Positions 1-64,000 of a stretch of 64,000 nt of DNA are shown piece by piece. Source of the stretch: Candidatus Eiseniibacteriota bacterium (GTDB lineage Bacteria > Eisenbacteria > RBG-16-71-46 > CAIMUX01 > VGJL01); the NCBI GenBank assembly GCA_963792585.1, contig CAWBWI010000006.1, forward strand, positions 960,001-1,024,000, given 5' to 3'. A program made the translations under genes and the position numbers. Under the pieces are notes generated by a model, which had not been told where the DNA came from, did no database searches, and saw nothing but the letters and a program-made list of their open reading frames with translations. Numbering within the stretch: the stretch's first letter is position 1; every line of letters starts with the position of its first letter.

Positions 1-511
1 CGTGGAGCCTCTCGTGGGCTCCCGGACCCATATCCTCCCGCTCGACCCTCTCGAAGCCCTCCGCAACGGTCTGTTGATCCTCGGGGGGCAGAACCTGCTC
101 GGCGATCTTGAAGAGGATTCCGTCCTCCTTCTGGATATGGCCCGATAGAAGCATCACGTAGCCGTCGGCGGCGCGGGCGAAGGCCGCGGGCGAGGCCGCA
201 TCGTCGGCCGCTTCGACAGCCGCCGCCATGGCGCGGATGAAGGCGCGCCCCTGCTCGTGCTCGCTCAGCATCACGGCCACCGGGCCCATCTCCGGCCCGT
301 AGCCGTGGGTCGCCAGCATCGGGAAGAGGTGCTTCTCTTCCTTCCCATGGTGGCATCGATCGGCGAACTCCTTCAGGAAGGTCAGGATATCCCCGGCGCG
401 CGCGCGGTCGATTCGACGGTTCTGCAGCGTCTCGTGCGCGACGGACTCGAGGACCTCCAGGATCCTCTCGATCAACCGGTGCTCTTTCATCAGGGTCTCG
501 GTGGGCAACAT
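1..511 (-). CDS. Hemerythrin-domain (HHE) protein, 3' end runs off the window
   Basis: Read manually: ATG at 511 with GGGAGG RBS; MLPTETLMKEHRLIE...FADRCHHGKEEKHLFP; paralog of 2670-3197; absent from the ORF track because it is truncated. Confidence 0.85.
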   Translation of the reverse strand, partial: MLPTETLMKEHRLIERILEVLESVAHETLQNRRIDRARAGDILTFLKEFADRCHHGKEEKHLFPMLATHGYGPEMGPVAVMLSEHEQGRAFIRAMAAAVEAADDAASPAAFARAADGYVMLLSGHIQKEDGILFKIAEQVLPPEDQQTVAEGFERVEREDMGPGAHERLH

Positions 512-562
512 GGTTACAATCCTCCCTTGACGGAAGGATCGCGGCTCGCGGCCCGATCCGCG

Positions 563-576
563 ATGACTTAGGTCAA
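563..576. promoter_or_regulatory. Putative FNR/Dnr-type box
   Basis: ATGAC-TTAG-GTCAA (reverse complement TTGAC-N4-GTCAT) between two divergent hemerythrin genes, next to a Crp/Fnr gene. Confidence 0.45.
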
Positions 577-620
577 TGGGCGGGAGCCCGGGATGTTGCA
601 GAATCGAGACGGAGGTCGGC

Positions 621-1151
621 ATGAAGCTCCCAAACTCATTCTCCTGGCCACCCTCGCCGGACTCCCTCGGTCCCGTCGCATCGGGAGAGGGATCCCCCCA
701 TGATCCCGAGCGCCTCGTGCGCGCGCAGCACCGCCAGCTGGCGCGCATTCTGCGCAACCTCGCGGAGGCAGCGGAACATCCCGTGCTCCCTGCCGAGAAC
801 GAGGAAGCGGAGACGCGCTGGCGTCGAAATCTCCGGCTCTCCCTCGGCGAGCTGAACGCATTCATCGAGAACCACCGGGACATCGAGGAGTCCTTCCTCT
901 TTCCCCAACTCCTCGAAGTGGCGGAAGAGCTGGGTCCGACCCTCGATGACCTCAGCGACGATCACGTTCGCATCTTCGACGAGAATCGCCGGCTGAACTT
1001 GCTGATGGACCGTCTCGATCTCGTGCGCCGCCTTGGGGCTTCCGAGCAGGCCGAGCTCCTCCCCCCTCTCCGGTCTTTCGTCGAGGGGCTCTGGCGTCAT
1101 ACCCTCGTCGAGGAAGCGATGCTGGATCAGATACGGGGGAGAATTGAATAA
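621..1151 (+). CDS. Hemerythrin-domain protein
   Basis: H..., HRDIEESFLFP, DDH, HTLVEE pattern; ATG 621 with GGAGG RBS. Confidence 0.75.
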   Translation: MKLPNSFSWPPSPDSLGPVASGEGSPHDPERLVRAQHRQLARILRNLAEAAEHPVLPAENEEAETRWRRNLRLSLGELNAFIENHRDIEESFLFPQLLEVAEELGPTLDDLSDDHVRIFDENRRLNLLMDRLDLVRRLGASEQAELLPPLRSFVEGLWRHTLVEEAMLDQIRGRIE

Positions 1152-1839
1152 GAAGGAGACGGAGTCCTCATCCCCAGCGGCCCTCCTGCGGAAGGTTCCA
1201 TTCCTTGCGAATCTCGACGCCGCCTCGACGCGGGACCTTGCCAACGAGAGTCGGATCGTCGTCGTTGCGAAGGGAGAGGATCTCTTCGTAGAGGGGGATC
1301 CGTGCCGCGGGATGTTTCTGGTCATCGAGGGACACATGAAGATCTACCGCGCGGCCCTATCCGGGCGGGAGCAGATCATCGCGATCGAAGGGCCGGGCGC
1401 CACGATTGCGGAGCTGCCGCTCTTCGACGGGGCGCCGTACCCCGCATCTTGCGCGGCGACCGAGCCGAGCCGTCTCTTGCTCCTCCCCCGGGACGCCTTC
1501 GAGGATCTGCTACGCAGAAAGCCGGAGATCGCGATCGGCACAATCCGCCTCCTTGGCCGGCGCCTGCGGAGTCTCGTCGCGCTCGTCGAGGAGCTGTCGC
1601 TCCTCGAGGTGCCGCAGCGTCTCGCCAAGTACCTCCTCGAAATCCACGAACGGCGCGGGGTGGAGTTCACCCTCACACAGTCGAACCAGGAGATTGCGAG
1701 CCGTCTCGGGACGGTCCGGGAGATCGTCTCTCGCTGCCTTCACCGGCTCGAGCAGCAGGGGGCGATCCAGATCGAGGGGCGACGCATCCGAATCGTCGAC
1801 GAAAGCGCGCTGCGCGCGATGGTCGATGAGAGCCGGTGA
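1144..1839 (+). CDS. Crp/Fnr family transcriptional regulator
   Basis: cNMP-binding domain (LFVEGD...ELPLFDGAPYPAS) and HTH (QEIASRLGTVREIVSR); probable TTG start at 1144. Confidence 0.92.
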   Translation: MNKKETESSSPAALLRKVPFLANLDAASTRDLANESRIVVVAKGEDLFVEGDPCRGMFLVIEGHMKIYRAALSGREQIIAIEGPGATIAELPLFDGAPYPASCAATEPSRLLLLPRDAFEDLLRRKPEIAIGTIRLLGRRLRSLVALVEELSLLEVPQRLAKYLLEIHERRGVEFTLTQSNQEIASRLGTVREIVSRCLHRLEQQGAIQIEGRRIRIVDESALRAMVDESR

Positions 1840-1908
1840 GCGGCCGGGGGCTCCGATGACCGCACGGGTCCCGGGCGCGGGCCCCGCCGTCCCGGTAGCC
1901 CCGATCCT

Positions 1909-2673
1909 TTGAGCATTGCACGCGATCTCCGCGGCCTCCTCCCGCGAGAGCACGGTTCCTGGGCCTATCTGCTGATTCCCCAGATCGCCGCGCTGATGGC
2001 CGCGGACCGACCCGCGCCGGCGACCGCGTGGTTGGGCGGGTCGGTCCTGATGTTCACCGCCTTCCAAGGATTCGCCGCCGCACGGAGACGTCGCGAAACA
2101 TGGAGTCCGGCCGGCCTCCTCTGTGCCATCGCCGGCGCGACCCTCCTCGCCCTCACGGCGCGCGCGCGCCCCCTGGCTCTCGTCCTTCTCCTCCCCTCGG
2201 CGATCCCGGCCCTTCTCACCCTGCGATCGACGAAAGGACGGATCGGGCGCGATGACGCGATCGAAGCGCTCGGCATCGTCGCCGCCTCGATTCTCGGATG
2301 CGGCGGTCTGTACGTGTCCGGGGCGTCGCATGCGGCGGTCGCGCTGCTCGCGATCGTCTCCTGCTCCTATTCGCTGCTGTCGCTGATCTGGGTGCGCGTG
2401 CGGCTCGCCGCCGAACTCAAGGGCCGCCGGCCGATCCTGTCGCACGGCTGGAACATCCCCGCGAGTCTTCTGATCCTCGGGCTCTCCGGCGTCGCCGGAA
2501 TCTCCATGGGAGGATTCGTCGTCGGGCTCTTGCCGGGCGTCTACCTGGGACGATCCCTGCTGGCCCTTCCGCGCCTGCGCGACGGTCGGGTGTGGGTGAC
2601 GATGCTCGGCGTGCAGGAGGCGATCGCGGCCGCCGTCTTCGCGATCGGGCTGGGGCTCTTTCTGCCCCGTTAG
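1909..2673 (+). CDS. YwiC-like membrane protein
   Basis: N-terminal LPREHGSW motif, multiple TM helices, C-terminal LGVQE. Confidence 0.7.
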   Translation: MSIARDLRGLLPREHGSWAYLLIPQIAALMAADRPAPATAWLGGSVLMFTAFQGFAAARRRRETWSPAGLLCAIAGATLLALTARARPLALVLLLPSAIPALLTLRSTKGRIGRDDAIEALGIVAASILGCGGLYVSGASHAAVALLAIVSCSYSLLSLIWVRVRLAAELKGRRPILSHGWNIPASLLILGLSGVAGISMGGFVVGLLPGVYLGRSLLALPRLRDGRVWVTMLGVQEAIAAAVFAIGLGLFLPR

Positions 2674-3197
2674 TGGGTCGCTACGGGGTGCAGCCGCATC
2701 CGCGAGAGAAGGCTCCGCGAGGCGGCGTCGATTCGATCGAATCCGTTGACAATCGACTCCTCGTCTTCGGGGGTCAGGAGCTTCGCCGCCACCCAGAACA
2801 CGATCGTCTTCTCGGTGCGCATGTGGGTGCGCATGCCGTGGACGTACCGGCGGGCGAGCTTCGCGAAAGATGCGCAGGACGCCTTGCCGTTGAGTCCAAA
2901 GATCGCTTCTGCAACCCGCTCGAAACAGGCGGCGTCTTCTCGGTGCTCCTCGAGCATCACGGACACGAGTCCCGCACGGGGACCGAAGCCATGCCGCGTG
3001 AGCTGCGGAAAGAAGTGGTGTTCTTCCTTGGAGCGGTGGAGACCTTCAGCAAACTCGCGAAGGAACTGAATCACCGCCCAGGCGCGATCCTCCGCGGGAT
3101 GCGTGCCCTGCTCCGCATGGAGCGCGAAGCCCTCGAGTTCGGTCACCGCGAGTTCGATCAAGCGGTGCTCTTGCAGAAGAATGTCCGTAGGTCTCAT
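2670..3197 (-). CDS. Hemerythrin-domain protein
   Basis: LLQEHRLIE, HRSKEEHHFFP, EEH, HMRTE motifs. Confidence 0.85.
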   Translation of the reverse strand: MRPTDILLQEHRLIELAVTELEGFALHAEQGTHPAEDRAWAVIQFLREFAEGLHRSKEEHHFFPQLTRHGFGPRAGLVSVMLEEHREDAACFERVAEAIFGLNGKASCASFAKLARRYVHGMRTHMRTEKTIVFWVAAKLLTPEDEESIVNGFDRIDAASRSLLSRMRLHPVATH

Positions 3198-3436
3198 GCC
3201 AGCCCCTTGCTTTTGTGAAACGCGGCACGGATCGCTACCGGATCGATCGACTCTCCTCGACTGCCCAATGGAATCACCCTGGACGGTCGGGTCCCGATTG
3301 TCTCATCGAGGTGGAAATTGGTCAATGGTGGAACTTCTGTAACTGCAGACATTCTTGAGGGTTACGCAGGTAATTCGTTGCTCTTGGCACCGGCGTTTCG
3401 ACCCTCGCCCCCGTATGGGGTTGACGGGGGAGGAGA

Positions 3437-5101
3437 CTATTTTGTCGATCGGGTGGAAGCGGTGGTTTCGTCGAGAATTCGCCGCAAGATCGCTTCTGCG
3501 ACCTGCGGCAGGACCTGATCACCGCCCTCGGGATCGTCTGACAGCGTCTGTGCTGCGCGGTCGAATGCTTCGACGTGAGCGCGCATTCCATCCTCATCGA
3601 TGGCGTGATTCGGTTTTGCAAGAGACTCGGGGAATGGAAACGCTTCGATGTCGCGCCGACCGAGCGGGATGCTGCCTCCCGAAAGCGCCTGCGGACCGCG
3701 TCGCGTGCGGTGGATCGATGTGAGCCAGTCGCTGTTGAGGAGCAAGCCCGCGCGTAACAACATACGCTCTGCATCCGGCCCATCCCCGCGCGCGAGGAGC
3801 ATCAAGGTCCCGACCGATCCGGCGCAGCGTCCACGGAGATCGCAGCGCGCCCTGAGAGATCTCGACAACCCCGCCACGATGAGCTTCGGCCGATCGAGGA
3901 ACGCTCTTCGGTTGCGCGAAAGCCCCGGCGCCTCACGCGGCAGGACGGGTCGCGCGAACGTCCGCCCAAGGTAGCGTGCCGGAGCATGGCCCCATCGATC
4001 CCCGTGACGAACGATCAACCCGGCCGTGAGGAATCGCCAGCCCTTGCCGTCCTCCTGCAGGGAGTCCCTGATGGCATAGGCTTCCGACACCGTCATCGAT
4101 GCGCGCACGTCGAAGAGATCCCCGAAGGTCAGATGACGTTCGAGATCCGCGGTTTCCCCACCGCATTCCGGATCGAACAGCGCGCCCCAGCTCGTCTCCT
4201 CCAGGCGCCCGGGCGGGACTTCCCACAGGAGCTCGCCGTCCTCTCTCGTGACCGCCACGCAGCGGGGCGCCGGGCCCGAGCCGCCGATCACGCCGACCAT
4301 GGCGATCCCGCATTCCGGCGCCGGACGATCCCCGGGGAAGAGAACAAGCCTCCGCAGGGGCGACTCGCGCGCGAGCAGACGGCGCAACGGCGTCGCGTAG
4401 CGCGCGGACAGGAGCGCCCGGGGCGCCAACAATGCATAGCGGCCGCCGGGCGCGAGAAGCTGCGCCGCCAGGTGGACGAAGAGGACGCTGCGGTCGTACG
4501 GCCCGACCGCGGTCTCGGGAAAGCGTTCCTTCAGCTCCCGGCGCCCTTCTCCCGAACGGCCGGTCCGCTTCTCGATCGCGTTTCCGAAGGGAGGATTCCC
4601 GCAGACGAGGTCGAACGCTCCGTCCGCGGACGGCTCGAAGGAGCGGAGTGCATCGCCCCAGAGAATTCGGCGCGCGACGAGCTCCGGGTCTCGCACGGCA
4701 CCCGCATTCCACAGCGCCAACCTCGTGAGCGCAACCGCCACCGGATCGATGTCGACTCCATGGAGCTCCACCTCGGGGCCGAACAAGCTCCAAGCCTCCT
4801 CGAGAAAGACGCCCGCCCCCACGGCCGGATCGAGGATCCTCCGAGGACGCAGGCCTTCGTCCGCGGCGCGGGACAGGAGCGCTCGCGCGACGGTCCGCGG
4901 CGTCAGGTAGAGGCCGGTCGCGCGGCGGTCGGGGCGGGAATCGAGCCACGCGGACACGAGGTCGGTCGTTGTCGCCGGCGCTGCGGCGTCGCCGGCAACC
5001 GGCGCCGGGTCGAGAGTCGGGGGCAATCCGTCGCAGAGCAGAGCGGCCGGGACATCCGCCCCGGCACGTTCGCGCAGGATCCTCAGGATGGACAGGTCCA
5101 T
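3437..5101 (-). CDS. N6-adenine DNA methyltransferase (gamma class, TaqI/Eco57I-like), apparently orphan
   Basis: GLYLTP, LDPAVGAGVF (motif I), GVDID, GNPPF (motif IV), C-terminal target-recognition-like region. Confidence 0.8.
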   Translation of the reverse strand: MDLSILRILRERAGADVPAALLCDGLPPTLDPAPVAGDAAAPATTTDLVSAWLDSRPDRRATGLYLTPRTVARALLSRAADEGLRPRRILDPAVGAGVFLEEAWSLFGPEVELHGVDIDPVAVALTRLALWNAGAVRDPELVARRILWGDALRSFEPSADGAFDLVCGNPPFGNAIEKRTGRSGEGRRELKERFPETAVGPYDRSVLFVHLAAQLLAPGGRYALLAPRALLSARYATPLRRLLARESPLRRLVLFPGDRPAPECGIAMVGVIGGSGPAPRCVAVTREDGELLWEVPPGRLEETSWGALFDPECGGETADLERHLTFGDLFDVRASMTVSEAYAIRDSLQEDGKGWRFLTAGLIVRHGDRWGHAPARYLGRTFARPVLPREAPGLSRNRRAFLDRPKLIVAGLSRSLRARCDLRGRCAGSVGTLMLLARGDGPDAERMLLRAGLLLNSDWLTSIHRTRRGPQALSGGSIPLGRRDIEAFPFPESLAKPNHAIDEDGMRAHVEAFDRAAQTLSDDPEGGDQVLPQVAEAILRRILDETTASTRSTK

Positions 5102-5120
5102 GGCGGACCAGTCTAGCCGC

Positions 5121-6008
5121 TCAGTCGAGGAGAATCAGCTTCGTACTCCGCACGCCCGCGGGCGATGTCAGGCGGGCCAGGTAGATACCGCTCGACGCGC
5201 CGGCAGCATTCCAGACGACCTCGTGGGAGCCGGCGGGAAGGGTCCCGTCAGCGAGCGTGGCGATGCGGCGTCCCTGAAGATCGAGGATCTCCACGCGCAC
5301 GTTTTCGGACGCGGTCAGGAAGACCGCGAACGTCGCGCGTCCCACGCACGGGTTCGGACCCACGGCCGAGATGCGCGCCGGCGCATCGTCCACGGATGCG
5401 GGCGGGATCTGGGGACAGTCGTTGTGCCCGGGCTGAAACCACCGAATCACGCCGAAGTTCTCGCAGAGGTCCTCGTTCGGCGGGTCTGCGTCGTCAAAGA
5501 ACTTCGCCTGGTTCGTGCTCGGGTAGCTTCGCGTTGCGAAGTAGTTCTCCGGTCCGTCGACGAACGTAGCAAACCAATAGAGGCGGATGAGGCGTTCATG
5601 GACCGGGGAGCCAAACGTGACGATGTTCCCGAATCCGGTCTCGGGCCAGCCGGGATCTGGAGACTCGGTTGGCGAGGGCCCGCAGACTCTCCAATTGGTG
5701 AAGTACCCTTGATCAGCGGGGATATTGTGGTCGATCCCGAATTGAACCGTGGTCACGGCGGGCGAAGCATCCGGCAGAAACGCCGCCATGACCCAGATGA
5801 TCTGTTCCTCGTCGATCCCTCGTCCAGCGGCGGCATTCAGCTCCTCACACGTAGCGGGAAGGGTCGGAGTACTGCACCAGTACGCGCCGTCTCTGTACTG
5901 CACCGTGTCGTCGGTGTGCACCACGAGAGCACCGTTGGCATTGCGCCCGGCGACTGCGGGCGGGGCAAGAAGCATCAGAAGCACGATCGAGGAAATCAAC
6001 ATTCTCAT
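5121..6008 (-). CDS. Secreted protein with FlgD-Ig/T9SS-A-like C-terminal domain
   Basis: Signal peptide; C-terminal PNP...ILDLQGRRIATL...WN...SGIYLARL...KLILLD. Confidence 0.8.
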   Translation of the reverse strand: MRMLISSIVLLMLLAPPAVAGRNANGALVVHTDDTVQYRDGAYWCSTPTLPATCEELNAAAGRGIDEEQIIWVMAAFLPDASPAVTTVQFGIDHNIPADQGYFTNWRVCGPSPTESPDPGWPETGFGNIVTFGSPVHERLIRLYWFATFVDGPENYFATRSYPSTNQAKFFDDADPPNEDLCENFGVIRWFQPGHNDCPQIPPASVDDAPARISAVGPNPCVGRATFAVFLTASENVRVEILDLQGRRIATLADGTLPAGSHEVVWNAAGASSGIYLARLTSPAGVRSTKLILLD

Positions 6009-6090
6009 AGCGACCTCCTGAGCCCAGTGGGTTCCCTTTGCAGCGCGTCTATTGTATCACCCCCCCCCCAAGTCGAGGTCAAGGAGGATA

Positions 6091-7483
6091 AAAGGAAGAC
6101 CCGGGGAGCCAATGTCCTCTAGGACAGGTCCCCCGGGCCATAAGCCGGCCCCCGCTGCGGAGCAAGGCCGGCAGGTGTCGGTTCGACTTACTTCAGTAGA
6201 ACCATCTTCTCCGTGCGGACGCCGTCGGCCGTCGTCAGCCGTGCGAAGTAGACGCCGCTCTCAACCGGCTTGCCGCCGTCCGAGATGCCGTTCCAGGTCT
6301 GAACGTGCACGCCCGGAGTCATCCGGCCGCTCACGAGTTGCGTGACCTTGCGTCCGCCCAGGTCGAATACCTCCAGGCTGACCGGACCGTTCGCGCCGAC
6401 CGGCGACAGCGTGAAGCTGATCTCCGTCTTCGGGTTGAACGGGTTCGGACGCACCGCGTCGATCCGGGTGGTGAACAAGACGTTCCCGTCGGGCGCATCG
6501 GCCGGAGGCGCCGGATGCAGCCAGTTCAGGATGCGGCCGAGCAAGAACTTCTGGTTGTTCGGATCCGCGTCGGTCGCGCTGACCGCATGGAAGCAGGCCG
6601 GCATGAAGACGACCTTCGCGTCGTTGTACACGTTGTGGATCAGAGCGTTCGAATTCTCGTTGCCGAGCAGACCCGTCACCGCCGTGTTCGGAACCGCGTT
6701 GTCCCCCTTGTTGAACGAGGGGAACTGGAAGGACAACGGCAGGTTGAACCCATCGCCGATCGGATCGCCCACGACTCCGAGGAGGCTCGTGTAGCCCGTG
6801 TTGAGCGTCCAGGACGCGATCCCAAGATAGTTTTGCGTGAAGTCGCTTGGCGAGGTGCTATCCAGGAACGACTGACTCGTGAAGTAGAGACTTCCCCCCC
6901 CGTCCACGAACTGCATCATCAACGCTTGGTCACCGGCGTCCGGGGGAGTGGAGGTCCGGTACCCGGTCTCCCAGATCATGATGTCGAAGCCCTGGACGTT
7001 CGCGTACGAAGGTGCCGTACCATTGTGGACGTTGTTGATGTCCCACTGCTCGTAGAGGTAGCCGAGCTGGTTCAACGCCGTCGTCCAGATCCCGCTGCCT
7101 CCACCGGTGGAGCTGCTGTCGTTGATCAGATAAACGGCGTAGCTGCCGTTGAACACCCGCATCGACTTCGTCTGGACCCTACCCGAGGTGTTCGATGTGA
7201 CGTTGAAGCCGCCCGTCCGGACCGCGACCGTCCCGTTCGTGTGAACGCGAACGGTGAAATCACAGGTCCCGTTCGGGGGCAGTGTCACCTGGGTGGGCGC
7301 CGTGTGCGGATTCGGGTCGCCGCAGACCAGGAAGTCCGTCGTCCAGTCCCCGAACGCCGCGCCCGGCTCGAGCGTGAAGATCTGGTTCGAGGCCGTCAGG
7401 TTCCAGAGCTGCCCGGTGAAGGTGGCTGTGCCGTTCCCCTCCGGGACCGACTTGACCTTCACTGGATAGTAGAGCGAGAAGTC
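6091..7483. repeat. ~1.4 kb near-identical duplication, copy 1 (copy 2 at ~8432-9832)
   Basis: 3' two-thirds of paralogs 1 and 2 plus their 3' UTRs match almost base for base. Confidence 0.9.
6092..6138 (-). terminator. Intrinsic terminator after selenoprotein paralog 1
   Basis: CCCGGGGGAC-CUGUCC-UAGA-GGACA-UUG-GCUCCCCGGG followed by UCUUCCUUUU. Confidence 0.7.
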
Positions 7484-8230
7484 CGGAGCCTGGCCCGCGC
7501 CGATCTTCTGCGCCTGAATGACTTCCTTGGTCGCCGTCGATTGGAGGTAAGCGATTCCGACCAGGTTCGCCGGCACCCATGAGCCGATCGAGACGTTGGT
7601 CGAGATCGTCACCTCGTCGCCGACGTTGGTCAGCGTGACGTTCTGGTCGTAGATCTTGCGGGTGACGCGGTCCCAGTGGTCCACGCCGCCGTAGCCGCAG
7701 CACCAGGTCAGATCGTCTTCGTAGAGCAGCAGAGTGCCGCGCAGGTTGCTGAGCTGCACCGGGTCGACCAGCTTGAAGGTCGCCGACATCGAGGCGACCC
7801 CGGCGTTGATCGTCATGCTGGAATTGATGACGACCGGGCTGGCGCCATCGGTTGCGGCGATCCGCGCGTTGAGCCCGTTCCGGTAGCTGACAGTTTGGTT
7901 TGGGCAGACATCCGCCCCGACGAATTCCGAGATCCCGTCGATCTCGACCGTGGGGAATCCGTCTATGCCGTAGAAATTCTGCCTGGCCGTGGTCTCCGTT
8001 GTCGTGAACGGGTCCGTGCCGGAGCAGTGGTTTTCCCAGTGAACGACCTGGTTGCCGAACTCGGTCTCCATCGCATCGCACGCGCACCGCGCGCGAGGAC
8101 AGTACGTTCACCACGTGGCCCCGAACTCCTCGATGGTCATCACCTTGGGCACGCTCGCCAGAGCGGCGGGCACGACCAGCGCTCCAAGCATCAGGAGGAT
8201 CCCGATGAGAGCGGCAAACTTCCGTTGCAT
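6188..8230 (-). CDS. Secreted selenoprotein paralog 1 (~680 aa): signal peptide, Omp28/thioredoxin-like UxxC domain, Ig-like and alpha/beta domains, FlgD/T9SS-like CTD
   Basis: ATG 8230 with GGAGGT RBS; MQRKFAALIG...EEFGATW-TGA(8110-8108)-TYCPRARCACDAMETEF, in frame with ORF 6188-8071; hairpin downstream of the TGA. Confidence 0.88.
8076..8096 (-). other. Bacterial SECIS-like hairpin (paralog 1)
   Basis: UCGCGCGC-GGUGC-GCGUGCGA at +12..+32 after UGA; loop starts with GG. Confidence 0.75.
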
Positions 8231-8430
8231 GGCACCTCCAAGTGAAGCGAAGCGGCCGACCCAGTAACCGAACCATGTCCATAAGGACATTCCTGGAGCA
8301 AACTGAGATTATTTTACACTAAATGGGTCGATGATCTGACCACAATCTACTGCACTACATCAGGCTACGGTCGGGGTGGTCCCGCGGGAAACGGGATCAT
8401 CCGGTGGGTTTTCGGTGCCGAAACGCGCCC

Positions 8431-8480
8431 AAAAGGAAGGCCCGGGGAGCCCAATGTCCTCTGGGACAGGTCCCCCGGGC
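8431..8480 (-). terminator. Intrinsic terminator after paralog 2
   Basis: Same hairpin as 6092-6138 with a CAGA loop, then CCUUCCUUUU. Confidence 0.7.
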
Positions 8481-9832
8481 CATGAGCCGGCCCCCGCTGC
8501 GGAGCAAGGCCGGCAGGTGTCGGTTCGACTTACTTCAGTAGAACCATCTTCTCCGTGCGGACGCCGTCGGCCGTCGTCAGCCGTGCGAAGTAGACGCCGC
8601 TCTCAACCGGCTTGCCGCCGTCCGAGATGCCGTTCCAGGTCTGGACGTGCACGCCCGGGGTCATCCGGCCGCTCACGAGTTGCGTGACCTTGCGTCCGCC
8701 CAGGTCGAAGACCTCCAGGCTGACCGGACCGTTCGCGCCGACCGGCGACAGCGTGAAGCTGATCTCCGTCTTCGGGTTGAACGGGTTCGGACGCACCGCG
8801 TCGATCCGGGTGGTGAACAAGACGTTCCCGTCGGGCGCATCGGCCGGAGGCGCCGGATGCAGCCAGTTCAGGATGCGGCCGAGCAAGAACTTCTGGTTGT
8901 TCGGATCCGCGTCGGTCGCGCTGACCGCATGGAAGCAGGCCGGCATGAAGACGACCTTCGCGTCGTTGTTCACGTTGTGGATCAGAGCGTTCGAATTCTC
9001 GTTGCCGAGCAGACCCGTCACCGCCGTGTTCGGAACCGCGTTGTCCCCCTTGTTGAACGAGGGGAACTGGAAGGACAACGGCAGGTTGAACCCGTCGCCG
9101 ATCGGATCGCCGCACGACTCCGAGGAGGCTCGTGTAGCCCGTGTCGAGCGTCCACGATGCGATCCCGAGGTAGTTCTGCGTGAAGTTGTTCGGGACGTTG
9201 TTCAGGGAGTTCAGGAACAGCTGGCTCGTGAAGTAGAGGCTTCCCCCCGCGTCCACGAACTGCATCATCAACGCCTGCTCGCTCGCGTCCGGGGGGCTGG
9301 AGGTCCGGTACCCGGTCTCCCAGATCATGATGTCGAAGCCCTGGACGTTCGCGTACGAAGGGGCGGCTCCGCTGTGGACGTTGTTGATGTCCCACTGCTC
9401 GTAGAGGTAGCCGAGCTGGTTCAACGCCGTCGTCCAGATCCCGCTACCTCCACCGGTGGAGCTGCTGTCGTTGATTAGGTAGACAGAGTAGCTGCCGTTG
9501 AACACCCGCATCGACTTCGTCTGGACCCTACCCGAGGTGTTCGATGTCACGTTGAAGCCACCCGTCCGGACCGCGACCGTCCCGTTCGTGTGAACGCGAA
9601 CGGTGAAATCACAGGTCCCGTTCGGGGGAAGGGTCACCTGGGTGGGCGCCGTGTGCGGATTCGGGTCGCCGCAGACCAGGAAGTCCGTCGTCCAGTCCCC
9701 GAACGCCGCGCCCGGCTCGAGGGTAAAGATCTGGTTCGAGGCCGTCAGGTTCCAGAGCTGCCCGGTGAAGGTGGCTGTGCCGTTCCCCTCCGGGACCGAC
9801 CTGACCTTCAGCGGATAGTAGAGCGAGAAGTC
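8432..9832. repeat. ~1.4 kb near-identical duplication, copy 2
   Basis: Matches 6091-7483 apart from scattered substitutions and small indels. Confidence 0.9.
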
Positions 9833-10564
9833 GAGGGCCGGAGCCGAGCCAATCCTCTGCGCCTGGATGATCTCCTTGGAGACGGTTGACTGCAGGTAGA
9901 CGACCCCAACCAGGTTAGCCGGGGACCAAGAACCAATCGGCACGTTTGCAGCGATGGTTGCTTGATCACCCACGTTCGTCAGCGTGATGTTCTGATCATA
10001 GATCTTGCGCGTCACACCGTCCCAGTACTCGCCACCGTTGAGGACGTTGTCCTCGTAGAGCAGCAGCGTTCCGCGAAGGTTGGACACGGAAACAGGGTCG
10101 ACGAGGGTGAAGGTCCCCGACATCGACGCCGTGCCTCCTGCTATGGACATCGACGCATTGCTGATGAGTACAGGGCTCACCCCGTCGATGGCGGCCAGTC
10201 GGCCGTTGATGTCCGTTCTATAGATGCTGGCCATTGCCGAGCATGTGCTCCCGCCAACCTCCTGGATGATTCCGTCGATCCGAACATCCGGAACACCACT
10301 GACGCCATACCAGTTGGTCCTGGCGATCGTCTCCGAGGTGGAAAGCGTTCCCGACGTGTGGAGCTCCCAATGCGCCATTCGCGTGGGACCCATTTCATCT
10401 TGCACCGTCTGCAGCCCGCACCGGGCCGCTGGGCAATAGGGTCAGGTCGTGTACCCAAACTCCTCAGCCATGATGACCCTGGGCACGCTCGCCAGAGCGG
10501 CGGGCACGACCAGCGCCCCAAGCATCAGGAGGATCCCGATGAAAGCAGCAAACTTCCGTTGCAT
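8530..10564 (-). CDS. Secreted selenoprotein paralog 2 (~677 aa, UPYC); one +1 indel at ~9112
   Basis: ATG 10564 with GGAGGT RBS; ...AEEFGYTT-TGA(10444-10442)-PYCPAARCGLQTVQDEM, in frame with ORF 8603-10405; one extra base relative to paralog 1 at ~9112 moves the CTD into ORF 8530-9078. Confidence 0.85.
10411..10429 (-). other. Bacterial SECIS-like hairpin (paralog 2)
   Basis: GCGGCCC-GGUGC-GGGCUGC at +13..+31 after UGA, same register as paralogs 1 and 3. Confidence 0.75.
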
Positions 10565-10654
10565 AGCACCTCCCCTATAACGATCTGACCACCAAGAAGA
10601 TAGAGCCGGTTCCGTCGAGCCGGCCTGGAGACATCACGTACCAATTATAAGGGA

Positions 10655-10670
10655 TATGAAACGTTTCACA
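10655..10670. promoter_or_regulatory. CRP/HcpR-like box next to a TATAAT -10 upstream of paralog 2
   Basis: TATGA-AACGTT-TCACA; minus-strand TATAAT at 10649-10644. Confidence 0.45.
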
Positions 10671-10690
10671 AACTCGGGATAACCAAATCG

Positions 10691-10737
10691 AAAAAATGAC
10701 CCGGGGGCCTCGTCCTCTGGGACGCAGACCCCCGGGC
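10691..10737 (-). terminator. Intrinsic terminator after paralog 3
   Basis: CCCGGGGGUC-UGCGUCC-CAGA-GGACG-AG-GCCCCCGGG then UCAUUUUUU. Confidence 0.75.
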
Positions 10738-10785
10738 TGAACCGACCCCGGCCTTATTGGGCGCAGGATCAGCAAATGCCTCCGA

Positions 10786-12839
10786 TTACTTCAGCAGGAC
10801 GAGCTTGGTCCCCTGCTTCCCCTCGACCGTCGTCAGGCGGGCGAAGTAGACACCGCTCTCGACCGGCTTGCCGGCATCGGAGAGTCCGGCCCAGGCGACC
10901 GTATGGTCCCCCGGGGTCGTCCTTCCCTCGTACACACCGGCCACCCGGCGACCGGCCATGTCGTAGATCTCGAGGCGGACCGGTCCATCCGCTCCGCGGG
11001 GAGAGACCTGGTAGAAGATCTCGGTGCGCGGGTTGAACGGATTCGGTCGGACCGACGAGATCCTCGAGGCGAGGATCGAACCCGGGAGGTCATCGACGTC
11101 CGCGGGAGGCGCCGGCTGCAACCAGGTCAGGATCCGTCCGAGGACGGTCTTCTGGTTGTTCGGATCCGGGTCGGTCGGGCTGATCGCATTGAAGACCGCA
11201 GGCATGAAGACTGCCTTGGATCCCCGCCCAACCACGTTGTGAAGAACCGCGTTGGATCCCTCGTCCCCGAGCAGCGAGGTGACCGCCGTCGCCGGATTCG
11301 CGTTGTCCCCCTTGTTGAACGAAGGGAACTGGAACGAGAGCGGCAAGGTGAGGCCGTCGCCGATCGGGTCCCCCGCGACGCCGTTGAGGGTCGTGTACCC
11401 CGTGTCGAGCGTCCAGGTGCCGATTCCGAGGTAGTTCTGGGTGAACGCGTTTGGCGTCCCGACGGAGTTCAGGAAGTACTGGCTGGTGAGGAACAGGCTC
11501 CCGCCGGCATCCATGAACTGCATCATCAACGCCTGCTCGGGGTCTCCCGGCAGAGCGTTCGACCGGTAGGCCGTCTCCCAGATCATGATGTCGAAGCCCG
11601 AGACATCGAGCCAGCCCGGCGGGGTGCCGCTGTGCTGGTAGGCGATATCCCAGCGGTCGTACAGGTAACCGAGCTGATCGAGCGCGGTCGTCCAGATCGC
11701 GGAGTGCTCGGTGTTCTGGTTGTTGTTCACGAGGAAGACCGCGTAGCTGCCGTTGAACACACGCAGGTTGGACGTCTTCACGTCTCCCGAGTTGCTCGAT
11801 GACGCTTCGAACGCTCCCGTCCGGATCTGCTTGGTCCCATCCGTGTGGACGCGGACCGTGAAGTCGCAGGACTCGCCGGCGGGGACGCTGATCTCAACCG
11901 GCGCGGTGTGCGGGTTCGGATCGCCGCAGACGAGAATCTCGCTCGTCCAGGTCCCGAGACCCGTGGGCGGCGTGAGCGTGAGCACGTCGGCGTTGAGGCC
12001 GGTGTTCGTGATCTGTCCCGTGAAGACCGCCGTTCCATTGCCGGCCGGGACGGAGTCCACGAAGTTGGCGAAGGTCATGCGGAAGTCGTAGGGACGGGGC
12101 ATCCGGTAGCCCTGGATGATCGGGGTGGTCCCGGTCGTCTGCTGGAGGTAGGCGATCCCCGTCAGATTGTCCACGTTCCAGTTCGGGTTCCGCGGGACCG
12201 TGGTGGACACCGTGACCTGGTCACCGACGTTGGTCAGCGTGATGTTCTGGTCGTACATGTCGCGGGTCACGCGATCCCAGTGGCTCACGTTCCCGTATCC
12301 GCAGCACCAGGTGATGTCGTCCTCGTAGAAGAGAAGCGTCGCGCGGAGGTTGGTCAGGGTGACCGGGTCGACCTTGCGGAAAGTCGCAGAGTAGATGATG
12401 TCGGTCGCCGTGGTCTGGAAGCTTCCCGTGATCTCCACAGGACTTACGTTGTTCGTCTCGTTGAATCGCGCGTTCAGCGCGTTGCGGTACAAGACCGTCG
12501 TCGTGGGGCAAACATCCGCGCCGATGAACTCGCGGCTGCCGTCGATCTCGATCGTGGGGTAACCGGACGTACGCCGTACCAGTTCGCACGAGCCGTCGTC
12601 TCGGTCGTGGTGAAGGGATCGTTGCTGGAGACATGATGGCTCTCCCAGTGAATGACCCGATCACCGAACTCGATTTCCATTGCTTCGGACGCGCACCGCG
12701 CCCGAGGGCAGTACGTTCACCACGTCGCCCCGAATTCTTCGATGATTGCGACCTTCGGCACGCTCGCCATGACTGCGGGCGCGAACACCGCCCCGAGCAG
12801 GAGCAAGATCCCCCCGAGGGCTGCGAACTTTCTGAGCAT
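10786..12839 (-). CDS. Secreted selenoprotein paralog 3 (~683 aa, UTYC); one frameshift at ~12570
   Basis: ATG 12839 with GGAGGT RBS; MLRKFAALGG...EEFGATW-TGA(12719-12717)-TYCPRARCASEAMEIEF...NWYG/SGYPTIEIDG, continuing into ORF 10786-12492. Confidence 0.85.
12685..12705 (-). other. Bacterial SECIS-like hairpin (paralog 3)
   Basis: UCGGGCGC-GGUGC-GCGUCCGA at +12..+32 after UGA. Confidence 0.75.
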
Positions 12840-12988
12840 GACACCTCCCCAAGCTGCATCCGACTGTGGTCACACATACGCGGAAGCCGATCCAGAGGAC
12901 CCGATCCAGAGGATCCGCTCCAGATGACGCCCTTGAATTCTACCATATCGAATGCCTGGAATTGAAGGATGTAGAAGCACTTATATCG

Positions 12989-13004
12989 TGTGAAACTCAT
13001 CACA
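12989..13004. promoter_or_regulatory. CRP/HcpR-type box
   Basis: Perfect TGTGA-AACTCA-TCACA; minus-strand extended -10 TGgTAGAAT at ~12945-12937. Confidence 0.55.
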
Positions 13005-13190
13005 TATGTGGTTTTCGCTCATCCTCCGTCCGCTGAATGTCCCGGGGTCGCAGTCCTCGGACGGCACGTCGCGACCGGGACTCTGCGTCGCGGTCCATCC
13101 CGCAGTGCGCCGCCGGCTCCACAATCCATAGGGTGCTGCCCGGGACCTTGGCTAACCACTTGAAATCGCGCGGGATCGAGGGCCCCCTTC

Positions 13191-15257
13191 TTGAGGACGG
13201 CCGAAGGCCCTGCTAGTCTGGGCGCCTGGACGAAGGAGCACGATGAACTCGCCGATGATCTCGGATTCCGCGCCGCCCGCAAACCGGCCCTCCGGTTGGC
13301 CATCGCCATCCTGGTTCTCTCCTCGGTGCTGCCCTATCTGAATGCTCTCCGTTGCGGCTTCGCATTCGACGACCAGCTCCTCGTGGCGCGCCACAAGGTC
13401 GTGACCGGTGCTTTCGCGCCCCTTTCCATTCTGGCGGCTCCATACTGGGAGGCGATCCGAGAAGCGCTCTTGTGGCGGCCGGTGACCACCTTCTCCTTCG
13501 CGATCGATTGGCATCTCGGAGGAGGAGGCGCCGCATGGTTCCACGCGGTCAATATTGGATTGCACGCGATCGTGACGCTGCTGTGGGCCTGGCTCGTATT
13601 GCGGATCACGAGTCGTCGCGCTCTGGCGCTGGTCGCAGGAGCGCTCTTCGCGGTCCACCCGATCCACACCGAAGCGGTGACCTGGATTTCGGGGCGGGCG
13701 GAGCTGCTCGCTGCGGCGTTCGGACTCGCGGCCGTGCACCTCGCCTGGTCGCGTTGGCGATGGCTCACCCTGCCGGCCGTGCTGCTCGCCGTTGGATCGA
13801 AGGAGAGCGCGGCGGCCTTGCCGTTGATCCTGCTCTATCTGAGTTGGGCCTTGCGCGGGAGGCGCGCCGATGCCCCGTCATGGCGCCTCGGCGTTGCCGC
13901 GTTCGCGCCGGTCGTGCTGTTCGTCGTCCTGCGTCGCGTCGTGCTCGGGACATGGGGCGGCCCGAGCCCCGATCCGATGGACAATCCGATGAGCGGGCTC
14001 GGACTCCTCGCGCGGTTGCCGACCGTCCTGGATGCGGCGGGGCGTTATCTGGTTCTGCTCATCTGGCCCGCGCGGCTGTCGATCGACTACTCCGCGCCGG
14101 TTCTGGGGGTCGTGCGCGGCCTGACGCCGCTCCTTCTCATGGGGCTCGTCGCGTCGGTCGGTCTCGTCTTGCTGGCCATCCGGCGTCGCCGCGAGCCGGA
14201 AGGGTGGGGCGCCGGGTTCGCGCTCCTGAGTTTCGCGCTCGCGTCCAACCTGCCGGTGGTGATCGGCACCATCTTCGCCGAGCGCCTCCTCTACCTTCCC
14301 TCGGCGGGGTTGCTCCTCATCGCCGTGTGTGGAGGTTTCGCCCTCACCCGTCAGCGGGTGCCCGCGCGGGCGCTCCAGGCGATCCTCGCAATCCTCATCC
14401 TTGCCGGCGTCGCCCGTACATGGACCCGTAACCGCGATTATCTCGACGAGGCGACGATGTATGCGGCCGGAGTGCGTGTCACCCCGAATAGCCCCAAGAT
14501 GCGCTTCAACCATGCGCTCGCGCTCAACCGCCAGGGCCGGCATGAGGATGCCGTCCGCGAGGGAATCGAGGCCATCCGCCTGAACCCATCGAGCCGCGAA
14601 GCACGTGATGTCATCGCCTGCTCGCTCGATTCGCTCGGCAGAGGAGAGGAGGCGATCCGCTTCCTCCGTCGCGTTCTGATCGAAGATCCGGGAGACCGCG
14701 TTTCGCGAAGGAAGCTGATCACCCTGCTCGAGAAGCGCGGCCTGCTCGACGCGGTCGATTCCATCGCCACCGCGGGGGTGCGAGGCGATCCGGACGAGCC
14801 CGAATGGGTGGGGCGGGCCGCGAAGGCCGCGCAGGATCGGAGGGACTACGCGCGCGCGGCCGAACTCTGGCGCGAGGCCTTGCGCCGCTCGCCGGACACG
14901 GTCGACGTTCCGCTCTACCTCGCATTCTGCCTCTACAAGCTCGGGGACATCATCGGCGCACGGGACGCATACCGCGAGGCGTTGCGTCGCTCCCCCGAAT
15001 CGGCGGACGCCGCGAACGGGCTCGCCTGGGCCCTGCTCGAAACCGGCGGCCCGGTGGACGAGGCAATCCGCCTCGGGGAACTGGCGACCGCGAAAGCGCC
15101 GCAGGGCGCGAACGGATTCGACACTCTGGCCCGCGCCTACGAAGCGGCGAGACGATGCGCCGACGCGATCCGCGCCCAGGAGCGGGCGATCGAACTCGAT
15201 CCGGCCAATGCGTCGTACCGTCAGAGACTCGCCGCGATCCGGCAACGCTGCCGGTAG
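13191..15257 (+). CDS. TMTC-like GT-C protein glycosyltransferase (DUF1736-type membrane domain + TPR repeats)
   Basis: FAFDD, WRPVT, FHAVNIGLH, FAVHPIHTEAVTWISGRAELL, SKE, WPARLSIDY, FAERLLYLPS, then TPRs; start uncertain because the best RBS+ATG at 13243 is out of frame. Confidence 0.85.
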   Translation: MRTAEGPASLGAWTKEHDELADDLGFRAARKPALRLAIAILVLSSVLPYLNALRCGFAFDDQLLVARHKVVTGAFAPLSILAAPYWEAIREALLWRPVTTFSFAIDWHLGGGGAAWFHAVNIGLHAIVTLLWAWLVLRITSRRALALVAGALFAVHPIHTEAVTWISGRAELLAAAFGLAAVHLAWSRWRWLTLPAVLLAVGSKESAAALPLILLYLSWALRGRRADAPSWRLGVAAFAPVVLFVVLRRVVLGTWGGPSPDPMDNPMSGLGLLARLPTVLDAAGRYLVLLIWPARLSIDYSAPVLGVVRGLTPLLLMGLVASVGLVLLAIRRRREPEGWGAGFALLSFALASNLPVVIGTIFAERLLYLPSAGLLLIAVCGGFALTRQRVPARALQAILAILILAGVARTWTRNRDYLDEATMYAAGVRVTPNSPKMRFNHALALNRQGRHEDAVREGIEAIRLNPSSREARDVIACSLDSLGRGEEAIRFLRRVLIEDPGDRVSRRKLITLLEKRGLLDAVDSIATAGVRGDPDEPEWVGRAAKAAQDRRDYARAAELWREALRRSPDTVDVPLYLAFCLYKLGDIIGARDAYREALRRSPESADAANGLAWALLETGGPVDEAIRLGELATAKAPQGANGFDTLARAYEAARRCADAIRAQERAIELDPANASYRQRLAAIRQRCR

Positions 15258-15314
15258 GGGAGCCGCACGATAGGGGCCGCAGTAGCGTCGAGAGACGGGC
15301 GCTATATGGGTTCC

Positions 15315-15824
15315 CTAGAGAACGCTCTCGTTCACCTGACCGAAGGACTTCATCTCCCCCTCGGTATCGAGAACCATCCGCGCGATCAGATCGCCGACCA
15401 GGAACTCGCTGATCGAGTCCTCTCCGGTCGACTTCATCTTGATCAGGACGGGGATCCCGTCCGCCTTGAAGCGGATCCAGGCGGTGCCGGCTTCGGTCGG
15501 AGGGATGAACGCGCAGTCGAAGGTCAGCGGAGGCAGTCCGTCGACGATCTGCTTCAGGAACTCCGCCGCGTCAATGTCCTTCTGAAGCGGGCGGGTGTAG
15601 TAGATCCCGATCTCGGTCGCCCGATCCGCGGTCTCCCAATCGGGGCCGAGGCGGAAGAGGATGGCCATGTCCATGCCGTCGACGTCATGGATTTCGTACC
15701 AGCCCCGACTTCCCCGGTAGACGATCGCTTCCTGCCCCTCTTCGCGGGGTTCGAGTCTCGTCACGCCGATCATGGGGTCCCCGGTGATCTCCTGAGCGCG
15801 CGCGACGACCGCGATCGTGTCCAT
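15315..15824 (-). CDS. Hypothetical protein
   Basis: ATG 15824 with GAGGGGG RBS; protein-like composition. Confidence 0.6.
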   Translation of the reverse strand: MDTIAVVARAQEITGDPMIGVTRLEPREEGQEAIVYRGSRGWYEIHDVDGMDMAILFRLGPDWETADRATEIGIYYTRPLQKDIDAAEFLKQIVDGLPPLTFDCAFIPPTEAGTAWIRFKADGIPVLIKMKSTGEDSISEFLVGDLIARMVLDTEGEMKSFGQVNESVL

Positions 15825-15993
15825 CGTTCCCCCCTCGCAACGGGATCCCAAGAACCGCGAGATTTCATGCTAGTCAGGGCCGGGCCCGTCCGCAATGACC
15901 CCTTGGCAATCCCCCCCCGCCACGTCCTACAATCCTCTTGGAATCGCCTGCCGGGGACCGGGCGACCCCCGTCGCTTCGCGGGGAGGATGGTC

Positions 15994-18031
15994 ATGATCC
16001 GACTTGCGCGCCTGGCTACCCTCGTCGCGGCTGTGGGAGGGCTCCTCCTTCCTGCCGCCGGCCGAGCGGCAGGACCCGAATCCGCGACTGACGGTCCTCC
16101 TACCTGGACCTCCGGCCCGACCTCCAGGTCCGACTGGAACTGGGAGCGGATGCGATCGACCCTCACCTTCCGCCTGCCGCCCGACTACGCATCGATGCCG
16201 AAGTTCGACCCCTCCACAGGAATGAAAGAGATGCTCCCCGCGCGCTGGGACTGGCGCGAGCACGACGGCGTGACCCCGGTCAAGGACCAGGGCAGTTGCG
16301 GAAGCTGCTGGGCATTCGCGTCCGTAGGGGCGCTGGAAGCCGCCGCTCGCCTGACCGACAAGGTCGTCTACGACGTGAGCGAGCAGCAGGTGATGGCCTG
16401 CAACTCGTTCGGGCAGGGCTGCGGCGGCGGGTGGTTCGACGCTCCCTATGAGGTCTTCTCGGCATACGGCGCGGTCCCCGAAGAGTGCATGCCCTATCAG
16501 GCGACCGACGGAATCCCCTGCATCCAGGAGACCTATCCCCCCTCGATCGTGGCGACCGACTTCCTCCTCTTCGAGGAGAGCGTCGAATCGATCAAGGCGG
16601 CCGTCTACACCTACGGCCCGATCGCATGCGCCATGTACGTCTTCGACGAGTTCACGAGGTACACGGGCGGCTGCTACTCGCGCGGACCCGCAGGGGACGT
16701 CAACCACGCGGTCGTCATCGTCGGCTGGGACGACGGCCTGTGCGGCGGCGCATGGATCGCCAAGAACAGCTGGGGGGAAGGTTGGGGCGATCGGCGGCTT
16801 CTTCACGATCCGGTACGGTAGCGCGGAGATCGGCACCTCGCCCTGCTTCTTCAAGCCCAAGCCGGGTCGCGTGATCTCGATCCGACCCGTGCCGATCGAA
16901 TCGACACTCGACGGGACCCTCCCGTTCGCCGTGCGCGCGAGCATCCATTCCCTCGCAGGCACCGCGATCAATCCAGACTCGGTTTGCCTCAACTACCGCG
17001 TGAACGGAGAAGGATGGCGTTGCACGACGATGGAGCGGGACGACGCGCCGGGCCTCTGGGTCGGCACGATCCCGCCGCAGGAGAAACCGGCCACCGTCGA
17101 ATACTATCTGCGTGCTGATGACGTCGACGATCGGCGGGCGATCGCGCCCGGGAACGCGCCCGACAGCCTCTACGCCTTCGACGTCGCGCGCGAGCTGGAG
17201 TGTTTCGAGGGCGACAACTCCGGATGGACGGTCGGATCACCGGACGATGCCGCCACGTCGGGTCGATGGGAATGGGTCGATCCGGTCGGGACGCAGGCGC
17301 AACCTGCGGCCGACCGCACCCCGCGCGGCAACCGCGCATGGATCACCGGCCAGCACACCCCCGGCCAGGATGTGGGATTCAACGACGTCGACAACGGAAG
17401 GACCACCCTGACCAGTCCTGGATATGACCTGACCGGTTCGCGAACCGCCGTCTTCAAGTACTTCCGCTGGTTCTCGAACGACAAGGGACAGAATCCCGGC
17501 GAGGATCCCTGGATCGTCCAGGCACGAAACGACGGCGGTCCATGGGTCGACATCGAAAACACCGGGGTCTCGAGCGATGCGTGGGTCGAGGTGAAGTACG
17601 ACCTGATGCAGCTCTTCGGCCCGGCGATCGGGCTCGTCCAGGTGCGATTCATCGCCCAGGATCTCGGCTCGCCGTCATGTGTCGAGGCGGCGGTCGACGA
17701 CCTCGCGATCCTCGCAGAGCAACCCGAGGCGAGCGCGACGCGTCAACCCGCCCCCCTGGTGTCGGAGTTGACCGCTGATCCGAATCCCGCCGCCGCGACG
17801 GTCCTCTTGCGCTTTACCCTGCCGCGGGATGAGACGGTGCGCCTCCGGGTGTTCGCGCCGGACGGACGGCTCGTGCGAACGCTGGCCGACGGAACGTACC
17901 GGTCCGGAGCCCACGTCGTCGCGTGGGATGGTCGGGACGGCTTCGGCCGCCGCGCTCCGTCGGGGCCCTACTACTGGTCCCTCGAGGGCGCGGGAACGCG
18001 TCGCACCGGCTCCTTGCGCATCTTGCGGTAG
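15994..18031 (+). CDS. Secreted papain-like C1A cysteine peptidase with CTD; +1 frameshift at ~16791
   Basis: WDWR...VKDQGSCGSCWAF, NHAVVIVGW, WIAKNSWGEGWG/GGFFTIRYG; C-terminal PNP...DGRLVRTL...WDG. Confidence 0.88.
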
Positions 18032-18221
18032 CGGAACGCCCCCAGCCACCAGAACCAAACGAACGTTCGCTTCCGGGGCGCGAGATTCGTCGCGCCCCCC
18101 GGACCCGGAGCGCCCCGTGCGGGGTAAACACGATACTTGCCGCGCAGAGTGGCGGTCGCCGGCGCGAAGCGATAGATTCGGGCGTCGCCTCGCGCGCGGC
18201 GCAAGGCCCAGGAGGAACCGC

Positions 18222-19022
18222 GTGAATCGCATCTCGAAGAAGATCATCCGTCTCGCCATCCCGCTCACGGCTATGGTTGTCTGCCTCGCGGCGACGGCGG
18301 CCGCGGAGGTCTGGCAGCAGAATATCTCGATGCTCGTGCAGACGGACGGCAAGCCGGACGGCTCCGCCAGCGTCTTCGACAGCGCCGACTTTCAGCAGCT
18401 CCTTCTGCAAATGGAAGGCCGCCCCATCTCCTTCGTCCTCAGCCTCGGAGACGGAGCCGTCTACAGCCTACCGGCTGATAGCGTCCGTACCGATCGGGAC
18501 GGCAATGCCGTGTTCGGGATCTTCAAGACGGACTACGTATCGGAGCTGGAGAAGAAGGACGCCGTCCTCGCCTTCACCTGGGACAAACACGCGATCCAGG
18601 TGCAACCCCTCCCCCCGCTCGTGGGCGCCGCTTCCCTGCAGAAGATCCTCGACATGAAACCGGCCTACGCGCATGCGGCGCAGGTGTACAAACCCGATGC
18701 GACGAAGATCGCCGCGCTCAAGGCCGTGTCCGTAGACACGGAGATCCGCGTCTATTTCGGCACGTGGTGCCTGCTCTGCAAGCAGGTCGTTCCCAGTTTG
18801 ATCCGGTCGGTAGAGGTGGCGGGCAACCCGAAGATCAAGGTGACCTATACGGGCGTCGATGAAGACCTGCTGCAACCCGAAACCGAAATCGCGAGGGACC
18901 ACATCACGAAGACCCCGACGATCCTCGTCCTCCGTAACGGCGTCGAGATGGGCAGGATCGAGGAGAAGCCGGCGACGACGGTCGAGGGAGACATCGCAGC
19001 GATCCTGGCAACGACACGCTGA
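18222..19022 (+). CDS. Exported thioredoxin-family protein
   Basis: GTG 18222 with GGAGG RBS; signal peptide; YFGTWCLLCKQ, TKTPT, GVEMGRI. Confidence 0.8.
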   Translation: MNRISKKIIRLAIPLTAMVVCLAATAAAEVWQQNISMLVQTDGKPDGSASVFDSADFQQLLLQMEGRPISFVLSLGDGAVYSLPADSVRTDRDGNAVFGIFKTDYVSELEKKDAVLAFTWDKHAIQVQPLPPLVGAASLQKILDMKPAYAHAAQVYKPDATKIAALKAVSVDTEIRVYFGTWCLLCKQVVPSLIRSVEVAGNPKIKVTYTGVDEDLLQPETEIARDHITKTPTILVLRNGVEMGRIEEKPATTVEGDIAAILATTR

Positions 19023-19041
19023 TCCTCGACGGGGGGTGGGG

Positions 19042-19950
19042 ATGATGGGGGAGCAATCTCGGTGGCGGATCGGATGGGCGCTGGGCCTCGTGCCGGCCGC
19101 CGTGCTTCTCTTCGCGGCCGTCCAGAAGGGGTTCGATCCGACGCTCTTCATCGACCAGATCAGCGCGCACAAGGTCACACCCGCCTCTTGGTCCCCCGCG
19201 CTCGCCTACTTCTTCATCGCGGCCGAGATCCTGATCGCCTTCGCATTGATCCTCCGTCTCTGGCCGCGGTGGACCCACTCGGCTTTCATGCTGCTGATGA
19301 TCGGCTTCATCGGCGTGACATCGATCGCATGGGCGAATGGGAATACGAAGGAGTGCGGCTGCTTCGGCCGCGCCGTGAGCCGCGGGCCGCTCGGCGTCAT
19401 CATCGAGGACGGCATCTTGATCATCGTCTCTGCGGTCGCGTTCTACCTGCTCAAGAGAGCGCCGACCCGACGCCGGCCGATCCTCATCGGGGGAATCCTG
19501 CTGCCGGTGACCCTCGCGTTCACGGCGCTCGGCGCGCGCCTGCCCGCCGACTCCCTGGTCACGGGCGTCAAGTCGGGCTCGAACCTCTCCGACCTCCCCC
19601 TGGAAGACCTGCGCAAACCCCACTCGGAAGGCCTCGCCTTCCTCGTGCTCGTCGACGCCCGCTGCAAAGGTTGCGAGGCCGGGGTCGCGGGGCTGAACGA
19701 CCTCGCCCGCGAGCGGCGAAACGTGAACTTCGTGGCCGTCTATTCGGGCACCCGAACGGATGCCGTGGCGTGGAGAATGAAGGTCCTGCCCGCGTACGCC
19801 GTCGCGCACGCCACGCCCCGCGCACTGCGCGCCTGGTATCGAACCCTTCCGACCTGTTTCCTCCTGAAGGAAGGGCGGGTCGTGCGGGCGTTCTGGGGAC
19901 GCATCCCGACCGCCGCGGAGTTGGCGCCGCTTCTACCCGCCTCCCCCTGA
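19042..19950 (+). CDS. MauE/DoxX-family membrane protein fused to a TlpA-like thioredoxin domain
   Basis: TM helices with ECGCFG; C-terminal RCKGC and TLPTCFLL. Confidence 0.8.
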   Translation: MMGEQSRWRIGWALGLVPAAVLLFAAVQKGFDPTLFIDQISAHKVTPASWSPALAYFFIAAEILIAFALILRLWPRWTHSAFMLLMIGFIGVTSIAWANGNTKECGCFGRAVSRGPLGVIIEDGILIIVSAVAFYLLKRAPTRRRPILIGGILLPVTLAFTALGARLPADSLVTGVKSGSNLSDLPLEDLRKPHSEGLAFLVLVDARCKGCEAGVAGLNDLARERRNVNFVAVYSGTRTDAVAWRMKVLPAYAVAHATPRALRAWYRTLPTCFLLKEGRVVRAFWGRIPTAAELAPLLPASP

Positions 19951-19977
19951 TCGGCCGCGCCGGATCGCCTTCATCAT

Positions 19978-22900
19978 CTAGGCCGGTCTTCCGAGCGCTT
20001 TCTCCTTCGCCTTGTGTTGCCGCTCCGCGTGGGTCATCCGGTTTCGAATACCGTTGCCGATATCGTCGAAGAACGTGTAGACGACCGGCACGCACGACGA
20101 GGGTCAGCAGCTGCTCGTGATCAGGCCGCCGATCACGGCGCGCGCCATCGGCGCGCGGAACTCGGCGCCGGCGCCGAGCGCCAGGGCGAGCGGCAGCATG
20201 CCGAAGATCATCGCCAGGGTGGTCATGACGATCGGCCGCAGGCGGATCTCGCCCGGCGTCGATCAGCGCGCTCGCGCCGGTCCAGGCCCCGCGCTCGCCC
20301 CTGGTTCGCGAAGTCGACGAGCAGGATCGCGTTCTTCGTCACGAGCCCCATCAGCAGGATCAGGCCGATCATGCTCATGAGGTTGAACGTGGTGCCGGTC
20401 GCCAGGAGCATCGATGAGCACGCCGACCATCGACAGCGGCACCGAGAGCATGATCGCCAGCGGCTGCAGGAACGAGCCGAACTGGCTGGCGAGCACCAGG
20501 TAGATGAAGATCGATCGCCAGCATGAGGCTCTCGAGGATGTAGCCGACCGTCTCGCGGAAGTCCTCGCGTCTCGCCGCCGAGGTCGACGCTGTAGCCGGT
20601 CGGCATCGCGAGCTTCGACGCGACGCCTTCTCGATGTCCGCCGGTCACCTCGGTCAGCGTCCGCCCGTCGAAGTTGGCCTCGACCGAGCACGACCCGCTT
20701 CATGTCGCGCCGGTCGATCTTCTGCGGGCTCGCGCTGCGGCTCGATCGATGGCGACGTGCCCCAGCCGCACGATCCGCGGGGCGCCCGGTCGCGGGATCG
20801 CAGGCCGCCGCCGCGAGCGGCAGCGCTGCGAGCTGCTCGACCGACTCGCCGCGCCTCTCGCGGCAGCCGCACGATCACGTCGTGCTGCTCGCCGCTCGGG
20901 ATCCTCCCAGGTCGAGGCCTTCTGGCCCGCGAGCGCCGGCCGCAGCGTCGCGGCGAGCGCGCCGACGCCGACGCCCATCTCGCTCGCCAGATCGCGGCGC
21001 AGGTCGATGCGCACCTCGGGCCGCTCTTCCTCGAGCCCCGACTCCGCCTCGATCGCTCCGGGCGTCCTGCGCACGACCTCGAGCACCTCGTTCGAGATCC
21101 GGCGCAGCTCGTCGATCTGGTCGCCCTTCACGTAGATCTGCGAGCGGCTTCTGCGCGCCGCCGAAACCGCCGGCGTCGAGCACCGAGATCGGCGACCCCG
21201 GGCAGGCTCCCGATCTCGCGCGCGAAGGACACGGCTCCACCTCCTGCTGGGAGCAGGTCGCGCTCGCCCTTGGGCACGAGCTTCACGTAGATCTCCGCCT
21301 CGTTGACCTGCGCGCTGAAGCCGCCGGCGATCGTCTCGTAGGTGTAGTCGACCTCGGGATGGCGGCGCAGCAGCGGCCGAGACCTCGCGCACGCGGTCGC
21401 GCGTGTAGTCGAGCGAGGAGCCCACCGGCGTCTTCACCAGCACGGCGAGCTCCTCGTCGTCGGCGACCGGGCATGAAGCGTGCCGCCGACCAGCGGGAAG
21501 AGCGCGAGCGCCGCGATGAAGGACGCGACCGCGATGCCCAGCGTCGGCCATGCGGTGGCCGAGCGCCCAGCCGATCACGCGCGCGGTAGCGCTTGCCCAG
21601 GCCGACGAAGCCGTCGTTGAACCGCTCGAGCGCGCGCCCAGCGGCCCGCGCGGCCGACGTGGCCCTCGGCGACCGGGTCGTACCAGACCGACGAGAGCAT
21701 CGGGTCGAGGGTGAAGGAGACGAAGAGGCTCACCGCGACCGCGCACGGCCACCGTGACGCCGAACTCGCGGAAGAACTGGCCGACGATGCCGCCCATGAA
21801 GGCGACCGGGACGAACACGCAGAGCGTCGACAGCGGTGGTCGCGAGCACGGCGAGGCCGATCTCGCTGGTGCCCTTGCGGGCCGCCGTGTTGTGGTCCTC
21901 GCCCATCGCCGACGTGGCGGACGATGTTCTCGCGCACGACGATCGCGTCGTCGATCAGGATGCCCGATCGCGAGCGAGAGCGCCATCAGGGTCATCGTGT
22001 TGAGCGTGTAGCCGAAGGCGTAGATCGCCAGGAACGACGGCGATGACCGACACCGGCAGCGTGAGCCCGGTGATCACGGTCGAGCGCCACGAGTTCAGGA
22101 AGGTGAAGACGACGAGCACGGTGAGGAGCGCGCCGATGAGGATCGTCGTCTTCGACGTCCTCGACCGAGTCGCGGATCCACACCGAGTTGTCGCGCACGA
22201 TCGAGAGCTCGACGCCTCCGGGCAGTCGGCCGCGGAGCTCGTCGACCTTCGTCTTCACGCTGGTCGGCGACCTCGACGGTGTTCGCGCCTGAGACCTTGC
22301 GGATGTCGATGCCGATGGCGGGGGTGCCGTTGACGAGCGCCGCCGAGCGCGCCTCCTCGGCGTCGTCGATCGATCGGGCCGACGTCGCCGAGGCGGATCG
22401 GCACGCCCGCCGCGGACGTCGACGACCAGGTCGGTCGAAGTCGGCCGGCTCCCGGAGGCGTCCGGCCACGCGCACGAGCTGCTCGCCGGGACCCAGCTCG
22501 AGCCGTCCCGGCCGGGAATCTCCATGTTCTCCGCGCCGAGCGTCGCCATGACCTGGCCGACCGTGACCGCGCGCGCCGCGAGCCGCTCGGGGTCCAGCTC
22601 CACCACGATCGCGCGCTTCTCGCCGCCGATGATCGTCACCTGGCCGACGCCGTCGACGCCCTCGAGCTCCTTGCGGATCGTCTCGTCGGCGATGGTCGTC
22701 AGCTCGCGCAGCGTGCGCGTGTCCGAGCGCAGCGCGAGGGAGACGATCGGGATGTCCTGCGGGTCGAAGCGCAGCACCAGCGGCTTCTCGATGTCGTCGG
22801 GCAGCTCGTCGCGGATCTGGTCGATCTTCGCGCGCACGTCCTGCTGCGCGTCCATCTGGTCGATCTTCAGCTCGAACTCGATGAAGATCGAGGAGAAGCC

Positions 22901-23161
22901 CCTCGAGCGAAGAGCGAGGTCAGGTTCCGCACCCCGGCGATCGGGTTGACCGCCTCCTCGATCTTGCGGGTGACGTCGCGCTCGACCGTCTCCGGCGAGG
23001 CGCCCGGGATAGACGGTCTGCACCACGATGAAGGGGAAGCTGATGTCCGGCCACTGGTCGATCGACAGGCGGCGGTAGGAGAAGAGGCCCAGCGTGACGA
23101 GCGCCACCATCATCATGGTCGCGAAGACCGGCCGCTTGATCGAGACGTCGGAGAGGAACAT
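19978..23161 (-). CDS. RND efflux permease (AcrB/CzcA family), many frameshifts in this sequence
   Basis: [73 protein letters not shown] fragments; TAG at 19980-19978. Confidence 0.88.
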
Positions 23162-23182
23162 CGCGCTGCTTTCCCGCCTTCC

Positions 23183-24342
23183 CTATTGTCCGTCGTGCCG
23201 GCGTGGCGCCGGTCGCCTGGCTTCCCTTGAGGATCAGGACCTTCGCACCGTCCTTCAGGCCGGGCAGAACTCCGGTCAGCAGCGAGTCGCCCGCGGCGAC
23301 GTCGCCGATGCAGCTCGCCGACGCCTGCATCCGTCGTCGATCGAGCCCGGTCCGGATCGGAAGCCGCTGAGCCCGTCCTGCCGCGTAGCCGATAGACCAC
23401 CTCGTCCTGTCCTTCCTTGCGGATCGTCCGATGGGTGCCGCAAGGGCCTGCTCGCGCGACCTGGTCCACGACGCGCCCGCTGGCGAAGAGCCCGCCGACC
23501 AGGCGTCCGTCCGGGTTCGGGAGGCGCATGTAGATCCGAACCTGGCGGGTGCCGGGTTCGGTCGTGGGATTGACGCGATCGACCTTCCCCTCGAAGACCT
23601 CGTCGGGATAGGCGTCGACGCGGAAGCGGATCGTCGCGCCCGGCCGCACGCGGGCGAGCGCCTCCGACGGGACCGTCGCCGACAGCTCGAGCGTCCGAGT
23701 TGTCGACGATGGTGAAGAGGCGGTCGCCGACAGCCGTGCGGTCGCCGCCGTGCACGAACACCTTGCTCACCCAGCCGGTGATCGGGCTCGGCACATCGAG
23801 TCGCTCGGCGTCCTCCTTCGCGCGGTTTCGCATCGCGACCGCATTGTCGACGGCCGCCTGCGCTGCGGAGCGCTGCGCCTCGGCCGCCTCGAGATCGCTC
23901 GAGGAGGCGGCGCCCGCGTCGAAGAGCCGCTTCACGCGCGCGCACCGTTCTCCGCCGCCGACAGCCCCGCTTGCGCGGCGAGCATGCCGGCCTCCGCGGC
24001 GGTGAGCCTGTCGTTGACGTCACGCGGTCGGTATATCGCCAGGGCTTGCCCGCGCTGGATCGCCTGGCCCTCCCGCACCATGCACGGCGTCGAGATCGCC
24101 GTCGAAGCGCGACGTGATCTCCACGGTCTGCACCGGCGCGAGATCTCCGGTGAACGCCACGCCGGATTCGATCCGGCGCGTCTGGATCCGGACCACGTCT
24201 TCCGCGTTCACCTGGACGACACTCTCCTCGACCGTCCTCGAGTTTGCGTTCTTGCGCGTGCACCCCGCAGGGGCCAGGAGCACCAGCGCGCCCAGAATCG
24301 CCATGGCCCACTCACGAATTCTGGTTCCATCGGCTTCCTCAT
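23183..24342 (-). CDS. RND periplasmic adaptor (membrane fusion protein), frameshifted
   Basis: Lipobox-like LAPAGC, VAFTGDLAP, SPITGWVSK, VDAYPDEVFEGKVDRVNP; both ends approximate. Confidence 0.8.
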
Positions 24343-24352
24343 CGCCGGCCCC

Positions 24353-25834
24353 TCAGCGAGATCCGTCGATCGACGGAGCGATCGAGGAGAAGAGTGGCCG
24401 TCCGGTGTAACGCTCCAGTCGGGCGAGCGCGACGAAGTAGTCGTGACGTGCGCTCGCCTCGTTCATCTGCGCGATCTGGTACGCCGCGCGGGAATCCTTG
24501 ACCTCGAGGAGATCGGTCGCCCCTTCGTCGAAGCGCAGGCTCGCCAGCTCGTACGCGCGCTTCGCAAGCTCGACCGTGCGGGTGCGCGCCCGAAGATCCG
24601 CCGCCGCCCGCTCCAGGTCGAGGCTGCTCTGGATCACACCCTCGCGGACGATCTCTCTCGTCTGCTGGAGGGTCTGAACTTGCTGGTCCCGCTGCGCTTT
24701 GGTCTGCTGGATCACCCCGCGCGTCCGGAACCCGTCGAAGAGATTCCACGAGAACGACATCCCCGCATTGACGTCCTTCTGCCACTGCCCGGACCTGGGG
24801 AAGAGGTCGGTCGGGTAGGCCTGCTCGGAGAAGTTCGCGAAGAGCGAGATCGCGGGCCACTTGCCGCTCGCGGAGACCGTCACCGCGTGCTCACGCGCCT
24901 TGACCGCCTCCGAGAGCGCCACGATGCCGGACGCCTCGAGGGCCGCTCCGACCAGACCGGTCGTATCCACCAACGCAGGCTCCGATGGGACGGCCGCGTC
25001 GTCGAGCAGAGCGCTCGCGAGCACGATCGGTTTCGCGTTGGGAATGTTCGCAAGACGGTAGAGCTCGAGATAGGCGATCTCCCGCGCGCTGGCCGCCTGC
25101 TTCACCACGGGAACCTGGTTGTCCCTCTGGACCTCGGCCTGCAGAAGTTCGAACTCCGACGCGTTCCCCACGTCCTTTCGCAAGCGCACGCGCTCGAGTT
25201 GCCTCTCGGTCTGATCGAGCCCGAGCTTCGCGACCTCGACCCCGCGGTCGGCCAGGAGCGCGTTCAGGTAGGCCTCGCGCACCCTGAGGACGACGTCATC
25301 GGCCCGATCCCGGCGGGAGTTCTCGACCGAACGCATGGCATGTTTCGCCGCCGCGATCGAGCCCCAGATCGATCCGCCCTCGAAGAGCTTCTGCGTGAGG
25401 CCCAGCGATGCGTTCCAGGTGTTCTTGCTCCCGAACGCCGTCGAGCTGAAGAGGCGGGCGAGCCCTCCAAACGCCGCGTCCGGCGTGTTGTCCTCGAGGT
25501 ACTTGACCCGGTCCTCCAAGGAGGCGGTCGAGTCCGGATCCCACGACGGTCCCGCCGACGAGTCCAGCTGGCGGAACACGCTCTCGATCTGCCGCGTGTA
25601 GTTCACACCGAAGTGGAGCTGCGGCAGCGCAGTTGAGCGCGCCTGCTGATAAGCGGCGTGCGCCGTTGCGTAGTCCGCCTCGGCCAGCTTCATCTCCTCG
25701 CCGGCATCGAGCGCACGCGTGATCGCCTCGCCGAGCGTCAGCCGCAAGGTGTCGGCGTCGGCGGCCGTTGCGACCCCCACCGCCCCCATCGACACGCAGC
25801 CGACGAGCGCGATCATCGCACCCATCCACCTCAT
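24353..25834 (-). CDS. TolC-family outer-membrane efflux protein
   Basis: Signal peptide, LTLGEAI, two OEP-like repeats, GATDLLEV. Confidence 0.9.
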   Translation of the reverse strand: MRWMGAMIALVGCVSMGAVGVATAADADTLRLTLGEAITRALDAGEEMKLAEADYATAHAAYQQARSTALPQLHFGVNYTRQIESVFRQLDSSAGPSWDPDSTASLEDRVKYLEDNTPDAAFGGLARLFSSTAFGSKNTWNASLGLTQKLFEGGSIWGSIAAAKHAMRSVENSRRDRADDVVLRVREAYLNALLADRGVEVAKLGLDQTERQLERVRLRKDVGNASEFELLQAEVQRDNQVPVVKQAASAREIAYLELYRLANIPNAKPIVLASALLDDAAVPSEPALVDTTGLVGAALEASGIVALSEAVKAREHAVTVSASGKWPAISLFANFSEQAYPTDLFPRSGQWQKDVNAGMSFSWNLFDGFRTRGVIQQTKAQRDQQVQTLQQTREIVREGVIQSSLDLERAAADLRARTRTVELAKRAYELASLRFDEGATDLLEVKDSRAAYQIAQMNEASARHDYFVALARLERYTGRPLFSSIAPSIDGSR

Positions 25835-26454
25835 CCACGCACCTCCTCAAGACCGCGCATGACCAGATCGAAGAGAGACTCTTCCAGATGATCCGGAATG
25901 ATGTCGATGTCCCCCGAGAGAACCGCCGACACATACATCGCGACCGATGAAAGGATGAGGACCGCCGCGACTTCCGGTTCGCACTTCCGAAGCTCCTCGC
26001 GGGCCATGCCTTCCTCGATCGCGAGGACAATATCGCGGAAGATCTGATGGCCTTCCGCCTTGTAGTCGAACCCCAGAGGCAGCACCCCCGGCATGGTCAG
26101 GGTGACGTACGCGAATGCGTAGACCGCGGGTTGCATCCGCGCGAGTGAAACATGGCCCCGGAGCAACTCGCGGATCCTCTCACGTGCCGGGATGTCGCGC
26201 GTCAGCACTTCCTGATCGGCGCATCGGCACGAGTCGAGCGCCTCGCGCAGGAGGCTCGAGAAGAGGCGTTCCTTGTTCTCGAAGTGATAGAAGATCAGGG
26301 GCTTCGTCACCCCCGCCTCGATGGCGATCCGACGCATCGAGGTTCCTACGTAGCCGTGAACGGCATAGAGGCGTGCGGCCGCGTGGAGGATCCGTTCGCG
26401 CGCTGACTCCGTCGCCGCCAAGTCGGTCGGCGCTATCTTCGTGGCCTTCTCCAT
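25831..26454 (-). CDS. TetR/AcrR family regulator
   Basis: RERILHAAARLY...GYVGTSMRRIA...GVTKPLIFYHFENKE. Confidence 0.92.
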   Translation of the reverse strand: MEKATKIAPTDLAATESARERILHAAARLYAVHGYVGTSMRRIAIEAGVTKPLIFYHFENKERLFSSLLREALDSCRCADQEVLTRDIPARERIRELLRGHVSLARMQPAVYAFAYVTLTMPGVLPLGFDYKAEGHQIFRDIVLAIEEGMAREELRKCEPEVAAVLILSSVAMYVSAVLSGDIDIIPDHLEESLFDLVMRGLEEVRG

Positions 26455-26483
26455 ATCCTGACCTTTCGGTCAGGATATGGAGA
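26448..26483. promoter_or_regulatory. Perfect 16-bp inverted repeat over the tetR start (probable operator)
   Basis: TCTCCATATCCTGACC-TTTC-GGTCAGGATATGGAGA. Confidence 0.7.
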
Positions 26484-26565
26484 CTCGACTCGGACGCAAA
26501 GAGAATTGTTTCACGAAAAGTGCTACTTCAGGCGAGTTGGCTCTAACTCTTTATATACGAATGTG

Positions 26566-27762
26566 TTAGTCCTTGGAATCGACCTTTCGCTCACGCGCGC
26601 CGAGCCGCAGGGAGGGCGCGCGCACGACCGTGCCCCGGCCAAACCGATCTTGAATTCGGTCGATCGTGTCCGCCAGCCGGCGCCGGCGTGTGTCCGGCTC
26701 GTCCTGTCCGAAGAGGGTGAGGTCCGCCCCTTGATGTGCGATCGCGCTCATGCCGACCCCGATCAGGCGCAGGGGTCGGTGGTCCCACGTCGTCTCGAAG
26801 AGCCGTCTTGCCTCGGCATAGATCGTCTCGGCAAGACAGGTGGCCTGCGGAAGCTTGCGCTGCCGGGTCAGGGTCGAGAAGTCTCCATATCGGAGCTTGA
26901 TCTGCACGACCTGTCCGGCGACGCCATCTCGCCGTAGCCGCCGCGCGACCCTCGATGCCTGATCGAGCATCATCGCCGCGAGCATATCGGGATCGTTCTG
27001 GTCCCGACCGAATGTCTCCTCGTGGCTGTACGACTTCGCTTCCCAATCGGGAACCACTCCGCGTTCGTCCCGTCCCCGGGCAAGATCGCAGAGTCGCTCC
27101 CCCCACGCGCCGAACCGGCGCACGAGACGCTCCCGCGGCACACCGGTGAGATCTCCGATCGTCTCGATCCCGATCGCCTGAAGCTGGGCGAGCGTCTTGG
27201 GACCAACACCCCATAGCCTGCCGATCGGCAGGGGCGCAAGGAACGACTCGACCTCGCCTTGCCCGACCACGACCAGTCCGTCCGGCTTCTTCAGATCGGA
27301 TGCGATCTTCGCCACGAATTTCTGCGGGGCGATGCCAACCGAGGCGGTGAGCCGCGTCGCCTCGCGGATCTCGCGTTTGATGCGGCTTCCGGTCTCCTCG
27401 GGGGTCCCAAAGATCCGCGCGGTCCCGGTCAAGTCGAAGAAGGCCTCATCGAGGCTGAGAGGTTCCACGAGCGGGGAGAAGCGGTGGAGCACCTCCATCA
27501 CCTGCGCGGAGACATCCTGGTACTTCCGCATGTCGCCGGGAATCCGCACGAGTTGTGGACAGAGACGCAGCGCGCGGCCCATCGGCATCGCGGAGTGGAT
27601 CCCGTAGCGACGCGCTTCGTACGAGGCGGCCGCGACGACGCCGCGCCCTTCGGCCGAGCCGCCGACAACGACGGGCTTGCCCTGCAACGACGGATCATCG
27701 CGGATCTCGATCGACGCGTAGAAGGCGTCCATATCGGTATGACAGATCCAGCGGTCGGTCAC
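26566..27762 (-). CDS. dinB: DNA polymerase IV
   Basis: HTDMDAFYASIE, AASYEARRYGIHSAMP, SLDEAF, AKIASDLKKPDG, little-finger domain. Confidence 0.95.
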   Translation of the reverse strand: MTDRWICHTDMDAFYASIEIRDDPSLQGKPVVVGGSAEGRGVVAAASYEARRYGIHSAMPMGRALRLCPQLVRIPGDMRKYQDVSAQVMEVLHRFSPLVEPLSLDEAFFDLTGTARIFGTPEETGSRIKREIREATRLTASVGIAPQKFVAKIASDLKKPDGLVVVGQGEVESFLAPLPIGRLWGVGPKTLAQLQAIGIETIGDLTGVPRERLVRRFGAWGERLCDLARGRDERGVVPDWEAKSYSHEETFGRDQNDPDMLAAMMLDQASRVARRLRRDGVAGQVVQIKLRYGDFSTLTRQRKLPQATCLAETIYAEARRLFETTWDHRPLRLIGVGMSAIAHQGADLTLFGQDEPDTRRRRLADTIDRIQDRFGRGTVVRAPSLRLGARERKVDSKD

Positions 27763-27774
27763 GCGAACCTCAGA

Positions 27775-28818
27775 TCACAGAATGACTCCCAACTGAACGA
27801 GAATCCCATGGGCGACAGCATCGTCGTCCAGGTCCGCCGGAAGCAAGGTGGTCCGCAACCGAATCGACAGGGTGAGGTCGGTGTCGTCCCAACGGTCCAG
27901 GCGGGCGCCGAAACCCACCTCGCCCGTGACGACCATGGCGTCCACGTCGCCTCCGCAATCGTAACCGCAGTCGTAGGATACGGTCTTCCACTGGGGCGTG
28001 ATGCGGTCTCCGTGGCTGAAATGGAGTCGGTGTAGCCCAAGCCCGACGCCAAGGTGTCCCGGATGATCCCGTGACGGGAGCACCTTGCCGCCGAAGATCT
28101 CGTAGACCGTCCAATCGACCGAGCGCGCCTCGCCGTCGGCCGGGACGATGCCTCCCGACCATGCGATGCCGGCGAACGGAATCCCCATCTCGACGAACGA
28201 CTCCTTCATCTCCCGTCGCAGGTAGAAGCGGAGACTCGTCAGCCGCGTCTGCCCGCCGTAGGTGTCGGAAAGGGGATAGAGCGCCCCAAATCCGAACCCA
28301 AGGCGTGGGGCCACCTTCGAATGCCGCCTGACTTCGACGCGCCGCGCGACCGGTCGGCCCGTCCCGATTGCGCCCGCGAGACCTGCCAGCAGATCGGGAA
28401 GGTCCCCCTCCGTGGGGACGGTGAGCTGATCCCGGAAGTAGGGCGCCTCCGCCCCGACCCGCGTCGACTGGATCCGGACGGTGATCCTCTCGCCGAGGCG
28501 AATCAACGTTCCATAGACGACCCGATCGGCGCCCGCGCGTTCCGCTTCGACCACGGCGCATCGCATCTCGTCGCACGCGGCTGCTTCGCCTGCGAGTGAA
28601 GCTTCGGTATCCACGGGAATCAAGACGAAGCCTCGAGCCTCGAGTTCTCCCGACAAGACCGCGCGCACCGCCGTGATCGTCGCCTCTCCGACCCCGATTG
28701 CGCGGAAGGGAAGGACGAGCATCGTCTCTCCTTCCGCCGCATGAGCGATCGGCGTCGCATGGGCTAATGACGCCACAATGACGAGCAACGTCGCGATCAG
28801 ACCCGCCGCGCGCGTCAT
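27775..28818 (-). CDS. Exported protein: CsgG/TolB-N-like N-domain + probable OM beta-barrel
   Basis: Signal peptide, LVLPF...GADRVVYGTLIRLGE, amphipathic beta C-terminus; paralog of the next gene. Confidence 0.6.
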   Translation of the reverse strand: MTRAAGLIATLLVIVASLAHATPIAHAAEGETMLVLPFRAIGVGEATITAVRAVLSGELEARGFVLIPVDTEASLAGEAAACDEMRCAVVEAERAGADRVVYGTLIRLGERITVRIQSTRVGAEAPYFRDQLTVPTEGDLPDLLAGLAGAIGTGRPVARRVEVRRHSKVAPRLGFGFGALYPLSDTYGGQTRLTSLRFYLRREMKESFVEMGIPFAGIAWSGGIVPADGEARSVDWTVYEIFGGKVLPSRDHPGHLGVGLGLHRLHFSHGDRITPQWKTVSYDCGYDCGGDVDAMVVTGEVGFGARLDRWDDTDLTLSIRLRTTLLPADLDDDAVAHGILVQLGVIL

Positions 28819-28836
28819 GGCGTTCTCTCTCCCGCC

Positions 28837-29850
28837 CTATCGCGTCGTTCCAAAGGTGAGGGCGATGCCGTGCGCCCCGTTTCCGCCCGCCCCGCTGAAA
28901 CCGCTGAACGTCACGTGATAGCGCAGATCGACGGCCACCTGGAAATCGTGCGTCCGAAGAAACAGCATTCCGACGCCCGCATCGGCGGTCAGGGTCGTCT
29001 GGGAGTCCTCTCGGGTCTCGCACCATTCGTAACCATAGTAGGGCTCCCGGTAACATCGATCGTTCCGCTCCACCCGGACGGAATGCACCCCCAGCCCGCC
29101 CCCGACATAGGTCGCGCGATCTTTGATCCCGTAGATCTTCGCGCCGTAGAGATCGAGGATCGTCCAGTCGATCGCCTTCCCCTCGTTGCGTGCCTCACTG
29201 CCTCCCCATGCGAGGCCCGTGAGGGTCGTGGACTCGATCAAGTAGTCGTGCGTCTCGTACTTGTAGGCGAAGCGGATGCTCGTCAGGCGTTCCGCGCCGC
29301 CGTAGCTGTCGCCCAGCGGCCAGAGGAAACCGGCCCGCATGCCAATGCCCCGGCGACTCGCCTGCGTGCGTGGCTTGCGCGTTTCCTCTCGGGTCACCGT
29401 GTCGATGCTCGGGCCCCCTACGGTCGGTTGTTCCGCCGCGATCGCCTCGGCGAAACGCCGCATGATGACGTCGAGATCCTCGACCGTCATCGAGTTGAGC
29501 TGATCGTTGAAGAACGGGGTGGTCTCGCCGACCTTCAGGGCGTGCACCCGGCAGATGATCTTCTCTCCCAGGCGGCTCAGGCTTCCGTATACGACGCGGT
29601 CGGCGCCCGCGGCCCGGGCCGCCTCCGACGCGGCCGCGGGGTCTTCCGTTCCCATGGGCAAGGCGACGGTTACGGAGGTGGGGACGATCAGGACGCCCCG
29701 AGCCTGCAGGTCTTCCCGAAGGACACCAGCCGCAACGGTCGCGGTCGCGTCGTCGAGCCCGATCGTCTGAAACGGCAGGACGAGGGTCGAGGCCCCCGCC
29801 CCGGTGGCGAGCAGCAGGGCCAACAGGGGTAGGATCGAGAGGCGGCGCAT
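28837..29850 (-). CDS. Exported protein: CsgG/TolB-N-like N-domain + probable OM beta-barrel
   Basis: LVLPF...GADRVVYGSLSRLGE, YVGGGLGVH, DLRYH, HGIALTFG. Confidence 0.6.
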   Translation of the reverse strand: MRRLSILPLLALLLATGAGASTLVLPFQTIGLDDATATVAAGVLREDLQARGVLIVPTSVTVALPMGTEDPAAASEAARAAGADRVVYGSLSRLGEKIICRVHALKVGETTPFFNDQLNSMTVEDLDVIMRRFAEAIAAEQPTVGGPSIDTVTREETRKPRTQASRRGIGMRAGFLWPLGDSYGGAERLTSIRFAYKYETHDYLIESTTLTGLAWGGSEARNEGKAIDWTILDLYGAKIYGIKDRATYVGGGLGVHSVRVERNDRCYREPYYGYEWCETREDSQTTLTADAGVGMLFLRTHDFQVAVDLRYHVTFSGFSGAGGNGAHGIALTFGTTR

Positions 29851-29887
29851 CGAATCCTCCTTGGCGGCCGCATGGACCGGCCGCCGT

Positions 29888-30559
29888 CTAGAACGGCGAG
29901 ATTCCGTAGCGGTTCCAGTAGAAAACGGTCTTGGCGGTTTCCGTGAAGACCGCCATCATCTCCCGCTCCCGGGTCCACCAGCGGTTCGGCTTCTCCGCGC
30001 TGAGATCGGCCGGGAGGGTCTCGAGCGTCATATCGATCCCGGACCCGCGGAAGACCCGAAGAAACGTGGCGCGGGCCCGCCGGCTATGGAAGGGGGAGGT
30101 CACCACGATCGCGGTCCGGACGCGGTGTTCCTGCAACGCGCGAAGGGCGTCGTGCGCCTCGTCGTACGTGCTCTTCGCTCCGAGCGCGACCCACACGTCA
30201 TCGGCGGGAACGCCCTTGCGGATCGCGATCCGGCGTTTCACCTCGGCCATCGACAGCGAGTCCCCGCCCGTGTAGACGGGCAAGAGCGGCACGTCCGGTC
30301 CGGTGACGAGCAATGCTCCCGCCCGTCCCTGTCGCCAGATCCGCAGGGCCGCGCCGAGCCGTTCTCCTTCGCCGCCCGCGAGGACGACCACCGCATCCGC
30401 CTTGCGTGGAGGATCGGTCCTGATGAGCCATCGGGCGTATCCGGTCAGCATGGCGGGGCCGAGCACCATCGCAAGAACGGCGATCAGCGTCAGGACGAGC
30501 AGGACCCGGGCGGGACGAATGTCGAGCCGCCAGAGCGGGTCCCAGGGACGCGATCGCAC
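29888..30559 (-). CDS. YdcF/ElyC (DUF218) family protein
   Basis: ADAVVVLAGG, STYDEA, IVVTSPFHSRRA. Confidence 0.88.
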   Translation of the reverse strand: MRSRPWDPLWRLDIRPARVLLVLTLIAVLAMVLGPAMLTGYARWLIRTDPPRKADAVVVLAGGEGERLGAALRIWRQGRAGALLVTGPDVPLLPVYTGGDSLSMAEVKRRIAIRKGVPADDVWVALGAKSTYDEAHDALRALQEHRVRTAIVVTSPFHSRRARATFLRVFRGSGIDMTLETLPADLSAEKPNRWWTREREMMAVFTETAKTVFYWNRYGISPF

Positions 30560-30898
30560 TCACGCCTCCGCGATGTCGCGCAGTGTGGCGAGCGCGAAGA
30601 GATAGATTACGGCGAGCGCTGTTCCGAACCAGAAGTACCAGAGCGTGGCGAACGCGATCGCGGCCGCGGCCACGCGCATTCTCCGATGCCCGAGCACGAC
30701 GCTCACGGTCACGGCGATCCAGATCAGACCGAAGACGGCGAGGAAGACTCCCATCCTCGCCGGGTCGATTCCGGCGATCGCGACCACCCGCGCCCAGGGT
30801 TGCGGCTCCTCCGAGCCGCTCGGCCAGAGAAGCCCGCGCGCCTCCACGAGCATTCCCAGTCCTTGGAGCACGCCCGCGAAACGGAACGTCCACTTCAT
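30560..30898 (-). CDS. Small membrane protein
   Basis: 3-4 hydrophobic segments; sits in an operon with its neighbours. Confidence 0.6.
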   Translation of the reverse strand: MKWTFRFAGVLQGLGMLVEARGLLWPSGSEEPQPWARVVAIAGIDPARMGVFLAVFGLIWIAVTVSVVLGHRRMRVAAAAIAFATLWYFWFGTALAVIYLFALATLRDIAEA

Positions 30899-30899
30899 C

Positions 30900-31463
30900 T
30901 CAAGCCTCGACCAGATTGTTCTCGGATCGTGCGTAGGCCAGGCCGCAGGAGCAACGCAGGCTCTCGGGAAGCCGGCGTCCGCACTTGCACGCCCACCCGA
31001 TCACACGGGCGGGATTCCCGGCAACCATCGCGTGGTCCGGAACGTCGCGCACGACCACGGCCCCGGCGGCGACGAAACACCAGCGGCCGAGGGTGATGCC
31101 GCAGACGATCGTGGCGTTCGCGCCGATTGTCGCGCCGAAGCGCACGATGGTCGGCTCCCAACCAGCGGGACCTGTGCGGTAGTCGGGGTGACTTCGCGGG
31201 ATTCTGTCGTTCGTGAAGACCATGGAGGGTCCCAGGAAGACATGATCCTCGATCGTCACCCGATCCCAGATCGCCACCCCGTTCTTGACCGTCACATGGT
31301 TTCCAACACGGGCCCCGCCCTCGACATAGCAACTCTCGCCGATGTTGCACCCCTTGCCGATCGAGGCGCCCTTCATCACGTGGGCGAAGGCCCAAATCCG
31401 GGACCCTTCCCCGACATCTTCGGAATCGTTGATTCCCTGCGGGTGCACGTAGACATCGGACAT
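30900..31463 (-). CDS. Hexapeptide-repeat sugar N-acetyltransferase (WbpD/WlbB-like)
   Basis: IWAFAHV, CNIGE, FLGPSMVFTND, GANATIVCG, VAGNPARVIGW, C-terminal CxCG...CxCG. Confidence 0.88.
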   Translation of the reverse strand: MSDVYVHPQGINDSEDVGEGSRIWAFAHVMKGASIGKGCNIGESCYVEGGARVGNHVTVKNGVAIWDRVTIEDHVFLGPSMVFTNDRIPRSHPDYRTGPAGWEPTIVRFGATIGANATIVCGITLGRWCFVAAGAVVVRDVPDHAMVAGNPARVIGWACKCGRRLPESLRCSCGLAYARSENNLVEA

Positions 31464-31523
31464 CGTCGGAACCCCTCCCCTCCGCCTTGCGGCTCGACCG
31501 CATCGATCCTATCGTGAATCGCG

Positions 31524-32489
31524 ATGAGCGCGCCATCCTGGGACATCCTCGTCGTCGCCAACCCCGTCTGGGAGACTGCCTGGCGGGTCGACCGGATTCC
31601 TACCTCCACCTTCATCGAGGACCCGGACATGGAACGGACGGAGGACGGGGGCGGCAGCGCCCTGAACACCGCCTGCGCGCTGGCCACGGCGGGCCGGCGC
31701 GTGCTCGCCGTCGGAAGGGTCGGCGACGACCCTGAGGGTCGAGCCTGCATCGCCGCCCTCGAACGCCGCGGGGTGGCCGCGAGGATCGAGACGGTTTCGG
31801 GACGGACCACGAAGCGGAACCACCTCTACGTGGAGCGCGGCGGCGCGAAGACCGCATTCCAGGCGTTTCTCCCGCCCCTCTGCGTTCCGGCCTGGGAAGA
31901 GGACCCCGACGCGCTCCTCGATGCATCGATCCTCTGGCTCGACCGATTGGCGGCGCGCGCCCCCGTGTGGCTGCGCGCGCGACGCGAAGTCCCCGGCCTC
32001 GTGAATGGACTGAATCGGAACAGTCCGACCTTTCGGGGTCCGGCGGCCGACAGAGTTCGCGCCGCCCTCCCGTACGTCGATCTGCTCCAGCTCCCCGAGG
32101 GAAGCGGCGATGCACACACCCCGATGCCACGGCACGATCCCGATGTGCGCGGGACGATCCATTCTCCGGCGCCGATGCCCCCGCTCCCTGACGCCGAGGT
32201 CGCGGCGATCATCGATGCCGGCGTGGGCGTTCTCGTGCGAACGCGGGGCGCTCAGGGAGTCTTGCTGCGGTCGCGGGATGCGGAGAGCATCGCCGTCGCC
32301 GCGCTGCCGACCACGGTGATCGATCCGACCGGCGCGGGCGACGCGTTCGCCGCCGGCTTCCTCGACGCGCGCATCGCCGGCGCGACGATTGTCGACGCCG
32401 CGCACCGGGGCGTAGACTGGGCCGCGCGCGCATGCCGGCACCTCGGCGCGCGCGGATGGCTCGACGCCGAGCCGCCGGAGACCAATTGA
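31524..32489 (+). CDS. PfkB family carbohydrate kinase
   Basis: GGSALNTA, GRVGDD, DPTGAGDAFAAG. Confidence 0.88.
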   Translation: MSAPSWDILVVANPVWETAWRVDRIPTSTFIEDPDMERTEDGGGSALNTACALATAGRRVLAVGRVGDDPEGRACIAALERRGVAARIETVSGRTTKRNHLYVERGGAKTAFQAFLPPLCVPAWEEDPDALLDASILWLDRLAARAPVWLRARREVPGLVNGLNRNSPTFRGPAADRVRAALPYVDLLQLPEGSGDAHTPMPRHDPDVRGTIHSPAPMPPLPDAEVAAIIDAGVGVLVRTRGAQGVLLRSRDAESIAVAALPTTVIDPTGAGDAFAAGFLDARIAGATIVDAAHRGVDWAARACRHLGARGWLDAEPPETN

Positions 32490-34792
32490 ACGCGCGATCA
32501 CTCGTCTTCATCCTCTTCTGCCTGTCGATTCCCGTCGCGGGACGCGGCCGCGCGGACGCGGATGCGGGCTTCGAGGCATTTCGCCGCACGGCCAGCCTTG
32601 GTTTCGGACCGGTCCTCGCCGCGACATTCGCCGATGACTCGGTTCTTGCCGCGATCGACGCCTTGCCGGAAGACGGCGCCATCCGCTTCGATCTGGACGG
32701 CGACGGCATGGACGACGCCCTTGCATGGCGCGAGGGAACCACGCGCGTGGTCGGAATCGATGAGGACGGCGATCTCGCTGCGGGCGAAATGCGAACGGAC
32801 GGCGACGACGACTGCATTGTCGTCGATATCGGCGGCGATGGAATCCCCGATCGGGTCGTCGACCGCTCGGATGGGAACGGTGACGGGATCGCCGACTGGG
32901 AGGCGATCTACGAGGTCACGACCGGGGCGCTCGGTGCCCCGGGTGTCGGCGTCCTGGTCTACTTCGACCTTGATTGCGACGGCCGGATGTTCCACCTGAC
33001 GAATTACGACTACCACGCGAACCGCGACATGTGGCAGAGCGACTTCGCCGGGGACGCTTGCTTCCTCGCAGGTCGGCGCGATGAGGCGACCGGACGCTGG
33101 ACGTCGGCATACGAAAACCCCTTCTGTTTCTACGACGACGACGGCGACGGAGCGACCGACGAGGCGCTGCGCCTGGAGGGCGAGGATCTGCGCATCGAGT
33201 CGCTACGGTGGAGTTTCGACGCCGACGGGGATGGAACCGATCATCCAGACTACGATTTCTCGCTCACAGCAATCGGGCCGAGCCAGGCGCCGCCGTCGCT
33301 CGCCGACAGCCTCGTGCTCCGCGATGGTCGGGCCCTACGGTTCGTCGCGTGGAATCGCGCGAGGGATTTCGCCCGCTGGGCGCTCTGGCGATCGATCCTC
33401 CTCGTGTGGGACGAGGACGACGCGAACGTCGCCCCCTTCAGCGAGACGCCCGACCGCGAGCGGTGGGAGGGTGTCATCGCGATGCCCTACAAGGGATTCC
33501 CCTCCGTTGGAGGGCCCGACTGCGGAAGAGTCAACAAGCGCTACGAGATCGACCGCGACGGATCGGGGCGCCTCGGCCTCTACTTCAGCGCGGTCGACGA
33601 TCGAATCCACCTGCGCGGCGCGGAGGAGGGCGAAATCGATATCGTCCTGCCCGCCAACCCGGCGATCCAACGGCAGGTTCAGACCGAGGACGCCGACGGC
33701 AACGGATACCTGGACACGTGGACCTATTCAGGCGGGCCCCACGACCGAACGATCCGGCTCGCCGACGAGGGCGCCCGCCTCCTCCCGCTCGACATCAACC
33801 CTTTGCGGGGATTCTGGCGCCGGGCCCTGGGCGATGCGCGCGACCGCTCGAAATGGAATGGGGAGCAGATCGAGCGATCGATTCCCCGAAGAGACTCCAA
33901 TCGCGTTCGGTCCTGGTGGAACGAGGCGCGCGATCGCCACGACCCCCTGATTGTCCGAGCCGGACGTAACGAGGAGACCGAGCGGCTCATCCTCGACGCG
34001 CTCCTCTGGGAGACCGGAGGCGGCTTTCTCGCACTCAACCCCGACGAGCCGCCCGCCTCCGATGCCCCACCTCCGTTGCGACCGGCAACGGCACGGGTTG
34101 ATCCCTATTTCGGCAGCGGGATTGCCTTCGAGTCCCTATCGATCGCCTATCGCACCTATGACGGACGGATCGACGTCTTCTCGAAGAAGCGCAGGCAGCT
34201 CGTGCTTCGCGGCGATCTCGGCGACTACCATCGGCCGCAGCCGTGGGGAATCGACGCGCTCGACGTCGGCGTCGGTCCCGGGCTCGGCGGGCTGTACGCC
34301 TTCGCTTCCGAAACCTGGAACCCCTTGTTCGGCGCAGATGCCGTGCGCGGCCAACGTGTTGTGACCGACGCTCCGGATCGCGCCGTGGTGGAGATCGACC
34401 TGTGCGGCGGAACGGGAAGCGTCCGCAGACGCTGGTCGATCGCGGGAACCGGTTCCGTGATCGAGGAGACGCTCGTCGCCCTCGCGGGCCCCTCGTCCCT
34501 GGCCGTCGCGATCCCACGACTCGAGGAGGCCGGCGTGTCGGCGGACAGTCTCATGGTCTGGTCGTACGGGGTCTCAGCCTCGGGGGCGGGGGCGATCGGG
34601 CTAGCCGGCGCGGTCGAGTCCCGACGTCCGCACAAGCTCTTCGTGATCGACGGGAACCCCGCGATCGGTTTCGATGCAGCGCCGGGCGACACGGTCCGGT
34701 TGCGCTGGGTTGCGGGGGGTGCGGTCTACGGCGACTCGAGCGCGGCGTCGTGGTCCGCCCGCGCCGCGGCGCTGCTCGGCGTGCGGCAGTAG
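32486..34792 (+). CDS. Exported hypothetical protein with DxDGDG motifs and a DUF4861-like C-terminal region
   Basis: TTG 32486 overlapping the pfkB stop; signal peptide; repeated D-x-D-G-D-G; IAFES...AYRTY...IDVFSK...DYH...WGIDALDVG. Confidence 0.6.
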   Translation: MNARSLVFILFCLSIPVAGRGRADADAGFEAFRRTASLGFGPVLAATFADDSVLAAIDALPEDGAIRFDLDGDGMDDALAWREGTTRVVGIDEDGDLAAGEMRTDGDDDCIVVDIGGDGIPDRVVDRSDGNGDGIADWEAIYEVTTGALGAPGVGVLVYFDLDCDGRMFHLTNYDYHANRDMWQSDFAGDACFLAGRRDEATGRWTSAYENPFCFYDDDGDGATDEALRLEGEDLRIESLRWSFDADGDGTDHPDYDFSLTAIGPSQAPPSLADSLVLRDGRALRFVAWNRARDFARWALWRSILLVWDEDDANVAPFSETPDRERWEGVIAMPYKGFPSVGGPDCGRVNKRYEIDRDGSGRLGLYFSAVDDRIHLRGAEEGEIDIVLPANPAIQRQVQTEDADGNGYLDTWTYSGGPHDRTIRLADEGARLLPLDINPLRGFWRRALGDARDRSKWNGEQIERSIPRRDSNRVRSWWNEARDRHDPLIVRAGRNEETERLILDALLWETGGGFLALNPDEPPASDAPPPLRPATARVDPYFGSGIAFESLSIAYRTYDGRIDVFSKKRRQLVLRGDLGDYHRPQPWGIDALDVGVGPGLGGLYAFASETWNPLFGADAVRGQRVVTDAPDRAVVEIDLCGGTGSVRRRWSIAGTGSVIEETLVALAGPSSLAVAIPRLEEAGVSADSLMVWSYGVSASGAGAIGLAGAVESRRPHKLFVIDGNPAIGFDAAPGDTVRLRWVAGGAVYGDSSAASWSARAAALLGVRQ

Positions 34793-34989
34793 ACTCCTGG
34801 ACAATAAGTGCGGGCGCTGATTCGGGCGGCGGCGGAAGTGCACGGGCTGCGTCTGCGACCGCTCGGGATGAGTTGCGCCGGCACGCGTAGCGCAGACGCG
34901 CCCTTCCGCCGCCGCCCTGCATGCGCCCGCCCGCTGCCCGGACAGCACTGCCGTAGCGGCGCGCCGCGGGATCGCCTAACCTCGCGCCC

Positions 34990-35811
34990 ATGGAACAAGA
35001 GCCTCTTTCACGTCAACCGCACGTCGTCCTCGTCGTCTCCGACGGCACCGGGGTCACCGGCGAGCGAGTCGTCCAGGCCGCACTGACCCAGTTCGACCCC
35101 GACGCCGTCGCGGTCGAGCGTCTTGGTCAAGTGCGGGCTCCCGAGCGGATCACCGAGGCGATCGAGGACGCCGCGCGCCGGCGTGCGACCGTCCTCTTCA
35201 GCCTCGTCGTGCCGGAGCAGCGCCGCCATCTCCTTCATGAGGCGCGGCGCCACAACGTCACCGTCATCGATCTCCTCGGGCCCATCCTGCAGAGTCTCGC
35301 GCACGTCCTCGCGGTCTCCCCTCGCGCCGACCCTGGAATCTTCCGCCAGCTCGACGAGGAATACTTCCGCCGGATCGACGCGATCGACTTCGCCGTCAAG
35401 CATGACGACGGGAAGGCGGCCGACGAGCTGGCTTCCGCCGACCTCGTGCTCGTCGGCGTCTCGCGCACGTCGAAGACCCCGCTGTCGATGTTCCTCGCCT
35501 ATCGCGGTTGGCGCGTCGCCAACGTTCCGATCGTGCTCGGAATGGAGCCTCCTCCCGAGTTGTTCGCCATCGACCGCTCGAAGGTGATCGCGCTCTCCGC
35601 CCGCCCGGTCTGGCTCGAGGGGATCCGCCGCGAACGCCAGCAACGCCTCGCGCGCGGGCTCTCCATGACCTACGCCGAGATGGAGCACATCCAGGCCGAG
35701 CTGGCGTGGTTCCGACAGATCCTGGCGCGCGGCGGCTGGACGCTGGTGGAGGTGACCTACAAGGCGATCGAGGAGACGGCCGGCGAGATCGTGACCCTGA
35801 TGCGCGGCTGA
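34990..35811 (+). CDS. ppsR: PEP synthase/PPDK regulatory kinase-pyrophosphorylase (DUF299)
   Basis: VSDGTGVT, YFRRIDAIDFAVKHDDG, LVGVSRTSKTPLS, VANVP, KAIEETA. Confidence 0.92.
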   Translation: MEQEPLSRQPHVVLVVSDGTGVTGERVVQAALTQFDPDAVAVERLGQVRAPERITEAIEDAARRRATVLFSLVVPEQRRHLLHEARRHNVTVIDLLGPILQSLAHVLAVSPRADPGIFRQLDEEYFRRIDAIDFAVKHDDGKAADELASADLVLVGVSRTSKTPLSMFLAYRGWRVANVPIVLGMEPPPELFAIDRSKVIALSARPVWLEGIRRERQQRLARGLSMTYAEMEHIQAELAWFRQILARGGWTLVEVTYKAIEETAGEIVTLMRG

Positions 35812-35934
35812 GGCGGTATCGCCGGATCGGCTTGACAGCGCCGGTTCCCGCCATGGATCATGCCCGGTTTCCGGGGGTCGCCGTGAAGCCCGCCCAACCC
35901 GCCGATCCACACGCGAACCAGGGGGTCTTTCTGC

Positions 35935-37989
35935 ATGTCCGTTTCCATCGTTCGCGCACGGAGCCGGCAAACAGCGCACGCATTGCGTCTCGCCCCCGCG
36001 ATCATGATCCTGCTCGAGCTGCTCCTCGCAGCCCGTGCAATCGCCGCGGAACCCGAGCCCGTTCCCGACCCGAACAAGATCTTCCGGCTGCCCGAAGTCG
36101 TCATCACGGCCAAGCCCATTCTGCAGGAGACGCGGTTCGACAGCCTCGGAACCCTCATGACGATCGTGACCCGTAAGCAGATCGACGGGTTGAACGCGCT
36201 GGATCTTCCCTCTGCCCTTCGCCGGATCCCCGGAGTGGTCATCTCCCGATACAACCTGGTCGGCAGCTACGGCGGCGGCGACGGCGGCGCCGTCTACCTT
36301 CGTGGGCTCGGTTCGGGTCGCCCCGGCGCGGAGATCGGCACCCTCTTCGATGGAGTGCCCCGATTCGTGGGCGTTTGGACCCATCCGATCATGGATGCGC
36401 TCTCGCTGGATTCGGCGGACGGCATCGAGGTCTCCAAGAGTCCCCAGTCGGTCCTGCAGGGAAACATGGCCTTCGGATCGGTCAACATGGTCCCGTTCCG
36501 GCGATCTTCGCCCGGCTACGAGACTGCGGTCCAGGGCGCGTGGGGTCGATACGGGACGCGCTCGGGCGACATCCGGCATGGCGGCCGCACGCGATCCTTC
36601 GACTACTACCTGAGCGCCGGGCAGAAGCGCAGCGACGGAGAACGTGACCTCGCCTACGGAAGGACGGAGTCGATCTATGGGCGGGCGGGCCTGCAGCTCG
36701 CGCCGGGGTGGGACTGGAGCCTGCAGGTCGATCATACGGGCGGATCCGTGCAGGATCCGGGTTCGAAGGACAATCCGTGGCCTGTGGAGGACCCTGCATT
36801 CAAGGTTCCTCGCTTCGACACCAACACGGAATTCTACCTGGCCACGATGCCGCACCGGATCGGCCGCGCTTTGGGGGTGGCAAAGCTCTACCTCGACCAC
36901 GGGCGGATGGATTGGCGCCTCTGGGACTCTCCGAGTTTTGGACAGCCTCCGGAGAGCTTCCGCGGTTTGACCGAGTACGACAACTACGGCCTGCGCCTTC
37001 ATGAGTCCATCTCCGGACCGTCGGCGATCCGCATGATCCTGGGATTCGATCAGGACTTCTATGGAGGCAAAGCATGGGAGGTGCACGCGTCCGGAAAGAC
37101 ACCCGAACTCGAGCACTTCTTCCGCAACCGCGCCCCCTACATGACCGCAAGCCGCGCGATCCGTCTAGGCGACGATGCGTCGAACGCGTGGTGGGTGACG
37201 CCGGCGGCGGGCGTCCGATACAACGACAGCCGCTCCTTCGACTCCGATTGGGGTTGGCAGGCCGGGGCCGTCGTCGAGCAGGGTCGAAGGCACTTCCACA
37301 TTCAGCGCAGCCGCGGCTTCAATCTACCGGGCGTCTACGTGGCGACCATGTATGACGGCTGGAATCGCCCGGGAGAATGGGAGGATCTGCGTGCGGAAAC
37401 TCTGGATCACAACGAGGTCGGCCTGCGCATCGGCCTCCTCCCGAGGGTCGAGATGGAAGCAACCGCCTTCTACGATGAAGTGCGGTCCGCCCTGCGCTGG
37501 GTGCCGCCCGTCATCCCACCGCCGCCCCCATTTCAGTCGCCTCGATTCGACAACGGTGGGCGTTCCGTGAACAGGGGCGTGGAGACGAGCTTGACGGCCG
37601 ACGTCGGCGCCTCCGCGCTCTTCGCCGGGATCGCCTTGATGAATCCATCTCCGAAGGATCTTCCGAACGCCCCCGCCTGGTCCGTCGACGCGGGTCTGAA
37701 CGCACGCCTGACGCGGGCGCTGGGCCTGAGCGTGGACGCAAGCTGGACTGCCGAGCAAGTCGTGCTCAATCCGCGGTTCGCATCCCCGACCGACTACGAC
37801 CAGCCGACCGCTCGCGTGGGCCGGCACTTCCTCCTCAACGCCCGGCTCGGGTATGCCTTGAGGGCGGCGGGCGCGCAGTCGGAGATCTACCTCGCCGCGG
37901 AGAACATCACCGATGAGGAGTATGAGTACAGACCCGGCTACCCGATGCCGCCCGTGACATGGATGACGGGAATCCGGGTGAACTTCTAG
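35935..37989 (+). CDS. TonB-dependent receptor
   Basis: TonB-box-like EVVITA, plug (ALRRIPGV, YLRG, DGVP), NITDEEY, terminal Phe. Confidence 0.88.
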   Translation: MSVSIVRARSRQTAHALRLAPAIMILLELLLAARAIAAEPEPVPDPNKIFRLPEVVITAKPILQETRFDSLGTLMTIVTRKQIDGLNALDLPSALRRIPGVVISRYNLVGSYGGGDGGAVYLRGLGSGRPGAEIGTLFDGVPRFVGVWTHPIMDALSLDSADGIEVSKSPQSVLQGNMAFGSVNMVPFRRSSPGYETAVQGAWGRYGTRSGDIRHGGRTRSFDYYLSAGQKRSDGERDLAYGRTESIYGRAGLQLAPGWDWSLQVDHTGGSVQDPGSKDNPWPVEDPAFKVPRFDTNTEFYLATMPHRIGRALGVAKLYLDHGRMDWRLWDSPSFGQPPESFRGLTEYDNYGLRLHESISGPSAIRMILGFDQDFYGGKAWEVHASGKTPELEHFFRNRAPYMTASRAIRLGDDASNAWWVTPAAGVRYNDSRSFDSDWGWQAGAVVEQGRRHFHIQRSRGFNLPGVYVATMYDGWNRPGEWEDLRAETLDHNEVGLRIGLLPRVEMEATAFYDEVRSALRWVPPVIPPPPPFQSPRFDNGGRSVNRGVETSLTADVGASALFAGIALMNPSPKDLPNAPAWSVDAGLNARLTRALGLSVDASWTAEQVVLNPRFASPTDYDQPTARVGRHFLLNARLGYALRAAGAQSEIYLAAENITDEEYEYRPGYPMPPVTWMTGIRVNF

Positions 37990-38009
37990 ACTCTGGACGA
38001 AACCCCCGC

Positions 38010-39248
38010 CTAGAAGACGCTCATGCCGGTCGTCGTGATGGAACCGCGGTAGTCGCGGTAGAACGAGCCGCTGCTCTTGTTGGTGTCCCGTGTGTAGTAG
38101 TTCCAACCGAGGAACAGCCAAGTCGTATCCACCAGACGGAATCGGGAACCGACACCGACTTGCCAGAGCGCGTACGCGAGCGGTTTGCCCGCATCGCCCA
38201 TGATGTGCTCGTAGCGGCGCCAGCTCTGTTCCGCATTCGTTCGAATCTCCAGCCTCTCCATTGCGTTGAAGGCGCCGAGGATCTGGACGGTATGCGTTCG
38301 GTTGTTCTCGTACCCGGCGAACAGGTCGGTCTTGCCGCTTCGATCGTACCGGGCTTCGAATCGCGTCTTGGATCCCACCGGCATCGTGCACGACACGCCG
38401 GCGGTGCGATAGCGGTGGAGCTCCGTCGGATGATCGGGAAGCTCGTGCCCGTCCTGCGTGGCGGCCAGTTCCTTCCGGTAGCCGCGCTCCCCGGATGAGT
38501 AGGAGAACTCCAGGTAGCGATACGGACCGAAACGACGCCGGTACTCGGCCGTCAACGCCCACTCGGTCCAGTCGATCGAGCGAAGTCCCTTCGTTTCGCT
38601 GTAGTTCTTCGCGATCTGCTCTCCGCCGAAGGTGAACATGTGTCGCTCGTTGATGCGCCATACGAGGGCCGCTTCCGCTCCATACCTCCAGTATGCGTAG
38701 TCTCGCAGATAGTCCAGACCGACGATCGTCGTGGCGTCATCGTTCTTGTGACTCAGTTCCAGATTCGCCTCGACCCGGACTCCCCCGCCCAACCGGCGGA
38801 CATACAAGCTGCTGGCGTTTCCGTAGGTCGAATTGCTGTTGGCGTATCGGGGCCGCTGGGTCTGGTTCCAGCTCACGCTCGAGATCCACTTGTCGCCCCT
38901 GGCGGATCGCACCTCCGTCTGGAGGATGGCCCAATCCCCCCATGCCAGGCCCTTCTTCTCGAGCGCCGCGGGACTTCTGTAGACATTGTTGTCGGACCCC
39001 ATGAAGCCACTGACGCCGCCGAGCATCGAGAAGCCTCCGGCTGCGGCCAACTCCCGCTTCTGCTCGGCGATGCGATCGGGTATCGACGCCATCACCGACC
39101 CGATACCGATCTCATCTTCCTCTTCGTCCACGACGGCATGGGACGGTGTCGCGCAAAGGACGGAAGCGCAGATGAGCAGCAGCAGATCCCGTCCCGGATG
39201 CCTCCTTCCGCGGCCCGTTGATCCGTTTTCGAGAGTCACTCGCTTCAT
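38010..39248 (-). CDS. Probable outer-membrane beta-barrel protein
   Basis: ATG 39248 with AGGAGG RBS; signal peptide, SDNNVY, alternating Tyr/Arg strands, terminal Phe. Confidence 0.65.
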   Translation of the reverse strand: MKRVTLENGSTGRGRRHPGRDLLLLICASVLCATPSHAVVDEEEDEIGIGSVMASIPDRIAEQKRELAAAGGFSMLGGVSGFMGSDNNVYRSPAALEKKGLAWGDWAILQTEVRSARGDKWISSVSWNQTQRPRYANSNSTYGNASSLYVRRLGGGVRVEANLELSHKNDDATTIVGLDYLRDYAYWRYGAEAALVWRINERHMFTFGGEQIAKNYSETKGLRSIDWTEWALTAEYRRRFGPYRYLEFSYSSGERGYRKELAATQDGHELPDHPTELHRYRTAGVSCTMPVGSKTRFEARYDRSGKTDLFAGYENNRTHTVQILGAFNAMERLEIRTNAEQSWRRYEHIMGDAGKPLAYALWQVGVGSRFRLVDTTWLFLGWNYYTRDTNKSSGSFYRDYRGSITTTGMSVF

Positions 39249-39306
39249 CTCATTCCTCCTGTCGCTGAATCGACCGGGCGTGCAGAGCAGTGCGCATTGG
39301 AGACGC

Positions 39307-42300
39307 TCATCTGGCGACGACAACTCGACGCGCGTCGAATCCACGACCCATGGCGGCCCGTGCGAGATAGACGCCGTTCGGCAATCCCGCGGTATCGAGT
39401 TCCAGGTTCACAACACCTTCGCCGGACACCGACGTGGTTCGACGGGTGACGGCCCGGCCCTGGACGTCGAAGAGGGTCAGATCGACGGAGCCCGGCTCGG
39501 AAACGAGGATGCTGATGTGGAGGATCCCGCCCGTGGGATTGGGGCTCGCATTCTCGATGGCGAGCCCGATCGGCCGGAGGCCGCCCGAGGCGACGTCCGA
39601 AGTCGGGACGTAGAAGTAGCGTTGCCCGTAGACCTCGAATTCATTCGGGCCGATGCCGAGCGCATCGTCGTCCCCGACCCACACGACGAGGAACTCGTTG
39701 ATCGGCGCCGCGTAGACCACGGCCGGCCGAAGCGCGTCGAAGAGCCCGTCGCCGTCGGGACCCATGTCGCTCAGCCGGAAGTCGTTCTCCCCGGTCTCCA
39801 ACCCGGTGGAGGCGACGATCCGCTGCCCGAAGATCTCCGACTCCCCGTCGGCCAATAGACCCGTGTTGTCATCGCCATGCCAGAGGACGAGGAACTCCCG
39901 CTCCCGACCGTTGAACACCACTGCCGGCGCCTGAGCGTCGTAGAGCGGATCCCCGTTTGGACCCATGTCGCTCACGCGGAAGTCGTTGGCCCCGAGTTGC
40001 GCGCCGCCGGCTCCGTCGATCCTCTGGGCGAAGATCTCGAACTCTCCCGCGACCAGCGGAGCGATGTTGTCCTCACCCTCCCATGCGACCAGGTACTGAT
40101 TGACGAATGGGTCGTACGCCGCCGCGGGGGCAAAGGCGTCGAAGTTCGGATCTCCATCCGTCCCCATGTCGCTGATCCGGAAGTCGTTGGGCCCGACCGC
40201 CGAACCGGCCCCTGTCAGCAGCTGCCCGTAGATCTCGAACTCGCCGTTCACCAGGAGACCGGAATTGTCCTCACCCGCCCATGCGACGAGGTACTGATTG
40301 GCGGAGGAGTTGAAGGCGACGGCGGGCACGGCCGCGTCGAACTCGAAGTCGGAATCCGACCCCATGTCGCTTACGCGGAAGTCGTTCGATCCCACCTCGG
40401 CGCCCGTAGAGCCGGAGATTCTCTGGCCGAAGATCTCCGTCTCTCCTTCGACCAGGGGAAGTGTGTTGTCATCCCCCTCCCAGACGACGATGTACTCGTC
40501 CAGGGTCGGGTTGTACGCGAGGGCGGGCTCCGCCGCATCGTAGAGGGCGTCGCCATCCGGTCCCATGTCGGAGATCCGGAAGTCGTCGACGCCCACCTGC
40601 GCCCCGGTGACGGCATCGATGCGCTGCCCGAAGATCTCGAACTCGCCGTTGACGAGTGCCCCGTTGTCGTCTTCCCCCGCCCAGACGACGAGGTACTCCT
40701 GGTGGACCTGGCTGTAGACGGCCACAGGGGATTGCGCATCGTATGCGGGATCGCCCGCCGGCCCCATGTCGCTGATCCGCAGGTCGTTCGTTCCAATCTC
40801 GCGGCCGGTCAACGCGTCGATCCGCTGGCCGAAGATCTCGGTCTCTCCGTCGACGAGCGTGCCCAGGTCGTCGTCTCCCTGCCAGACCACCAGATACTGG
40901 TGCCGGTCGGGGTTGTATGCGACCGCAGGCTGGTCCGCGTCGTAATCGATGTCGCCGTCGGGGCCCATATCGCTCAGACGGAAATCGTTCACGCCGGTCT
41001 CCGCCCCGGTGGCGGCAACGACGCGCTGCCCCCACAACTCGAACTCGTCGTCGGCAAGACCGACGGCGTCGTCGTCGCCCTCCCAGATCACGAGGAACTG
41101 CCCCTGGGCGGCCGCGAAGGTGACCGACGGATGCAGCGCCGCGGCCAGCGTGTTGCCATCGGTGCCCAGGTCGCTCAGACGGCTGTCGTCCGTGCCGGCT
41201 TGCGCGCCGGTGACCGCGCTCACCCTCTGGCAGAACACCTCCAACTCGCCTTCGCCGAGTCCGCTACCGTCGGTGTCCCCGTGCCAGACGACGAGGTACT
41301 CATGCGCCGTTGGATTGTATGCCACGGCCGGAGCCAATGCGTCGAACAGCGGATCCCCGTCCTGGCCCATCTGGCTCAAACGGGAATCGTTGACCCCCAC
41401 CTCGGCACCGGTTGCGGCCGCGATCCGCTGGCAGAAGATCTCGAACTCCCCGTCCACGACGCCCCCGACGTTGTCATCACCGGACCAGGCCACGAGATAC
41501 TCGTTTTCCCCACCCGCATAGGCCACTGCCGGGGCGAGGGCGTCGTACACATCACTCCCGGTCGTGCCCATGTCGCTCAGACGAAAGTCGTTCGCTCCGA
41601 CTTCCGCGCCCGTCGCGGCCGCGATTCTCTGACCGAAGATCTCGGATTCCCCGTCCACGAGACCGCCGACGTTGTCGTCCCCTTCCCATACGACGAGGTA
41701 CTCGTTTGGTCCGCTGCCGTAGGTGATCGCCGGAGCGTTCGCGTCGTAGAGTGGGTCTCCATCGGGACCCATGTCGCTCAGGCGGAAGTCGTTGACCCCC
41801 ACCTCGGCCCCTGTCGCCGCCTGGATTCTCTGACCGAAGATCTCGGTGTCCCCCTCGACCAGGAGCCCGCTGTTGTCGTCGCCGTCCCATACGACCAGGT
41901 ACTCGCCCTGGGCGGCGCAGTAGGCGACGGCGGGATGCACGGCATCGAAGAGGGAGTCCCCGTCGGGCCCCATGTCGCTCACGCGGAAATCGTTCACGCC
42001 GACCTCCGCGCCCGTTGTCGCGTCGATCCGTTGTCCGAAGATCTCCGATTCGCCGTTGACGAGCAGGCCTGAGAGATCATCCCCGGTCCACACGACGAGG
42101 AACTCACGGTTGGTCGGGTTGAAGGCGACGGCCGGGGAGGTCGCGTCGTATTCGGCGTTCCCGTTCGGGCCCATGTCGCTGACGCGGAAGTCGTTCGTGC
42201 CGATCTCCGCTCCGCTCGCGGCATCGACCCGTTGTCCGAAGATCTCGAACTGGCCGTCCCCGAGGCCCACCGTATCGTCGTCACCCTCCCAGACGACGAG

Positions 42301-43137
42301 GTACTGATTGGCGATGTTGTCATAGGCGACCGCGGAGAACTGGGCGTCATAGGTCTGATCGCCGTCGATCCCCATGTCGCTGATCCGGAAGTCGTTCGTG
42401 CCGATCTCGGGATCGATCGTCACCGGATAGGTCGCGTGCGCGAGCGCATCGCCGTCGACGATGATCCGCGTTCCGTCCGGCCGCGCCGTCAGACTTGCGG
42501 AGAGCTCCCGCCCCTCGGCGTCGAAGACACGCACATCTCCCATGCTCACGACACCGGCCCCGGTTCGCCAAAGCCATCCACCGGCGCAGCGTTCAAGATC
42601 GCCGTCGCAGCGCACGCTTCCTCCGATGACGAGGTCGGCGCCGTCCAGCGGCAGGGGACCGCGGAGGATGAACTGCTGTTCGACATGGTCGCTGCCGAAG
42701 AGATACTGCTCCTCGATATCACCCCGGATGTAGGAGATCCGCCTCGCCCCGACCTCGAGCGGCGTCGCAACGACGGGGGGGCACGTCGCGGCCGGCGCCG
42801 CCGAGGCCGTGGCATCGAATTGCCAGTGCCATTCCGGGCCACCGCGCCGGGGTCGGAACGTGATGCCGTCCTCTTCGAACAGGACAGTGTGCCGGGGATG
42901 TTCGAGTCGGAATCCCGCCTCCGTCTTCGACAGGGCATTGACGGCGATCGCGATCGCCTGCTCGGGAACGATCCACCCTTCCGCCGAGATCCGTTCCGGA
43001 TCCGATCCGGTGGCGCAGGGAGGGATCGACGCGCAAGCCGAGGGGAGGCCGGCGGCGCCCCCGAGACGGCAATCGGTCCAGCCCGTCAGGACGGCGACGA
43101 GGAGAAGGGAAGCGAGGAAAACGGCTCGGAAACGCAT
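39307..43137 (-). CDS. Secreted 1276-aa protein with 14 tandem 67-aa acidic repeats and CTD
   Basis: Signal peptide; repeat NDFRxSDMG...PAVAY...YLVVWxGDD...EIFGQRI with 201-nt period; C-terminal SPNP...FDVQGR...GVYLAR. Confidence 0.88.
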   Translation of the reverse strand: MRFRAVFLASLLLVAVLTGWTDCRLGGAAGLPSACASIPPCATGSDPERISAEGWIVPEQAIAIAVNALSKTEAGFRLEHPRHTVLFEEDGITFRPRRGGPEWHWQFDATASAAPAATCPPVVATPLEVGARRISYIRGDIEEQYLFGSDHVEQQFILRGPLPLDGADLVIGGSVRCDGDLERCAGGWLWRTGAGVVSMGDVRVFDAEGRELSASLTARPDGTRIIVDGDALAHATYPVTIDPEIGTNDFRISDMGIDGDQTYDAQFSAVAYDNIANQYLVVWEGDDDTVGLGDGQFEIFGQRVDAASGAEIGTNDFRVSDMGPNGNAEYDATSPAVAFNPTNREFLVVWTGDDLSGLLVNGESEIFGQRIDATTGAEVGVNDFRVSDMGPDGDSLFDAVHPAVAYCAAQGEYLVVWDGDDNSGLLVEGDTEIFGQRIQAATGAEVGVNDFRLSDMGPDGDPLYDANAPAITYGSGPNEYLVVWEGDDNVGGLVDGESEIFGQRIAAATGAEVGANDFRLSDMGTTGSDVYDALAPAVAYAGGENEYLVAWSGDDNVGGVVDGEFEIFCQRIAAATGAEVGVNDSRLSQMGQDGDPLFDALAPAVAYNPTAHEYLVVWHGDTDGSGLGEGELEVFCQRVSAVTGAQAGTDDSRLSDLGTDGNTLAAALHPSVTFAAAQGQFLVIWEGDDDAVGLADDEFELWGQRVVAATGAETGVNDFRLSDMGPDGDIDYDADQPAVAYNPDRHQYLVVWQGDDDLGTLVDGETEIFGQRIDALTGREIGTNDLRISDMGPAGDPAYDAQSPVAVYSQVHQEYLVVWAGEDDNGALVNGEFEIFGQRIDAVTGAQVGVDDFRISDMGPDGDALYDAAEPALAYNPTLDEYIVVWEGDDNTLPLVEGETEIFGQRISGSTGAEVGSNDFRVSDMGSDSDFEFDAAVPAVAFNSSANQYLVAWAGEDNSGLLVNGEFEIYGQLLTGAGSAVGPNDFRISDMGTDGDPNFDAFAPAAAYDPFVNQYLVAWEGEDNIAPLVAGEFEIFAQRIDGAGGAQLGANDFRVSDMGPNGDPLYDAQAPAVVFNGREREFLVLWHGDDNTGLLADGESEIFGQRIVASTGLETGENDFRLSDMGPDGDGLFDALRPAVVYAAPINEFLVVWVGDDDALGIGPNEFEVYGQRYFYVPTSDVASGGLRPIGLAIENASPNPTGGILHISILVSEPGSVDLTLFDVQGRAVTRRTTSVSGEGVVNLELDTAGLPNGVYLARAAMGRGFDARRVVVAR
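39600..42410 (-). repeat. 14 x ~201-nt coding tandem repeat
   Basis: The SDMG Met codon recurs at 42373, 42172, 41971, 41770 ... 39763. Confidence 0.9.
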
Positions 43138-43152
43138 GTCATCCGTCCTTTC

Positions 43153-44202
43153 TCAGGAGATTGTCTGGTTCGGGGCGAGGTCGGTCGCGCCCTCGAGCGG
43201 CGCGGGACACCCGAAGTACCGTTCGTGGGCGACATCCACGATTCGCAGGATGAGGCTGTTGAAGTCGTAGCCGGCGGCCCTCGCCGCCGTCACATAGGCG
43301 CCACCCTGTCCCAGGGACGCCATGGAGTTGATTTCGAGAACGAAGGGTTTGCCTCGATGGTCGAGGCGGATATCGACGCGGGCGTAGTCCCTGCACTGAC
43401 AGGCGCGGAAGACGCCCAAACCGACCTCTCGAATCAACGACGTGGAGGCGCCGTCGAGCGGCGCCGGGCAAAGCTTCTGCGGCTCATCCGACGTCTTGTG
43501 GAACTTGTCCGAACCCGTCACCATCCTCAGCGATCGCCCGCCGAAGTCGATCTCCGTCAACGGGAGGATTCCGGCCGATCCGTTTCCCAAGAGCGCGACG
43601 GCGACCTCCCGCCCTTCGATGTACTCCTCGACCAGGGCATCCTGCCGGAACTCGGTGACGATTCTCTCGACCGCGGGGCTCAACTCATCTCGATCGTGCA
43701 CGAGGGCCAGCCCGCAGCTCGTCGACTCGAAACGCGGCTTCACCACGAGCGGGAACGTCAGCGCATCCGCCTTCCGCAGCTCATCCGATCCGCCCATGAG
43801 ACAGAATGAAGGGGTGGGGATCCCCTCTTGCTGGATCCGCAGCTTCGTGAGCGCCTTGTCCAGGCAGATGGCGTGCGCACGCGGCCCCGACCCTGTATAG
43901 GGCACGCCGGCCATCTCGAGCATCACCGGAACCTGCGAATAGCGGGCCTCACCCTGACTCCCGTAGGACATGTTGAAGACCATCCCCGTCGGCCGCCCGC
44001 TCAGCGGATCGGGAGGCATGAACTCCTTCAGTTCATGAAGCAGGGTCATGTCGCCTTCGAAGACCGCGGCGACATGGCCACCGCTGCGAAGCGCGTCGAG
44101 GACGGCTTGAACAGACTTCCGGCCGTATGTCTCGGGAGACTTCTGCCCGAAGTGGTTGATCACACCTTGATCGGAACGGTTCCGTACGACGGCGATTCTC
44201 AT
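43153..44202 (-). CDS. ATP-grasp ligase, D-Ala-D-Ala-ligase-like
   Basis: VPYTGS, CLDK, PLVVKPRFESTS, LVEEYIEGREV, CRDYARVDIR, LEINSM; lacks the canonical Ddl GGxSxE. Confidence 0.88.
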   Translation of the reverse strand: MRIAVVRNRSDQGVINHFGQKSPETYGRKSVQAVLDALRSGGHVAAVFEGDMTLLHELKEFMPPDPLSGRPTGMVFNMSYGSQGEARYSQVPVMLEMAGVPYTGSGPRAHAICLDKALTKLRIQQEGIPTPSFCLMGGSDELRKADALTFPLVVKPRFESTSCGLALVHDRDELSPAVERIVTEFRQDALVEEYIEGREVAVALLGNGSAGILPLTEIDFGGRSLRMVTGSDKFHKTSDEPQKLCPAPLDGASTSLIREVGLGVFRACQCRDYARVDIRLDHRGKPFVLEINSMASLGQGGAYVTAARAAGYDFNSLILRIVDVAHERYFGCPAPLEGATDLAPNQTIS

Positions 44203-45212
44203 GAGAGCGGCTCCCTTTCGAGTGCAGGTCGTGGATACGATGAGGTCGACGGGTTCGGGCGAGCATCGCGAGCGAGCTCGGCGCGCGGCGGCGCAGTGGA
44301 GACGGCTCCGGCCTGCGCTGGGGCGAGGCCGAGCGCCAGGGCTGGGATCGGGCCGTCGACCACCGCGGGCTTCGCGATCCGCTTCTTGCCCTTCTTGCCC
44401 TTCCTCCTCTTCTTCACCGGAGGATTGAGGGACGAGAAGAGGCGGTAGCCGAGATACTCGGTGATCAGGATGATCAGGCCGATCTCGAGGATCAGCAGCT
44501 CCGGAAAGCGAACGAGGGTGGTTACGAAACCGGGGATTTCCGCGATCTTCGTGATGAGCACGGCGACGGCGGCCGTGACCGCGCCCCGCCAGAGCGCCGA
44601 ACGCTTCCCTTCCCGGTGGAGCGTGGAGGCAAACGCATCACCGGTAAGGCAAAGAGCAACAATGGGGAAGTAGGCCACGCGCCGGAGACCATCCAGGTCG
44701 AAGGAGCGGCTGATCGACAATGTGGCGGCGATCACCACGGCGACCGTGCTCATCACGACGGAGACCCTTCCGTAGTAGGGAAGCCGGATCCTCTTGAGCG
44801 GCCGGCGCACCGCGACGATGACCCCGAGAACGACCGCCAGAAAGAAGAGGCCGAGCGGGATTCCGGTCGCCTGAAACGCCACGGCGAGCAAGAAGGAGCG
44901 GAAGGGTCCGAGCACGCGGATTCCCAGCGTGACGCGGAAGAAGACGACGATGACGGCTGCCAGCGGCACCAAGAGGACCGATCCGACCCGCTTCCCCGTT
45001 TCTCCGCCGACGCCGGCCAGCGAGGATGCGTGCTCGAGAAGCTCCCCGATCGTCGTTCCCGACAGCTTGAGGCCGATCATCAGGAGGGGCAGCGAGACGA
45101 GCAGGACGACGAATGCCTTCCGGGCCCCGCGAATGCGCCCCCGACCCGTCAGCAGGCGCCGCCGCCCGCGCGCGTTTGGAGCGTCCGCACGGAGGCTCGG
45201 CTCAGACGCCAT
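44199..45212 (-). CDS. 7TM-domain membrane protein (7TM_transglut-like) with basic C-tail
   Basis: ATG 45212 overlapping the ggt end; LLVPL...RVTLGIRVLG, FPIV, FPELL, YLGYRL; KKRRKGKKGKKR tail. Confidence 0.72.
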   Translation of the reverse strand: MASEPSLRADAPNARGRRRLLTGRGRIRGARKAFVVLLVSLPLLMIGLKLSGTTIGELLEHASSLAGVGGETGKRVGSVLLVPLAAVIVVFFRVTLGIRVLGPFRSFLLAVAFQATGIPLGLFFLAVVLGVIVAVRRPLKRIRLPYYGRVSVVMSTVAVVIAATLSISRSFDLDGLRRVAYFPIVALCLTGDAFASTLHREGKRSALWRGAVTAAVAVLITKIAEIPGFVTTLVRFPELLILEIGLIILITEYLGYRLFSSLNPPVKKRRKGKKGKKRIAKPAVVDGPIPALALGLAPAQAGAVSTAPPRAELARDARPNPSTSSYPRPALEREPLS

Positions 45213-46893
45213 CAGCGGTGCCCTCCCGCCGGGGATCCGCCGCCCCGATCCAGTCCCCGTTCGCATCGCGCGCGATCGCCTGCACTCCGCCCATGGCATA
45301 GCTTCTGGACGCCTTGATCTGGACCGGCTGGAAGGAACGTGAGATCTCTTCGAGGACATCGGTCGCGGCCGCGCGCCGCTCCAGCATGACCCGCCCCGAA
45401 GTGGTTGCATGAATTCGCGGGGCGTCCACCGCCTCGGGAAGATCCATCCCCCGGTGAAGGATGTTCGCCATGACCTGGAGGATCGAGGAAGTGATGCGCC
45501 GGCTTCCGGCCGCGCCGATCGCAAGGATGGGGTCCTGCCCTCCATCCGGTCGCCGGCGCAGGACCAGTGTGGGCGCCGCATTGGATTGCGGGGTGGCCCC
45601 GCTCGCGAGACGGCTCGGGTGGCGGTACCGAGGACAGGTGCAGAGGTAATTGTTGTAGAAGAAACCGAGGCGGGAGTTCGCGACCTTCGCCCCGAACAGG
45701 GACTGCACCGATTGCGTGAGGCTGACGACCATCCCGGAGGCATCGGCGACACACAGATGCGTCGTGTCACCAGGTCCCTCCGCCGTCGGACGATCGGAGC
45801 CTGAATTCCCTGCGAGAATTCCACGAGCGATCTCCTCGGCCCGTTCGTCACTCACGAGCCACGCAAGGAGGGATCGAGGTGTGCCGTCCGCCCGAACGGG
45901 CCACCGATCCCGCTCCTGAAAGATCGCGCGCGTGACCTGAGCGATCGCCGCATACCATGTGGGGAGCGCGCACCCTTCGGGCAGTCCGAGTTTCTCGAGA
46001 ACCCGCAACCCCAAGAGCAGCTGCACGCCGCCGCCGGGCGGGGGAACGCTCACGATCCGGTACCCTTGGTGATCGATCGACAGCCCCTCCCTCGTGACGG
46101 GGAGGCGGCAGCCGGACAGATCTTCCCTGGTGATCAGCCCATCCTGCTCGCGCATGTCGGCGACGATGTCGTCCGCGATCGCTCCACGGTAAAAATCATC
46201 GACCCCGAATTCGGAGATTCGTTCCAGCGCGCGCCCCAACTCCGGCTGGCGCAGAATCGAGCCGGTCTTGAGCGGCTTTCCATCGGGCATGAAGCGACGA
46301 CGTGCGAGCGGGGACGCCTCGAGCGCCGTTCCGCACCACTGGATTTGCTTCCGAAGCAACCGCGTCACCGCGAAGCCCTCGTTGGCAAGAGCGGTGGCCG
46401 GTCCCAGTACCGCCGATAGCGGGAGTCTTCCGAATCGCTCCGATGCCGCGCCCAGGGTTGCGGGAGTGGACGGAATCGTGCACGCGCGCGCTCCGCGCCT
46501 CTGCTCGCTCCGGCTGATGCTCTTTCGGCCGGCCCCGGCCGGGCCGTGAGAATGACCGTCCAAGATCACGTTCTTCCCGTCCGGAAGGTGGATGAGCATG
46601 GTCGTCTGCCCGCCGAGACCGGAGCCGCTCGGTTCGCATACCGAGAGGGCCCAGGCGGCTGCGACCGCTGCGTCCACCGCGTTCCCGCCGGACCGAAGGA
46701 TCTCCATCGCCGCCTCGCTGGCGGCGGGGAACGCGGTGGCAACGACGCAACTGGGACCACGCGCGACGCGATCGGTCGGCCGTGCCTTGATCCCACTCCC
46801 GATTTCGGTCACGGCTACCCCCGGATGCGCAGGGTCGTTCATCGGACCCGGCGCCAGTTCCGTCGATGGACCGCCCGGCGGATGTCCCCGCAT
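45202..46893 (-). CDS. ggt: Gamma-glutamyltransferase family protein
   Basis: GGNAVDAAVA, EPSGSGLGG, nucleophile TTHL, GAAGSRRI, AADPRREG; ATG at 46893 overlaps the upstream TGA (alternative start 46842). Confidence 0.9.
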   Translation of the reverse strand: MRGHPPGGPSTELAPGPMNDPAHPGVAVTEIGSGIKARPTDRVARGPSCVVATAFPAASEAAMEILRSGGNAVDAAVAAAWALSVCEPSGSGLGGQTTMLIHLPDGKNVILDGHSHGPAGAGRKSISRSEQRRGARACTIPSTPATLGAASERFGRLPLSAVLGPATALANEGFAVTRLLRKQIQWCGTALEASPLARRRFMPDGKPLKTGSILRQPELGRALERISEFGVDDFYRGAIADDIVADMREQDGLITREDLSGCRLPVTREGLSIDHQGYRIVSVPPPGGGVQLLLGLRVLEKLGLPEGCALPTWYAAIAQVTRAIFQERDRWPVRADGTPRSLLAWLVSDERAEEIARGILAGNSGSDRPTAEGPGDTTHLCVADASGMVVSLTQSVQSLFGAKVANSRLGFFYNNYLCTCPRYRHPSRLASGATPQSNAAPTLVLRRRPDGGQDPILAIGAAGSRRITSSILQVMANILHRGMDLPEAVDAPRIHATTSGRVMLERRAAATDVLEEISRSFQPVQIKASRSYAMGGVQAIARDANGDWIGAADPRREGTADGV

Positions 46894-48188
46894 CACAGGG
46901 AGCGCCCGTACGCGGCGGTGGCTTCCTCGGACCGCGAATTCGTTTCCATCTCCGCGGATTCGGATCGCCCCGAAAATGCCGCCGGCTTCAGTTGATCGAG
47001 CCAGATCGCCCGGTCGTCGCGGTGGAAGATCATCACACGGCCGACATTCTCCTCGTCCTTGGCCCGGTGATAGCGGGTGTATATGAAGTCGGCGTCGACG
47101 CCGATCACCTCGACCTTGCCGGTCGCGTGAGACATGCAGAATCGCGCGCGGCGCGACAGACCCGAAGACAGTTCCTGAGCCTGACTGAAGATCCTCCAGC
47201 TCTCCACGATCGGGATGTCGAAGGGCTCGTTTCCCGCAGTGGGTCTGCACTGAAAGACGTAGTATTGGGGCGCGCCCAGATTCGTCATCGTGTTGAAGAG
47301 CGCCGCCAGGGTTTCCGGTTTGTCGTTGATCCCCCGGATCATGGGGCACTGGTTCACGACGCGCGCGCCACTGCGCATCGCGCAGGTGACCGCCTCGCGC
47401 GCCTCGGCGGTGAGTTCCCGGGGATGATCGAAGTGCGCCATGATGTAGAGCGCTCTCTCGGGTGTGGCGATCTCCCGTATGAGGCGCTGCAATTCAGGGT
47501 CGTCGAGCAGGCGGAATGGATTGAACGCGAGCATCTTGCTGCCCGTGCGGATCGTGCGGACGTGCGGGATGGCCGCCAGGCGCTCGAGGATGGGCCGCAG
47601 TTTGCCGGTGCTCATGATCAAGGGGTCCCCGCCGGTCAGGAGCACGTCCGTGATTTCCGAGTGCGAAGCGATGTAGGCGAACGCGGGCTCGAGTTCGTGT
47701 ACGGCTTCGTCGTGGTCGTTCATGAAGAGCCGCTTCCGAAAGCAGTAACGGCAGTAAGCGCCGCAGACGTTGTTGACCAGCACCAGCGCCGTGTCCCGGT
47801 ACTTGTGCTGGACGCCCTGCGCCACCGTCACGGCAGCCTCGTTGCTGGCGTCGAGCTTTCCCCACTCGGTCATCTCCCCGCTCGTGGGGATGACGAGCCT
47901 TCGGATCGGGTCTTCGGGATCGTTCCAGTCGATCAGGTTGAGGTAGTAGTCATTCGCCCGGAAGACGTACCGCTTCGACACTTCCTCGAGCGCTTTCTTG
48001 GCTTCCTCGGACAGGCCCTCGACCTGTTGCAGGGAGCGGATGTACTTGACCTTCCTCGACTGCGAACCGGTGGAGGGAACCTCCACGCTGGCCGGCGTGC
48101 GCGACGGGCTCTGTCCAACGTATCCCGAATCTATCCCGGTGGTCTGGATGTCATAGCTGCTGGCCTGGGGTTCGTAATCGTTGTTCAC
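46893..48188 (-). CDS. KamA-family radical SAM 2,3-aminomutase
   Basis: YYLNLIDW, GVQHKY, CGAYCRYCFRKR, VLLTGGDPL, HFDHPRE, GIND, SHATGK. Confidence 0.92.
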   Translation of the reverse strand: MNNDYEPQASSYDIQTTGIDSGYVGQSPSRTPASVEVPSTGSQSRKVKYIRSLQQVEGLSEEAKKALEEVSKRYVFRANDYYLNLIDWNDPEDPIRRLVIPTSGEMTEWGKLDASNEAAVTVAQGVQHKYRDTALVLVNNVCGAYCRYCFRKRLFMNDHDEAVHELEPAFAYIASHSEITDVLLTGGDPLIMSTGKLRPILERLAAIPHVRTIRTGSKMLAFNPFRLLDDPELQRLIREIATPERALYIMAHFDHPRELTAEAREAVTCAMRSGARVVNQCPMIRGINDKPETLAALFNTMTNLGAPQYYVFQCRPTAGNEPFDIPIVESWRIFSQAQELSSGLSRRARFCMSHATGKVEVIGVDADFIYTRYHRAKDEENVGRVMIFHRDDRAIWLDQLKPAAFSGRSESAEMETNSRSEEATAAYGRSL

Positions 48189-48493
48189 GGCGTTGCTCCT
48201 CGTGCAAGGGACCGAATCTCAACTTCGACGGACCGGATTGAGACCGCGACCGGGTCTTCTCCTTGCAGTGCGACTCCACGCCGATTCGATACATCGATTT
48301 CGGGGAATTGAAGGAATGTCCTTCCGATGTGCAGAGTGGATCACGGGCGGATCAAGCCGTCGCGCACACACGCACGCATCCAGAGACGATGCGACCGCGC
48401 TAGAGAGCCGCGATGGTGGATGCAGCTACGGCTTGGTAACTGCGGATCGGGGGCGCGGATCCATCCGGCGGGGTGGACGAGGCTCGTCGCGAT

Positions 48494-49993
48494 CTATCGT
48501 GGAAGGATGCTCACGCGGGAACCCAGCGCTTCTCCTTCCGTCCCGATGCGAACGAAGTAGGTTCCCGGGGAAACGAGACGGGCCGCCTGATCTCTGCCGT
48601 CCCACACGGGCCGGTTCGACCGGCCGAGAACGCGCACGAGCCTTCCCGCGGAATCGAAGATCCGCACATCGAGCTCTCCGAGACTCTCGGGGGCAACGAT
48701 GCGTACATCGCCGGCGCTTGGATTCGGAACGGCGCGGAGATGCTCTCGAGCAAGGACCCCATCGCCCACCGCCGCAATCCCTTCGAGAGCCGCGGGGAGA
48801 TAGATCCGTCCGCTGCCGAGCTTGCCCTGGTATGGATCATTGCCCGGAATCTGGTCGATCGGATCGACGGCGGACTCGATCCGCAGTCGGACGACCTCGG
48901 GAATCTCCAGTGGAAGGAGACTTCGTATCAGGGCGGCCTCGCCGGCAACAAAGGGCGTGGCGAAGGAGCATCCGGCCCCCATGGCCCATAGCCCGCCCGG
49001 ATAGGAACTCCGAACGCCGGTACCGGGGGCGGCTACCAGGACCTTGGAATGCCAGTCGGCAAAGGCGGCTTTCGTGTCCAGCGAGTCGACGGCGGTCACC
49101 ATTTCCGCCTCTTCCGTCCCGGCGGGATAGTAGAGTTGCTCCAGATTGTCGTTGCCGGCCCCGGCGACGACGATGATGCCGTGTTCCCGGGCCAGCTCGA
49201 GCTGATGGCGAATGATCGCGACCCCGCGGGGAACTCCGAAGCTCATATTGAGCACATGGGCCCCTTGATTCACCGCGTAGCTGATTCCCTTTGCGATCTG
49301 GTATGCGTCGCCGTTGCCCTCGTCGCTGAGGACGCGAATGGGAAGGAGCGTGGCCTCCGGGGCGACCAGAGCCACGATGCCGGCGACCATGGTCCCGTGA
49401 CCGTAACCCTCGTCCGCGACGCCGTCCTGATCTTCATCCAGTCCGTTGGCGATCTCCCAGGGACTGCTGTCATCGTCGACGAAGTCGTATCCGAACGGGG
49501 AGAGCTTCGCTTGGATCGCTTCATGGCCGGGATCCACGCCCGTGTCCAGAACGGCAACGGTGACGCCGGCGCCTCGGCTCATCAGGTGCGCGGCATCGAG
49601 ACCGATTCGAGGGCCGATGCTCTGATCTTCGTAGTCGACGTAGCCTCCGCCGACGATGACGATCACCATCTGACGGATGGTCTCCGGCGTGTCGTGGAAG
49701 TAGTTGGCCTCGGCCTCCAGGATTGCCGGATCGGTTTCCATCTGCGATGCCAACCCTTCGACGTCACCCAAATCGGTCGCATCGAGAAGGTACAGGTTCC
49801 CTTCCGGGTAGGCGTCCAGTGTGGTGGTCCCCCAAACGGAGTTGACCTCCTCGATGACATGCCCAGGCTGCAGGTTCACAACCACCTGAGCGGCCTCGTA
49901 GTCATCGGCGATCGCCAGGGCGGGCAGGAGCAGCCCGATCGCGCAGAGGACCCGGCCCATCAGCGGTTGCAGAAGCTTCACGTTGCTCCTCAT
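48494..49993 (-). CDS. Secreted S8 subtilisin-like protease with CTD
   Basis: VAVLDTG (Asp), GHGTMVAG (His), GCSFATP (Ser); C-terminal PNP...FDSAGR...WDG. Confidence 0.9.
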   Translation of the reverse strand: MRSNVKLLQPLMGRVLCAIGLLLPALAIADDYEAAQVVVNLQPGHVIEEVNSVWGTTTLDAYPEGNLYLLDATDLGDVEGLASQMETDPAILEAEANYFHDTPETIRQMVIVIVGGGYVDYEDQSIGPRIGLDAAHLMSRGAGVTVAVLDTGVDPGHEAIQAKLSPFGYDFVDDDSSPWEIANGLDEDQDGVADEGYGHGTMVAGIVALVAPEATLLPIRVLSDEGNGDAYQIAKGISYAVNQGAHVLNMSFGVPRGVAIIRHQLELAREHGIIVVAGAGNDNLEQLYYPAGTEEAEMVTAVDSLDTKAAFADWHSKVLVAAPGTGVRSSYPGGLWAMGAGCSFATPFVAGEAALIRSLLPLEIPEVVRLRIESAVDPIDQIPGNDPYQGKLGSGRIYLPAALEGIAAVGDGVLAREHLRAVPNPSAGDVRIVAPESLGELDVRIFDSAGRLVRVLGRSNRPVWDGRDQAARLVSPGTYFVRIGTEGEALGSRVSILPR

Positions 49994-50205
49994 CTCTCTC
50001 GGCCCCTGCCCGGGCGCAGGAACGGCGGGTAACACCCTCGTCGGCCCGGCCCTCGACCATCGGGGGCGACCTGAACGACTCCTTGCAGTCGTCCATATTT
50101 CGGCGATTGATACAAAAGGATACCATTCCCCCGTTCCCAGCTTCCATCCCCCGTACCCCAGGGGTGCGCCCGGGGTTTGCGGGCCCGGCGGTCTATCGTG
50201 GTAGG

Positions 50206-50778
50206 ATGCTGACCATGCGTGAGTTGCACGGTTGGGTGGCGGATCTCCAGGCTGGTGACGACGGGGCCTGGAGGGAGTTCATTCGGGTCTTCTCTCGATT
50301 CGTCCCCCTCGTTGCCGGCCGGCTCGGCCTCACGGCGGAAGAAAAGGAGGAAGTCCTCCAGGAGATGACCCTGACCGCCTACCGATCGATCCGGAATCTC
50401 CGCGATCCGGAACGGCTGAGTTCCTGGACGTACACCATCGCCCGCCGGGCGGCCATCACCATGTGGCGCTCCAAGAAACGGCATCCGGGCTCCGAGCATG
50501 ACGAGGAGGCGGAATTCGACAGGCTTCCCTCCGGGGAGCCCGCGGTCGATACGATCTTGATCGATCACGAGGAAGGTCAGAAGCTGCGCGAGGCGGTCGC
50601 CACGCTTCGCCCTCTATGCCGTGGGCTCATCGATGACCTCTTCCTGAAGGAACCGCGGCGAAGCTACCAGGAGGTCTCGCAGGAACGGAGCATGCCGATC
50701 GGGAGCATCGGTCCGACCCTGGCCCGTTGCCTTCAGACCCTTCGCCAGGCATGGAAATCGGTATCAAATACAGGATGA
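50206..50778 (+). CDS. ECF sigma-70 factor
   Basis: EEVLQE, LRDPERLSSW, SYQEVSQERSMPIGSIGPTLARCL. Confidence 0.9.
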   Translation: MLTMRELHGWVADLQAGDDGAWREFIRVFSRFVPLVAGRLGLTAEEKEEVLQEMTLTAYRSIRNLRDPERLSSWTYTIARRAAITMWRSKKRHPGSEHDEEAEFDRLPSGEPAVDTILIDHEEGQKLREAVATLRPLCRGLIDDLFLKEPRRSYQEVSQERSMPIGSIGPTLARCLQTLRQAWKSVSNTG

Positions 50779-50843
50779 GGGTCCTCTGCAATGAGTGACC
50801 AGTCGTTTGGGAACCATGTCGAGCCGTTACTAGAGGAGCAACC

Positions 50844-51440
50844 GTGTCGGAGATAACCCGTCCGCAAGATGATCCGCTCCTGCAGGCACCCGAGCTGCGT
50901 GAGATGATCTGGGCGTTGGAACTTACCTCGGCTCCCGAGTTGAGCCCGCAGAAGGTCGCCACCCTCTGGCGGGAAGTCCGATCGAGGGCATCCGCCGGCG
51001 CGGCGCCGGGCGTTGCAGGAATCCTGAATCAGATGCGCGATGGCTTGGCGCACGCCTTGCGCGAGATTGCCGCGACCCTCGTCCAGGAGTCGCTCGTCCC
51101 GTCACCGGCCGTCCGCAGCACCGAGACGGCCCTGCCGAGGCTCCTGGTTTACGAGACCGATGAGTATGCGATCTCTCTCACGTTTCAGGCGCCCCCCGAG
51201 GCGACGCTTCTGAAGCTCATCGGTCAAGTGGTTCCAAAGCTCGCGCCCGACCTCCCCCCGGGAGGCGAGATCGCCGTGTGGAGCGAGTCCGAGACGAAGT
51301 TCGGCCGGCTTGACACGAACGGCGAATTCTCCGTGGAAGGCGTCCAGAGCGGCGATCTCCACATCGACATCCTGCTCGGGACCGACTCGATTCAGCTTTC
51401 TCCGATCCACACCGGGGCCTTCCGGGCCAGGGAGGACTAG
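50844..51440 (+). CDS. Hypothetical protein, putative anti-sigma factor with beta-sandwich C-terminus
   Basis: GTG with GAGGAG RBS, directly after the ECF gene; AVRS...LLVYE...LIGQV...DTNGEF; the function is inferred. Confidence 0.6.
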   Translation: MSEITRPQDDPLLQAPELREMIWALELTSAPELSPQKVATLWREVRSRASAGAAPGVAGILNQMRDGLAHALREIAATLVQESLVPSPAVRSTETALPRLLVYETDEYAISLTFQAPPEATLLKLIGQVVPKLAPDLPPGGEIAVWSESETKFGRLDTNGEFSVEGVQSGDLHIDILLGTDSIQLSPIHTGAFRARED

Positions 51441-51443
51441 AAA

Positions 51444-54254
51444 ATCCCGGACGATCCTGACGAATCGGGCGCCCCGTCTTCCGACGCTCCCCAACTTCTG
51501 CGATCGCTCGAGGATCCGCACTGGGTCCCGAGCTTCCGTGAGGCAACGATCCTGCGAGATCATGTCGCCTCTCTCCTCCAGGCCGACCCGCGACTCGCCG
51601 GTCGGATCGCCATGGATCTCCTGCGCTCCGTTCAGGGCAAGACCTCGGCATCCATCGGCGCGCAAGCCGTCGGATGGAGGGCGCGGGCCGAGTCCCTGCT
51701 GTATGCCGGCGAGTACAAAGCCGCCCGATCCGCTTACGAGAAGGCATGCTCTTGCGCCGGCGCCGCCTCGGAGCATCGTCTTCTCGGCCAAATCCTCGTA
51801 GGCAGGATCGGCACCCTCCTCGTGATGGGCGATTTCCGCTCGATCCACGCGATGACCCGCCAAGCGGAGGCCTTGCTGCGAAGGAACGACGATCAGGAGT
51901 ATCTCCGGCGTCTCCACATCAATCTGGGGAGCGGTCTCTACCATCGCGAGAAGTACGCCGAAGCCTACGCCTCCTTCGCCGAGGCCCTTCGACTGATGGA
52001 GGAGGCGGGCCAGCACGACGATCTGTGGGCGTCCCTGACGCTCAACTTCGGGATCGCGTGCAGCCAGCTCGCGCGCGTGCAGGAGGCGCGCGAGGCGTTC
52101 GCGAAGGCGGAGGCGTACGGCCGCGCCCACGCGCAGGACCGCATGGTGGCCCAGGCGGTGTTCAATCTGGGGGCCCTCGAGGGGCTCCGCGGCGGTTACC
52201 GCGCGGCCCTTCGGTCGCTCACCGAAGCCGAGGAAGCGTTCGTCCGTCAGGGAGTGCAGGAGCTCCTCGCGGCCACCCACCTCGAGCAGGCCCAGATCTA
52301 TCTCGATCTATCCATGGCCACCGAGGGCAAGGAGCTTGCCCAGAGGGCGGCCTCCGCATTCACCTCGGAAGGGATGCTCCTCGACGCGCAGCTGGCGCGG
52401 ATCGCGGAGGCGCGAAGCCTCGTGATGTTGGGACGGCCCAAGGAGGCGGAGGGGCTTCTGCGCGATGCCGAGCGCTTCTACCGGGCGCAGCACATCGCGG
52501 CAAGAAGAGCGCAGGCCCTGCTGGACATCGCGCTGGCGATGTCGGCCCGCGACGAGACGGCAGCCGCGATGCAAACGGCCCGCAGCGCGCTCAGCGTGGC
52601 CGAGCGATTGCACCTGGGAAGCCTGACCTGCGCTTGCCGTTGTCTCATCGCAGAGCTGCTCCTCCGAACTGGTGCCGGGCCCAAGGCTGAACGCGCCCTG
52701 GCGGGCATCGTCCCGGGGCTTTCGAAATTGCCGATGCGCGATCGCCTCGAATACTGGAGCACGGCCGCGCGGGTCGCGGCGTTCCGAGGAATGACCGCGC
52801 TGGCCGGACGCCGCTACCGCAGGGCAACGCAGTGTTTGGAAGCTCAGAGGGCACTGATTCCGGGTCTCGAACTCCGCACGAAGTCGTTCGAACAGAACGT
52901 CCGCGTCTACCACGAGAAGATCGCGCTCCTGGCGGGGTCTCGACGCCCCCAACTCGATCGCATCCTGCTCCTGATGGAGCGGGCGCGGGGTAGAACGTTC
53001 CGGGAGCTCGTGGCCGCGCGGGGCCGGCAGTCGCAGGGGGAGATTGCGGAGCTCCGAGCCGTGCTCGGCTCCCTGGTGCGGCGCCTCGACCACCTCGTGA
53101 TGGGAGAGCGTCCGGCGGCGCCCCAGGAGGTAGAGCCCCTCCGACGGCAGGTCGTGCAGCTCGAACACCAGATCACCTCGCGCGTGCGCCGGATCGAGAC
53201 GACGGAGGGGTCCGTCACCGGAAGCGGTTCGTTCCGAAGGTCATCCCAGATCGTCCCCCTTCTCGCCGCCGACGAGGTGATGATCGAGTACTTCGTAGCG
53301 AAGGATCGAATTCTGGCGGCGGTGGTGGGAAAGCAGGAGCGTTTCCTGCGGACGCTCGAGGCACCACTGCCCAGGCTACGGGATCTCCTCGACCATTTCG
53401 GCCTCCAACTGGAATCGCTCGCCGCCACCGCGAGCCGACCCTTGGGGGGCCAGGCGTTCCTGCGACGGAGCGCGGAAGCGAAACTGGAGGAGTTCTACTC
53501 GTTGCTCCTCCGACCCATCCTCGGGGATCTTCCCCCCTGCGGACGGCTCACGATCATTCCGCACGACATCCTGCACCAGATCCCGTTCGAGTGTCTTCAC
53601 GACGGAACTCAGTACCTCGATCGTTCTTGGCAGATCACGCGGTGCCCGACGGCAGATTTCCTGATCGAGCGCAGAAGTCGGTCACGGGGGGCCCCCGTAG
53701 GGAATACGGTGGTCATCGCCGGAACTCGCCCCGGATCCCCATTCATCGAGGTGGAAGCACGGCGGGTGCTGGATTCCTGGGAGCCGTCCGGCAGCCGGTT
53801 GTTGGTCGATCCATCCTCTGCCGATGCTCTGGCCGCCATGAAGGGGGCCCGGGTCATTCACGTGAGCGCCCACGGCAACTTCCGCGGCGACAACCCCCTA
53901 TTCTCGACGCTGCACCTCGGTCGTGAGGTGCTCTTTCTGGCCGATATCCTGGAGACGCCCCTCACCGCCGACCTGGCCGTTCTGAGTTCCTGCGACAGCG
54001 GACAAACATTCAGTGGCCGAGGGGACGCCCTACTGGGCGTCGCACATGCATTCCTCGCCGCCGGCACGGACCGCCTGGTGGCCTCCCTCTGGCGCGTCCA
54101 CGATCAAGCCACGGCTTCCTGGATGGAGGCCTTTCACCGCGCCTTGCGGGAGAGCGGGGACGCCCCGGCGGCCCGCCTTCACGCTTGCCAGGTGGTTCGG
54201 GAAGAGTGGCCGCATCCCTTCTACTGGGGCGGATTCAGCGTTCTCGGAGGCTAG
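51444..54254 (+). CDS. TPR-CHAT (caspase-like) protease
   Basis: TPR helices, then IIPHDILHQIPFE, HVSAHG (His), LSSCDSG (Cys), SLWRV, HPFYWGGF; frame is open from 51441; first ATG is 51612. Confidence 0.9.
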   Translation: MPDDPDESGAPSSDAPQLLRSLEDPHWVPSFREATILRDHVASLLQADPRLAGRIAMDLLRSVQGKTSASIGAQAVGWRARAESLLYAGEYKAARSAYEKACSCAGAASEHRLLGQILVGRIGTLLVMGDFRSIHAMTRQAEALLRRNDDQEYLRRLHINLGSGLYHREKYAEAYASFAEALRLMEEAGQHDDLWASLTLNFGIACSQLARVQEAREAFAKAEAYGRAHAQDRMVAQAVFNLGALEGLRGGYRAALRSLTEAEEAFVRQGVQELLAATHLEQAQIYLDLSMATEGKELAQRAASAFTSEGMLLDAQLARIAEARSLVMLGRPKEAEGLLRDAERFYRAQHIAARRAQALLDIALAMSARDETAAAMQTARSALSVAERLHLGSLTCACRCLIAELLLRTGAGPKAERALAGIVPGLSKLPMRDRLEYWSTAARVAAFRGMTALAGRRYRRATQCLEAQRALIPGLELRTKSFEQNVRVYHEKIALLAGSRRPQLDRILLLMERARGRTFRELVAARGRQSQGEIAELRAVLGSLVRRLDHLVMGERPAAPQEVEPLRRQVVQLEHQITSRVRRIETTEGSVTGSGSFRRSSQIVPLLAADEVMIEYFVAKDRILAAVVGKQERFLRTLEAPLPRLRDLLDHFGLQLESLAATASRPLGGQAFLRRSAEAKLEEFYSLLLRPILGDLPPCGRLTIIPHDILHQIPFECLHDGTQYLDRSWQITRCPTADFLIERRSRSRGAPVGNTVVIAGTRPGSPFIEVEARRVLDSWEPSGSRLLVDPSSADALAAMKGARVIHVSAHGNFRGDNPLFSTLHLGREVLFLADILETPLTADLAVLSSCDSGQTFSGRGDALLGVAHAFLAAGTDRLVASLWRVHDQATASWMEAFHRALRESGDAPAARLHACQVVREEWPHPFYWGGFSVLGG

Positions 54255-54287
54255 GGCGCCTCGCCTCCTCTTCGGGTTCCTCCTCCC

Positions 54288-55373
54288 TCACTTCCCCCCG
54301 TACTTCATCCGCATGATGTCCTGTGTCGACCGACTGATGCGCTTCCACCGGGCCTGCTCTTCGAGTCGCAGGCGAATGTCCTGCTTCCTCTCGAGGAAGC
54401 GCAGCTCGCGCCGGAGCTTCACGTAGCTCGCGTAGCGCGCCTCCTGCAGGGTGCCGTCCTCGAGCGCCCGGCGCACCGCGCAATCGGGCTCGCTCTGGTG
54501 TTGGCAGTCGGCGAAGCGACACTCCGCAGCGATCTCCTCGATGTCGTGGAACGCCGCGTCCAGACTCTCCTCGTCGGCCCAGAGCTGGACCTCGCGCATC
54601 CCCGGCGTATCGATGACAATTCCCCCACCCGGCAGCAGGAGAAGCTGCCGCCAGGTCGTGGTGTGCCGGCCGCGGCCGTCGGAGTCTCGAATCTGCGTGG
54701 TCTTCAGCCGCTCTTCGCCAAGGAGACGGTTGATGATCGTGGACTTTCCGACTCCCGACGAACCGATGAGGGCGACCGTGTCTCCCTCACCGACGTACGA
54801 GCCGAGCGCATCGAGGCCGTTGCCGTCGAGCGCGCTCACCGCAAGCACGGTTGCGCCGCCGGCGACGACCTCGATCTCGCGCACCAGAGACGCGGCGTGG
54901 GCATTCAGATCCGCCTTGTTGAGCACGACCACCGGCCGCACGCCGCTCTCGCGCGCGATGGTGAGGTAGCGCTCGAGCCGCCGCGGATTAAAATCCTTGT
55001 CCACGTCGGTGACGATGAAGAGCGTGTCGAGATTCGCCGCGATGACCTGTGCTTCGGTCAACATCCCGGCCGCCTTTCGCAAGAGCAGCGTCCGGCGTGG
55101 CAGCACCGCGTGGATGATGGCCGTCGAATCGCCGTTCAACTGCAGCGCCACCCAATCCCCGACGGCCGGAAAGTCGAGACGCGATGCGGCCGTGTACCGC
55201 AACCGGCCGGTCACCTCGGCGTCGCGCACTCCCTCGACACAGAAAACCGCGTAACGATCCCGATGTTCTTCCGCGACCCGCGCCGGGATGAACCCGGCGT
55301 CATGATGTGGCTGGAAACTCTGTTCGAAAGATGCCTGCCATCCCAGTTGATGGAGGTCGAATTCGATACCCAT
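54288..55373 (-). CDS. rsgA: Ribosome small subunit-dependent GTPase A
   Basis: PAVGDWV, NKAD, GSSGVGKST, GRHTT, DTPG, CRFADCQHQSEPDC. Confidence 0.95.
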   Translation of the reverse strand: MGIEFDLHQLGWQASFEQSFQPHHDAGFIPARVAEEHRDRYAVFCVEGVRDAEVTGRLRYTAASRLDFPAVGDWVALQLNGDSTAIIHAVLPRRTLLLRKAAGMLTEAQVIAANLDTLFIVTDVDKDFNPRRLERYLTIARESGVRPVVVLNKADLNAHAASLVREIEVVAGGATVLAVSALDGNGLDALGSYVGEGDTVALIGSSGVGKSTIINRLLGEERLKTTQIRDSDGRGRHTTTWRQLLLLPGGGIVIDTPGMREVQLWADEESLDAAFHDIEEIAAECRFADCQHQSEPDCAVRRALEDGTLQEARYASYVKLRRELRFLERKQDIRLRLEEQARWKRISRSTQDIMRMKYGGK

Positions 55374-55568
55374 GACGATTGCACCTCTGATTCTCGGTGA
55401 GCCAATGATTGCCGAACCCGCTACGCGCGGGAACGGAATATCCGGGTGGAATCGAGGTGTGTTCGGAGAGCGGACTCAGCGGGCCGAGAAACTAGGCGCC
55501 GAAAGCGCCCCCGAGGCACACCGCGACGAGATCAAGAACATGGGCAGTCATTTGGCTGTGCCTCCTTT
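55374..55568 (-). promoter_or_regulatory. Putative translational attenuator leader of rsgA
   Basis: Leader ORF plus mutually exclusive anti-SD and anti-anti-SD pairings (see findings). Confidence 0.55.
55492..55551 (-). CDS. 19-aa leader peptide MTAHVLDLVAVCLGGAFGA
   Basis: AAAGGAGG RBS, ATG 55551, TAG 55494-55492. Confidence 0.6.
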   Translation of the reverse strand: MTAHVLDLVAVCLGGAFGA

Positions 55569-55660
55569 CGAGTCTTGCGGCAACGGACCTGTTGACTTGA
55601 AAAATAGTAGCGCGTTTGTCGGCGATGTCAAGCAGTCCGGCCTCCGGCGGTCCCCGATCG

Positions 55661-56491
55661 TCAGACCGATCGGACCCGAACTTCCCTCCGGGGCCGCACG
55701 GCCGGTCGCTCCGCGGGCCATCCCAGCGGCGTCACCGTGACCAGGTAGCGCTCCTTCGGAATCCCGAGGACTTCTTTCGCGTCCTCGCGATTCAGCGCGC
55801 CGATCCAGCAAGTGCCGAGGCCGCGCGCCCACGCGGCGAGCATCAGATGATAGGCCGCGATGCAGCCGTCCTCGATCGGCAGAGGCGAGGCTCCGGGGTC
55901 GCTCACGATCGCCACGGCCATGGGCGCGCCCCCGATCGGATCGGACGAGCCGGGACGCACCAGGGCCAGGCGATCGAGGATTGCGCGGTCCCTGACCACA
56001 ACGTACTCCACCGGCTGCGAGTTGCGCGCCGACGGCGCGAACCGGCAGCTCTCGAGCACGGCCGTCAACGTGGCCTCGTCGACCGCGCGTCCGGTGAACT
56101 GCCGCACGCTCCGGCGGGTGTGGAGCAGTTGCTCGCCGTCCAGGTACGGATCGAGATCGTGCTCGAAGGACTGGAACTCGAGCCGCCTTCCCTCCGGATC
56201 GCGACCGAAGAAGTGGTAGATCCGGTACTTCTCGTCGAGCCTGGGAGCTGCATCCGCGATCGGAGCAAGGCGAGCATGGGCCGCATCGACGCCCGTGCGG
56301 TCGGGATAGAAGACCGTGATCATCGCATCGACATCCGCCTTGCCCGTCGCGTGGAAGCCGACCTTGAGATTGCCGTGGGACAGGATCAGGCAGTCTGCCT
56401 GGTCGAGCCACTCACGCATCCCGACTTCGTCCGTGTAGAAGCGCCGGAGCTTCTCGAGTTCGTTCGTCGCGAAGAAGACGATTCCCGACAT
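55661..56491 (-). CDS. VOC/glyoxalase-nitroreductase fusion
   Basis: N-terminal FFGRDPEGRRLEF; C-terminal TRRSVRQF, APSARNSQP, GLGTCWIG. Confidence 0.85.
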   Translation of the reverse strand: MSGIVFFATNELEKLRRFYTDEVGMREWLDQADCLILSHGNLKVGFHATGKADVDAMITVFYPDRTGVDAAHARLAPIADAAPRLDEKYRIYHFFGRDPEGRRLEFQSFEHDLDPYLDGEQLLHTRRSVRQFTGRAVDEATLTAVLESCRFAPSARNSQPVEYVVVRDRAILDRLALVRPGSSDPIGGAPMAVAIVSDPGASPLPIEDGCIAAYHLMLAAWARGLGTCWIGALNREDAKEVLGIPKERYLVTVTPLGWPAERPAVRPRREVRVRSV

Positions 56492-56512
56492 CGTTCCCTT
56501 CCTCCCGGAGGC

Positions 56513-56707
56513 TCAGTCCTTGTTCTGGTTCCGCTCCTTCCGCGCAGGCGGCCCCTCCCGCTTCAGGCGCCCCTCGTCCTCGAGAACGCGGCGCAGGACG
56601 AACTCGATCTGGCCGTTCAGGCTTCTGAGATCGGCATCCGCCCACCGCTGCAGCGCCTCGAGGATCGAGGGATCGATCCGCAGCAGGAAACTCTTCCGCG
56701 CCGCCAC
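56513..56707 (-). CDS. Arc/ribbon-helix-helix DNA-binding protein
   Basis: KSFLLRIDP...WADADLRSLNGQIE. Confidence 0.85.
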   Translation of the reverse strand: MAARKSFLLRIDPSILEALQRWADADLRSLNGQIEFVLRRVLEDEGRLKREGPPARKERNQNKD

Positions 56708-56719
56708 GTCCGTTCCCTT

Positions 56720-57589
56720 CTATGTGTAGAGGGTGCCGGTGTTGACGACAGGCTGGGTGTGGGCGTTGCTGCAGAGCACGACGAGCAGATTGGAGACCAT
56801 CGCCGCCTTGCGCTCCTCGTCGAGTTCCACGACCTTCCGCTCCGACAGCTTGTCGAGGGCCATCTCGACCATCCCGACCGCCCCTTCGACGATCTTCTGC
56901 CGCGCGGCGATGATCGCCGTGGCCTGCTGGCGCTGGAGCATCGCGCTCGCGATTTCGGGCGCGTAGGCCAGATGGCTGATCCGCGCCTCGATCACCTCGA
57001 CGCCGGCCTTGGACAATCGCGTCTGCACCTCCACCTTGAGCTGCTCGGCAATCTCGGCCGGATTCGCCCGCAGCGACGGCTCCCCTTCGGCGTGCGAGTC
57101 GTAGGGGTGGGTCGTCGCGAGATTTCGCACGGCGGCTTCGGTCTGCACCTTGATGAAGTTCTCGTAACTGTCGACCTCGAACATCGCCTCGGCCGTGTCG
57201 ACGACCCTCCAGACGACGATCGCGCCGATCTCGATCGGGTTGCCGATCGAGTCGTTGACCTTCAACTTGGCGCTCTCGAAGTTCCGGATCCGAAGGCTCA
57301 GCGTCCGTCGCGTGAAGAACGGACTCATCCAGCGCAGTCCCGCCGTTTTCGACGTGCCCACGTAACTGCCGAAGAGCTGCGCAACCGCGCCTTCGTTCGG
57401 GTTCAGGACAAAGAGCCCCGCCATGAGGAAAAGAACGACGAACATTGCGATGACGCCGATGACCCCCATTACCGGATGCGAGGACTTCGCCGCGGTGACG
57501 ATCCAGTAGATCGTTCCGGCCAGAGCGGCGAGCAACACGAACAGAACCGGATAGCCGGAAACCGTCTTCAACTCACGTTCACGGACCAT
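56720..57589 (-). CDS. SPFH/band 7 domain membrane protein
   Basis: Two TM helices, [38 protein letters not shown]. Confidence 0.92.
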
Positions 57590-57608
57590 GGGAACCCTCC
57601 TTTACTGA

Positions 57609-57647
57609 GATATCAATATGATATCACTGCGATATCATTCCAGTCAA
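57609..57647 (-). promoter_or_regulatory. sigma70 promoter overlapped by three phased GATATCA boxes
   Basis: TTGACT (57647-57642), 18-nt spacer, TG-n-TATCAT (57623-57618); GATATCA at 57609, 57620, 57631. Confidence 0.65.
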
Positions 57648-57658
57648 GAGGGATAACA

Positions 57659-57686
57659 GGAAGGGGCGGCCGGAGCCGCCCCTTCC
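57659..57686 (-). terminator. Terminator hairpin after the FG-GAP gene
   Basis: GGAAGGGGCGGC-4 nt-GCCGCCCCTTCC perfect 12-bp stem. Confidence 0.7.
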
Positions 57687-57717
57687 GGGCTGCGCAATCT
57701 GTGAGACCTGCTCGCCG

Positions 57718-59451
57718 TCAGGGTAGCCGCAGTAACCGACCTCCCGCGCTGCGCTCAACACCTTGCGTCTGAAACAGATAGACTCCTGGGGCAGCCGGAC
57801 GACCGGCCCGGGTCCGGCCGTCCCAGACCGCGGCGGCCCCGCCATCGGAGCCGATCTCGAGAGGGATTGTTCGGATGAGCGCCCCGTTCACCGCGTAGAT
57901 CGATACCTCCCTGCCGGGGGAGACGCCCGGGGCGAGCTCGATCCGCGCCCCATCGCGCGTTGGATTCGGCCAGAGCCGAAGCCCCTGAGGCCGCGAGGTT
58001 GGATCCTCGACCCCTGCCGGGACGGCCTCATCCACGGTGATCCTCTGGGGAACCGGGACGTTCGGAATGCGCTGCACGATGTGGTTCCCGCCCGAGCCGG
58101 GCCACGTGATCTGCAGATCGACCGCGGTCATGGCCCCGATGCCGAAGAAGGCTTCGATCGGGTTCTGCGAGGAAAACCCGCCGTGGGCCTCGATCTCCCT
58201 GAAGCCGAGCAGGTGAGCCGGCTGCCCGACGAAGCCGGCATCATAGATCGCGACCTTCGCGCCGACACCGTCGCGGTTCGAGTAGCCGAGTCCCCGATCA
58301 TGGCGGTGGCCGACCAGTCGAACGCTCAGCGATCGGCCATCATTCAGGTTGTTCACGTATAGATAGTTCTGCCCGGGCGTGTGCTCGTTGCCGATCCCCG
58401 CATCGAGATCGCCGTCGGCGTCGCAGTCGGCCCATGCGATCGAATCCGTGCTGCCCAGTCCCAATTCGGCCAGCTCCGTGAAGGTCCCGTCCCCGTTGTT
58501 CAGATAGATGTAGTTCTGATCGGCGCTGGTGAAGTCCCCATTGCCGACGGAAACATCCAGGTCTCCGTCGTTGTCGACATCGGCCCAGACGATCGTATTC
58601 GTGTCCCGCGATCCGAACTGAGCCTGCCCCGTGAAGGTGCCGTCGCCGTTGTTCACGTACAGGGCACAACCGTGCGCGTCCCAGTTGCCGACGGCCATGT
58701 CGAGGTCCCCGTCGTTGTCGCAATCGCCCCAGGCAAGACTCGCCGTGTCACTCGACCCGAACTCCGCCCGCTCGGTGAACGTGCCGTTGCCGTTGTTGAC
58801 ATAGAGGTAGTTTTGTCCGATGAAGCCGAAGCCTCCGTTCCCGACGGCCATGTCCAGGTCGCCGTCATTGTCGAAGTCGCCCCAGACGAGCGAGTCGGTC
58901 TGCCCCAGCCCGAACTGCAGCTGCTGGGTGAAGGTCCCGTCGCCGTTGTTGATGTAGAGATAATTCTGTTCCGATACGCCGAGGATCCCGTTTCCGACCG
59001 CAAGATCCAGATCCCCGTCGTTGTCGGAATCCCCCCAGGCGACTGCGATCGTCCGCTTCAGACCGAATTGGGATTGCTGGGTGAACGTACCGCTCCCGTT
59101 GTTGACGAAGAGGTAGTTCTGCTGGTTGCTGCCGCGGCCGACGGCCATGTCCAGGTCACCGTCATTGTCGAAGTCCGCCCCGGCAACGGCGAAGGTGGCG
59201 CCGCTTCCGAACTGGGCCTGCTGGGTGTAGCTGCCGTCCCCGTTGTTGACGAAAAGGGCGTTCGCCCCACCGTTGTGCCCCACGGCAAGGTCGACCCTTC
59301 CGTCGTTGTTGAAGTCCCCCCACGCAATCGGGATCGTGGTGCCGCTCCCGAACTGGAGTTGCTGGGTGAAATCCGCAAACGCATCCGCCGGCGCGAGTAT
59401 CGCCAACGCGCCGAGGCAGATGAGAGCCGCAACCGACCGGGATGCCTGCAT
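57718..59451 (-). CDS. Secreted FG-GAP/VCBS repeat protein (CRTAC1/ASPIC-UnbV-like) with CTD
   Basis: Repeated WGDxDNDGDLDxAVGN...YxNNGDGTFT; NRDGVGAKV...GFSSQN...FG...ITWP; PNP...WDG CTD. Confidence 0.9.
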   Translation of the reverse strand: MQASRSVAALICLGALAILAPADAFADFTQQLQFGSGTTIPIAWGDFNNDGRVDLAVGHNGGANALFVNNGDGSYTQQAQFGSGATFAVAGADFDNDGDLDMAVGRGSNQQNYLFVNNGSGTFTQQSQFGLKRTIAVAWGDSDNDGDLDLAVGNGILGVSEQNYLYINNGDGTFTQQLQFGLGQTDSLVWGDFDNDGDLDMAVGNGGFGFIGQNYLYVNNGNGTFTERAEFGSSDTASLAWGDCDNDGDLDMAVGNWDAHGCALYVNNGDGTFTGQAQFGSRDTNTIVWADVDNDGDLDVSVGNGDFTSADQNYIYLNNGDGTFTELAELGLGSTDSIAWADCDADGDLDAGIGNEHTPGQNYLYVNNLNDGRSLSVRLVGHRHDRGLGYSNRDGVGAKVAIYDAGFVGQPAHLLGFREIEAHGGFSSQNPIEAFFGIGAMTAVDLQITWPGSGGNHIVQRIPNVPVPQRITVDEAVPAGVEDPTSRPQGLRLWPNPTRDGARIELAPGVSPGREVSIYAVNGALIRTIPLEIGSDGGAAAVWDGRTRAGRPAAPGVYLFQTQGVERSAGGRLLRLP

Positions 59452-59510
59452 GATCGCCTCCTGCTTTCTTTCGGAAGTCCAGGCTCAACCCCGTCGAGCA
59501 ATGGACAACG

Positions 59511-59522
59511 ATTTCTAGAAAT
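59511..59522. promoter_or_regulatory. Palindromic operator ATTTCTAGAAAT, copy 1
   Basis: Overlaps the minus-strand promoter TTGATC-17-TATATT of the FG-GAP gene. Confidence 0.6.
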
Positions 59523-59616
59523 ATAACATCGGGCATGAGCCGGATCAAGGCCCTCGTAATAGCCGGTGATGCAATATGTTATGAGCGTTCTATTGACGCC
59601 CGTCCTGTGTTATTAT

Positions 59617-59628
59617 ATTTCTAGAAAT
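59617..59628. promoter_or_regulatory. Palindromic operator ATTTCTAGAAAT, copy 2
   Basis: Identical 12-mer overlapping TATATT downstream of TTGACG on the plus strand. Confidence 0.6.
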
Positions 59629-59711
59629 GGCCAAACTGACGGGGTTGCCCCCCTCAGGTGCGCGCTGGTAGGCTGCCCTGGCCGTCACTCCGGGATCATG
59701 GAGGTTCGTCC

Positions 59712-61289
59712 GTGAGTCTGCTTCGCCCGCCCGAGTCCCTGCCGCGGGACTACACCGAGATCTGGAAGGCCTTGCGCGACGCGGACGGCCGGGCGACTTC
59801 GCGACAGGCGCTCGCCGAGCAACTCGGCGTGTCGACACACACCCTGCAACGGATCCTGGTCCGCGGCGACGTACCGGTCTTCTCGGATGCGACAAGCACC
59901 CGCGTCGTCCACTCCTGGACCCGCACTCTCACCCGTGTCGCCTCGCGCCTCGGCTTCCAGCCTCGAGCGTGGATCGAGAGTGTCGGCATCCCATGGACCG
60001 CGGAGATCCGCAAGATCTCGGACCAATCGATCCAAGGCGCGCGCGCGACGCGCCTGCGCTCCGAGAAACGCGCTCCCGTCGGCGACACAACGGGCGGCGT
60101 GCTTCGCGTGGGCATCGTGGATCGTCCCACTTTCGGGGCCTTCCTGACCGACGCCGGCGGCTCCTTCCTCGAGGCCGCCATCCGGCGCATTCTCCATTCC
60201 ATCGACCCGGCGGCGAGAATTCAGATCGAGCTGACACGGGAAGACGAGGCGCTCGCCGAGATGGAGCGCCCGACCTCCCGCTTCGACCTTGCGGCCGGCG
60301 TTCTCGATACGACCGCCCGGCGGCGGCGAGGACTCGACTTCGTCGCGATCCCAGGCTGGAATGTGCGTCTCGACGCAGTTTGCGTCGCTCGGCGAGAGCT
60401 CGCCTCGAGCCTCTCCCGCTGGAGCGCCTGGATCGGGCCGACCTGCACGGTTCCGATCCTCGCGGCGGATGGCAGCGCCGCCCACGCGTACATCTCCGGC
60501 GCTTCGGGCCTCCCCGAGCCGCGGCTGCGCATCCTCCCGTCGAGCGACGGAATTGCCAACGCACGCGCGCTCATCGAGGAAGCGCGGCACAGCCCCGAGG
60601 GAGCGGCCATCCTCGTGTGTGACGGCGATTCGATCGGCGGTCCCCCAAGCGTGGGGGTGACGGAGATCCTCGAGGGGGACACGGAACTCGCCCGCGCGTT
60701 TGCGATCGTCTCGATGGGGGACGCCGCCGCGGCGCCCGCATTCCCCATCGCGATCGCCGCGATCGACAATGGTCCGATTCCCACACACCTCATGCGACGC
60801 GTCATGGAGCACGAGCTCTTCCGCGTCGGCGCCATCGCCACGGCCCATCTCTATGCGACATTGGCAGCGTCGTTCCACCGGGCGATCGAGGACTTCCCGC
60901 AGGCGAATCCCGTCTTCCGTCAATCGGTCTGCGACTTCCTGGTGGCCCTCGTCCGCCCGCCCGAGTATGCACGCACCCTGATCCCGATCGCGTGGCATCC
61001 GCATCTCGACGCGGCGCTGCGCGGGGAACTCGATCCGACGCGGCTTTCCGTTTCACCGCACCAGTGCCAGTCCTGCTCCGCGTCTCTCGACGACGGCGTG
61101 CACGGAGGTGTCTCGGACCACTACTGCCGGTTCTGTTCCGACGAGCAGGGACGCCTCCGGCCGCGCGAGCAGGTGCAGGGGGTGATCGCGCGCTGGCTGC
61201 AGGGCTGGCAGGGGGGAATCCCCGAGCAGGAGGCGATGCGGCGCGCAGCGGTCTTCATGCAGGCGATGCCCGCCTGGAGTCACAACTAG
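59712..61289 (+). CDS. Putative regulator: N-terminal HTH, central substrate-binding-like domain, C-terminal zinc ribbon
   Basis: GTG 59712 with GGAGG RBS; SRQALAEQLGVSTHTLQRI; LRVGIVD...FDLAAG; CQSC...YCRFC...MPAW. Confidence 0.65.
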   Translation: MSLLRPPESLPRDYTEIWKALRDADGRATSRQALAEQLGVSTHTLQRILVRGDVPVFSDATSTRVVHSWTRTLTRVASRLGFQPRAWIESVGIPWTAEIRKISDQSIQGARATRLRSEKRAPVGDTTGGVLRVGIVDRPTFGAFLTDAGGSFLEAAIRRILHSIDPAARIQIELTREDEALAEMERPTSRFDLAAGVLDTTARRRRGLDFVAIPGWNVRLDAVCVARRELASSLSRWSAWIGPTCTVPILAADGSAAHAYISGASGLPEPRLRILPSSDGIANARALIEEARHSPEGAAILVCDGDSIGGPPSVGVTEILEGDTELARAFAIVSMGDAAAAPAFPIAIAAIDNGPIPTHLMRRVMEHELFRVGAIATAHLYATLAASFHRAIEDFPQANPVFRQSVCDFLVALVRPPEYARTLIPIAWHPHLDAALRGELDPTRLSVSPHQCQSCSASLDDGVHGGVSDHYCRFCSDEQGRLRPREQVQGVIARWLQGWQGGIPEQEAMRRAAVFMQAMPAWSHN

Positions 61290-61308
61290 ATCGAGGAACC
61301 TCCAAAGG

Positions 61309-61977
61309 TCAGATGGCGGTCGGCGGGAAGTAGGGAAGCAACACCGAAAGCTCCTCGGTATCGAGGGCGACGTCGCACACCCCGATCAACTCCTCGCAGC
61401 GCGAGTTCAGCGCGATCGCGAAACCCGCCTCCCGCGCAATCTCGACATCGTTGAACGCGTCGCCGACGAATGCGCACCGATCGAGCGGAATCCCCTCGCG
61501 CGCGGCGATCTCCCGCAGGGCCCGGGCCTTTCCGTCGACGTCATACGGCGTGGCGGCCCACCCGGTCAGTCGTCCCGACGCATCGAAGTGGAGCCGGTTG
61601 ACGAAGACATCGTCGAAGGGATGGTCCGGGAAGAGGGTGTCGAGCACGATGTCGAGGGTGCCCGAGACCACGGCGAGCTTGTAGCCGCGCCGCTTCAGCT
61701 CTGCGAGACTCTCGCGGGCCCGGCCGATGAGGCGCAGATCGGTGATCGCCTCGAGGATTTCCGTCCGGGTGGCATGCACGCGCAGCCAGTCCCCGACGTC
61801 CAGAGCGACCCACTCTGCGTAGGTGATCTCGCCGTCGCGGTACTTGAGGAAGCGGGAGTGGTTCGCCTCGTCCCCACCCGTGAAACGCGTGTTCAGGATC
61901 TCCCAGACGATTCGCCCCTCGGGGTGGACCACCAAGGTCCCGTCGACATCGAAGCAGATGAGATCATACGGACGCAT
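61309..61977 (-). CDS. HAD phosphatase, phosphoserine-phosphatase-like (IB)
   Basis: FDVDGT, VVSGT, K, FVGDAFND. Confidence 0.88.
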   Translation of the reverse strand: MRPYDLICFDVDGTLVVHPEGRIVWEILNTRFTGGDEANHSRFLKYRDGEITYAEWVALDVGDWLRVHATRTEILEAITDLRLIGRARESLAELKRRGYKLAVVSGTLDIVLDTLFPDHPFDDVFVNRLHFDASGRLTGWAATPYDVDGKARALREIAAREGIPLDRCAFVGDAFNDVEIAREAGFAIALNSRCEELIGVCDVALDTEELSVLLPYFPPTAI

Positions 61978-62142
61978 CGGCCCTCCCGGCGCCAGCATAC
62001 CGATCGCCCCATGGCCCTGCACGATCGGCTTCTCTTCTGGTAACCATCTTGTGAATTTTGATATTCTTATAACGCTGTCGCATGAATGGCGGAGATGTCG
62101 GATCTCCCGCCCGGGCTCAACCACGCCGGAGGCAATTCCTAT

Positions 62143-64000
62143 ATGACGCGGCCCATGACGATCCTCACCCTCGTCCTAGCCCTGAGCACCATCGCCCTGG
62201 CTCCGCCGGCGGCGGCCGCCCCCGCCCCCGGGCTGGAGGTCTGGTCCCCCGGAGATCCCGACCCGACCATTCCCTTCTCGGATCGGTTTCCCGTCGCCGT
62301 CCAGACGACGACGGAGTCCGACGCGAGGGTGATCGTCGCCACGGGGATCGACGTCGAGGACGTGCGGCGATACGAGGGCGGCTGGATCGTCCGGGCGAAC
62401 ATCGATGAGGCGGAGCTCGCCTCGCTCGCCGGCCCGAGCCGGGAGATCGTTCGGCTCCGGAATCTGGCGCTCGAGTCGGCGCGGGCGGAGGGCCGGGATC
62501 GTGCATGGCCGACCTGGGCGGAATACGAGGCGAGCCTCCAGCAGATTGCGCAGGATCATCCGACGATCGTCCGTCTGCTATCCATCGGCCAGACGGTGCA
62601 GGGTCGGCAGATGTGGATTCTCAAGATCACGGACAACCCCGACGTCAACGAGGACGAGCCCGAGTTCAAGTACACCTCCAGCCTTCACGGCGACGAGGTC
62701 ACGGGGATGGAGATGTGCCGCCGCCTGGCGGGCCTCCTGACCGACGGCTACGGCGTCGATCCGACGCTGACCGACTACGTCAACAACGCGGAGATCTGGA
62801 TCCAGCCGATGAGCAACCCCGACGGTTTCGTCGCGGTCTCCCGCTACAACGCGAGCGGCATCGATCTGAACCGCGACTTCCCCGATCCGGTCAACGACCC
62901 GGTGGACAACCCTGCGGGGCGGGCGATCGAAACGCAAAATCTGATGAACTTCGGCTACGCCCACCGGTTCATTCTCTCGGCGAACTACCACGGCGGCGCG
63001 CTCGTCGTGAACTACCCATGGGACAGCTTCGTGGGATACACGCCGGACGACACCATGATCGAGAACTTCTCGCTCGGCTACGCCTTCCGGAACCCCCCGA
63101 TGTGGAACTCATCGGAGTTCCTCCACGGGGTCACCATCGGTTGGGCTTGGTACATCATCGACGGCGGGATGCAGGACTGGTGCTACAACTGGCGCAATGA
63201 GATCGACGTGACGATCGAGGTCTCGAACACGAAGCGCCCGAGCTGGACGCTGATGGACCAGTTCTGGACCGAGAACAAGGATGCGATGATCTGGTATCTC
63301 GCCCGCGTCTTCGTCGGCGTCCGTGGAATCGTGACCAACGCGGTGACCGGCCTGCCCGTCGACGCGACGGTCGATATCGTCCAGATCGGCAAGTCGATCC
63401 GCACCGATGCATCGATCGGCGACTACCACCGGATGCTGGAGCCCGGGACCTACACCGTGAAGGTCGACGCGGCCGGGTACGTGTCGCAGCAGATCCCGAA
63501 CGTGGTCGTCGTCGACGGCCCGGCAACGCGCCTGGACATCGCCCTCCAGCCGCTGCCGACCTACACGGTCAGCGGGACCGTGACGGAAGAGGGACCGGAT
63601 CGCCGCTCGGCGGAACCGTCGAAGCGCGCCGCATCACCGACGGGCAGCTGGTCGGAACGGCGCCGACCGATCCCGCCACGGGCGCGTACGCGCTCTCCCT
63701 CCTGAGTTCGACCTATGACATCCGCGCGACGGCGCCGGGCCACGCTCCGGTGACGCGCCGCATGACCGTCGAACAGGATCGCACCGAGGACTTCGTGCTC
63801 GCGCTCACCGCCAACAGGATCCTGATCGTGCGGGACGTGGTGGCGACCCGCATCGCGAGCGATCTCGCGAGTCTCGGGAACCTGACGACCGTCGAGGCCT
63901 CCAGCGTGACCGATCCCGCATCCTGGTCCGGCTACCGCATGCTGGTCTGGAGCGCCGGATCCGCCGCGGACCCGGTCGCGGACGCCACGCGCCGGGCTGG
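62143..64000 (+). CDS. Secreted M14 zinc carboxypeptidase with transthyretin-like domains; frameshift at ~63593; runs off the window
   Basis: Signal peptide; HGDE, NPDG, RYNASGIDLNRDFP, ANYHGG, GGMQDW, TIEVS. Confidence 0.9.

Follow-up and report, generated by a model that had tools for sequence, protein, structure and literature searches.

In E. coli, the fdhF SECIS element forms a bulged hairpin just 3' of the UGA with G-G-U at its apex, and SelB requires the bulged U of this fold. The consensus for bacterial SECIS elements (bSECISearch model, PMC13188914) comprises an upper stem of 4-16 bp, a loop of 3-9 nt located 16-37 nt after the UGA, a G within the first two loop positions, whereby N1-G-[G/U]-N-N2 with N1 and N2 being paired is given for the loop, and a minimum free energy (MFE) below -7.5 kcal/mol. 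On the protein side, the closest described systems are the Omp28-related selenoproteins of NCBIfam NF045500, listed as GOS_C with a UxxC motif in Table 1 of PMC13188914, and HBP35 of Porphyromonas gingivalis (PDB 5y1a), a Cys-type protein for which thioredoxin activity was reported (PMC2907840). A literature search, covering mostly papers outside subscription, revealed nothing on Omp28-type bacterial selenoproteins with a SECIS element and nothing on selenocysteine (Sec) in Eisenbacteria.

The window analysed here, a stretch of 64,000 nucleotides, holds three paralogous genes (P1, P2 and P3), each with an in-frame UGA followed by a hairpin, whose positions are counted from +1, the first base 3' of the UGA:

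6098-6110, terminator-like hairpin 3' of P1, similar to that 3' of P2
6188..8230, minus strand, gene P1, intact, 680 aa, predicted thioredoxin fold with U41-x-x-C44
8076..8096, minus strand, predicted SECIS hairpin of P1 (+12..+32; closing pair G20-C24, GUG loop, key base G+21 at 8087)
8108..8110, minus strand, in-frame UGA of P1, predicted Sec41
8438..8454, minus strand, terminator-like hairpin 3' of P2
8530..10564, minus strand, gene P2, frame break near 9113 in the assembly
10411..10429, minus strand, predicted SECIS hairpin of P2 (+13..+31)
10442..10444, minus strand, in-frame UGA of P2
10644..10671, minus strand, sigma-70-like promoter match upstream of P2
10786..12839, minus strand, gene P3, frame break near 12567-12569 in the assembly
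12685..12705, minus strand, predicted SECIS hairpin of P3 (+12..+32)
12717..12719, minus strand, in-frame UGA of P3

Both terminator-like hairpins and the promoter are consensus matches, the number of which does not exceed that in shuffled sequence, and an Rfam search over 5900-13300 returned nothing at E <= 1. The frame breaks result from one extra base (P2) and two extra bases (P3) in the assembly, all absent from contigs of related strains; these contigs derive from public runs, the best sharers having 0.22-0.38 of the sampled words, and 40 of 357 differences were listed. RNA-library contigs of related strains extend over intergenic DNA and hence give no evidence of expression.

All bases and pairs quoted for the three hairpins in a preliminary description of this DNA are present, base for base, on the minus strand. 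A stem formed by +13..+19 and +25..+31 and capped by GGUGC at +20..+24 is common to P1, P2 and P3; in P1 and P3 it is extended by one pair (+12..+19 with +32..+25), and in P2 +12/+32 is A.A. Pair +13/+31 was identified as C-G in P1 and P3 and G-C in P2, +14/+30 as G-C in P1 and P3 and C-G in P2, +15/+29 as C-G in P1, G-C in P3 and G-U in P2, and +18/+26 as G-C in P1 and P3 and C-G in P2. Ensemble pair probabilities amount to 0.98-1.0 for +13..+19 and to 0.86-0.87 for G20-C24 in all three genes and, as G20 and C24 are paired, the loop is a GUG triloop with G+21 as its key base. The GGUGC loop described earlier as invariant is identical in sequence among P1-P3, but its outer bases close the stem. 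With a stem of 8-9 bp, a loop at +20/+21 and an MFE of -14.4 to -15.4 kcal/mol, the hairpins agree with every constraint of the bSECISearch consensus, G20-[G21 U22 G23]-C24 fitting N1-G-[G/U]-N-N2, and the family shows no defining difference from it, strict retention being confined to the inner five pairs. As compared to fdhF, the apex lies one base farther from the UGA (G-U at +21/+22 instead of +20/+21), the triloop is opposed to a shorter loop, and the stem is unbroken whereas the fdhF fold is bulged.

Comparison with relatives covered 147 homologous sites, 113 of which have TGA and 34 TGC or TGT at the same column. That Cys-codon homologs keep the hairpin equally well, which the preliminary description had set against its own reading, is not what was found: the core motif occurs at 77 of the 113 UGA-type sites and at 0 of the 34 Cys-type sites, with 4.1 and 0.3, respectively, expected from recoding of the peptide. 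The 36 UGA sites lacking the core motif at the register of P1-P3 mostly possess another or a broken hairpin. Within the main clade (support 0.889 with FastTree, as opposed to a UFBoot value of 43 for a tree of 45 sequences), G+21, a silent position of Arg, was identified in 91/95 Sec genes as compared to 1/7 Cys revertants. Of 94 Sec genes, 89 encode the Arg at codon +7 by CGG or AGG and none by CGC (genome usage: CGG 30%, CGC 40%), CGC being found in 3/4 Cys genes, and the Gly at codon +9 is encoded by GGG in 78/81 (genome usage 28%). The earlier caveat that the Arg-Cys codons may explain the loop applies to the Cys codon, which is held by the protein: Cys49 and Cys109 are both present in 53, both absent in 18 and discordant in 1 of 72 sequences. 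It does not apply to the silent CGG choice for Arg, which is held by the RNA.

Covariation is most pronounced at +18/+26. When the residues encoded by the SECIS element were left out of the tree, 8 changes were inferred for +26, in 8/8 of which +18 co-changed, which is the top result among 79 column pairs tested; the pair is C-G in 65, G-C in 25 and unpaired in 3 of 94 sequences, and its covariation score of 0.210 compares to 0.037-0.139 for slid partners. Of 95 Sec genes, 41, 44 and 39 form the outer pairs +13/+31, +14/+30 and +15/+29, respectively (about 45%). Covariation as evidence for the structure was confirmed for +18/+26 but not for the outer positions +13..+15, and as judged from the alignment the conserved stem is made up of the inner five pairs (+16..+20 with +28..+24). 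Two further Sec paralogs on the contig likewise possess GGUGC at +20, and the Cys paralog lacks the hairpin. SelD, itself carrying an in-frame TGA, shows the P1-P3 register (pairs +14..+19) in 13/13 copies of the TGA type read and in 0/3 Cys-type copies, with GGGAC as loop in 10 and AGGAU in 3, +20/+24 thus covarying while G+21 is constant.

The three hairpins are very probably canonical bacterial SECIS elements which direct Sec to the UxxC motif of exported Omp28/HBP35-like proteins, and the preliminary assignment of the UGA to Sec and of the hairpins to SECIS elements is supported at the level of sequence. It is hardly conceivable, by comparison, that the stem arises incidentally from the conserved Ala-Arg-Cys-Gly/Ala peptide in a genome of 65% G+C, the UGA possibly encoding Sec without the stem serving as a signal. 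This idea draws on Cys49 being held by the protein, on the full P1 stem arising in 9.9% of synonymous recodings, on three close Cys forms which retained the stem and lost only G+21 (one Cys form retains G+21), and on RNAalifold, which gave no consensus structure for 95 main-clade sequences and yielded one only for 6 sequences of this genome. However, each of the silent positions +18, +21, +24 and +27 is either fixed or covaries as pairing demands, the core motif count of 77 exceeds the 4.1 expected, and SelD shares the geometry with a different peptide. When the peptide was held constant and codons were redrawn by genome usage, all 8 pairs together with G+21 arose by chance in 3.3% (P1), 0.9% (P2) and 0.6% (P3) of 20,000 recodings, and the MFE was equalled or undercut in 5.0%, 0.9% and 0.2% of 3,000 recodings, respectively, percentages which are not to be multiplied because the three genes are kin; likewise, shuffle and Fisher values overstate because kin are not independent.

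A lineage-specific SECIS class, with a 7-8 bp stem from +13, a GGUGC loop at +20 and a specialised SelB, was also considered and is unlikely. In its favour, the loop G is at +21 in all five paralogs, in SelD and in an AhpD-like candidate of the genome, and the bulged U of the E. coli fdhF type is missing. Against such a class, all four published constraints (PMC13188914) hold for P1-P3, SelB comprises the usual Pfam domains, other selenoprotein candidates of the genome have the loop G at +18, +19/20, +21, +23 and +27 in single-sequence folds, and register +26 is found in one subfamily of the P1-P3 family itself. Moreover, the strict fixed-register motif follows 7 of 121,493 TGA triplets of the whole genome, which is the background rate without enrichment (3, 2, 10, 7, 5, 3 and 7 at offsets -3..+3), 4 of the 7 sites being P1, P2, P3 and SelD. 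The lineage-specific SECIS model put forward earlier was hence not upheld. Decoding of the UGA as Cys under SECIS control by a SelC*-type tRNA, for which a precedent of SECIS-dependent Cys insertion exists (PMC13582414), or a UGA that is a stop or a sequencing error, as the indel errors of the assembly might suggest, is very improbable: throughout the order, 113 sites retain the UGA, SelA and SelD are present, and one tRNA-Sec-like gene was found above the Rfam cut-off with no second among 150 of 970 candidates scored in a genome 84% complete. A 92-nt 'tRNA-Cys' (ARAGORN), considered as SelC*-type tRNA, did not appear among the hits of the tRNA-Sec model. A scan of 16 other candidates for read-through assigned 8 to redox or selenoprotein families, with U where expected (TlpA-like, PrxQ, UshA-like, AhpD-like, HesB-like, TUGYCR redoxin, rhodanese and SelL-like), and gave no such family match for the remaining 8; 5 further candidates were folded only.

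Sequence and structural model place P1-P3 as thioredoxin-fold UxxC proteins of the Omp28/HBP35-like type, for which oxidoreductase activity may be expected. P1 comprises a signal peptide (by eye), a thioredoxin fold with an Ig-like domain, middle domains and a T9SS type A / FlgD-Ig tail. The U41 column holds U or C in 72/72 aligned homologs, and C/U13 and C16 of the [U/C]xxC motif at the helix start, as well as P65, are invariant in all 72. The modelled thioredoxin plus Ig-like fold (pLDDT 97) has HBP35 as top PDB match (E 1e-10, TM 0.78); HBP35 shares the two-domain fold and possesses a C-terminal sorting domain, yet is 17% identical to P1 and has Cys instead of Sec. P1 shares with NF045500, its best NCBIfam match (E 1e-14), a UxxC motif with which the Omp28-type unit of thioredoxin and Ig-like domain begins, yet membership was rejected as P1 scores 54 bits, the cut-off being 200, which 0/31 relatives pass (best 102 bits); P1 leaves model positions past ~270 unmatched and adds a Cys pair, middle domains and the T9SS-type tail. 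This tail matches TIGR04183 with 37 bits (cut-off 23), the genome holds 8 PorV-family matches above cut-off and SprA-like sequences only as pieces below cut-off, and P1-type proteins are apparently exported.

The preferred reading of canonical SECIS elements draws on the hairpin, its covariation, its loss in Cys forms, the Sec machinery and the fold, and would entail SelB binding and actual Sec insertion. The machinery comprises SelA, SelB with winged-helix domains, SelD and tRNA-Sec, all of which exceed their cut-offs in this genome. SelB-GTP-Sec-tRNA would bind the apical G+21 of the N1-G-U-G-N2 loop (N1-N2 being G20-C24) on the G+C-rich stem, and Sec would thus be delivered to the UGA 20 nt upstream, yielding the U-x-x-C redox motif. 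Located within the coding sequence, the SECIS element places RNA and protein under mutual constraint: the CGG codon of Arg48 would supply G+21, Cys49 would supply UGC, and a flip at the silent third position of Ala47 would accompany that of Gly/Ala50, preserving pair +18/+26. Cys49 is probably disulfide-bonded to Cys109.

The SECIS element is hence real and of known kind, the RNA itself being textbook, while its host protein subfamily is new, large and apparently undescribed; the value lies in clean evidence that genes which pipelines would cut at the UGA encode selenoproteins, in a functional SECIS core narrowed to five pairs and one G, and in a sizeable unannotated block added to the bacterial selenoproteome. 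In addition, the loss of Sec, its probable regain and the re-registration of the SECIS element can be followed within the family as a natural data set. A joint reading, given about an even chance, assumes that one order of Ca. Eisenbacteria-like bacteria expanded undescribed T9SS-exported HBP35-like selenoproteins, that the SECIS element visibly directs the course of protein evolution, with eight coupled flips of a silent base and Gly/Ala, and that the family underwent about six losses of Sec, accompanied by decay of the loop G, and a single regain in which a Cys lineage acquired a new SECIS element five bases farther downstream; if true, this would provide a natural series on SECIS origin and on the spacing tolerated by SelB. 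The family is present in 34/34 genomes of the same order, mostly of the UGA type, with five Sec copies in this genome and at least 6 in two relatives.

Three neighbouring genes for presumably exported thioredoxin-like paralogs carry the hairpins:

6188-8230, minus strand: P1, tandem gene, in-frame UGA within a UxxC motif
8530-10564, minus strand: P2, tandem gene, in-frame UGA within a UxxC motif
10786-12839, minus strand: P3, tandem gene, in-frame UGA within a UxxC motif

All bases and pairs quoted in the preliminary description were found in these genes. Counting from the first base after UGA, ensemble folding gave pair probabilities of 0.98-1.0 at +13 to +19 in the three stems and identified G20 to pair with C24 (0.86-0.87), so that the apex is a GUG triloop; the MFE of +12 to +32 amounts to -14.4 to -15.4 kcal/mol. 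When the codons were redrawn with the peptide fixed, the full stem plus G+21 arose in 3.3% (P1), 0.9% (P2) and 0.6% (P3) of recodings. Two more Sec paralogs on the same contig possess GGUGC at +20 and six and four of the seven stem pairs, and neither a Cys paralog nor a distant Cys relative shows a hairpin of this type. The hairpins are very probably SECIS elements, with UGA read as Sec.

All 34 same-order genomes contained a match to the N-terminal unit, as did 6 of 26 others in the class (at least 150 matches, sequences being taken from 30 loci and 100 regions), and a profile search found it in 27 of 27 same-order genomes and 7 of 123 others. The 165 profile rows were reduced to 147 sites by removing one C-terminal frame, one too short and one motif-less row and by merging duplicates; the [U/C] codon is TGA in 113 and TGC/TGT in 34. 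A core motif (pairs +17 to +20, G+21, G/U+22) is present in 77 of the 113 TGA sites versus 4.1 predicted by recoding, and in 0 of the 34 Cys-type sites versus 0.3 predicted; Cys-codon homologs keeping the hairpin equally well, named beforehand as an argument against SECIS, were not encountered by this measure. Of 94 Sec genes, 89 encode Arg at codon +7 by CGG/AGG and none by CGC, the genome's most frequent Arg codon, which is used in 3 of 4 Cys genes with Arg at this position. One TGA site (L130:673, a relative's Sec paralog) has an in-frame TAG two codons past UGA. Two more small Sec groups (L046:684, L047:1007, L048:15283, L114, L120, L124, L131, L135) lack GGUGC and fold into different hairpins whose loop has an early G.

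In a tree built without the U/C residue and codons +1 to +15, the main clade (FastTree support 0.889, but UFBoot 43 in a tree of 45 sequences) contains 95 members of Sec type and 7 of Cys type and shows six Sec/Cys changes. Pairs +16 to +20 are formed in 80, 80, 92, 89 and 91 of the 95 Sec genes, counts that come from related, hence non-independent, sequences. The compensatory changes claimed previously held at +18/+26, where +18 switches on the same branch in each of the eight changes of +26, the best among 79 column pairs, but not for the outer pairs +13, +14 and +15, formed in only 41, 44 and 39 of 95. Position +18, the third base of the Ala47 codon, is silent, and +26 toggles Gly/Ala at residue 50; the pair is C-G in 65, G-C in 25, U-G in 1 and unpaired in 3 of 94, with a covariation score of 0.210 versus 0.094 (shuffled) and 0.037-0.139 (slid). 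RNAalifold yielded a consensus structure from six sequences of the source genome and none from the 95 main-clade Sec sequences. G+21 is retained in 91 of 95 Sec versus 1 of 7 Cys members, three of the latter having kept the stem and lost only the silent G+21; an earlier report describes loop-G loss in Cys forms of Group 4 hydrogenases (PMC13582414, available text).

The genome (5.4 Mb, completeness 84%) encodes SelA, SelB (GTPase, beta-barrel and winged-helix Pfam domains), SelD and tRNA-Sec, all above cut-off, and in its SelD gene an in-frame TGA precedes a stem that shares the register of the P1-P3 hairpins. Among 16 of 31 SelD loci, those where the motif was located, 13 are TGA-type and all pair +14 to +19, while the stem is absent from all 3 Cys-type copies; the loops GGGAC (10) and AGGAU (3) identify +20/+24 as a pair and G+21 as the constant base. 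In many relatives (L142-L159) the Sec-type SelD is accompanied by a second SelD, which lacks TGA and lies within a longer open frame. From established knowledge, SelB would bind G+21 at the apex of the inner stem and then deliver Sec to UGA, yielding a presumably exported UxxC oxidoreductase.

The proposed lineage-specific SECIS model was not borne out. The available text of PMC13188914 gives the bacterial consensus (loop of 3-9 nt, stem of 4-16 bp, N1-G-[G/U]-N-N2, spacing 16-37 nt, with an MFE limit), and the element agrees with all four of its constraints. Relative to E. coli fdhF, its apex is shifted by one base away from UGA. Across the genome's 121,493 TGA triplets, the strict motif turns up downstream of 7, which is not above neighbouring offsets, and hairpins of eight other selenoprotein candidates place the loop G variably.

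Loop G in eight further candidates (single-sequence folds; C3:1081711, C1:1644338, C1:1373758, C1:1449638, C3:350819, C1:242644, C4:299833, C6:270789; L173-L184)
+18: TlpA-like, PrxQ, TUGYCR redoxin
+19/20: UshA-like
+21: AhpD-like
+23: rhodanese
+27: HesB-like, SelL-like

A second register exists within the family itself: 12 Sec genes (L118-L132, e.g., L121:1193, L123:1261) form a stem of +18 to +23 with +31 to +36, loop G at +26, with its own compensation at +21/+33 (C-G 6, U-A 6). As these nest inside Cys-type genes (UFBoot 96-100), parsimony suggests that Sec was probably regained with a new SECIS. The P1-P3 element is of the known bacterial type, not a lineage-specific class. Elsewhere, a short membrane peptide without a family match (L176:227-763, C6:570851) ends GVPT-UGA; its frame continues into an ArsR regulator, and the site has a strong hairpin whose loop G lies at +25.

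In this assembly the reading frame of P2 is interrupted near 9113 and that of P3 near 12567, which could mean that both genes are inactivated in the source strain. Related-strain contigs (four runs), however, have one base fewer at the P2 and two fewer at the P3 break, and an EF-Tu-like gene (C3:1187450-1188582) lies in three pieces, wherefore assembly errors are likelier and inactivation less likely; an efflux operon (20200-24300) is similarly split across frames, which together with the EF-Tu-like gene suggests indel errors. Over their 3' two-thirds (6188-7400, 8530-9750), P1 and P2 share 95-100% identity in most blocks of 150 columns, against 60-67% in the N-terminal units; judged by sequence, the genes have probably undergone gene conversion or a domain swap recently.

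The P1 protein combines a signal peptide, judged by eye, with a unit of thioredoxin and Ig-like domains (model pLDDT 97) and a tail that scores above cut-off as T9SS type A. The unit's top structural match is HBP35 (E 1e-10, TM 0.78, 17% identity), described as surface-attached with thioredoxin activity (PMC2907840, available text). An alignment of 72 homologs shows U/C41, C44 and P93 in every sequence. C49 and C109 are jointly kept or absent in 71 of 72, which suggests a structural disulfide that would explain UGC in the SECIS loop. Membership in the closest family, NF045500 (listed as GOS_C in Table 1 of PMC13188914, as available), was rejected, P1 scoring 54 bits against a cut-off of 200 and 0 of 31 relatives passing. 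No literature joining Omp28 with SECIS or Eisenbacteria with selenocysteine was found, supplementary selenoprotein lists being places that could include members, and the available part of PMC12013277 mentions neither Omp nor GOS_C; the family is apparently an undescribed, order-wide expansion related to Omp28/HBP35. The genome yielded eight above-cut-off matches to the PorV family together with SprA-like pieces, and the T9SS/FlgD-Ig C-terminal tail matches >150 regions across it.
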